A stretch of 43,750 nucleotides of DNA from Coriobacteriia bacterium (GCA_009779675.1 WRDS01000003.1:1-43750); one strand, 5' to 3'; positions 1 to 43,750 are shown, counted from the stretch's first letter. The notes: generated by a model not told the origin, from the letters alone. Translations and numbers: made by a program.

Positions 1-32
1 CCTGCCAGATTGCTCTGGCGCGGCGCACGCGC

Positions 33-62
33 TTGTCCACCGGGCTGTACGTGTGCTAGGAT
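33..62 (+). promoter_or_regulatory. Putative sigma70-type promoter of rpmB
   Basis: TTGTCC (33-38), 18-nt spacer, TAGGAT (57-62) preceded by TGn (extended -10). Confidence 0.45.
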
Positions 63-148
63 TCCATCCGCTTTGCGCAAATATGCAGCCGAGGTACGAG
101 GCTCAAGGTTATTGCCTGTCGCCTCTGGACCGTTAAAGGAGACATGCA

Positions 149-337
149 ATGTCCAAAGTCTGTGCCATCTGTGGCAAGAAGCCTGCGGCAGGCCGTAATA
201 TCAGCCACTCGCATCGCGTGACCCCTCGCACATTCCGGCCAAACATCCAGAAGGTCACCGTGGTGCTTGAAGGACGCGTCAAACGCGTTAACGTCTGCAC
301 CAAGTGCATGAAGACCACCACGAAGGTAAGCCGCTAG
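149..337 (+). CDS. rpmB: 50S ribosomal protein L28 (zinc-binding CxxC...CxxC form)
   Basis: [31 protein letters not shown]...VCTKC; AAGGAG RBS upstream. Confidence 0.97.
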
Positions 338-363
338 CGCGCTGACACACTGGTTCGCCTGAA

Positions 364-452
364 CTGCCTGGCTGCCACCGTCTGCCACCATTACCTGGCT
401 GCCACCGTCTGGCCGCTGCTGCCTGGCCGCCGCCGCGTGATCGCCGCCGCCG
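364..452. repeat. Degenerate ~27-bp tandem repeat between the convergent rpmB and HD-GYP genes
   Basis: CCTGGCTGCCACCGTCTG at 367-384 and 394-411; third degenerate copy from 422. Confidence 0.7.
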
Positions 453-455
453 GAC

Positions 456-2756
456 TCAGGCCTGGTTGACGATCCCCACAAACGCATCCACCACTTCGGG
501 ATCGAACTGGGATCCCGCCTTGCCCTGGATCTCGGCGATGGCATCCACCGGTGCCATGGCATTCCGGTACGGTCTCGACGATGTCATGGAGACGTACGCG
601 TCCGTAACGGCAAGCACCCGCGAGCCCATCGGGATGTCGGACCCGGAAAGGCCGAGCACATAGCCGCTGCTGTCATAGTGCTCATGGTGGTGATAGACGA
701 TGGGGACCGCGCTCACAAGCGCCGAGGTCTGCCCCAGCACATCCGCCGCCACTGTGGGGTGCATCTTGAGCAGCCCCTGCTCAATGGTGGTAAGCGGGCG
801 CTCCTTGGCACTCACGAAATCACTCGTGGCAGGCATGCCGATATCGTGCAGAAGCGCCGCCATGGCCGTCGCCTGCCGCTCCTCATACGGCAGCCCGAGC
901 GCCTCGGTAAGCCGCTGCGTAAGCTCATGCACCCGGTCGGTCGAGCCCAACGAGTACGGGTCCGTCTTCTCAAACGCCAGCGCAAGCGCCCGGACGGTCT
1001 CCATGTGTCGGTCACTGGAAGCCGCAAACTCATGCGCATTGCGCAAAGAGACTGCGGTGACCTTCCCGAGAGCCTCCAAAGCGCTCGTAAGCTTGGCAGA
1101 CCTCCTGGCATGGAACTTCCTGCTGCCCACATTAAGCACGCCGAGCGGCCCCAGGTCGTCCGTAATAGGTACGGTGATCGCCGAGATGACCTCGTGCCTG
1201 CGCGACGCAGGTCCTTTGCCGTTCAGGTTCTCGATCACGAGGGATTTCCCTGTTGCCAGCACCACGCCGGCAATCCCATCCCCGCTACGGATGGCTGCCT
1301 GCTCGATGACTTCCTCCGGCAGCCCCCTAGAGGCACGGATGCGCATTGCCCCATCCGGGCAGGTGAGCATCACTGACCCGGTATCTGATTTGGCGACTTC
1401 CAGCGCCTTGTCCAAAGTCGCCTCGATGATCGCTTGCGGGTCTACAAGGTGCACGATCTCTGACGCTGCCCGAAGCAACAATGCCGCTGACGAGGACTCG
1501 TCATTGGTCACATCAAGCGCCAACGCTGCAGCAAGAGCGTTATCGAGACCTGCTGCGACCTCGGCAAGCCTGGTGTCGTCCGGACTCGAGGTGAGCAGGT
1601 CGAGCGCTGCGACCCCTGCAGTATCGCGTGCGACTATAGGGATCGCATACTGAGAGACGCCAGGCTGTCCGCCGGGCATCTCATCGTAGGTGCCGACCGC
1701 AGGCACCCCGGAGCTGACAGCGCGCCCAAGGGCGCCTGTAGAGGCAGTCACAGGAATGGTCTGCGCCACGCCCGGGCCAACCGAGTCCAAAGGACGCAAC
1801 GTGTCGGTCGCCTCATCGAAAAGCCAGAGGTGCGCCTGGAGGACCGGCGCGACTAGCCCGGCAGCCCTCATGAGGGCCTCCAGCACCTCCTTGGTGTCCA
1901 GCCCGCCTGGCTCCTTGGGTGTTGCCCCATTGGAGCTTGCGTTGCTTGTTGCGCTCTCGGCGCTTTCGATATCCTTGGCGTTCTCGGCGCTACTTTCGAC
2001 GGCGTCTTCGGCCTCTTTTGCGGATCCTCGCCCCTTGGTGCCGCCTTCTGTGGCTGCCGCGCTGGCTACCGCGCCCACCATTACCGCAGTCGGAACTGCC
2101 GGCGCTACTGGAACACGCCACCACGTGCCTGAGATGACGCTTTCATCCATACTTGAGATGCCCGCGCCTGAGATGCCGTTGCCGGCACCAGCGGCAAAAG
2201 ACCGGCCTTTCGGCTCAACAGCCAGAAAAGCGATAGGGGATCCCTGCGGCAAAGGCTCTTTGGCCGAGAGCAACGGAGGCTCGACCGTTGCGCCTTTTTT
2301 GCCGCCCTTTGCAGCCCTGCCGGAAAACAGCCGGCCGTTCGGCGGTTTTGACGGCTTCGATTCGCGGGCAGGGATGATCTCTGGAGGGGCGCTCGGCACC
2401 AGTGGGCCTGCTGGTCGGGTAACTGGCGGGCCCATCGGCACGGAACCGGGACCGCTCGGTGCAGGAGCTGGGTTGTGTGGCGCAGGAGTGGGGGCAGTCG
2501 GTGCGAGAGTGGGAGCGCTCGACACAACGGTGGGGGCGCTCGGTGCGAGGGCTTTGGCCGCTTGGCGTTTGGCGGACCTGCGTGCCCTCCCCCGCCGCCT
2601 GTCCCACAACGCCCAGCAGACACAGCCCACAAAGAACAGGAAGGCAGCCGCAATCGGCCCCCAGTTCATCAGCAGTTCGCGGGAGATCCCCAAACTACCC
2701 ATCAAACTGCCCAGTGCAATGGCGGCTGGAACAGACGCTACTTCAATCGCGTGCAT
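456..2756 (-). CDS. Membrane-anchored GAF + HD-GYP domain protein (c-di-GMP phosphodiesterase-like, partly degenerate)
   Basis: N-terminal TM (IAAAFLFFVGCVCWALW), Pro/Ala-rich linker, GAF-like regions (GDGIAGVVLATGKSL..., PLGVLNV), C-terminal LLHDIG...HP...HHEHYDSSGY...IP...D...RPYR...QFDP. Confidence 0.85.
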   Translation of the reverse strand: MHAIEVASVPAAIALGSLMGSLGISRELLMNWGPIAAAFLFFVGCVCWALWDRRRGRARRSAKRQAAKALAPSAPTVVSSAPTLAPTAPTPAPHNPAPAPSGPGSVPMGPPVTRPAGPLVPSAPPEIIPARESKPSKPPNGRLFSGRAAKGGKKGATVEPPLLSAKEPLPQGSPIAFLAVEPKGRSFAAGAGNGISGAGISSMDESVISGTWWRVPVAPAVPTAVMVGAVASAAATEGGTKGRGSAKEAEDAVESSAENAKDIESAESATSNASSNGATPKEPGGLDTKEVLEALMRAAGLVAPVLQAHLWLFDEATDTLRPLDSVGPGVAQTIPVTASTGALGRAVSSGVPAVGTYDEMPGGQPGVSQYAIPIVARDTAGVAALDLLTSSPDDTRLAEVAAGLDNALAAALALDVTNDESSSAALLLRAASEIVHLVDPQAIIEATLDKALEVAKSDTGSVMLTCPDGAMRIRASRGLPEEVIEQAAIRSGDGIAGVVLATGKSLVIENLNGKGPASRRHEVISAITVPITDDLGPLGVLNVGSRKFHARRSAKLTSALEALGKVTAVSLRNAHEFAASSDRHMETVRALALAFEKTDPYSLGSTDRVHELTQRLTEALGLPYEERQATAMAALLHDIGMPATSDFVSAKERPLTTIEQGLLKMHPTVAADVLGQTSALVSAVPIVYHHHEHYDSSGYVLGLSGSDIPMGSRVLAVTDAYVSMTSSRPYRNAMAPVDAIAEIQGKAGSQFDPEVVDAFVGIVNQA

Positions 2757-2881
2757 CCTAAAATGGTACTCCTAGTGTCTTTTCGGGTCTGGCAACCTCA
2801 GTTTTGCGCGATGCTAGGACCCGAATGGTGCCGTATTTACTTTGTCATGCGAATGCCCTGTGGCGTGATCTGACAGATACC

Positions 2882-2960
2882 TTCGTTGCCTCCTGCTCTG
2901 AGCCGTCAAGGTCGCCGGTTTCGTTGCTTCCCTGCTTCGAGCCGTCAAGGCCGTCAGGGC
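2882..2960. repeat. Degenerate ~38-39-bp tandem duplication at the thiN 3' end
   Basis: TTCGTTGC..CCTGCT..GAGCCGTCAAGG at 2882-2911 and 2920-2950, followed by a short GCCGTCAGGG echo that includes the stop codon. Confidence 0.65.
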
Positions 2961-3652
2961 CGAACTGCTCTTCTACTACTCTTTCGGCTAACATACTGCG
3001 CAGGTTTATACCCTTCAGCCTTAGGAGAGAAAACACACATTACTCCATCGTGCACGGTTATTGCCATTTTTTCATCGGCAAGCACGTTGCTCATGCCGAG
3101 CGAGGCCGTACAAGCAAGCCTATGCCTTTCAAGCCCCCACTTCGCTCCGCGCACGCTCACAACCGCATCTGAGGGCAGCGCCAAGAGCGAGACAACGCTC
3201 CCTGCGCCGGACAGCTCCAAGACCTCCCCTGATCTGACTACCCAGCCTGCAAGCCCCGGCTCAACGAGAGCCACACGCAAAGCTGGCGTACGCACTACAC
3301 TCCCCAGCGCCGCAAGGGTGTGATCCGCCCGCCCGCCAACGACCCCTGTTACCGTTACCTCCTGCGCGCCGAGAGAAACCGCCTCGGCAAGTGCAAGATC
3401 GAGGTCGGTCTCGTCCTTCTCGGCGGGAAAGCGCACGGTCTTGATGCTATGCTGCTTCGCGTACTGCATGTCTTGAGCCGAGGCCGAATCGAGGTCGCCA
3501 ACGACCATGTCTGCGACTACGCCTGCCAGGATGCACGCGTGCAACCCGCCGTCGATAGCCACGACGCGGTCGTGCGAAGGAGCGAGCGCGCCGACGATGG
3601 CGGGCGTCTCGGGCTCCCCCGCCGCACCGACAAGGAGGAGGGTGCCGCTCAT
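2954..3652 (-). CDS. thiN: Thiamine diphosphokinase (thiamine pyrophosphokinase)
   Basis: VAIDGG, VGDLDS, FPAEKDETDLDLAL, GGRADHTLA, G.KW.L, SLGMSN motifs; ATGA overlap with thiT. Confidence 0.93.
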   Translation of the reverse strand: MSGTLLLVGAAGEPETPAIVGALAPSHDRVVAIDGGLHACILAGVVADMVVGDLDSASAQDMQYAKQHSIKTVRFPAEKDETDLDLALAEAVSLGAQEVTVTGVVGGRADHTLAALGSVVRTPALRVALVEPGLAGWVVRSGEVLELSGAGSVVSLLALPSDAVVSVRGAKWGLERHRLACTASLGMSNVLADEKMAITVHDGVMCVFSPKAEGYKPAQYVSRKSSRRAVRP

Positions 3653-4260
3653 GAGATGCCTCGTTGCGAGGAGGCTGCACGCTCAAGCACGCTTCGTTGC
3701 AGCGGGACCGTGCGCTCGAGCACCGGGTACAGGGCGACCGCAAGGACCGCGCAGGCAAGCGTCGAGGGGATCATGTAGCTCAGGTTATAGATAGCCGAGA
3801 AGAGGAGCACCGGCTGACCCGTCGGCGCATTCGAGGCGAAGAACACCGCTCCAGAGATGAAATGGCTTACGAAGCGCCCCGCCCCGCCAAGTATGACAAG
3901 CAGGGTGACAAGCGAGGATGCCTGGAGCCTCTTGCCATCCGCAAGCGTCTCCCTGACGCGAGATGTCCCAAGACCGACAAGCCCACAAAGCGCAAATGCA
4001 AGCGGGTAGTCGAAAACAAGTTGCACCGGATGAATGATATAGGGATCAAGCAACAGGCTGCCAGCACCCCAAAGCGCACCGGTGATAAGCCCCGGGACCA
4101 GGCCTCGGCGCAACCCGACGACCATGATCGGCAGCATATCGAGCGCGACAGTGCCGCCTGCAATGTTCCATGGGAGTTTAACGCCAAGCAGCCAAAGCGC
4201 GGCTGAAAGGGCGACCGCAAGTGCCATCTCGGCAAGAAGGCTGACCCTGTCGCTTCGCAT
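3649..4260 (-). CDS. thiT: Energy-coupling-factor thiamine transporter S component, ThiT family
   Basis: LAEMALAVAL...GG.V...MLPI...RRG...G...HPVQ..FDYPLAF...RFVSHFISGAVFF...APTGQ...SAIYNLSY; multiple TM helices; AGGAGG RBS. Confidence 0.9.
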   Translation of the reverse strand: MRSDRVSLLAEMALAVALSAALWLLGVKLPWNIAGGTVALDMLPIMVVGLRRGLVPGLITGALWGAGSLLLDPYIIHPVQLVFDYPLAFALCGLVGLGTSRVRETLADGKRLQASSLVTLLVILGGAGRFVSHFISGAVFFASNAPTGQPVLLFSAIYNLSYMIPSTLACAVLAVALYPVLERTVPLQRSVLERAASSQRGIS

Positions 4261-4467
4261 GATCCTCCTACCTCTCTGGATGCACAGACACCCGCTTGGC
4301 CGAAAGACGGCAACGGCAGCGCAAAGGCAGGCGGGGACAACAGCGAAACAGCCCCGCGCCTAACAGACGACCCGCTTTGCTGGCCCCGCATTACCGGAAC
4401 CGTCTTTCGGTCGCGACGCTTGGAACGCCCGTCGCCTCTCAGCTACCTGTGCAGCTCCCGACACGGT
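4261..4467 (-). ncRNA. TPP-like riboswitch with variant P4/P5 arm and a translational expression platform
   Basis: Minus strand reads CGGGAGC-TGCACAGGTA-GCTGAGAG-[GCGACG..CGTCGC]-GACCG-AAAGA-CGGTTCCG-GTAATG-CGGGGCC, directly upstream of thiT-thiN. Confidence 0.75.
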
Positions 4468-4643
4468 ATTGATGACACCGATATGATGGCATAATGGAGC
4501 GTGATCGGCAATCGCCCGCACCCGATGCACATATGGCGCACACACGATGCACACAGGCAATAGCGCGCACGATGCATGCGCGCACGGGCGATGGTGCACA
4601 CAATGTATGTGTATGCGGACTGATATATCCGATGTGCCCAGCC

Positions 4644-5998
4644 CTAGAACAGGAGATCCCGCAGCTTGTCCATGACGTTGTCGGAGACCACGTTTTCTCC
4701 CCCATAGGTCTGGATGTTTGGCTTCACATCGTTGCAAGCACCTGGTAAATATGTGCCCCAGACCGACGAAAGAATCCCGGGGGGCGGTGAGGACAAGGAT
4801 GTCGTTACACGCGCCTATCGCGACCCCACCGGCAAAGTTCAGGGAAGTCCAATCCAGTCGCGACACCGATGAAGCCCCTGACCGCAAGGGAGTTGTTAAA
4901 CGCGTAGACCGCGATCTGCTGTGCGGTCTCATAACGATCTTGGCCACCGACACACCTGACTGCCGGGCTCGTGCTCAAGGCATTCAGCGACACCTCGACC
5001 CCCTGAGGAGACAGCTGCCGGTGAACCGAGTATGGTCACATCATCGATATTCAGGCTTGTAATGGTATCTGCTGCAGAAGCAGAGAGCGTCGCTGGACGG
5101 GTAAGCACGACCGGAATCCTGCTTATGTACACGCAAGAGGGGACACGGCGAGGCCGTCCGCGAAGTTGTCTCCTCTGGCTATAAGCGCCTTCTTTGCAAA
5201 GTCCCCGGTCGCAAAGCTTGCAATCTTGTTCGCAATAAGAGCACTCGTCTCATAACGGTCATTGCCCCCGATGCGCTCAATGCTGAGCCCAACATCTGTA
5301 AGCAAGCCCTCTACTATCTCAGAAACGGCTGCGGTAGAACCCATGATGTAGACTTTGCTGGCCTCTAAGCGCCTGACCTCATCAAGCGCACCGGGGCTTA
5401 AGGAGCTCGGTCTCGTGAGGAGAAGCGGGGCTCTAAGCGAGCCCGCGAGCGCGGAGGTGGAAAGCACGTCTGCGTAATTCATGCCAGTGGCGAGTATGAC
5501 CGCATTAGCACTCTCAAAGTCAAAGTTCTTCTTGCTAGCGTCAATCGCAGTCCCATAGCGGTCAGGGCCAGAAACGCGAGTGATGGGGTCGCGGGACCCG
5601 TCGATGAGGATGGGGACATTGGTCGAGCGGCGTGTGCCGTTGTCAAACTGCCCGCGACCGTTAAGCCCCCACGCCCAGAGCGTGCCGTCCTCCTTGATGC
5701 CGAGGGAGTGGCTGTCCCCTGCGCTCACGGCCTCCCATCCCACGAACCCTGCAGACAGGGACGTACCCCTGTCCGCCGTGAGAGCCGAACCCGCAGCTTC
5801 CGGTGTCGCGCCGCCCGGAGCCGCGACCGCCAGGGCACCGTTGCCCGGGACACCAGCAACCGTCGGGGCACCACCGCCCGGGACACCGCCTGCCTACGTT
5901 GCCCCCGGTAGAGCGCCCAGAGCGAGCGCGAGGCAAAGGAGCGCCGAGAGGCGTGCCCGCCGCCTCGTGCCCGCCGCGCTTCTAAAGACCTGATCCAC
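4644..5998 (-). pseudogene. Disrupted paralogue of the RCC1-repeat/cell-wall-binding-repeat-2 surface protein at 18301-20652
   Basis: GTG start at 5998 with GAGGGGG RBS; same signal peptide; in-frame TAG at 5894-5896 where the paralogue has Trp; one RCC1 blade; CWB2 repeats broken by about four frameshifts (~5130, ~4995, ~4835, ~4770); ends GGENVVSDNVMDKLRDLLF* like the paralogue. Confidence 0.9.
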
Positions 5999-6149
5999 GT
6001 AGCATCCCCCTCGTATCTTAAACATCGTCGCCATTTGACGGATTTTGTCCTCGTAGAAGCCAGCTCACGTGACCACGTCTTGTTGCCTCGTCAAGCGTTC
6101 CTATTTTGATTGTCCTGGGACAAGCCAGCCCATGCAGGCGCGTAGGGTG

Positions 6150-7166
6150 TCACTCCATCGCCCGCAGATACGGGTACGGGTTGACCGGCGCGCCTCCGCC
6201 AGGATGCATCTGGAAATGGAGGTGCGGGGCGTTTGCCGTCGCATTGCCGGTCGAGCCCACGTAGCCTATGACCTGCCCGGCACGCACCTGTCCGCTGCGA
6301 ACCGCCCAACCATTGAGGTGCGCATAGTAAAAAGTCCACCCGCCGGTCCCCCTAAGCCAGATGGTCTTCCCCCCTAGCCCACCTTCTTTGGAAGTGACCG
6401 TGCCATTTGTGACCGCAACTACCGGGGTGCCATGGGGAGCCATGATGTCAGTGCCCTGGTGCCTGCGCCGGCCTCCAGAACGGGATGCGCCCCAGGTGTT
6501 TGAGTAGTAATACGAGCCGCGCACAGGAAACACCATCCCATTCGGCCCCGGACGCGACATGCCCCCGGAGGAGCCCCCAGGCGAACGGGCGTTATCAAGC
6601 TGCGTCTTTACGCGGTTGAAGTCGGCTTCGGCTAATTTGAGATCCTTTTGAAGCTGATCTCGCTTGGCACGCAGCTGCTTTGCCCGCTTCTCTTTTGTCG
6701 CCTGCTGCGCGACAAGGTTCCTTTTTTTCGCAAGCAGGTCCTCGCGAAGCTCTTTTACCTCGGCGATTACCTCTGCGTCGGCCTCGCCGATGCGGGCTAG
6801 ATAATCTGCCCTGGTGACAAACGCCTCGAAGGAGTCCGCTTCGAGAAGGACGTTGATTATGTCGATGTTCTGACGGCGGTAGATGCCGTCCACCCGTGCG
6901 CCGAGCCGTTCCTGCGCAACAGCCAGCTCCTCTTCCGTCTGCGTTATCTCTTTCTCTGTCTTTGCAAGGGCGACTTCGGTCTCATCCAGCTCCCAATATG
7001 CTTTGGAATAGGCATCTCCGGCCTTCTTTGAACGCGTCTTGAGCGTCTCAAGCTGCTGTTTGAGCTCACTGACCGTGGCCGCGTTGGCAACAGAAGGCAT
7101 CACCAAATAGAGGGTGAGCGCTGCCGTGGCCAGATAAGCTGATGAACGCCGAATGCATGACATCAT
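6150..7166 (-). CDS. Secreted coiled-coil + M23 peptidase (murein hydrolase, EnvC/CwlO-like architecture)
   Basis: Signal peptide (..SVANA), long coiled coil, HQGTD, YYAHL and HLHF M23 zinc motifs; ATGA overlap with the upstream gene. Confidence 0.9.
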   Translation of the reverse strand: MMSCIRRSSAYLATAALTLYLVMPSVANAATVSELKQQLETLKTRSKKAGDAYSKAYWELDETEVALAKTEKEITQTEEELAVAQERLGARVDGIYRRQNIDIINVLLEADSFEAFVTRADYLARIGEADAEVIAEVKELREDLLAKKRNLVAQQATKEKRAKQLRAKRDQLQKDLKLAEADFNRVKTQLDNARSPGGSSGGMSRPGPNGMVFPVRGSYYYSNTWGASRSGGRRRHQGTDIMAPHGTPVVAVTNGTVTSKEGGLGGKTIWLRGTGGWTFYYAHLNGWAVRSGQVRAGQVIGYVGSTGNATANAPHLHFQMHPGGGAPVNPYPYLRAME

Positions 7167-9226
7167 GGTTGTTGCCTCTCGCCAAACACCTCGCCTAAAC
7201 CAGTGTATATCGCTTGCGCGACCCGGTCAGCCCATTTCGGGTCGATAAATGAGGACCTGTCAGACCCCGAGTCAAGAGCCCCGATACCAATCCTGAGCGC
7301 AGCGTACTCTTGACCGGAGAATACCGGGTCTATTGAGGAAGGCACCTGCACCGCAGGCGATACCGCGGCATTAAGTTGCTCGGTCAGGGTCTGCGCCAAC
7401 GTTTGTGAGACGGTCCCCGCACCCGATACCACCATGACCGTGCGACCGCCCTCTCCGGTTGTCGCCATAGAGATCCCTATGCCGACGGTCGCGGTGGCGA
7501 CCCTTGCCGAGGCGGCGCGCTCGGCCTCCGGCATGTTGGTCGCAACGCCAGACCTGAGCAGCCAGGTCGATGCCCCCGATGCTTCAAGCAGCGCCCGCAG
7601 CCTTCGGGAGACCTCCATTGCCGTGTCAGGTGCCCCTGTGGGAGGAGAGCCAGGGTCGATAACGACTATCACGCCCTCCAGCGAGTACGGCTTGAGCCCC
7701 TCCTCACGCACTGTCGGCGTTGCCACCTGGACGTATACCACATCGCCGGTGGTGAGTATCACCCCTGGCGACGGTGTCGTGAGAAGCACCGTCCCGCTGG
7801 CGAGCTCGGAGGACACCAGCTCGATCTCAAGCGCAAGCCCCAGGCCATCAAGGGCCTCTCGGGCAGACGCTATCCCATCCCCGACCACGTCAGGCATCAC
7901 AACTTCTTCGGTGCCCGCCGAGACAATCAGCTCGATCACACTTCCCCGAGCAAGCCTTGCTCCGGGAGCGGGAGACTGGCCGAGCACGGTCCCTTTTGGC
8001 TCGGCGCTGAACCTGCTTCCCGAGATCCCTGCTTCAAGCCCAATCTGGGTGAGGAGCGTTTTGGCCTCTTCTTCCGAGCGTCCAAGGACATCAGGTACGT
8101 TGATACGGCTCTGGGCCCTGCCAAAAAGCCCGCCGACGGTGCCAAGCACCAGCACCGCCACAACTATGCTGACGGTGAGCCAGACTTTGCGGGGAATCAC
8201 AGGTTGGCGGATCGGGCGATCCCTCTTAAGCGCCGGCACAAGCCCTTCGGCCTCGGCTTCGCCCTTTGTGTCGGGCTCCGCCGCCGCCGATGCCGCCGCG
8301 CCGAGAAGGCCGCCGCCTGGTGCCGCCGCGCCGACCGTCTCGCTAGCGGAATGCCTTGGCATCAGCTCCGCGGGAGTCTCTATTGCGGCAAAATCGATCT
8401 TGCCAACAGGCTCGGCGACAGGCTCGCTGGCAGGCTTGCGGGCGGGCGTGGGCTCCGCAGCAGGCCTGCGGGTGCCCGCCGCACCCTTCGTGGAAGCCCT
8501 CTTGGACGGCGTTTTTTTGCCCTTTGCGCTTTCTGTCTCTTTCGTGTCCTTTGCAGAAGCCTTTTTAGAGGGTGTTTCTGTGTCTTTTTTGGGGACATTT
8601 TCTGGGGATGCTGTTTTGTCCTTTGCAGAAGCCTTTTTTGCAGGTGCCTTTTTGCTTACGCTTTTGCTTGCAGCTGGCTTGTCTGTGGCTGATTTTCTTG
8701 TCGTTGCTTTACTTGCAGCGGCGGGTTTCTCTGCGGCTGCTTTGCTTGCAGTTACTTGCTTGCCTGCGGCTGCCGGCTTTTTATCTTTTGCCGAGGTTTT
8801 CCCGGATGCCGGGGCGGATGCAGGAGCCTCCGCTACCTCCGATGCAGGCTCAGGCTTGGCCTTCGGCTTTTTTACCCTTGGCTTTGCCGCCGGTTTTTTC
8901 TCTGGTTCGCTTCTTGATGACTCGTTTTTTGACTCGCTTTTCGCAGGAGCTTTTTTGGGGGGCTCAGCATCCTGCTCGACGACTTTGTCTTGTTTGGCAG
9001 CTTTAACCTGCCCGGCAGCCTTGTCCAGCTCGATGGGCTTGGGCTTGGTTGCCTCGGCCTTGGTGGCCTCGGGCTCGCTGGCCTTAGGTTTGGTGGCAGC
9101 TTTGGGTTTGGCCACAGCAGCCTTAGGCGTGGCCTTGGCAGCTTTGGCCTTAGGCTCGCTGGCCTTGGCCTTAGCGGGGCTCTCGGCAGCCTTCTTCTTT
9201 TTGCTGGTTTGCTTCTCCTCATCCAT
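7163..9226 (-). CDS. Membrane protein: Lys/Ala/Pro-rich N-terminus, TM helix, two PASTA domains, degenerate Amidase_3-like domain
   Basis: About 270 aa K/A/P-rich region; TM WLTVSIVVAVLVLGTVGGLF; VPDVLG..EA...L..GL and MPDVVG PASTA starts; VVIDPG...LRALLE.SG....LLR...ERA amidase-like pattern. Confidence 0.8.
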   Translation of the reverse strand: MDEEKQTSKKKKAAESPAKAKASEPKAKAAKATPKAAVAKPKAATKPKASEPEATKAEATKPKPIELDKAAGQVKAAKQDKVVEQDAEPPKKAPAKSESKNESSRSEPEKKPAAKPRVKKPKAKPEPASEVAEAPASAPASGKTSAKDKKPAAAGKQVTASKAAAEKPAAASKATTRKSATDKPAASKSVSKKAPAKKASAKDKTASPENVPKKDTETPSKKASAKDTKETESAKGKKTPSKRASTKGAAGTRRPAAEPTPARKPASEPVAEPVGKIDFAAIETPAELMPRHSASETVGAAAPGGGLLGAAASAAAEPDTKGEAEAEGLVPALKRDRPIRQPVIPRKVWLTVSIVVAVLVLGTVGGLFGRAQSRINVPDVLGRSEEEAKTLLTQIGLEAGISGSRFSAEPKGTVLGQSPAPGARLARGSVIELIVSAGTEEVVMPDVVGDGIASAREALDGLGLALEIELVSSELASGTVLLTTPSPGVILTTGDVVYVQVATPTVREEGLKPYSLEGVIVVIDPGSPPTGAPDTAMEVSRRLRALLEASGASTWLLRSGVATNMPEAERAASARVATATVGIGISMATTGEGGRTVMVVSGAGTVSQTLAQTLTEQLNAAVSPAVQVPSSIDPVFSGQEYAALRIGIGALDSGSDRSSFIDPKWADRVAQAIYTGLGEVFGERQQP

Positions 9227-9333
9227 ACTGTTGTATTTTAAACGAAAAAAGCCCTTGCGCTTGAAGTGAGTTGGCAGGTAACCTGTTTTATTTGTGCGCC
9301 CTATTTGAGATTATTGGAGAGAAGGGAGCCCGC

Positions 9334-9675
9334 GTGCCCATCTACGACTACCACTGCGCAGCATGCGAGAAGACGTTTGAGATCGTGCGGTCAATGGGAT
9401 CCAGTTCCGATGTCAACTGTCCCGAGTGCGGAACTCTTGCGACACGCGTGTTCACCCCTGTCGGCCTCTCGTTCAAGGGCCCGGGGTTCTACAGCACAGA
9501 TTACCGAGGCGTTCAGCCCATGGGCTGTCCCCAGCCTGGCGATATGCCTGCTGGCGCATGCCCCTCCTGTGATGCCTGTCCGCCGCCACCGTCGGCAGCC
9601 GAAAAACCGAAGCCGATGAAGCCCTACGATTTTGCGCAGCAACTGATGGGCAGAGCAGCTCCGAGCAGCAAGTAG
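9334..9675 (+). CDS. FmdB-family zinc-ribbon regulatory protein
   Basis: GTG start after AGGGAG; MPIYDYHCAAC...FE.......CPECG...RVFTPVGLSFKGPGFYSTDY. Confidence 0.9.
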   Translation: MPIYDYHCAACEKTFEIVRSMGSSSDVNCPECGTLATRVFTPVGLSFKGPGFYSTDYRGVQPMGCPQPGDMPAGACPSCDACPPPPSAAEKPKPMKPYDFAQQLMGRAAPSSK

Positions 9676-9768
9676 CCACAGCACGCAGCACACCAGGCAG
9701 CGGGCAGTTTAAGAGGCGGGGCAGGACCAGCAAGGAGCACCTGGTATTCATCTTAATCAAAGTTGTTG

Positions 9769-9795
9769 CGAAAATAGGGTGTTCCGCCTATTTTC
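9769..9795. terminator. Hairpin between the convergent FmdB-type gene and glpX (possible terminator)
   Basis: GAAAATAGG / CCTATTTTC 9-bp inverted repeat. Confidence 0.5.
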
Positions 9796-9810
9796 ATTCT
9801 CGGCACACAG

Positions 9811-9865
9811 CCTGCGTCGTTATGCCTGCATCGTCATAGGGTCTGCGCCGTTCCTGCGTCGTTAT
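9811..9865. repeat. Four degenerate 13-14-bp copies ending in the glpX stop codon
   Basis: CCTGCGTCGTTAT, CCTGCATCGTCAT, TCTGCGCCGTT, CCTGCGTCGTTAT. Confidence 0.7.
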
Positions 9866-10797
9866 AAGGTCTGCACTGTTTCCACAAAACGGACGGTCTT
9901 GCTCCCACTGTCCATCGCGACGGTATGCGTGCGCGTGCCCTCGGCGCTGCACTTGACCCCGCGAAGCATCTCCCCATCGGTGACCCCGGTCGCGATAAAC
10001 ACCGCCTCATCGGTGTTCACAAGGGTGTCCATGGTAAGCACCCCGTCTATGTTGGGCGTGCCCATCTCAACCGCACGGGCCTTCTCCTCATCGCTGCGCC
10101 AGGCAAACCTACCCATGAAGCATCCACCGATGCACTTCATCGCCGTGCATGCCAAGACCCCTTCCGGTGCGGCCCCGATGCCGAGATACAGGTCGATGCC
10201 GGTCCCCTCGATGGCGGTTGCCGCTGCTCCAAACACGTCCCCATCGGTAATAAGCCGGATGCGCGCCCCTGCTTCCCTGACCTCGGCAATCAGGTCTTTG
10301 TGCCGGCTGCGGTCCAGGATGCACACCATAAGATCGGACGGGTCTTTGCCGAGCGCCTTCGCGACGTTCTTGATGTTCTCGGTCGGAGATGCATCGATGT
10401 GGACGATGTCTGCGGCCTTTGGCCCGACGGCGATCTTGTCCATGTATGTGTCAGGCGCATGAAGGAGCGTGCCCTTGGGGCCAAACGCAAGGACTGCGAG
10501 CGAGTTTGCCTGGCCGAAGGCGGTCAGATTGGTCCCTTCAAGCGGGTCAACCGCGATGTCGATCTCCTCTCCACCGGCCCCGACCTCTTCGCCGATGAAA
10601 AGCATGGGCGCCTCATCGCGCTCGCCTTCGCCGATGACGACCGTTCCGGAGATGGGCACGTGGTTGAACGCCGAGCGCATAGCCTCGACAGCAGCATCGT
10701 CCGCCGCGTGCTTGTCCCCTTTCCCCGTCCAGCGGCCCGCTGCGAGGGCAGCCGCCTCCGTTACCGCAAGCATCTCCATGATCTGTGTGTTCAGCAC
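9862..10797 (-). CDS. glpX: Class II fructose-1,6-bisphosphatase
   Basis: [57 protein letters not shown]. Confidence 0.96.
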
Positions 10798-10883
10798 CGA
10801 AATCCCCCCTTGTCAGACAGTTAAACAACCCCACCGTTCTCGTTAACGCTGCCCGGCGGTGCCGGGCACCCACTCAAACTTGT

Positions 10884-10920
10884 TGCGCATCACCCGCTCG
10901 ACCGTGCGCATCACCCGCTC
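10884..10920. repeat. 16-bp perfect direct repeat (period 21) at the rsmB stop
   Basis: TGCGCATCACCCGCTC at 10884-10899 and 10905-10920. Confidence 0.75.
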
Positions 10921-12316
10921 AAGCCTTGCGTATCAGGCGGGCCACAAAATGCCCGTCCGCACCTTCTGGCTCGGGGAGCAGCTGAAGCCATCCCGCCGGG
11001 TCAACAAAACCCTTCCAAGACTCAGGGACATCTCCTGCCAACGAGTCCAAAACAAACCCGCTGCCCGCCTTAGAGCCAAGGAACCCCCGGACGATGTCGC
11101 GGTTCTCGGCGTTTGAGATGGTGCACGTCGAGTAGACCACGAACCCTCCGAGCCTCACAAGCGCCGCAGCATTCACAAGAAGCAGCGCCTGGAGTCTTTG
11201 GAGGGCCCCGCAGTCGGCGGGGGTCAGGCGCCAGCGCCCCTCCGGGTGCCTGCGTAGCGTGCCGAGCCCGCTGCACGGAGCGTCCACGAGCACGGCATCG
11301 GCACTCCCGGGAGGGATCCCGGGTATCGTGAGCCCTGCCGAGGAGGCATCCGCCGTCACCGTCACGATCTCGCTGAAGCCCAGCGTACGTGCATCATCGG
11401 CGAGGACCTTGAGCTTGAAATCGTGCAGGTCTACTGCGGCAAGCCGAGCAAGCGGCCTCCCATTCGATCGCGCCATGGACGCGAGCATGAGGCTCTTGCC
11501 CCCGCGCCCGGCACCTACCTCTGCAAGCACCTGCCCTGGGCCAGGCCGCATGGCGCGCACAACGAACTGGGCACCGAGGTCCATCACCCGCGTATGGTGG
11601 CCCTGGAGCGACTTGATCCGCCGTGCGACAGCCGGTTTTCCTACACGGACCGACCCAGGCAGCGAGCCTGGCGACGGCTCGGCCCCTGCTGCTGTAAGCT
11701 CGGCGATCAGCCTTGCAAGCGCATCCGCACCCGGGAGGGCCGACGCGAGGAACATGGGCGGTGCCTGGTTGTTGGCAGCCATCACGCCTGTGGCCTTCTC
11801 GCTGCCGAGCTCGGTCTCCCACATCCCGACGAGCCAACGCGGGTGGGCATAGAGGCGTGCACGCGCATCCAGGTCGGTGTCCGGGTCCCCCCAGGGGAAC
11901 GTGTCTGCGGCGCGGGCCACCTTTCGGATGACGGCGTTGGCAAAGCCGGCCGCTTTTGGCTCGACGGCCTTGGCGAGCTTCACCGTCTCGTCCACCGCCG
12001 CATATGCGGGCGTTCCGCCAAAGAGCACCTCCCAGGCACCGAGCGCGAGGACCTCCAGCATCGGCGACCACAGCGCGGTACCGGGGCTGACGACGATGGC
12101 GAACGCGTCTTCGAGCACACCCATCGCCGAGAGGGTCCCGTACGCAAGCCGAGCGGCACTGGCCGCCTCTTTGGGCTCGAGGTCTCGCTCGGCAAGCACC
12201 TTGTCGAGCGTCTGGTGCGCGTAGGCCGAGCGCTCGCGCACGCGCTTGACGACCTCGAACGCAGCTGCTCGTGCGGGTGTGGGAGCTACGCGGGCCAAGG
12301 CTAGGGCCCTCCCCAT
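10919..12316 (-). CDS. rsmB: 16S rRNA m5C967 methyltransferase RsmB/Sun (NusB-like + SAM-MTase domains)
   Basis: N-terminal NusB-like helices (GFANAV.RK), HPRWLV, AG.GGKS, VLVDAPCSGLGTLRRHPE, VYSTCT, DGHFVARL. Confidence 0.9.
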   Translation of the reverse strand: MGRALALARVAPTPARAAAFEVVKRVRERSAYAHQTLDKVLAERDLEPKEAASAARLAYGTLSAMGVLEDAFAIVVSPGTALWSPMLEVLALGAWEVLFGGTPAYAAVDETVKLAKAVEPKAAGFANAVIRKVARAADTFPWGDPDTDLDARARLYAHPRWLVGMWETELGSEKATGVMAANNQAPPMFLASALPGADALARLIAELTAAGAEPSPGSLPGSVRVGKPAVARRIKSLQGHHTRVMDLGAQFVVRAMRPGPGQVLAEVGAGRGGKSLMLASMARSNGRPLARLAAVDLHDFKLKVLADDARTLGFSEIVTVTADASSAGLTIPGIPPGSADAVLVDAPCSGLGTLRRHPEGRWRLTPADCGALQRLQALLLVNAAALVRLGGFVVYSTCTISNAENRDIVRGFLGSKAGSGFVLDSLAGDVPESWKGFVDPAGWLQLLPEPEGADGHFVARLIRKA

Positions 12317-13449
12317 GTGACAGCGTCGTCGAACCGGGCGCCGCGTGCCCAGTCAGCACCCGCCATCTCGCCCTTCCCGTCCGGTCTGACCCGCTCAAGG
12401 ACCGCGTAACCGTCAGAGAGCCCTATGATGAGTTCCCGCTTGCTGCAAAGCACCGCGCCGGGACGCGGCGGGGTGCTCTCTGGCGACGCATCGTGCGCCG
12501 ATGATGTGTGTGTTGGCACCACATTGTGTGTCTGTGGGGTGTACTTTGGCGAGATATTATACGTCAACTGGGTACATCCTGACGATGCATCGTGCGCCGA
12601 CGGCTGGGAGGCCAATCGCCGCATCTCGGTTACCGCCGCAAGGCGACCGGCGAGCTGGAGGCGCGACGGTGCCTGTGGCGAGGACGCCCGCACCCGCCTC
12701 AGCCCGTCCTCAAGCGTCAGCTCGGGGAAAAGCGTCACCTCCGCCTTGGTGATCTTCTCGGCGTAGGTCGCAAGCGTCTCATCCTGCACCACCCACGCAG
12801 CCGTGCCCTGCCCGATGGCATCAAGCGCATCCACGAGCATATGGGCACCTAGCTCAGCGAGGCTGCCGAGAAGGTCGGCACGTGACCTGTCGTCAACAGA
12901 GACGGTGGCTTGGGCGCAGTAGGGCCCGGTGTCAAGCCCGGCCTCCATCTGCATGATGGAGACCCCGGTCTCGGCATCCCCGGCCAGGATCGCCCGCTCG
13001 ACCGGCGCAGCACCGCGCCAGCGTGGAAGCAGGGACGCGTGGATGTTCACGCAGCCGAACCGCGGGATCGCAAGCACCTCTGGCGGGAGGATGAGCCCGT
13101 AGGCGGCAACGACTATGATGTCTGGGGCAAGCTCGGCGATCCCTTCGATGACCGCCGAGTCACGCAAAGTCTGTGGTTTGTGCAGCTCAATGCCCAGCTC
13201 GGATGCCAGCAGGGCGACGGGCGACGGGCGACGGGTGCCCCCTCGGCCTGAAACGGAGTCCGAACGTGTGTAGACCGCGAGGATCTGATGGGATCCGGAC
13301 TGCCGGACGGATACGAGCGCACGCAAGGCGCTGACGGCGAACTCAGGCGTGCCCATGAAGATGACGTTGATGCTCCCACCCCCGTTTGACGCAGTCGAAG
13401 CCGTGCGGTTGTTGGCCAGAATGCCGCTTTCGAAGTCAGGGTCGCGCAC
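12301..13449 (-). CDS. fmt: Methionyl-tRNA formyltransferase (with N-terminal and C-domain insertions)
   Basis: FMGTPEFAV, VVAAYGLILP, NIHASLLPRWRGAAP, MEAGLDTG, YAEKI; follows def; start codon uncertain. Confidence 0.95.
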   Translation of the reverse strand: MRDPDFESGILANNRTASTASNGGGSINVIFMGTPEFAVSALRALVSVRQSGSHQILAVYTRSDSVSGRGGTRRPSPVALLASELGIELHKPQTLRDSAVIEGIAELAPDIIVVAAYGLILPPEVLAIPRFGCVNIHASLLPRWRGAAPVERAILAGDAETGVSIMQMEAGLDTGPYCAQATVSVDDRSRADLLGSLAELGAHMLVDALDAIGQGTAAWVVQDETLATYAEKITKAEVTLFPELTLEDGLRRVRASSPQAPSRLQLAGRLAAVTEMRRLASQPSAHDASSGCTQLTYNISPKYTPQTHNVVPTHTSSAHDASPESTPPRPGAVLCSKRELIIGLSDGYAVLERVRPDGKGEMAGADWARGARFDDAVTWGGP

Positions 13450-13933
13450 GTGCCTCGGCGTAGCGCTTCAGCGCAGCCCGACGTTCCTGCGGAGTCGCCC
13501 TGTCCATGATAAGGACGCCGTCCAGGTGGTCGATCTCGTGCTGGAACATCCGGGCAGTGAGCCCCTCGGCCTCTATGCGAAGCCTCTTACCGCTAAGCGT
13601 AAGCCCCTCACAGGTTATCCGGCATGCCCGCTCAATTGGAATGGTTATCCCGGGGAACGAGAGGCAGCCCTCGTCATCGGTCTCGCGCTCCTCGCCCTCT
13701 TCGACGATGACGGGGTTGCACATCGCCGAGAGGCCGTCGTGTTCCTCGGAAAGATCGAATACGATGACGCGCTTCATCACACCGACCTGTGGCGCCGCAA
13801 GGCCGATGCCCGGTGCCTCGTACATGACTTTTGCCATCCGTCCGACAAGCGAGCGAAGCGTTGTATCGGTCGTTGGGTCGACCTCTGATGCCGCTGTGCC
13901 CAACGTGGGGCTCGGGTGAGTGAGGATATTCAT
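13436..13933 (-). CDS. def: Peptide deformylase
   Basis: GIGLAAPQVG, EGCLS, QHEIDHLDG; ATG at 13933 chosen (MNILTHP). Confidence 0.96.
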   Translation of the reverse strand: MNILTHPSPTLGTAASEVDPTTDTTLRSLVGRMAKVMYEAPGIGLAAPQVGVMKRVIVFDLSEEHDGLSAMCNPVIVEEGEERETDDEGCLSFPGITIPIERACRITCEGLTLSGKRLRIEAEGLTARMFQHEIDHLDGVLIMDRATPQERRAALKRYAEARARP

Positions 13934-14007
13934 GACAGACAGTCTACATGTTGAACGTGCGCGGATGTGCAATCCGCGGGTGAACGGTGTTTATCCATGC
14001 AGACAGT

Positions 14008-16437
14008 CTACATGAGGTCAAGCGGATCCACATCGACAACAAGGCTCACGCCGCGGGCGGGCTGCGCGCCGGCAAGCACTCGCGCAAGCCACTCGTGCAG
14101 GCAGGCGTTGGTTGGTGCCTGGGGTGCTGACACCCGGGGGGCTGACCCGCCGCTGGCCGAGGTGTCCGCGACTGGTGCCTTCACCAGCACGTGCCACCGA
14201 TGGAGTCCTTTGAGCCGTGCGAGCGGTGCGGGGCTTGGCCCAAGCACTTTAATGCCCTCCCGCTTGCGACCTTCCCCCTCGCAGCCTTCGCCCGCCTGCG
14301 CCCGCATGGCTTCTGCAAGCGATGTCGCAGCAGCCTCGACATGGGGCTTGCTCCTTCCGCGCACCACAACGTTGGCAAGCCGCCCGAACGGCGGGTAGCC
14401 GAGTCCTCGGCGGCTGATTGCCTCCTGCCCATAGAAGGCCTCCGGGTTGTGATTGGCGACCGCCTGGACGGCAGGGTGGTCGGGCCAGTACGTCTGGAGT
14501 ATGACGCGCCCAGGCTTGACCCCGCGCCCTGCGCGACCGGCAACCTGCTCAAGCAGCTGGTAGGTGCGTTCGCCGGATCGGAAATCCGGGACGTTTAGGG
14601 TTGTGTCTGCGGCTATCACCCCGACAAGCGTGACCGAAGGGAAATCCAGCCCTTTCGCGATCATCTGCGTGCCGAGCAACACCCCGCCGGAGGCCTCCTC
14701 GAACTCCGCAAGCAGCCGCTCATGGGCCCCTTTGTGCTTCGTGGTATCGGCATCCATACGCACGATGGGAAGCCCGGGCACGAGGGCGGATAGCTCGGCC
14801 TCGACCCGCTGGGTACCGGAGCCGAACCGCCGCAGGTACGCGCTGCCGCACTTAGGGCAGCTTGGCGGGACCGGACGCAACGCACCGCAATGGTGGCACA
14901 TGAGCGATGCGCGGTCCTCGTGGTACGTCATCGATGTAGCGCAGGAGTTGCACATCGGCACGTGCCCGCACGCTCGGCAAAGCAGGAACGACGCAAACCC
15001 TCGGCGGTTCAAGAAAAGCACGGCCTTGTCGCCGGAGTCCGCTATCTCTTTTAGCGCAGCGGTCAGCGGGCGCGAGAACATCGAGCGATGCCCGGCCTCG
15101 AACTCGGCGGCCATGTCCACCACCTGGATCAGAGGCAGGCTCCCCCCTGCCACCCGTTCGGGCATCCCGACCAGCGCCCAATCGCCCGCCGAGCAGCGCG
15201 CACGCGCCTCCATCGACAGGCTTGCGCTGCCAAGGACGAGTGTGACCCCCTCCTGCTCGGCCATTCGCACGGCCACATCGCGGGCGTGGTAGCGCGGTGC
15301 CGAACCCTGCTTGTAGCTGGGCTCATGCTCCTCGTCGATGATGATGAGCCGTAAGTCCTTGACCGGCGCAAAGAGTGCCGAGCGGGCCCCGACAACAATG
15401 CGGGCCTCTCCTCGGCGCGTCAGGTCCCACTGGCCGAAACGCTCCCCCGCCGATAGGCGCGAATGGAGCACGGCGACCTCGTCGCCAAACCGGGAGCGGA
15501 ACCGGCCGGCCGTCTGGGGAGTGAGCGCGATCTCAGGGACAAGCACGATCGCACCGCCTCCCGAGGCCATCGCCTCCTCGATCGCACGCAGGTAGACCTC
15601 GGTCTTCCCCGAGCCGGTCACCCCATCGAGCGCAACAACCCCTCCCCCCTGGGCGCAGAGGCTGCGTATGGCCTCAAGTGCCCTGCCCTGCCCGTCGCTG
15701 AGCCGCTCATGGCGCGGGGCGGCGCTCCTTGCGTGATGGGCTCCCCGGATCCTCCGACGGCGCTCGATGAGCACCGCTCCAGCCTGCTCAAGGGAGCGCA
15801 GGCTCCCGTCGATGGAGCCAAGATCAGCTGCGAGCTCTGCTGCACGCACCGGGCCAGCTTTGAGCGCACCAAGGATGGCGCGCTGCCGAGTGGCGTTTTT
15901 ACGAGGCGTGAACTGCCCGCCTTCGGATCCGCCTTCGGATCCGCCTTCGGGCGCAAGCATGACCCAACGGTCGTCAACCGGCCCGACATCTGCGCGCTTG
16001 AGCACCCAGGTGCTGGTGCCTTCCGCATCCTTCCGCACGGCCTTCGGGACGGCTCCCGGCGGCAAGAACAGCCGAAAAGCCTCAGAAAGCGGACATATAT
16101 AGATCGCGGCGATCCAGTGCGCAAGCCTCACGCTCGCAGCGCTGAAAAACGGCCCGCCAAGTACCGCACGCACCTCTTTTAGCTCAGCATAGTCGCTTGC
16201 CCCGACAAGACCGACGACGTAACCGACAGCCGGACGGCCAGCGAAATCCACAAGGGCGCATGATCCGACTGCCACATCTCCGATATGATCGGGAATGCGG
16301 TAGTCAAAGGGCGCGCCAAGTGCCCGAGTCGGCACATCGACAATGACTTGGGCGATGTGCCGTGACCCGTGTTGCGCTGGATCCAACAAGACCCTTCCTT
16401 GTCCGTCTGCCCCAGCCTGACCGGGACGGCTCAGCAT
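14008..16437 (-). CDS. priA: Primosomal protein N' (replication restart helicase)
   Basis: GVTGSGKTEVY, LVPEIALTPQ, IIDEEHE, NRRG, Cys4-Cys4 zinc region, GTQMIAKGLDF, QVAGRAGR, YPPF, DVDP; start uncertain. Confidence 0.96.
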   Translation of the reverse strand: MLSRPGQAGADGQGRVLLDPAQHGSRHIAQVIVDVPTRALGAPFDYRIPDHIGDVAVGSCALVDFAGRPAVGYVVGLVGASDYAELKEVRAVLGGPFFSAASVRLAHWIAAIYICPLSEAFRLFLPPGAVPKAVRKDAEGTSTWVLKRADVGPVDDRWVMLAPEGGSEGGSEGGQFTPRKNATRQRAILGALKAGPVRAAELAADLGSIDGSLRSLEQAGAVLIERRRRIRGAHHARSAAPRHERLSDGQGRALEAIRSLCAQGGGVVALDGVTGSGKTEVYLRAIEEAMASGGGAIVLVPEIALTPQTAGRFRSRFGDEVAVLHSRLSAGERFGQWDLTRRGEARIVVGARSALFAPVKDLRLIIIDEEHEPSYKQGSAPRYHARDVAVRMAEQEGVTLVLGSASLSMEARARCSAGDWALVGMPERVAGGSLPLIQVVDMAAEFEAGHRSMFSRPLTAALKEIADSGDKAVLFLNRRGFASFLLCRACGHVPMCNSCATSMTYHEDRASLMCHHCGALRPVPPSCPKCGSAYLRRFGSGTQRVEAELSALVPGLPIVRMDADTTKHKGAHERLLAEFEEASGGVLLGTQMIAKGLDFPSVTLVGVIAADTTLNVPDFRSGERTYQLLEQVAGRAGRGVKPGRVILQTYWPDHPAVQAVANHNPEAFYGQEAISRRGLGYPPFGRLANVVVRGRSKPHVEAAATSLAEAMRAQAGEGCEGEGRKREGIKVLGPSPAPLARLKGLHRWHVLVKAPVADTSASGGSAPRVSAPQAPTNACLHEWLARVLAGAQPARGVSLVVDVDPLDLM

Positions 16438-16440
16438 GAC

Positions 16441-16471
16441 CGGCCCGGTCCGGCTTGATCCGACCGGGCCG
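16441..16471. terminator. GC-rich hairpin downstream of metK
   Basis: CGGCCCGGTC / GACCGGGCCG perfect 10-bp inverted repeat; no U tract, so function is uncertain. Confidence 0.35.
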
Positions 16472-16524
16472 CCTCAACCAAGTCGGCCCCGTCAATCCGG
16501 CTCGACCCGATCAAATCGACCCGC

Positions 16525-17763
16525 TTATAGGCCTGCGGCTTTCACGAGCTCCTCGACACGGTTAACGCGCTCCCAGGTGAAGTCCCGATCCTCGCGCCCG
16601 AAATGGCCATACGCTGAAGTCTTACGGTAGATAGGCCGACGCAGGTCAAGATCTGCAATGATGGCACCTGGGCGCAGATCGAACACCTCGACCACCGCCT
16701 GCTCGATGCGGGAGACCTCGGTTTTTTCTGTGCCGAACGTCTCGACAAGCACCGATAACGGGTTCGCAACACCGATCGCATACGCAAGCTGTATCTCGCA
16801 GCGTTCGGCAAGGCCAGCGGCGACCACGTTCTTTGCCGCCCATCTGGCTGCATACGCAGCCGAGCGGTCCACTTTGGTACAGTCCTTGCCCGAGAACGCA
16901 CCTCCACCATGCCTTCCCATTCCCCCGTACGTGTCCACAATGATCTTCCGCCCCGTGAGGCCGGTATCGCCCATGGGGCCTCCGACCACAAAGCGTCCGG
17001 TCGGGTTCACAAAGACCTCTGCGTCCGAATACGACATCCCTTCATGCTCAAACACCGGTTTTATGACCTGCTCGATAAGATCCGATCGCAGCAGGCCGCT
17101 GATGCTCACATCGCCAGCATGCTGCGTCGAGATCAGGATCTTTTCTACCGCAACAGGCTTATCATCCTCATACCGGACACTTACCTGTGTCTTGCCGTCA
17201 GGCCTAAGATACTCAAGCACCCCGGCCTTGCGTGCGGCGGTGAGGCGCTCGGCTAAGCGATGTGCAAGATAGATGGGCATGGGCATGAGCGCGCTCGTCT
17301 CATTGCACGCATAGCCAAACATCATGCCTTGATCGCCCGCGCCAATGAGGTCGATCGAATCGGTCCCGCGGCCATGCTGCACCTCGAACGACTCGTCAAC
17401 GCCCAACGCGATATCAGGGCTTTGCTCATGGATGCCCAAGACCACACCGCATGTCTCGGCATCAAAGCCATACTTTGCGCGGGTATAGCCGATCTCGCCG
17501 ACCACCTCGCGGACTATCGAAGGGATCTCGACGTACGCGTGGGTGCGTATCTCGCCACCGACCACGACAAGCCCCGTAGTGGTGAAGCACTCGCATGCGC
17601 AACGCACATAGCCCGGATCCGCACCGGGGACCTCTTGCTCGGCAAGCGCGACCTCACCGGCAATGATCGCATCAAGCACCGCATCCGAGATAGCATCACA
17701 CATCTTGTCAGGGTGCCCCTCGGTCACTGACTCCGAGGTAAAAAGGTAGTTCCTCCCGCTCAT
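16525..17763 (-). CDS. metK: S-adenosylmethionine synthetase
   Basis: [61 protein letters not shown]; ATG at 17763 with AGGAGG RBS. Confidence 0.98.
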
Positions 17764-17856
17764 ATCGCCCTCCTGACCATCTGCACTGCGTGTCACGTCA
17801 AAACAAACCTGGTCGAAACCGTGCCTTTGACCGCATAAGCCTTCAAAGCAAGCACC

Positions 17857-17894
17857 AAAAATCAACAAAGCCCCGCCTGAAACGACGAGGGCTC
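17857..17894 (-). terminator. Intrinsic terminator of the SAM riboswitch expression platform
   Basis: Minus strand AGCCC(T)CGTC-loop-GGCGGGGCT followed by TTGTTGATTTTT. Confidence 0.6.
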
Positions 17895-17926
17895 GAGTTC
17901 GCACGCAACCATGCGATCGGTCTTCC

Positions 17927-18060
17927 CTCATCTTTCAGGCATATCTGCCTGCCGAGAAGTGGCACCGTGCGCTTCTTTCAGCGCCGGTTGCCGGGGCGTC
18001 AAAGGTCTCGGTCCCTCGACCCTCTGCAGTCAGCATGTGGACTGGCTGCCTCTGGATGAG
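17927..18060 (-). ncRNA. SAM-I (S-box) riboswitch with an extra hairpin in J1/2
   Basis: CTCATCCAGAG...GAGGGA...GCCCCGGCAACC...GGTGCC...CAGGC..GCCTGAAAGATGAG; pseudoknot CCGAGA/TCTCGG; upstream of metK. Confidence 0.92.
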
Positions 18061-18157
18061 CATCTGCACGATAGCACTCCACAGGCAATGTGCCAAATCG
18101 CAGTCGTCGATTTGCACCGCCGGTCACGGTTGCCAAACACCGAATGCCGCACTGATG

Positions 18158-18196
18158 ACGTAGGCTGCAACCCGAAGGGAGGGTCACAGCCTACGT
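18158..18196. terminator. Hairpin downstream of the RCC1/CWB2 gene
   Basis: ACGTAGGCTG / CAGCCTACGT perfect 10-bp inverted repeat with inner ACCC/GGGT. Confidence 0.5.
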
Positions 18197-18300
18197 TCTG
18201 GTCGTGCTGATGCCAGATCCTGCGGTATGTCAGGTCTTGCAGGTCTTTCCTGTGTCAGACATGCTACGCGTTGCCCGACATTGCCATGCAATGCCCGACC

Positions 18301-20652
18301 TTACAGCAAGAGGTCTTCCAGCTTGCCCATGACATTGCCGGAGACCACGTTCTCTCCGCCATAGATCTGGATGTTTGGCTTGGTGCTCCCGTACGTGTCA
18401 GGCAGGTAGGTGACCCAGTTCGCCGAGAGCGCGTCAGACGCGGTGAGCACGAGGATGCCGCCCCGCTCGCCAGTTGCAGCCCCACCGGCGAGCGCATCCG
18501 GGAAGTTCGTGCCTGTTGCAACCCCGATAAAGCCCTTTGTAGCAAGGGAGTTCGTGAACGCGTGCTCAGCGATCTTCTGCGCGGTCTCGTAGCGTGTGGC
18601 ACCGGCGACGCGCCTGACCGTCGGGCTCGTGCCAAGGTTCCGTACCGCCAGCTCGACATCTGAGGCGACGGCGGCAGTAGAGCCGAGTATGGCCACGTCG
18701 GTGATCCCAAGGCCTAGGACGGCGTTCGCCGCAGGGGAAGGGAGTTCTGCCGGGCGGGTAAGGATGACTGGCATCTTGTTGCGATAGGCGAGCGGGGAGA
18801 CGGCGAGGCCGTCCGCGAAGTTGTCTCCACGAGCCAGAAACGCCTTCTTGGCAAATGACGGCCCCTCAAGCTCCGCGACCTTGTCTGCGATAGCAGCGCT
18901 CGTGCCGTAGCGGTCGGTACCGGCGATGCGCTCGACTTGAAGCTTTGCGCCGGTAAGCGCACTTTCCACCGCATTAGAGACCGCTGCAGGAGAGCCCATG
19001 ATGTAGGCCCTCTCCGCGCCGAGGCGCTCTATCTCTGCAAGCACGCCGGGACTCAGAGCATCCGGCCTTGTGAGGAGGAGGGGTGCTTTCTCCGAACCTG
19101 CGAGCGCGCTTGCCGAGAGCGCGTCTGCATAGTTCATGCCGGTGGCTATGATGACCGCTTCCGAACCCTCGAAGTTTCTCTTGCTCACCTCGATGGCGGT
19201 CGCGAAACGGTCTGCGCCAAAGACGCGGGTGATACGAGTGGTCGGGTCACCGGGGCCGGAGCCGTCGACGAGGATAGGAACGCTCTTGTCGTTGCTCCGC
19301 GTCCCGTCCCCGCCAGTGCCGTCGCCGAGTTGGCCTTGAGCATTGTTTCCCCACGCCCAGAGCGAGCCATCGTCCTTGACACCGAGGGAGTGTCGTCCCC
19401 CTGCGCTCACGGCCTTCCATTTGTCGGCAGCGCTTCCGGTGAGGATAGGAACGTTCTTGTCGTTGCTCCGCGTCCCATCCCCGCCAGTGCCGTCGCCGAG
19501 CTGGCCGTAGCCGTTACTCCCCCACGCCCAGAGCGAGCCGTCGCCTTTGATGGCAAAAGAGTGCTCGCTTCCGGCGCTGACGGCCTGCCACCTGTCGGCA
19601 GCAACCCCGACCTGGATGGGGGCGTACTTGTCAACGATCGGGCCTTCTAAGTCATCGGAACCGCTCTCGCCGTTGCCAAGCTGGCCGGAGCTGTTACTCC
19701 CCCACGCCCAGAGCGTGCCGTCGTCCTTGACACCGAGGGAGTGTCGTCCCCCTGCGCTCACGGCCTTCCATTTGTCGGCAGCACTTCCGGTGAGGACAGG
19801 AGTGTTTGCGCCCGCCGTCGAGCCGGTGCCGAGCTGGCCGGAGCTGTTACGCCCCCATGCCCAGAGCGATCCGTCGTCCTTGACACCGAGGGAGTGGTAG
19901 TCTCTTGTGGTCACGGCCTGCCATTTGTCGGCAGCGCCCCCAACCTGGACAGGGGTTCTTCTTACCATGTCCTCCGTCGAGCCAATGCCGAGCTGCTCGT
20001 AGATGTTACTCCCCCACGCCCAGAGCGAGCCGTCCTCCTTGATGCCGAGGGAGTGGTACTGCCCTGTGCTCACGGCCTGCCACCTGTCGGCAGCCTCCCC
20101 AACCCGGACAGGAGTACTCGTGCTGTTAGCACCCGCATCCATGTACATGTCGTCGGGCACGATCATACCGATGCCGAGCGCAGAGCCATTGTTATCCCCC
20201 CACGCCCAGAGCGAGCCGTCGCCTTTGATGGCAAAAGAGCGGTCGACTCCGGCGCTGACGGCCTTCCAGTTGTCGGCAGCAACCCCGACCTGGACGGGGG
20301 TGTTTGTGCTGGTACCTGAGCCGCGTATGCCAATGCCGAGCTGGCCGTAGCCGTTACTCCCCCACGCCCAAAGCGACCCATCGTTCTTGATGGCAAGTGA
20401 GTGGCTGCTCCCAGCGCTCACAGCCTTCCATCCTACAGATCCTGCAGAGAGCGAGGCGACGGGCAGCGTGGCTTCCGGTGCCGCACCGTCCGCGACCGCC
20501 GGAGCACCAGCGACCGCCATTCCACCACTGCCCGAGACACCGCCTGCCCACGCCGCCCCCGGCATGGCACCAAGAACAAGCGCGAGGCAAAGAAGCACCG
20601 AGAGGCGTACCCGCCGCCTCGTGCCTGCTGTTTTTCTGAGGGTCTGATCCAT
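18301..20652 (-). CDS. Secreted surface protein: seven RCC1/BLIP-II-like repeats + three cell-wall-binding-repeat-2 (CWB2) units
   Basis: Signal peptide (..PGAAWA); 7 copies of W.AVS.G..HS...K.DG.LWAWG.N..GQLG; three RxxGxDRY/TRY..T...A.G.N.xDAL/GL CWB2 motifs; AAGGAGG RBS. Confidence 0.92.
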   Translation of the reverse strand: MDQTLRKTAGTRRRVRLSVLLCLALVLGAMPGAAWAGGVSGSGGMAVAGAPAVADGAAPEATLPVASLSAGSVGWKAVSAGSSHSLAIKNDGSLWAWGSNGYGQLGIGIRGSGTSTNTPVQVGVAADNWKAVSAGVDRSFAIKGDGSLWAWGDNNGSALGIGMIVPDDMYMDAGANSTSTPVRVGEAADRWQAVSTGQYHSLGIKEDGSLWAWGSNIYEQLGIGSTEDMVRRTPVQVGGAADKWQAVTTRDYHSLGVKDDGSLWAWGRNSSGQLGTGSTAGANTPVLTGSAADKWKAVSAGGRHSLGVKDDGTLWAWGSNSSGQLGNGESGSDDLEGPIVDKYAPIQVGVAADRWQAVSAGSEHSFAIKGDGSLWAWGSNGYGQLGDGTGGDGTRSNDKNVPILTGSAADKWKAVSAGGRHSLGVKDDGSLWAWGNNAQGQLGDGTGGDGTRSNDKSVPILVDGSGPGDPTTRITRVFGADRFATAIEVSKRNFEGSEAVIIATGMNYADALSASALAGSEKAPLLLTRPDALSPGVLAEIERLGAERAYIMGSPAAVSNAVESALTGAKLQVERIAGTDRYGTSAAIADKVAELEGPSFAKKAFLARGDNFADGLAVSPLAYRNKMPVILTRPAELPSPAANAVLGLGITDVAILGSTAAVASDVELAVRNLGTSPTVRRVAGATRYETAQKIAEHAFTNSLATKGFIGVATGTNFPDALAGGAATGERGGILVLTASDALSANWVTYLPDTYGSTKPNIQIYGGENVVSGNVMGKLEDLLL

Positions 20653-20745
20653 ATGACACCCTCCTTAAAAAGTCGCCTTACATCCTTTGCGGTGAAAACC
20701 GCCTTGCGTAACAGATCCACGTAAAAATCTGTCCCTGTATTGGTG

Positions 20746-20776
20746 ATACTACCAGCAGTTATGCGTAGGCTGTCAA
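20746..20776 (-). promoter_or_regulatory. Putative promoter of the RCC1/CWB2 gene
   Basis: TTGACA, 19-nt spacer ending TGG, TAGTAT (spacer longer than usual). Confidence 0.4.
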
Positions 20777-20971
20777 ACAGTAGCGGCTACGACGCGCCCG
20801 CACGACGACATGCGATGTCTACAAAAATTCCTAAAATTCTCAGGTATTATGGTTTTTACACAGAACAAATTACGTGCGCGTCATAAAAAGCAATCAGACA
20901 AAACCGCAAGGAATCGCACTGATAAAAACCCATTGCTCCTTTGATAAAAGCAGCCGAACGGAGTGAGCAAC

Positions 20972-21427
20972 GTGCTCAAAGCCCTTATGGAGAAGCACGA
21001 CCGCCGCATGACACAAGTAACCACACTGCTTGAGTTGACAGTCGTGTGGGCAGAGCTGGTGGTCGCGCTCATCCTTGCAGCGGTGGTTATCGGCATGGTC
21101 GTCCACATCTCCGGAGCCACATTCGAGATGTTTCGCTCAACGATCCAAGCTGGAGAAAAAACGCAGATAAGCTCTGTTATCAAGGCAGTGCTCGACACTT
21201 TTATCGTAATCGAGCTTTTCCGCATAACTATCGCGTACGTCAGGCACCATGAGGTGGTTGACATCGTGCTTGAGACAGCACTTGTAGTGGCCGCCCGTGA
21301 GATAGTCGTCATTGAGGCCGGTGCAAAGGACCCCCTTGCGGCAACCGCTGTCGGCGGCACGCTGCTTGCTATCGGCATTACGTGGTACCTGCTTCGCAAA
21401 AGCCTCACACAAAACGATAGGGGGTAA
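20972..21427 (+). CDS. Phosphate-starvation-inducible PsiE-family membrane protein
   Basis: Four TM segments; VLDTFIVIELFR...Y.RHH.....VLETALVVAAREIVV; GTG start 8 nt after GGAG (20963 is an alternative). Confidence 0.75.
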   Translation: MLKALMEKHDRRMTQVTTLLELTVVWAELVVALILAAVVIGMVVHISGATFEMFRSTIQAGEKTQISSVIKAVLDTFIVIELFRITIAYVRHHEVVDIVLETALVVAAREIVVIEAGAKDPLAATAVGGTLLAIGITWYLLRKSLTQNDRG

Positions 21428-21433
21428 CAGACC

Positions 21434-22966
21434 GTGCCTACCCAGATCTCGCCTGATACCCAGGCCACATCCACCAAGACCACACCGGCGCAGGCCGTGC
21501 CCGGCGGTGCGCCCCGTGTGCGCTTCGCCCCCTCGCCAACAGGGACCCTGCATCTGGGGGGTGCACGCACCGCTATCTACAACTGGGCATTCGCCCGCAA
21601 AGAAGGCGGCGCGTTTATCCTGCGCATCGACGACACCGACTCCGAGCGGTCGACTGCCGAGAACACCGCGCAAATCCTGCATTCGCTCAAATGGCTCGGG
21701 CTTGACTGGGACGAAGGCCCAGAGGCAGGCGGTGCATCCGGTCCTTACTTCCAGACGCAGCGCTCGGCAGGTTATGCGACCGCCTTGGAGCTTATGAAGG
21801 CCACGGGAGCAGCTTACCCATGCTTCTGCTCGGCCAGCGAGCTTGCCAGCAAGCGCGAGGCGGCACGCGATGGAGGAGGCATGGTCGGCTACGACCGCGC
21901 CTGCCGAGGCATCGGCCCGGATGCCGCAACAGAGCGCATCGCTGCCGGTGAGCCTCACGTCTGGCGACTCAAGGTCCCTCTTGACCGGAAGCCGGTCGTT
22001 GTGGATGATGCCGTGCGCGGGAAGACCGTGTTTGCAACAGAGGCCATTGACGATTTTGTCCTCGTGCGAAACGACGGCTCGCCGACTTACAACTTCGCAA
22101 CGGTAGTCGACGACGCGGACATGCGGATCACCCACGTTATCCGGGGCGACGACCACCTCACCAACACCCCCAAGCAGATCCTGGTCTTTGAGGCGCTCGG
22201 CTACCCTGTCCCGCAGTTCGCGCACCTTTCTATGATCTGGGGGCCGGATGGCAAAAAGCTCTCCAAGCGGCACGGGGCAACCTCGGTCGAGGCGTACGCC
22301 GACGCGGGATACCTGCCAGAAGCGCTGCGCAATTATCTTGCACTCCTCGGTTGGTCGCTTGATGGGGAGACCACGATCATCTCCGCAGATATGCTGACCT
22401 CAAACTTCTCGCTTTCGCGGATCAGCAAGAACCCCGCGATCTTCGATGCCGAGAAACTCGAATGGATGAACGGTGCCTATATCCGCGGGATGGCACCTGA
22501 GGCCCTCGCCGAGCGCATGCTTCCCTGGCTTGAGGAGGCAGGGTTTGCCGACGGTGCTGACCTCGAGGCCCGCCCCGAGTGGTATGCGCACCTCGCCGAG
22601 CTGATCGCCGAGCGCACCAAGCGGCTGGACGAGGTCGCGGGCAAGGTCGCGTTCCTGTTCGAGGATCCGGCGATCGAAGAGCCAGACCGCTCAAAGGTGC
22701 TCGCAAAGCCTGGCTCGCTTGAGTCGCTTAAGGCCGCTCGCCAGGCACTCGCGGCGTGCGAGTGGGATGCCACCGCCATCGAGGAGGCGCTGCGCCGCAT
22801 CCCGGAGGCAGTGGACATCAAGCCCAAAGTAGCCTTTCAGGCCGTGCGCGTGGCCATTACGGGCTCGGCGGTCTCTCCCCCGCTCTTTGAGTCGCTCGAG
22901 CTGCTCGGACGCGAGCGCGCACTTGGGCGCATCTGCGCAGCCGAGCCACTCGCCGAGGTACCCTGA
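21434..22966 (+). CDS. gltX: Glutamate--tRNA ligase
   Basis: RVRFAPSPTG.LHLGG, LRIDDTD, THVIRGDDH, KLSKR, R.AITG...SPPLF anticodon-binding domain. Confidence 0.97.
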   Translation: MPTQISPDTQATSTKTTPAQAVPGGAPRVRFAPSPTGTLHLGGARTAIYNWAFARKEGGAFILRIDDTDSERSTAENTAQILHSLKWLGLDWDEGPEAGGASGPYFQTQRSAGYATALELMKATGAAYPCFCSASELASKREAARDGGGMVGYDRACRGIGPDAATERIAAGEPHVWRLKVPLDRKPVVVDDAVRGKTVFATEAIDDFVLVRNDGSPTYNFATVVDDADMRITHVIRGDDHLTNTPKQILVFEALGYPVPQFAHLSMIWGPDGKKLSKRHGATSVEAYADAGYLPEALRNYLALLGWSLDGETTIISADMLTSNFSLSRISKNPAIFDAEKLEWMNGAYIRGMAPEALAERMLPWLEEAGFADGADLEARPEWYAHLAELIAERTKRLDEVAGKVAFLFEDPAIEEPDRSKVLAKPGSLESLKAARQALAACEWDATAIEEALRRIPEAVDIKPKVAFQAVRVAITGSAVSPPLFESLELLGRERALGRICAAEPLAEVP

Positions 22967-23010
22967 ACGATACCGACCCTGCTCCAACGGCTCGATCGGT
23001 GTTGTTTTTT
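22967..23010 (+). terminator. Putative intrinsic terminator of gltX
   Basis: ACGATACCGA / TCGGTGTTGT stem with G-U pairs, followed by a T tract. Confidence 0.5.
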
Positions 23011-23546
23011 CAGCCCTGATCCAGCGACTCGGTCTGCTCGGCCATGCTTTGAAGGTACTCTTCGTACCGCTTCCTCTGCGGTGAGAGTTCTTTTTCGGTC
23101 TGGAAAAGCCCGGTCGGCTGCGCACCTTCAAACCATTTGAACAAGGCGAACATGCTTGCCGGCCCATTGACCCCGATCCCTACAATCGGAGAGGCTATGA
23201 AATTAAGGCTTTTGTCGCCGCCTTCGGCCACTTCGTCGTCAGCCAGCTGCTCGCGAAGCAAGATCTCGTAGCCACCATGCTCTTCTAACTCTGGCTCCAT
23301 CATCTCACGCGCCGCCCCTAGGCGGATCGCATCATCAGGGTTCGAGCAGAGTTCCCCTAGCACAAACTCCACACTCTCGTCTTCGTGGTCAACGACTATC
23401 TCAATGATCGGGGCCGAGTTATACGGGAACGGGTCATCAAAAAACGGGTCGGCTATCTTGATCATGCCCATCAAGGCAAATTCGCTGGCATCTATATCCG
23501 ATGCCTCATCCACCGTCCAACTTCCATTCAGCTCTCGCAAATTCAA
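23010..23546 (-). CDS. Hypothetical acidic protein
   Basis: About 178-aa D/E-rich ORF; AGGAGGTG RBS 9 nt before TTG at 23546; no recognisable motif. Confidence 0.7.
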   Translation of the reverse strand: MNLRELNGSWTVDEASDIDASEFALMGMIKIADPFFDDPFPYNSAPIIEIVVDHEDESVEFVLGELCSNPDDAIRLGAAREMMEPELEEHGGYEILLREQLADDEVAEGGDKSLNFIASPIVGIGVNGPASMFALFKWFEGAQPTGLFQTEKELSPQRKRYEEYLQSMAEQTESLDQG

Positions 23547-23839
23547 GACGAAAAGCACCTCCTATTGAGCGTCAATACGTCACTTTCCCGTGATGCGTAA
23601 TGCACTATGCGCATTTGTTGGTACATCCTACCGCATCGCAGACGAATCCGGCTGCCGTTTCAGGTAAGCTGATAATAAACGCACAAGAATGACCACAGAA
23701 TGACCACAACGTATACGAGCACACAGAAGTGTCAGCGCGGATGCCAACGCTGCACGAATAGCAGCACCGCATGGGCATCGGCACTAATACCAACGCTGCA
23801 TGAGCGCATGCCGCGCACGAACACATGAGGGGGTGTCTT

Positions 23840-25027
23840 ATGAAATACCGCACAGATCCCAAGACCGGCAAACAGCTTTCCGTCCTCGGCTTTGGCCTGA
23901 TGCGCCTGCCACGGACCCGCGGCTCGATAGACGTCAACCGGGCCGAGGCCATGATCCTTAAAGCAGCCGAGCAGGGGGTCAACTACTTTGACACCGCCTA
24001 TGTATACGGCGGCAGCGAAGAGGCGTTTGGCAAAGTGCTGGGCCGCAACAGCGGACTCCGCGAACGGATCAACATCGCCACAAAACTGCCGCACCAGCGG
24101 TGTAAGGCCTACGATGATCTCGACCGCATCTTCGCCGAGCAGCTTGAACGGCTCCAGGTCAGCAAGATCGACTACTACCTCATCCACAACCTGCCGGATC
24201 CCACAATGTGGCAGCGCCTTACCGAGCTTGGCATCGAACGCTGGATAGCCGCCAAGAAAGCCGCCGAGCAGATCGGGCAGGTGGGGTTCTCCTTCCACGG
24301 TAAGCAGAACGACTTCCTCAATGTGCTCGATGCGTATGACTGGGATTTTTGCCAGATCCAGTACAACTACCTGGATGAGAACTACCAGGCTGGCCGAGTG
24401 GGCCTTGAGGCAGCACACGCCAAAGGCCTGCCGGTGATCATAATGGAGCCGCTGCGGGGAGGGAAGCTGGCCGGCTCCCTGCCCAAAAAAGCAACTGAGG
24501 CGTTCAAGGCTGCTGACCCAGATGCATCAACTGCCTCCTGGGGGCTCAAGTGGATATACAACCAGCCTGAGGCAACGGTCGTTTTAAGCGGCATGAACAG
24601 CGAGGAGCAGCTCTCCGACAACATTGCGACCGCCAGTTCATCTGAGGCCGACATGCTTGGCACTGATGAGCATGCGTTGTACGACGCGGTCATCTCGGTC
24701 ATCCAAGGGAGCTACAGGGTGCCCTGCACCGGATGTAACTACTGCATGCCCTGCCCGCACGGGGTGAACATACCGGGCTGCTTCTCCGCCTATAACGCCC
24801 GTGCGTTCCAGGGCCTGGCAACCGGGCTTATGCAGTATGCCACCAGCACCGGCATCAACCACAAGGACCGGTACAGCGGCGCGAGGAGATGTGCCGAGTG
24901 CGGAGCCTGCCTGAAGAAGTGCCCGCAAGACATTGCGATCATTGATGCGCTTAAAGAGGTGCGCAGGCATATGGAGCCGTTCTGGTTTGGCGCGGTGATG
25001 GCTGTCGCGAGAAGGATCATGACGTGA
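23840..25027 (+). CDS. Aldo/keto reductase with C-terminal 4Fe-4S dicluster
   Basis: SVLGFGLMRLP, GVNYFDTAY.Y, IATKLP, GFSFHG, QIQYNYLD, IMEPLRGG, CTGCNYCMPCP and CAECGACLKKCPQ. Confidence 0.93.
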   Translation: MKYRTDPKTGKQLSVLGFGLMRLPRTRGSIDVNRAEAMILKAAEQGVNYFDTAYVYGGSEEAFGKVLGRNSGLRERINIATKLPHQRCKAYDDLDRIFAEQLERLQVSKIDYYLIHNLPDPTMWQRLTELGIERWIAAKKAAEQIGQVGFSFHGKQNDFLNVLDAYDWDFCQIQYNYLDENYQAGRVGLEAAHAKGLPVIIMEPLRGGKLAGSLPKKATEAFKAADPDASTASWGLKWIYNQPEATVVLSGMNSEEQLSDNIATASSSEADMLGTDEHALYDAVISVIQGSYRVPCTGCNYCMPCPHGVNIPGCFSAYNARAFQGLATGLMQYATSTGINHKDRYSGARRCAECGACLKKCPQDIAIIDALKEVRRHMEPFWFGAVMAVARRIMT

Positions 25028-25116
25028 CAGGTGCCGAATGGCGGACCGTGGCGCTGATGGATACGAGCGCGGGAATCCGGGGTGCGTAGGGAATCCGGGT
25101 ATTCAGAGAATCAGAG

Positions 25117-25758
25117 GTGCTTGACTTGATAGAAAGACTGGCTTGCAAGCTGGGGCGCAATGATGAGACACCCAACATCGAGCTGGCAGAATACCTGCAC
25201 CAGCACAATGACCGTGCTGGAATCAAAGAGATCGTTGATGGGCTTACAGGGCCAGACCGAGCGGTCGCAAGCGACTGTATCAAGGTGCTGTATGAGGTTG
25301 GCGAGAGGGACCCGGAGCTGGTCTCTGGTTATGCGAGCGAGTTCATCTCTTGCCTGGGCTCAAAGAACAATCGGCTGGTATGGGGAGGCATGACTGCTTT
25401 GGTAAAAATTGCCGAGCATGCTCCCCAGCCGATCTTTGAGGAATTACCTGCGATTATATCGGCGTATAAAAGCGGAAGTGTTATCACTGTTGATAACAGC
25501 ATTAGCGTTTTTGCGGGACTCGGCAAGGCTGGCGAAGGCTACATGGAAAAGGTCTTGCCGATACTGGTTGAGCATCTGCAAGCATGTCGGCCAAAAGAGG
25601 TTCCCCAGCACGCTGAACGGGCCTCCGTCTGCTTCAGCAGTAAGAATGCACCTGCGTTTATTGAGGTTCTGGAGCGGCGGCGATCACACCTGACACCATC
25701 GCAGGAGACCCGAGTGAAGAGACTGCTCAAGAAGCTCCACGGTTTGCAGCGGTTATAA
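25117..25758 (+). CDS. Conserved hypothetical alpha-helical (HEAT/ARM-like) protein
   Basis: LGRNDE.PNIELA, SDCIKVLYEVG, L.SKNNRLVWGGM.AL, GSVITVDN, PQHAERA; looks lower in GC than the flanks. Confidence 0.75.
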   Translation: MLDLIERLACKLGRNDETPNIELAEYLHQHNDRAGIKEIVDGLTGPDRAVASDCIKVLYEVGERDPELVSGYASEFISCLGSKNNRLVWGGMTALVKIAEHAPQPIFEELPAIISAYKSGSVITVDNSISVFAGLGKAGEGYMEKVLPILVEHLQACRPKEVPQHAERASVCFSSKNAPAFIEVLERRRSHLTPSQETRVKRLLKKLHGLQRL

Positions 25759-26098
25759 GCAGGACCTCTCTTCGCCTAACCGCGTGCTGCGCACTGTCAT
25801 CGCTTTTGCCAGCTCGGTAGGCGGCGAGCTTGTGATCGGTGTGGCGGATGGCCAGACACTGGCCGGCATTGCGGATCCGTTGATGGAAGAGGGGTGCCTT
25901 GCAAACCTGATCACGGGTTCGATCCGCCCTCAACTTGCTCTAGTTTTTGATTTGATCACGCGCAACGGAAAGACCCTCTTGGTAGCCAGGGTAGCAGCTG
26001 GGTCTCAGCGTCCTTATCACCTGAAATCGACCGGTCGCCACGAGGGCACCTATTACCAAACGCAACCGGATGGTGGAAGGCATCTGCGAGGTCTGTAG
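25754..26098 (+). pseudogene. Truncated AlbA_2/Schlafen-like domain fragment (N-terminal part of an AlbA_2-ATPase-HTH protein)
   Basis: YKQDLSSPNRVLRTVIAFA...GG.LVIGV.D...PY.LK..G...GTYY, then similarity stops abruptly; no proper start. Confidence 0.65.
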
Positions 26099-26102
26099 GC
26101 AT

Positions 26103-26132
26103 CGCAGACCCTGATTCCAGTCAGGGTCTGCG
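26103..26132. terminator. Hairpin just 3' of tRNA-Pro (probable terminator)
   Basis: CGCAGACCCTGA / TCAGGGTCTGCG perfect 12-bp inverted repeat. Confidence 0.7.
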
Positions 26133-26143
26133 GGAGGTTTTAA

Positions 26144-26220
<77 letters not shown>

Positions 26221-26245
26221 ACGCGCTACAAAGCGGCAAGGATGT

Positions 26246-26274
26246 AGTCTACGATGAGTGCGCACCGCATTCAA
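26246..26274 (-). promoter_or_regulatory. Promoter of tRNA-Pro
   Basis: TTGAAT-17 nt-TAGACT, about 25 nt upstream of the tRNA. Confidence 0.65.
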
Positions 26275-26385
26275 GCAAAAAGCGGGAGAGATTCAACCGA
26301 GGGCTCAAACAGAGACTCAAGCGCGACCTACCGCGGCAGGGTTTACGGGCAGCAGGACGAGGAAAAGTCAGGAACAGCAGACTAA

Positions 26386-27009
26386 ATGGGAGCCGAGAAT
26401 CTGTTTGAGAGCATACGCGTGCGCCGAGCATGCCGCACATACGACATGGCACCGCTGTCTGCGAGCGCACTTGCGCAAATCGCCGAGCAGGCCGCAGCAA
26501 TCCCGGTCCTTCTCGGCGGGCAGGATTTGAGCACAGAGATCCTGGCGTTTGGGCAGGTGCGCGGGCCTCTGCGCGCCAAAGCCCCCCATTACCTGGTCAT
26601 TTACGGCTCTGGCGACCAGTGGGATCGGCCGAATGCCGGATTTGTGTTCGAGCAGTGGGTCCTGTGAATGGCGGCGCAGGGCTACGCGACGTGCTGGCTC
26701 GGCGGCGTAAAGCCGTTGCATGCTGACGGCAAGCCCCGCCTCGCCCCATCGGGGATCAATGGTCAGCTGTGGTACTTGGCCGCAAGCGAAGCGGGTGTGC
26801 ATCGCACGGTGCACGTCTACATGCAGACCAGCGGGCTCCTGTCACTTGTGTACCGGCTGCGGGAAGTCGATATGGGCATCGCGCTCGCCCACCTGTTTGT
26901 CGCATCGGGAAAACACGGGTTGCCGTTCTCGTTCTCTGCCGAGCCAAATGAGCGCGTGGGTGCGCCCGAAGCGCCAAAGGGATACAGCTGGCTCGGAGTC
27001 GTCAGATAG
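26386..27009 (+). pseudogene. Nitroreductase-family pseudogene (in-frame TGA, probable internal deletion)
   Basis: I.VRRACRTY, KAPHYLVIY, NAGFVFEQWVL*MAAQG.ATCWLGG, RLAPSGINGQ.W, DMGIALAH; TGA at 26665-26667 with both halves in the same frame. Confidence 0.75.
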
Positions 27010-27373
27010 CGGCGCCGTCGCCACTGGCATCTTCGCTTGCCTGGTAGGAGATGACCTGCACGTCCTGGATGGTGATAAGCCCACTCGGCACCATCGCCGA
27101 CCAGACCTCGGCAAGCGCTGTGATGCGGTGCGCCTCATCGACCACAGACACAAGCACCGGACGATCAGTCGACATGCGCAGTGCATGCTTGGCGACATTG
27201 CGGCTGGAAGCACCAAACCCGACCATCCCCCGAAGCGCAGTGCCGCCAGCCATGCCTTGAGTGCGCGCCTGCTCGATGAGCGCCTGGTAGAGCGGTTTGC
27301 CATCGTAAAGATCGTCCTCCCCGACATACGCCGAGAGGCATTTGGCCTGTCCCTCAAGCAAACGTGTCACCAT
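27002..27373 (-). CDS. DUF190 family (PII-like) protein
   Basis: YVGEDD.Y.GKPLYQALI..AR..G.AGGTALRG..GFG.SSR...LRMSTD.PV.V..VD. Confidence 0.85.
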   Translation of the reverse strand: MVTRLLEGQAKCLSAYVGEDDLYDGKPLYQALIEQARTQGMAGGTALRGMVGFGASSRNVAKHALRMSTDRPVLVSVVDEAHRITALAEVWSAMVPSGLITIQDVQVISYQASEDASGDGAAI

Positions 27374-28808
27374 CTGCGTTACTTCCCTTCTGCGGTCGCG
27401 CTTCCGTGTGTGGCTGCTGCGCTTCGCGGCGCGCCTCTCGGCACAGTGCGATGCGATCCCATAATGCCCGCGCAAGAGCCTGCTTGTCCATGACGGGCAG
27501 CTCCTCGATGGTGGGACGCGTCTCGGCAGCAGGACGCTCGGCGGTGGCAGGGTGCGACTCGAAAGCAGGATGTGCCTCGGGAGCAGACCCGCCTACCACC
27601 CAGACCTTGTTGTCATCGCTGCCAAAGCCGAGCCCCTCTGAGGCAACGTTGTTCGCCACCACCAAGTCGAGGTTTTTTGCCGTCAGTTTTCTTGCCGCGG
27701 ATCCCAGCACATCGCTTGTCTCGGCGGCAAACCCGACTAAGAGCTGATGGGCGGCTTTTCGCGCACCAAGCTCGGCGAGGATGTCCGGTGTCCGCTCGAG
27801 CTCGATCACAAGCGGTGCCCCATATTTCTTGGCCTTGCCAAGCGATGGGCTCTTGGGGCGGAAGTCGGAGACGGCCGCGCAGGCGACGATTACCTCGCTT
27901 TGCGGAGCGCGTGCGATAACCACGTCGTGCATCTGTTGGGCGGTCGTCACGCGTACGACATCCACGTCAAAAGGATCTGGCAGCGCGCTTGGCCCGGTCA
28001 CAAGCAAGACATCGGCGCCCCTGCGTGCTGCCTCGTCGGCGATCGCAAAACCGGTCTTGCCGCTTGACCGGTTGGTTATCACACGCACGAAGTCGATGGG
28101 CTCCTCGGTCCGACCGGCGTAAACAAGCACGCGGGCACCGGACAGGGCCTGGGTGCGGCGCACCTCTGCGTGAACCGCCTCGGCGATCGCCTCGACTGTT
28201 GCCAGGCGACCCTCGCCGACATCCCCACAGGCAAGCTCGCCGATGCCGGGGTCGACGATGCGGATACCACGCGACTTGAGCTGCGCCAGGTTTTTTTGCG
28301 TGATCGGGTTCCGCCACATGTGGACGTTCATGGCAGGCGCAACAACGAGAGGTGCCTCGGTTGCGAGCGCGACCGTGGTGAGAAGGTCGTCTGCCCGCCC
28401 GCTCGCAAGCTTCGCGCACACGTTCGCGGTCGCTGGAGCGATCACGAGCACATCCGCCTCCTCGGCAAGCCCCACGTGGTGGACCTTGGCCGACGGCTCA
28501 TCCCAGAGCGAGACCGCCACCGGATCGCCTGTAAGCGCACGGAAGGTGGCCGGGCCAACGAGGTGCGTGGCGCTCTCGGTCATGACCACTTTGACGCGAC
28601 AGCCGCCTTTTTGCAGCGTGCGCACAAGCTCACATGCCTTGTAGGCAGCTATGCCGCCGGTAACGCCAACGAGGACGAGCGGCGGCGCAGGCTCCCGAGG
28701 CGCGGATCCGGGGGGCGCAGGCTCCTCGGCGGGCAGCTTAAATCCTGCTGGTGGCATCGCAGGCCCACCAGCAACGGGCATCTTGGGCTCAGCTGTACGC
28801 TCAATCAT
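27354..28808 (-). CDS. coaBC: Bifunctional phosphopantothenoylcysteine decarboxylase / phosphopantothenate--cysteine ligase
   Basis: GVTGGIAAYKA, APATAN, APAMN..MW, LACGDVGEGRL, NRSSGKTG, AAVSDF, VGFAAET, K.LDLVVAN; start taken as ATG at 28808. Confidence 0.96.
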   Translation of the reverse strand: MIERTAEPKMPVAGGPAMPPAGFKLPAEEPAPPGSAPREPAPPLVLVGVTGGIAAYKACELVRTLQKGGCRVKVVMTESATHLVGPATFRALTGDPVAVSLWDEPSAKVHHVGLAEEADVLVIAPATANVCAKLASGRADDLLTTVALATEAPLVVAPAMNVHMWRNPITQKNLAQLKSRGIRIVDPGIGELACGDVGEGRLATVEAIAEAVHAEVRRTQALSGARVLVYAGRTEEPIDFVRVITNRSSGKTGFAIADEAARRGADVLLVTGPSALPDPFDVDVVRVTTAQQMHDVVIARAPQSEVIVACAAVSDFRPKSPSLGKAKKYGAPLVIELERTPDILAELGARKAAHQLLVGFAAETSDVLGSAARKLTAKNLDLVVANNVASEGLGFGSDDNKVWVVGGSAPEAHPAFESHPATAERPAAETRPTIEELPVMDKQALARALWDRIALCREARREAQQPHTEARPQKGSNADGDTFA

Positions 28809-28812
28809 GCAG

Positions 28813-30030
28813 TCATGATACCAAGCCGAGCCGCTTGCCGGCGCTCTCAAATGCCTCCAGTACCTGTGCGATGTCCTCGGCGGTGTGTGTCGCCATAAGA
28901 CAGGTGCGCAGGCGCTCGGTCCCCTTTGGCACAGCGGGATGCACGATCGGGCACACGAACACCCCGGCATCAAAAAGCATCCGCGTAAGATCCATCGTCT
29001 TATCCTCATCCCCCACGAGGACCGGCACCACGCAGGTGTCGGCAAGCATCGTGTCCCACCCCTGCGCACGAAGGCCGAGTACGTAATCGTCTGTGACCTG
29101 ATGCAGCCGCTGAACCCGCTCTGGCTCATCCTCAATCACGTCGAACGCCGCGATAGCCGCTGCCGCCGATGCGGGAGGCAGCGCCGCAGAAAAGATAAAC
29201 GGGCGGGAGTTGTGGCGCAAAAAGTCAATGACCTCTGCCGAGGCCGCGCAGTAGCCGCCCACGCTCGGGATCGACTTGGAGAGCGTCCCCATCTTGAAGT
29301 CGATCGAACCGCACATACCAAAATGCTCCTCGACACCATGCCCCGTAGCCCCAAGCGCACCGACCGAATGGGCCTCATCGACCATCAATCGCGCACCATA
29401 GCGCTCGCAAAGCGCCTTCGTGGTTGGCAGATCCATGATGTCGCCATCCATCGAAAAGACCGAGTCGGCAACGACAAGCACCGTCGCGTATCTGCCCTCG
29501 GCACCTGCAAGCAGCTTTTCTAGATGCGCCATGTCGTTGTGCCGATAGGTGCGCCACTTCGCGCCCGAAAGCAGGCAGCCATCGACGATCGAGGCATGAT
29601 CGAGCTTGTCCATGAGGATCAGATCCCCAGGGCCGGTCAGCCCAGTGATGATCGCGATGTTGGTCGCATACCCGCTCGAGTAGACGCAGGAGTCCTCTCG
29701 CTTGGCAAACGCCGCGATGCGCGCCTCCAAGCGCTCATGAAGATCGGTCGTGCCAGTGAGGAGACGTACCCCACCGGCCCCTGAGCCATATTCATCGATA
29801 GCGGCTTGAGCCGCAGCATCGACGCGTGGATGTCCGATGAGCCCGAGGTAACTGTAGGATGCCAGCATCACCATGTCCCGACCGTCGGCCATCATCACGC
29901 GGTGGTTCGTCTTGCCTGTGGTCGCCTGCAGGTAAAAGTACCTGTCGGCCTCTTGCATGTCAGTCCTTCTCGATGCGAACTCGGCTACTTTGGCTTCGAT
30001 ACCGTCACGGACGGGTGTGGCCTCGGGCAT
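28813..30030 (-). CDS. PLP-dependent alpha-oxoamine synthase family enzyme (BioF/KBL/SPT family; substrate unknown)
   Basis: SYLGL..HP, DKLDHASIVDG, DSVFSMDGD, VDEAHS.G, GTLSKS, SRPFIFSAALPP, PIVHPAVP..T.RLR. Confidence 0.9.
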   Translation of the reverse strand: MPEATPVRDGIEAKVAEFASRRTDMQEADRYFYLQATTGKTNHRVMMADGRDMVMLASYSYLGLIGHPRVDAAAQAAIDEYGSGAGGVRLLTGTTDLHERLEARIAAFAKREDSCVYSSGYATNIAIITGLTGPGDLILMDKLDHASIVDGCLLSGAKWRTYRHNDMAHLEKLLAGAEGRYATVLVVADSVFSMDGDIMDLPTTKALCERYGARLMVDEAHSVGALGATGHGVEEHFGMCGSIDFKMGTLSKSIPSVGGYCAASAEVIDFLRHNSRPFIFSAALPPASAAAAIAAFDVIEDEPERVQRLHQVTDDYVLGLRAQGWDTMLADTCVVPVLVGDEDKTMDLTRMLFDAGVFVCPIVHPAVPKGTERLRTCLMATHTAEDIAQVLEAFESAGKRLGLVS

Positions 30031-30067
30031 CTGGTAGGTCCCTTCTCGTGTACATCGTTGTTAGAGC

Positions 30068-30093
30068 ATGTGCACAACTTTGTACACATCATA
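30068..30093 (-). promoter_or_regulatory. Extended -10 promoter with an overlapping palindromic operator upstream of the alpha-oxoamine synthase
   Basis: Minus strand TGT-TATGAT (30088-30093) abutting ATGTGCACAA-CT-TTGTACACAT (30068-30089, one mismatch). Confidence 0.5.
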
Positions 30094-30216
30094 ACATGCC
30101 CCGGGACGCGCAGCCCAGCCGGATCGGCAAAGCGGGGCACACATGCAGCGTGACGGCGGGCGTGGGTGCGCGGCGGGTGCATGCGATGGGCGACGTGAGC
30201 GCGCGGTCGGGCGGCA

Positions 30217-31401
30217 TTACGAGTGACGCACTGCGCCTGCTACTTCCTCAAAAACGCTTTCAAACCGAGGTGCGAGGCGGCCCAGCGTGAAGTCCTCGGC
30301 GATTGAGCGTGCCTGACCGGGCATCGGACGGCTCAATATGTGCTCCCTCAGCCGAGCAACCAGCCCATCCGCGCCTGAATAGCGCATCGCAGGCGGATAC
30401 AGCCCGGGATAGGCCAGCCGGTCTGGGACAAGCGGCATGCACCCTGCGTATGATGCCTCGATCATCGCCAGGCCGAAGAACTCGTTTCGCGCAGTGGAGA
30501 CCGCGATATCGGCACTTGCGAGCAACCGTGCATACGCACCACGGTCCGCCGGCTGCTCGCAGAACACCAGCCGGTCACCCAACTCGCCAGCAGCCGAGCG
30601 GATCAGCGTCTCGGTCTCCTTAAACGCCTGACCCGCGATCACAGCCTCGAAATCCAGCCCCTCGGCAGCAAGCTCGCCCAGAGCCGCAATAAACCCCTCC
30701 GGATCCTTGTCATGCTCCCAGCGATGCGGCCAGATGATGCGGCATCGATCCCCGCGAACGGTCGGTGCCTGATCGAACTCGGCCGGATCAAAGGGCGGCG
30801 GGACCACGTGCGACTTCTTAGCAACCGCCTCGGCAACATGTTGCGGACGGTAATCAGGAAACCGAGCAAGGAACCCGGGTATCTCGGCGATGAACTGCTC
30901 GAGGTTCCAGCGCGTGTTGAAGAGGCAGCGCTCAGCAGAAAGCGCCGAGGTGATGTTGGTGAGCGGGAACTGGTAGTCCCATTCAGCCGTATGGCGGTTC
31001 GGGTAGACGAGCTGGTTCTCGTGGAAATAGACGATCGCAGGAACCGGCGCGATGGCTGCGCCTGCAAGCCCACGGAACTCGGCGAGGTTCACGAAGGTGG
31101 AGGCGAATATGAGATCCCAAGGAGCGCGGGAGCCGAGATCGGTGGTGGTAGTGTCGGCGGCGGCGGCGGCGGCGGCATGGGTGGTGGCGGCGCGGGAGCG
31201 TTCGGTCGCCAGGTGCCGTGCCTCGGCAGCCATCGTCACGCCTGAGCCGCGCATCCGCCATTTCCACTTGCGGGCAGGGAGCGTGAGCAACGTCCACTCG
31301 GCATCAATCGCACCGACGAGCCCATCGAGCACCGCACGGTGGCTGCCACCGTAGTAGGGCTCGAGCGCTAAGATGCGCAGGGTGTGACCCGGAAGGCTCA
31401 T
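30217..31401 (-). CDS. DUF3524 / GT4-type glycosyltransferase, homologue of eukaryotic GTDC1 (QTMAN, tRNA-queuosine mannosyltransferase)
   Basis: LEPYYGGSH, TLPARKWKWR.R, YFHENQLVYP, FPDYRP, IIWPHRWEHDKDPE, STARNEFFGLAMIEA.Y.GC.PLVP..LAYP; ATG at 31401 or 31419. Confidence 0.88.
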   Translation of the reverse strand: MSLPGHTLRILALEPYYGGSHRAVLDGLVGAIDAEWTLLTLPARKWKWRMRGSGVTMAAEARHLATERSRAATTHAAAAAAADTTTTDLGSRAPWDLIFASTFVNLAEFRGLAGAAIAPVPAIVYFHENQLVYPNRHTAEWDYQFPLTNITSALSAERCLFNTRWNLEQFIAEIPGFLARFPDYRPQHVAEAVAKKSHVVPPPFDPAEFDQAPTVRGDRCRIIWPHRWEHDKDPEGFIAALGELAAEGLDFEAVIAGQAFKETETLIRSAAGELGDRLVFCEQPADRGAYARLLASADIAVSTARNEFFGLAMIEASYAGCMPLVPDRLAYPGLYPPAMRYSGADGLVARLREHILSRPMPGQARSIAEDFTLGRLAPRFESVFEEVAGAVRHS

Positions 31402-31471
31402 CGCGCCCGAAGAATCCATCGCGCCCGGAGGGCCACCGCGCCGCCAGGGAGGCCCATTGCGCCTGAAGCGT

Positions 31472-32719
31472 TCATCGCGTCCAGGTTTTGGGCGGTCGGT
31501 AGGCAGGGCAGTCAAAATCAACCCAGGAAAAGTTCGCAAGCGCGTCGGCGACCATGCGCTCGACATCCAGCGTTCCCCACGCATCAAGCACCACTGGAAG
31601 CTTGGCGTGCGTCTCTGGGTTCCTCGGCATGAAAAGCGTGCAGCAGTCCTGATGATCGCACGTCGACAGCTCGTAGGTGTCGAGCCGACGGGCCTCGGCC
31701 ATGATCTCAAGCTTGTCGCTGCCTGCAAGCGGACGCAGAACCGGAAGCGTGGCCGCCTCGTCGACCGCTGCGATGTTCTCAAGCGTCTGGCTCGCTACCT
31801 GGCCAAGCGACTCCCCGGTCACAAGCGCCTTTGCGTGCTCGGCGCGGGCGATGGCCTCTGCGACGCGGATCATGAGGCGGCGGTAGATGAGCACGCGCAG
31901 GTCGGGCGGGACAACAAGCGATACCTCCCTTTGCAGGTCGCCAAAGGGCACGAGGTAGATGCGCCCAAGCCCACCGAAGCGTTCGAGCATCCCGCCGATC
32001 TCGGTGACCAGGCGCTCCGACGCGCCATCGGTGTGCGGGCGGCCCGAGAAATGCACGCCGACTATCACGGCACCGCGATGCATGATGCGCCACGATGCGA
32101 CCGGTGAATCGATGCCCGCCGAGAGAAGCGAGACCACCTTGCCAGCGGTGCCGACCGGCAATCCGCCGACACCCAAGATCTTGCTTGAGCCGATGAAGGC
32201 CACACCTTGGGTCACCGTGGCCGTTACCGTGACATCCGGCACGGTGAGATCGACACGCAACCCGGTCTCTGCCTGAAGCCGAGCGCCGATCCGCTGGTTC
32301 ATCTCCATGCTTGACTCGGGCCAGTCGGTATTCGACCTACGTGCGTCAACCTTAAAGCTCGTGACCGGGTGTACTGCAGGGCGCACCGCGGGGCGGGCTG
32401 CAGCGGAGCGCGCCTCGCACGCATCGGCAAGCGCACGCAGCGCAAACTCCTCGATGAGTGCGGGGTCGCGCTCTATCTTGTAGGTGAGCGAGACCGAGTG
32501 CACCCCTGGGATCCGCGAAATAGCCTCTGCGACCTCTTCAAATCGGCTCGGATCGTTCACGGTGACCGCCAACCGCGAAGCAAGGCGCACGGCTTTCTGC
32601 ACCGGAAACACGCCGAGCGCCGCATCAAGATTGCCTTGAAGACAGCGCTCAAATGCTGACCTATTGCGACCCTTGAGACCTACCTCATGATAGTGGACCA
32701 GGCAGACGCGTTCTGACAT
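31472..32719 (-). CDS. thiI: tRNA 4-thiouridine(8) synthase ThiI (THUMP + PP-loop, no rhodanese domain)
   Basis: E.GLKGRNR..FE, GGLPVGTAGK..SLLSAGIDSPVA, TGESLGQVASQTLEN, RPL...DK.EI, DCC. Confidence 0.94.
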   Translation of the reverse strand: MSERVCLVHYHEVGLKGRNRSAFERCLQGNLDAALGVFPVQKAVRLASRLAVTVNDPSRFEEVAEAISRIPGVHSVSLTYKIERDPALIEEFALRALADACEARSAAARPAVRPAVHPVTSFKVDARRSNTDWPESSMEMNQRIGARLQAETGLRVDLTVPDVTVTATVTQGVAFIGSSKILGVGGLPVGTAGKVVSLLSAGIDSPVASWRIMHRGAVIVGVHFSGRPHTDGASERLVTEIGGMLERFGGLGRIYLVPFGDLQREVSLVVPPDLRVLIYRRLMIRVAEAIARAEHAKALVTGESLGQVASQTLENIAAVDEAATLPVLRPLAGSDKLEIMAEARRLDTYELSTCDHQDCCTLFMPRNPETHAKLPVVLDAWGTLDVERMVADALANFSWVDFDCPAYRPPKTWTR

Positions 32720-32724
32720 GGATG

Positions 32725-32976
32725 CTATTTGTAGCTGTCCTTCGCACGCTCGTAGCCGACATCGGTCTCGGCGATCTCCTCAAGCGCAAGCGAAAGGGGT
32801 TTGGTGCTCGTGATCCTGGAGATCTCGCTCATAGGCATAGTAAGCAGCGCTTGGTCACGCACGCCATGGACCATGTTGTTTATCTGGCGGGCTCGCTTTG
32901 CTGCAATGATGCAGAGTGTGTACTTTGAATCGACCTTGGACAACAGGTCATCGATGGGCGGATTGATCACTGACAT
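32725..32976 (-). CDS. rpoZ: RNA polymerase omega subunit
   Basis: PPIDDLLSKVDSKY.L.I.AAKRARQIN...KPLSLALEEI. Confidence 0.96.
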   Translation of the reverse strand: MSVINPPIDDLLSKVDSKYTLCIIAAKRARQINNMVHGVRDQALLTMPMSEISRITSTKPLSLALEEIAETDVGYERAKDSYK

Positions 32977-33560
32977 GATTTGGTATTCGACTCCTCGCCT
33001 CGGGCATACGAACCGATCAGCCGCGCAAGCTCATCCGCGGCTCGTTCAACATCGTCGTTTATTATCACATGGTCGTACTTTCCTACAAGTGCAACTTCCT
33101 TCTCGGCGGTCTGCAAGCGCACCGCGATCTGCTTCTCCGTCTCAGCTCCACGCTTCTTCAGACGCCGCAAAAGCTCCTCTTCAGAGGGAGGCATGACAAA
33201 CACCAGCACGCTTTTGGGCACAAGCGCGCCTACCTGGAACGCCCCTTGCGGGTCGATCTCTAAAACGACCTGCTTGCCCTCGGCGAGCCTCCGATCCACC
33301 TCCTCACGCGGCGTACCATACCGGTTCCCATGCACAGAGGCCCACTCCAGCAAGCCGCCTGATGCAACAAGCCCATCGAACTCAGTGTCCGAGACGAAGA
33401 GGTAATGCACGCCGTCCTCTTCCCCCGGGCGAGGGCTCCGCGTCGTCACAGAGACAGACACCCAGGCAGCAGGGGCGCGAAGAAGAAGCTCCTTTACAAT
33501 CGTGCCCTTACCGGCACCAGAGGGGCCAGAGACTATGAAGAGGTTCCCTGTTCCGGACAA
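32967..33560 (-). CDS. gmk: Guanylate kinase
   Basis: SGPSGAGKGT, SVS.TTRSPRPGE.DGVHY.F, YGTP, LEIDPQGA, PPS.EEL.RRL. Confidence 0.97.
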   Translation of the reverse strand: MSGTGNLFIVSGPSGAGKGTIVKELLLRAPAAWVSVSVTTRSPRPGEEDGVHYLFVSDTEFDGLVASGGLLEWASVHGNRYGTPREEVDRRLAEGKQVVLEIDPQGAFQVGALVPKSVLVFVMPPSEEELLRRLKKRGAETEKQIAVRLQTAEKEVALVGKYDHVIINDDVERAADELARLIGSYARGEESNTKSCQ

Positions 33561-33592
33561 CGGATAAACAGCAGCAGGCTGCCCGCCTGCTT

Positions 33593-33901
33593 TTACCCGA
33601 GCCGGCTCAAAAGCTGCTCGCGCTGGCGTGCACCAAGACCCTGGACGCGGCGGCTCTCAGATATCCCAAACTCTGTCATGAGCTTGAGCGCTTTCGCCTT
33701 ACCGTAGCCAGGAAGGGACTCGAGCAGCGCAGAGACCTTCATCCGAGCAACAATGGGGTCGTCTGCGGCGTTCATCACCTGGGCAAAAGACTTGCTCCCG
33801 CTCTTGAGTTCAGCACGCAGCTGCGCACGTTTCTTGCGTGCCTCGGCAGCCACTTTCAGCGCAGCCGCGCGATCAGCATCAGACAGATTCGGCAATGCCA
33901 T
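33593..33901 (-). CDS. mihF: Actinobacterial integration host factor (mIHF/sIHF)
   Basis: MALP.L....RAAAL..AAEAR..RA......K.G...MKVSALLESLPG.GK.KA...M....ISESRRV.GLG. Confidence 0.94.
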   Translation of the reverse strand: MALPNLSDADRAAALKVAAEARKKRAQLRAELKSGSKSFAQVMNAADDPIVARMKVSALLESLPGYGKAKALKLMTEFGISESRRVQGLGARQREQLLSRLG

Positions 33902-34123
33902 GGATCCTCCTCAGTCTCCCAGTCTCCCTTAAGGCGGGGCTCTATTCAGGCCGTGCGGCACGCTCGCGGGTGAACCCAGCCAGGCTGCTTGATCCAGCAA
34001 AACAGCCGGTTGTGGAACCGCGTTTACGTTACCCTACACCTGACCTGCGAAAATGCCAAGCAATTACGCAGATCTAACATATATTGAATCTACGTGAACT
34101 CTACGCAGCATCCTACCCGAATC

Positions 34124-35113
34124 CTACGCTTCCAGGGAGAGAGAGCCGATAAGATCGGTCACCGAGACCGAATGCGTTTTGCACCACTCCCCCAGCCCAT
34201 CGAGTATCTGCATCATGGCCCTCGGATCCGTGAAGTTGGCCGTACCAATACCGACAGCGGTGGCACCCGCTATCAAAAACTCCACGGCATCCTCTGCCGA
34301 GGTGATGCCACCCATGCCTATCACCGGAATAGCAACTGCATTCGCTACCTGCCAGACCATGCGCAGCGCCACCGGCTTGATTGCAGGACCGGAGAGCCCG
34401 CCAACCACACGCGCCAGCCTGGGTCGGCGCGTGTGCGCGTCAACAGACATCCCGAGAAGTGTGTTGATAAGCGAGATGCCATCAGCGCCAGCAGCCTCCA
34501 CCGACCGGGCAATGCGGGTGATATCGGTGACATTCGGGCTCAACTTTACGATGAGTGTTCGGTTGGTGACCGCTCGGCAAAGTGAAACGACTTCTGCCGC
34601 CGAGGTACAGTCAACCCCAAAGGCCATGCCACCCGCATCGACATTGGGGCAGGAGATGTTGAGCTCATAGGCGGCGACCGACGGCTCCCTCTCAAGCCGT
34701 TTGATAACCTCAGGGTATCCTTCAGCGCTATGTGCCACCACGTTCACGATAACCGGGGCATCAGGGGCGTTTTTTGAGAGCCACCACAGGTCACCTATGC
34801 AAAACGCCTCTACTCCAGGGTTCTGGAGGCCAATGGAGTTAAGCATCCCCCCGGAAGTCTCAGCGATGCGTGGGCACTCATTGCCCGGCCACGGCTCAAG
34901 CGACACGCCCTTGGTCACAATCGCCCCAAGACGGTTGAGGTCGAGAAAATCCGCGAACTGCCGTCCTGATGCGAACGTCCCCGAGGCAGGCATCACGGGG
35001 TTCTTGAGGTCGAGGTCTCCGATCTTGACCTTCAAGTCAACGTTTAGGTTCATGCCCTCATCGGTCACTTCAGGACCTGCTGAGGTCGCCTCACAGCCTT
35101 CGCCATCTGCCAT
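34124..35113 (-). CDS. pyrD: Dihydroorotate dehydrogenase B, catalytic subunit
   Basis: KNPVMPASGTF, GMLNSIGLQNPG, ELNISCPNV, VKLSPNVTDI, INTL.GM, GGLSGPAIKPVALR; start ATG 35113 (35053 possible). Confidence 0.95.
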   Translation of the reverse strand: MADGEGCEATSAGPEVTDEGMNLNVDLKVKIGDLDLKNPVMPASGTFASGRQFADFLDLNRLGAIVTKGVSLEPWPGNECPRIAETSGGMLNSIGLQNPGVEAFCIGDLWWLSKNAPDAPVIVNVVAHSAEGYPEVIKRLEREPSVAAYELNISCPNVDAGGMAFGVDCTSAAEVVSLCRAVTNRTLIVKLSPNVTDITRIARSVEAAGADGISLINTLLGMSVDAHTRRPRLARVVGGLSGPAIKPVALRMVWQVANAVAIPVIGMGGITSAEDAVEFLIAGATAVGIGTANFTDPRAMMQILDGLGEWCKTHSVSVTDLIGSLSLEA

Positions 35114-35120
35114 ATGATCC

Positions 35121-35944
35121 TCAACTGTCACCCCAGCACACCTCTTCAGCGTCAAAGACCGGCCCGTCCACACAGGCTCGCATCTGCCCTGACCGAGTGG
35201 GCACGATGCACGAAAAGCATGCCCCGATCCCGCATGCCATCAGTCGTTCAAGCGATGCCTGACAGGGCACGCCGAGTGTCTTCGCATGCCGAGCAACCAG
35301 CCGTTGCATCGGCTCAGGGCCACAGCAAAAGACAGCGTCGAAGCCTGCCTCGGCGAGCATGCGCTCGGCGAGTACGGTGACGAACCCCTGATGGCCAAGG
35401 CTGCCATCATCGGTCGCTACCTCCACGCGGTCTGCTAAGCGCCGAAAGAGCTCCAGGGCGATCAGACGGTCTGCGCTCGCCCCCCCAAGCGCAACCTCCA
35501 CGTGCCTGCCCTGCGAGGCAAGTTGCTCGGCAAGCATGCCCAGAGGTGCCGCGCCGAGACCGCCACCTACAAGGAGCAGGCTTTTTGCGTGGGTCGGGAT
35601 CTGCCATCCTTTTCCCAGCGGGCCCACGATGTCCATGCGCTCCTCGCCCACCGGCAGGGCGCTAAGGAGCCCCGTGCCCCGACCGACAACCTGGTAGAGG
35701 ATCTCGATGCACCTCCCCCGCACTCGGTGCACAGAGAACGGTCGTCTGAGCACGTGATCATCCGCACGGGTGATACGCAGGTGCACGAACTGGCCCGGGA
35801 GGATCGTAGCGGCGCAACGCGGTGCTTGAAGCAAAAGCCGCCAGATGCCGTCGGCAAGCTGCTCGTGTTCCGTGATGCGCACCTTCTCGATGCCCGGCGC
35901 GGCCGCGGCAGGCGGCACCGGCACCTCGGCGGGCAGCGACCCAC

Positions 35945-35948
<4 letters not shown>
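35121..35948 (-). CDS. pyrK: Dihydroorotate dehydrogenase electron-transfer subunit
   Basis: [56 protein letters not shown]. Confidence 0.94.
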
Positions 35949-39160
<3,212 letters not shown>

Positions 39161-40396
39161 TTACGCACCCGCCTTCATCAGGTTCACGAACTCTTTGAAC
39201 AGCGACCGGGAGTCATGCGGCCCCGCCGCTGCCTCAGGATGGTACTGCACGGAGAACGCCGGCACATCGAGCAACCGGATCCCCTCACACGTCATGTCGT
39301 TGAGATTCACGTGCGTCAGCTGCACGCGCCCGAAACCCTCTGAGCGCACCACAGGTGCCACACCCGCCTGCACCCACGCCCGAAGGTCGGCCGTGTCCAT
39401 GTCAAGCCCGCCGCTCTCGGCCACGTCAAGCCTGCCGACACTTGCAAAATCCAGGCAGAACCCGTGGTTCTGGCTCGTGATCTCGACTTTGCCGGTACGC
39501 AGGTTCTTGACCGGCTGGTTCGCTCCTCGGTGACCGTATTTGAGCTTGAACACCGATGCCCCGACCGCAAGCCCAAGCATCTGGTGCCCAAGGCATATTC
39601 CAAAGACCGGACGCTTGCCAAGAAGGATCCGTAGCGTCTCGAAGAGGTAGTCGACCGCCGAGGGGTCACCCGGCCCATTCGCGACAAAGATGCCATCGGG
39701 CTTGTGCTCAAGGATCGTCTCGGCGGGCGTGGTAGGCGGCACCACAATCACTTCGCAGCCCACTTCGGAGAGCTGCCGGGCGATGTTGTACTTTATCCCG
39801 GAGTCAAGCGCGACCACCCGGTAATCCGGCTTTATGGGCACCGCACCGATGTCCGCCGGAACACCACCCCCGGGCACCAGGCCGCCCCAGCGATATGCAC
39901 TGCTCACGGCTACCTCGGCGACCAGGTCACGCCCCACGAGGCCCGGAGAGGCTTTTGCCTTGGCAACAACCGACTCCTCGTCGAGGTCCACCGTCGAGAT
40001 CACCGCTTTAAGCGCGCCGCACTCACGGATGTGCCGCACAAGCCTGCGCGTATCCACTCCTTCGATGGCGACCACGTTGTGCCGCACGAAAAAGTCGCGC
40101 AAAGACCCCTCGGCACGCCAGCTTGACGGGCTCCTGCTGAGCGCACGCACCACAAAGCCCCTGGCGAAGACGGCACGCGACTCCATATCTGCCGCATTCA
40201 CGCCATAGTTGCCGATGTGCGGGCTTGTCATCGTGATGATCTGCCCGGCGTAGGAGGGGTCGCTGAATATCTCCTGATAACCGGTCATCGACGTGTTGAA
40301 GCAGATCTCCCCATCCACCTCGCCGGCCACACCGCATGAGAAGCCGTGGAACACCGTCCCATCCTCGAGCGCAAGCAGTGCTTTTGAACGCGTCAC
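39161..40396 (-). CDS. carA: Carbamoyl-phosphate synthase small subunit
   Basis: LALEDGT.F.G, FNTSMTGYQE..SDPSY, NGPGDP, FGICLGHQ, TSQNHGF, SVQYHPEA. Confidence 0.97.
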   Translation of the reverse strand: MTRSKALLALEDGTVFHGFSCGVAGEVDGEICFNTSMTGYQEIFSDPSYAGQIITMTSPHIGNYGVNAADMESRAVFARGFVVRALSRSPSSWRAEGSLRDFFVRHNVVAIEGVDTRRLVRHIRECGALKAVISTVDLDEESVVAKAKASPGLVGRDLVAEVAVSSAYRWGGLVPGGGVPADIGAVPIKPDYRVVALDSGIKYNIARQLSEVGCEVIVVPPTTPAETILEHKPDGIFVANGPGDPSAVDYLFETLRILLGKRPVFGICLGHQMLGLAVGASVFKLKYGHRGANQPVKNLRTGKVEITSQNHGFCLDFASVGRLDVAESGGLDMDTADLRAWVQAGVAPVVRSEGFGRVQLTHVNLNDMTCEGIRLLDVPAFSVQYHPEAAAGPHDSRSLFKEFVNLMKAGA

Positions 40397-41895
40397 GTGC
40401 CGACCACCTTTCCGTTCCTAAGTGCAAACCGACCGCCCACGAGCACCTCGGTCGCCTTTCCTGAGAGCGTGGTACCCAAAAACGCAGAGTTCGCCGAGCG
40501 GCTCTCGAAAAACTCTGGAACCACCGGGACTTCTGCCTCCGGGTCAATGACGGTGATGTCTGCAACGGCTCCTTTTTCAAGGTGCACCGGCGAAAGTCCG
40601 AGGACCTTGCGCGGGCCGTGGGCCATGAGCTGCACCAGGGTGCCCCAGTCGAGTCGACCTGCGCTGCCAGGCAGGTTTGAGCCGCCGAGCGAGCCTGCGG
40701 TGCCACACGAGCTGGAACCGATCAGGTTCGTGACCATGAGCGGCAACGCCGTCTCAAGGCCGGTAGTCCCAAACGGTGCCAGCTCGAACTCCAACGCCTT
40801 CTCATGCGGCGCATGCGGCGCATGGTCACTTGCGATGCAATCGACCGTGCCATCGAGCAGCGCTGCCACAAGCGCCTCTCTGTCTGCAGCGGTGCGCAGC
40901 GGCGGGTTCATCTTGAGGTTCGTGTCATATGCATCGCCGAGCGCGCCCTCGTCAAGGAACAGGTGGTGCGGCGTGACCTCGCAGGTGACCGAGATGCCTC
41001 GCTTCTTGGCCGCTCGCACAAGCCCGACCGATCCTGCGGTTGAAAGATGCGCCAGATGCAGGCGGCAGCCTGTCAGCTCGGCAAGCCTGATGTCGCGGGC
41101 GGCATGGATCTCCTCGGCAGCAGCCGGCCACCCGGGCAGCCCGAGCCTGGTTGAGGCCGAGCCTTCGTTCACCACGCCTCTGCCAACAAGCCCCTCGTCC
41201 TCGCAGTGGCTGATCACCGTGGCACCAAACTGCTTTGCGTAATCCATGACAAGCCGAGTCATCCCCGCACTCTGCACCCCATGCCCGTCATCGGAGAAGG
41301 CGACCGCGCCCTCGGCGAGCATATCGCCCATCTCGGCCAGGGCCTCGCCCTTGCTGCCGACGGTGCACGCGCCTATCGGGTACACCCGCACCAGCCCCTC
41401 GGCCGCCGCACGCTCCCGCAAGAACCGGGCCTTGCTGCCGGTATCACAGACGGGCGAGGTGTTGGGCATCGCGGCGATGCCCGTGAAGCCGCCGTGCGCA
41501 GCTGCACGGGTGCCCGTTGCAACTGTCTCCTTGTCCTCGCGCCCAGGCTCGCGCAGGTGCACGTGGATGTCGACGAGGCCGGGCGCAGCGATCTTCCCGG
41601 CGCATTCGACAACTATGGGTGCGCCATCTTGGCCATGGGCATCCGCAGCCGATCCGAGGTCCGGGCCGATGTTGGCAATACGTCCGCCCTCGATGAGGAT
41701 GTCGGCGACCTCGTCACGGCCAACGGCCGGGTCAACGAGGCGTGCGCCCCGAAGCAGGACCGGGGCCACCGGGATCCCCGAAGCCACCGAGGTCATCGGG
41801 GTCATCAGGGTCCCCGGGATCCCCGGAGCCACCGAGACCGCTTTGCCCGAGCCTTGCGCCCGTGCCATCTTCTCTCGCGCTGCTTCCTCCCCCAT
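40393..41895 (-). CDS. pyrC: Dihydroorotase
   Basis: PGLVDIHVHLREPG, MPNT.P..D, FSDDG, HCED, CEVTPHHL, KMNPPLR, ASDHAPH. Confidence 0.96.
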   Translation of the reverse strand: MGEEAAREKMARAQGSGKAVSVAPGIPGTLMTPMTSVASGIPVAPVLLRGARLVDPAVGRDEVADILIEGGRIANIGPDLGSAADAHGQDGAPIVVECAGKIAAPGLVDIHVHLREPGREDKETVATGTRAAAHGGFTGIAAMPNTSPVCDTGSKARFLRERAAAEGLVRVYPIGACTVGSKGEALAEMGDMLAEGAVAFSDDGHGVQSAGMTRLVMDYAKQFGATVISHCEDEGLVGRGVVNEGSASTRLGLPGWPAAAEEIHAARDIRLAELTGCRLHLAHLSTAGSVGLVRAAKKRGISVTCEVTPHHLFLDEGALGDAYDTNLKMNPPLRTAADREALVAALLDGTVDCIASDHAPHAPHEKALEFELAPFGTTGLETALPLMVTNLIGSSSCGTAGSLGGSNLPGSAGRLDWGTLVQLMAHGPRKVLGLSPVHLEKGAVADITVIDPEAEVPVVPEFFESRSANSAFLGTTLSGKATEVLVGGRFALRNGKVVGT

Positions 41896-42815
41896 CAGTC
41901 CTCCCCCCCGAGCAGCAAATACATTGCCGCCATGCGCACAGCAACTCCTGCATTCACCTGGTCGAGCACTAATGAGCGGTCGCTGTCGGCTACCCCCGCC
42001 GAGATCTCCACACCGCGGTTCATCGGGCCAGGATGCATGATGATCGCATCTGGGCGCATGCGCGCAAGCCGTGCCTCGTTCATACCGAACAGCCTCGCGT
42101 ACTCACGCAGGCTCGGGAAAGGCATGCCCTCGGCCCGCTCCATCTGGACGCGCAGCAGATAAACGACATCGAGCTCGGGGAGCACGTCATCGAGTGAGGT
42201 GACAGCCTTTACGCCAAGCGCATCCGCACGCGCAGGAAGCAGCGTTGGCGGTGCGATCAGGACCGGATGCGCGCCGACCGCGATAAGCCCCCGCACAAGC
42301 GAGCCCGCGACACGCGAGTGGCAGACATCACCCACGATCCCCACACGGAGCCCATGAAGCCGCCCCAATCGCTCCCGCATCGTGAAAAGGTCGAGCAGCG
42401 CCTGAGTCGGGTGCTCGTGCATCCCGTCGCCGCCGTTGATGACGTGCGCGTCCATGTGGCGGGCGAGTATCTGAGGCGCTCCCGCATAGCGATGCCGAAC
42501 GACCACCAGATCGCACACCATCGCCGAGAGCGTCTCGGCGGTATCGGCGAGCGATTCGCCCTTCACCGTTGCCGAGGCATCCCCCGAGAAGTTGACTGCG
42601 TCCGCCGAGAGACGCTTTGCCGCTATCTCGAAACTCGTGCGCGTGCGGGTCGACGGTTCAAGGAAGAGGTTCACGATCGTGCGGCCACGTAGCGTAGGCA
42701 ACTTTTTGATGCGCCGCTCGTTGACCTCCTTGAACGACTCGGCAGTATCTAGGACTAGCTCGATCTCGGCAGGAGTCAGGTCCTCGATGCTGATGATGTG
42801 CTTGGTGGCAAGCAT
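41895..42815 (-). CDS. pyrB: Aspartate carbamoyltransferase catalytic subunit
   Basis: F.EPSTRTRTSFE, KGESL.DT, HPTQALLD, HSRVA.S, LRVQMER, HPGPMNRG.EI. Confidence 0.97.
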   Translation of the reverse strand: MLATKHIISIEDLTPAEIELVLDTAESFKEVNERRIKKLPTLRGRTIVNLFLEPSTRTRTSFEIAAKRLSADAVNFSGDASATVKGESLADTAETLSAMVCDLVVVRHRYAGAPQILARHMDAHVINGGDGMHEHPTQALLDLFTMRERLGRLHGLRVGIVGDVCHSRVAGSLVRGLIAVGAHPVLIAPPTLLPARADALGVKAVTSLDDVLPELDVVYLLRVQMERAEGMPFPSLREYARLFGMNEARLARMRPDAIIMHPGPMNRGVEISAGVADSDRSLVLDQVNAGVAVRMAAMYLLLGGED

Positions 42816-42821
42816 CCTCGA

Positions 42822-43432
<611 letters not shown>

Positions 43433-43497
43433 AATAGCGTGCACCGCGACATGTCAAAACACGACATGCCATAAGCGAGCACTGCGATATTAAAATT

Positions 43498-43534
43498 CGC
43501 CCTTGTCGGTCTCACAGAACCGGACTTAAAGGTT
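43498..43534 (-). promoter_or_regulatory. PyrR-binding RNA loop (pyr attenuator)
   Basis: Minus strand CCTTTAA-GTCC-GGTTCTGTGAGACC-GAC-AAGGG, matching the CUUUAA...RGUCCnGnGAGGCY...AAGG PyrR binding-loop pattern. Confidence 0.8.
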
Positions 43535-43750
43535 CGATTCAGAATAGCTTAAAGCGTGGACGGAACGCAACTACGCTTTGCCTTTCAATTAGGCACGCAG
43601 CAGGAATCGGCGGGGATCACTGTTTTAGATACTCCACTCTTTTACAGTTTGAGTAGCTGATCTCGATAACGTTCCCGCAGGCTGGAATGCCTTTTCTTTT
43701 GTCAAGTCTTCAGAATGTTTTTCATTGCATAATCTTGTAGATTTGCTACC

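Follow-up and report, generated by a model that had tools for sequence, protein, structure and literature searches.

TPP riboswitches are studied as drug targets, and in the solved thiM and thiC structures the residues of J4/5 and J5/4 contact the pyrophosphate of the ligand through Mg2+. The L5 loop, with its UAAU core, docks on P3 in these structures, and the two-arm clamp spans a ligand of about the length of thiamine. TPP riboswitches are the commonest riboswitch class (McCown et al., 2017, PMC5473149). The portion of that paper dealing with TPP variants mentions many RNAs with mutations in P4-P5 whose affinity for thiamin is similar to that for TMP and TPP, a result cited there as "in prep." These variants are described as present in many bacteria, at times alongside other TPP switches in one genome, and the authors suggest that such RNAs could respond to thiamin, TMP and TPP as one combined pool. 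Literature searches returned no later full account of the P4-P5 variants announced in 2017, no paper describing the clade reported here, and none on TPP switches in Coriobacteriia.

The window, that is, the whole stretch of DNA that was analysed, comprises 43,750 nt from the genome of a Coriobacteriia bacterium (G000; GCA_009779675.1 WRDS01000003.1:1-43750). On its minus strand, a TPP-like aptamer (RNA 4471 to 4261) is located 5' of thiT and a thiamine pyrophosphokinase gene. Helices P1, P2, P3 and P3a are all present in the aptamer, together with the pyrimidine sensor CUGAGA and loop L5; where the pyrophosphate pocket P4-J4/5-P5 would be, there is one unbroken 8-bp hairpin. The RNA element reaches from near 4471 as far as the start codon (4260-4258), slightly past the coordinates of the initial annotation. 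For comparison with relatives, two alignments were used, which are as follows: (i) A1, consisting of 31 aligned aptamers, and (ii) A2, consisting of later-fetched loci (95 matches, 86 distinct) fitted to a covariance model. R1, a covariance model built from the variant, was applied to a sample of 151 genomes of the class. The features of the aptamer and of the operon are listed below with the evidence for each.

4369-4471, minus strand: complete variant aptamer from P1 to P1, plus short flanks (RF00059 25.1 bits over 4471-4360; R1 81 bits over 4470-4369)
4462-4466, minus strand: P1 5' strand CCGUG, partner 4372-4375 (alignment A1 and pair counts)
4372-4375, minus strand: P1 3' strand GCGG (alignment A1 and pair counts)
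4458-4461, minus strand: P2 5' strand UCGG, partner CCGA at 4407-4410 (99-100% paired, almost invariant)
4460-4454, minus strand: CGGGAGC motif (sequence)
4442-4455, minus strand: P3 hairpin GCUGC-ACAG-GUAGC (sequence and pair counts)
4436-4442, minus strand: CUGAGAG, the pyrimidine-sensor bulge (J3-2) of TPP riboswitches (invariant in 31/31 aligned; agrees with the Rfam consensus CUGAGA)
4413-4435, minus strand: P3a hairpin GCGACG...CGUCGC (5/6 pairs change on both sides)
4412-4408, minus strand: GACCG motif (sequence)
4380-4402, minus strand: continuous P4/5 hairpin, GGUUCCG/CGGGGCC (4401-4382) with loop GUAAUG at 4394-4389 (pairing and covariation)
3649-4260, minus strand: thiT, S component of an ECF-type thiamine transporter, start codon 4260-4258 (Pfam Thia_YuaJ, E 4.6e-44)
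2954-3652, minus strand: thiamine pyrophosphokinase (TPK/thiN), 4-nt overlap with the end of thiT (TPK_catalytic, E 4.4e-24; TPK_B1_binding, E 1.6e-07)

All motifs named in the initial annotation (CGGGAGC, P3, CUGAGAG, P3a, GACCG and the continuous hairpin with GUAAUG) were recovered on the minus strand. The P4/5 hairpin is closed by C4402-G4380 across the bulged A4381, and the Rfam consensus strands CCUgAU...CGuAGGGA have no counterpart in the window RNA. The pyrimidine-sensor segment CUGAGAGG, aligned to the RF00059 consensus, is invariant in 31 of 31 sequences of A1. The pyrophosphate-sensor loop J4/5-J5/4 is missing in the window and in all aligned sequences (31 in A1, 86 in A2), which carry a continuous helix instead. 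The L5 sequence, GUAAUG or AUAAUG, is conserved, with AAUG invariant in A1.

The low RF00059 score that had been predicted, concentrated in the 5' half, was also observed. In sensitive mode, the window scored 25.1 bits (E 0.0097) against a gathering score of 54.3 bits, the well-aligned columns being those of the 5' half. The gathering score is not reached in the window, RF00059 gave no match at E <= 1 in a genome-wide search of G000, and none of the other Rfam families fits the aptamer better than the TPP model in a sensitive search of the window. Over the 151 class genomes, 55 exceeded the RF00059 cut-off, all of them belonging to three families (f25, f27 and f29) in which every genome has a match at E <= 0.01 (24/24, 13/13 and 30/30, respectively). 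No genome of the window's order in this sample scored above the cut-off (best 44.1 bits), nor did any of 41 related genomes. Rfam-based annotation therefore overlooks the variant throughout the window's order, and regulon reconstructions would wrongly call thiT-TPK unregulated.

When the 41 related genomes, a set that contains G000, were searched at the DNA level, 32 of them (G000 among these) proved to have a similar leader. It occurs in 17 of 19 further members of the family of G000 and in many more families of the window's order. The altered P4/5 arm was identical in architecture in 30 of 30 extracted leaders, including that of the window. The structure tested on A1 has P4 and P5 as one helix with a single bulged nucleotide. 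Paired cells amount to 94.7% in A1 and 94.5% in A2, compared with 29-43% when the partners are slid. Two-sided changes occur at 15 pairs in A1 and at 18 pairs in A2, compared with 7.2 and 9.3 in shuffles, and none of 500 shuffles was as high. The three-way junction of P1, the P2-P3(-P3a) arm and the P4-P5 arm is thus backed by covariation in both alignments. P1 is 85.5% paired in A1, and all of its five pairs change on both sides in A2.

The P4/5 helix is 94.4% paired in A1 and 94.9% in A2, where 72 loci were chosen by a pattern fixing its three inner pairs and loop, and six of its eight pairs change on both sides in each alignment. One mid-helix pair in A2 is GC in 24, CG in 21, UA in 16 and UG in 16 sequences; because it varies so freely, no base identity is kept where the pyrophosphate pocket would be. 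Unpaired nucleotides left in the arm are restricted to one variable bulge (alignment column 97), and at the junction C76-G98 and A100 are nearly invariant in A1. The idea of groove recognition by strand polarity, derived from a pyrimidine-only 5' strand and a purine-only 3' strand of P4/5 in A1, was discarded, as GC and CG are about equally frequent mid-helix in the 86-sequence set. The covariation called for in the initial annotation was thus found, and its view that the element is no simple decay product is supported, with relatives sharing the pocket-less helix, including compensatory changes, at the same operon. Close relatives might have carried a canonical P4/P5; at thiT-TPK they carry the pocket-less helix instead. 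Judged from these alignments, the variant is a real, conserved and lineage-wide relative of the TPP riboswitch and not a decayed copy.

R1 matches 103 of the 151 class genomes. In almost every genome of the window's order (f1 9/10, f19 30/30, f7 6/6, f2 6/6, and others) it scores 61-101 bits, a range also found in f24, f26, f28 and f30, which belong to other orders; in f25, f27 and f29 it reaches only about 26-37 bits. A few copies in f26 and f24 score 46-51 bits. Four of these (L093-L096) have a long insertion in P3a, and a fifth (G058) is cut by the end of its contig. In L093-L096, which come from f26 genomes of 0.9-1.5 Mb, the insertion lengthens the R1 matches to 130-165 nt, a Shine-Dalgarno sequence (GAAAGGA) follows the aptamer within a few nucleotides, and no convincing P1 was identified. 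A strict exact pattern of the variant core matched 72 times among species-representative genomes, almost always in metagenome-assembled genomes labelled Coriobacteriia, Coriobacteriales, Coriobacteriaceae, Anaerosomatales or Actinomycetota. Four matches labelled "Eubacteriales", one labelled Bacteroidaceae and one labelled Aeromicrobium are suspected to be binning or labelling artefacts.

The variant is followed by thiT and then TPK in 49 of 50 unique loci, and TPK is present in all 50; the single exception, L079, has thiD, thiE and TPK downstream. Among the 72 pattern matches, ThiT lies downstream in 58, TPK in 58 and both in 56. Six of the remaining matches have no more than 415 nt of downstream sequence, and two have ThiT without TPK (L180, and L167 with only 640 nt downstream). 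In the eight informative exceptions, the next gene is an ORF of about 270 aa in seven loci and thiM in L138. Pfam domains at the exceptional loci are ThiD (L115, L117, L183 and L079), ThiE (L117), ThiC (L115, L119 and L183), TPK (L115) and ThiM (L138), and the first ORFs of L119, L121, L144 and L169 are read as putatively ThiD-like. The genes next to the operon and leader in the window are unrelated to the riboswitch: a 766-aa GAF and HD (HD_5) protein with a long proline/alanine-rich N-terminal part (456-2756, minus strand) and a protein with RCC1 repeats and CWB2 cell-wall-binding domains (5123-5743, minus strand).

The initial annotation had seen in the control of an importer plus kinase a special fit to an altered ligand. 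This argument is weakened by our results. In other lineages, the variant also occurs 5' of thiD-thiE-TPK, thiD-thiC-TPK and thiM operons and is thus not specific to importer plus kinase; moreover, in Bacillota thiT loci, which served as a control and of which 400 nt upstream were examined, a canonical TPP aptamer (56.6-78.6 bits) was found in 8 of 18. Since thiC- and thiD-containing operons are also controlled, the regulon does not set the variant apart from ordinary TPP switches.

Searches with the window's ThiT gave homologs in the window's order as well as in f24, f26 and f28, but none in f25 (0/24 genomes), f27 (0/13), f29 (0/30) or f30 (0/1). ThiT and the variant go together across the class. 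Three genomes (G033, G146 and G156; loci L091, L092 and L090, respectively) have a thiT homolog preceded by no aptamer that could be recognised. By eye, the sequence up to thiT in G033 and G146 resembles the end of another coding region, and all three genomes carry a pocket-retaining aptamer type, described below, at biosynthesis operons. In G000, which is 94% complete, tblastn with queries from relatives returned no ThiC, ThiD, ThiE, ThiM, ThiG, ThiS/F, ThiH or YkoF, leaving thiT-TPK as the sole thiamine-related operon found with the queries used. The switch therefore guards what is apparently the only route to TPP in this organism. ThiL (TIGR01379) exceeded its curated cut-off in only 1 of the 151 class genomes, and members of the class seem to make TPP via TPK and not via a TMP kinase. 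The same count, which includes the families with canonical switches, led us to reject TPK versus ThiL as the divider between the two aptamer types.

A second TPP-type aptamer was found in nine genomes of the window's order, at L031-L035 and L080-L083 (G033, G032, G040, G035, G027, G054, G136, G156 and G146). Its 5' arm, CGGGAGCUGC...GCGGCUGAGAGG...GACCG, is nearly that of the variant; the pocket strands CCUG...GCGCAGGGA are kept and an extra GC-rich hairpin is inserted between P4 and P5. It reaches only 33.7-44.1 bits with RF00059, so that the Rfam cut-off misses this type too. It is located 5' of thiM-thiE-thiC, or of a ThiS-like/ThiF fusion with ThiG and a radical-SAM/BATS protein that is probably ThiH. 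Four genomes contain both a variant and a pocket-bearing aptamer. In G035, the variant (L026) precedes thiT and the pocket-retaining type (L034) precedes thiM; in G054 and G136, the variant precedes thiT, and L080 and L081 precede thiM, thiE (L080 only) and thiC; in G117, the variant (L079) precedes thiD-thiE-TPK and L078 (52.5 bits) precedes thiC. Canonical switches in the sampled loci of sister families were found before thiC, thiM, ykoF and ABC permeases.

Downstream of the aptamer, three further segments of the window's leader appear to make up the expression platform.

4300-4310, minus strand: anti-aptamer strand CCGUCUUUCGG, perfect complement of 4400-4410, i.e., of the P2 3' strand, J2-4 and the start of P4/5 (11 bp; aptamer-forbidden fold)
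4323-4331, minus strand: anti-SD CCUGCCUUU (pairs with the SD region in the aptamer-enforced and platform-only folds)
4264-4275, minus strand: Shine-Dalgarno region AGAGGUAGGAGG, core hexamer AGGAGG at 4269-4264 (unpaired probability)

Each of the three pairings proposed in the initial annotation is present. The 11-bp duplex of 4410-4400 with 4310-4300 is entirely Watson-Crick, and none of 200 dinucleotide shuffles of the platform contained one as long (p ~0.005). CUGUGCA (4287-4281) complements UGCACAG (4453-4447), although matches of 7 nt are common by chance. Finally, CCUGCCUUU (4331-4323) pairs with AGAGGUAGG (4275-4267) over 9 bp, including two G-U pairs. In the predicted folds of the window, CCUGCCUUUGCGC pairs across AGAGAGGUAGG when the aptamer is formed, and CCGUCUUUCGG pairs with the aptamer segment CCGAAAGACGG when it is forbidden. 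For 39 leaders with a clear thiT start, the ensemble with the aptamer helices favoured was compared with that in which P1 and P2 were forbidden. For the window's SD core, the mean unpaired probability rises from 0.18 in the aptamer-enforced ensemble to 0.41 in the aptamer-forbidden one; together with the 11-bp duplex, this yields a coherent OFF switch from the mutually exclusive folds that had been proposed for the window's leader. Across the 39 leaders, the mean SD unpaired probability is 0.29 with and 0.34 without the aptamer. Formation of the aptamer lowers SD accessibility by more than 0.2 in five leaders and raises it by more than 0.2 in none, the change being at most 0.2 in 34. In 35 of the 39, the unconstrained minimum-energy value equals the aptamer-forbidden value, and the ligand-free ground state is therefore predicted to be the alternative fold.

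According to these folding models, the leader is most likely a translational OFF switch. With ligand bound, P1 and P2 would hold the aptamer together, so that CCUGCCUUU could pair with the Shine-Dalgarno region and block thiT translation; TPK probably follows the repression of thiT via the 4-nt overlap. Without ligand, CCGUCUUUCGG would invade P2, J2-4 and P4/5, the leader would refold, and the SD would become more accessible. The AUG is covered by an outer 8-9-bp helix (CCAUGGGC with GCCCAUGG) in L117 and L169, and L119 has its P1 3' strand positioned over the probable SD. Only four of the 39 leaders, the window's included, contain a contiguous anti-aptamer stretch that is significant (longest Watson-Crick, p <= 0.05); anti-aptamer complementarity was accordingly dropped as a general feature and is claimed for the window only. 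The same-genus relative L002 carries a matching change (GAGGGAC with GUCCCUU), which alone has a p of 0.72.

Single-sequence folding energies were no better than those of shuffles (z -0.62 for the aptamer, -0.06 for the platform) and were set aside as uninformative. Terminator control was rejected, since no terminator-like site was predicted and the hairpin GCGGGGC...GUCCCCGC (4357-4331) has no U tract. A promoter scan of the minus strand found none; by eye, a weak candidate (TTGCCG-17 nt-CATCAT) is seen just 5' of the aptamer. The spacer in this region (4511-4602) contains three direct repeats ending CACGATGCA (4516-4529, 4538-4551 and 4563-4576; spacing 22 and 25 nt) and an 8-nt inverted repeat, ATCGCCCG/CGGGCGAT (4511-4518 and 4585-4592). 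The repeats might represent a protein-binding site in the promoter region, or mere low-complexity spacer.

With respect to the ligand, we posit that the RNA is a functional TPP riboswitch (THI element) variant, spread across the lineage, which may sense thiamine compounds irrespective of their phosphates, a reading to which we give slightly better than an even chance. The RNA would recognise the pyrimidine-thiazole part of thiamine compounds with the phosphates unread, and its response would follow the pooled thiamine, TMP and TPP, not TPP selectively. Because the loop that usually reads the pyrophosphate is lost, the variant probably ignores the phosphate state; the missing Rfam consensus pocket strands in the window and the presence of both aptamer types in four genomes speak for such a reading. 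Against it, an OFF switch on an uptake and activation operon is expected of a TPP-selective switch too. By analogy, an altered ligand reading is plausible and consistent with the P4-P5 variants of McCown et al. (2017), for which the portion of the paper on TPP variants describes a loss of discrimination and not a preference for thiamine. The initial annotation had suggested that the element may sense unphosphorylated thiamine or another HMP-containing ligand. A sensor preferring unphosphorylated thiamine over TPP, in which free thiamine would set the thiT/TPK operons and TPP the thiC/thiM/thiE operons, seems doubtful to us; if true, it would constitute a natural riboswitch class selective for the vitamin and not the coenzyme, and cells with both aptamer types would run two separate circuits.

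Among the rival explanations, the one to be taken most seriously, even if we regard it as unlikely on the whole, is that the variant is still TPP-selective, with the pyrophosphate recognised otherwise and the structure reflecting lineage-specific drift. Recognition could proceed, for example, by Mg2+ bound close to the bulge and to the invariant C-G pair that forms the base of P4/5, or along the helix groove. The near-invariance of C76-G98 and A100 at the junction would suit such a route, and the OFF logic and the controlled genes (thiT, TPK, thiD, thiE, thiC and thiM) match ordinary TPP feedback, as do the canonical TPP switches before thiT in Bacillota. However, apart from the variable bulge the arm has no unpaired nucleotides with which to build a pocket, and its mid-helix pairs vary freely. 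The same lineages keep canonical pocket strands at other operons, so the pocket is generally not dispensable in them, and discrimination is lost in P4-P5 variants according to the part of McCown et al. (2017, PMC5473149) that concerns them. It is very unlikely, in our view, that the variant senses another pyrimidine compound, such as HMP, HMP-P, HMP-PP or a thiamine degradation product. Strict conservation is confined to the HMP-sensing arm, and the genes behind some copies include thiD and thiC, whose products act on HMP compounds; yet it is a thiamine importer and a thiamine-specific kinase that are controlled in nearly all unique loci, the two-arm clamp is kept together with L5, and HMP-using enzymes were not found in G000 with the queries used.

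A decayed, non-functional TPP switch, to which the low Rfam score and the unremarkable folding energies might point, is hardly tenable given the conservation across the order and beyond, the compensatory changes in the new helix and the constant position before thiamine genes. On an axis separate from ligand identity, it would surprise us greatly if the variant were an ON switch, in which the ligand frees the SD and induces thiT-TPK. The P1 3' strand of L089 (AUCGUUU), as read from its sequence, complements the SD and start region and would favour this direction, against which stand the 39 leaders, where enforcing the aptamer raised SD accessibility substantially in none and lowered it in five, and the ligand-stabilised outer helix predicted to cover the AUG in L117 and L169.

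A natural form that has lost the entire pyrophosphate pocket across a clade, yet stays under selection, offers a clear-cut way of asking which portion of the ligand must be read by the RNA. The variant is also relevant to the control of thiamine uptake in Coriobacteriia that are auxotrophic for vitamin B1. Since no full account was found of the variants announced in 2017, what the clade offers is a set of actual sequences, a covariance model and, as an internal control, pocket-retaining switches from the same genomes as the variant. The kind of RNA to which the clade would belong is known but barely documented.

Compared with the TPP riboswitch as modelled by RF00059, the variant shares the three-way junction, P1, the P2-P3 arm and a second arm capped by GUAAUG or AUAAUG, as well as the CUGAGA pyrimidine sensor, the location in leaders of thiamine transport and synthesis genes, and a probable OFF control of translation. 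In place of J4/5-J5/4 and the flanking strands it has an unbroken, covarying helix with a single variable bulge; the P4/5 arm is about two layers shorter than that of RF00059, and the score lies far below the cut-off. The pocket-retaining type of L031-L035 and L080-L083 resembles the variant in lineage, in its nearly equal 5' arm and in scoring below the Rfam cut-off, and differs from it in the presence of the pocket strands and in its association with biosynthesis operons rather than thiT-TPK. With the HMP-PP riboswitch (thiS motif), the variant would by analogy share the sensing of a non-TPP ligand by a thiamine-pathway riboswitch; according to Atilho et al. (2019, PMC6478431), that RNA is a very small aptamer in a terminator stem, whereas the variant is a full three-way junction with no terminator predicted. 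With the P4-P5 variants of McCown et al. (2017, PMC5473149; Roth et al., in prep.), the clade shares an altered P4-P5, an occurrence in many genomes and the co-occurrence with typical TPP switches, here in G035, G054, G136 and G117. The likeness is one of description, the portion of the paper concerned giving no sequences, consensus or taxa, and the binding behaviour is reported there for their own variants. Within these bounds, the Coriobacteriia clade fits their description as an extreme case, in which the whole loop has been deleted.
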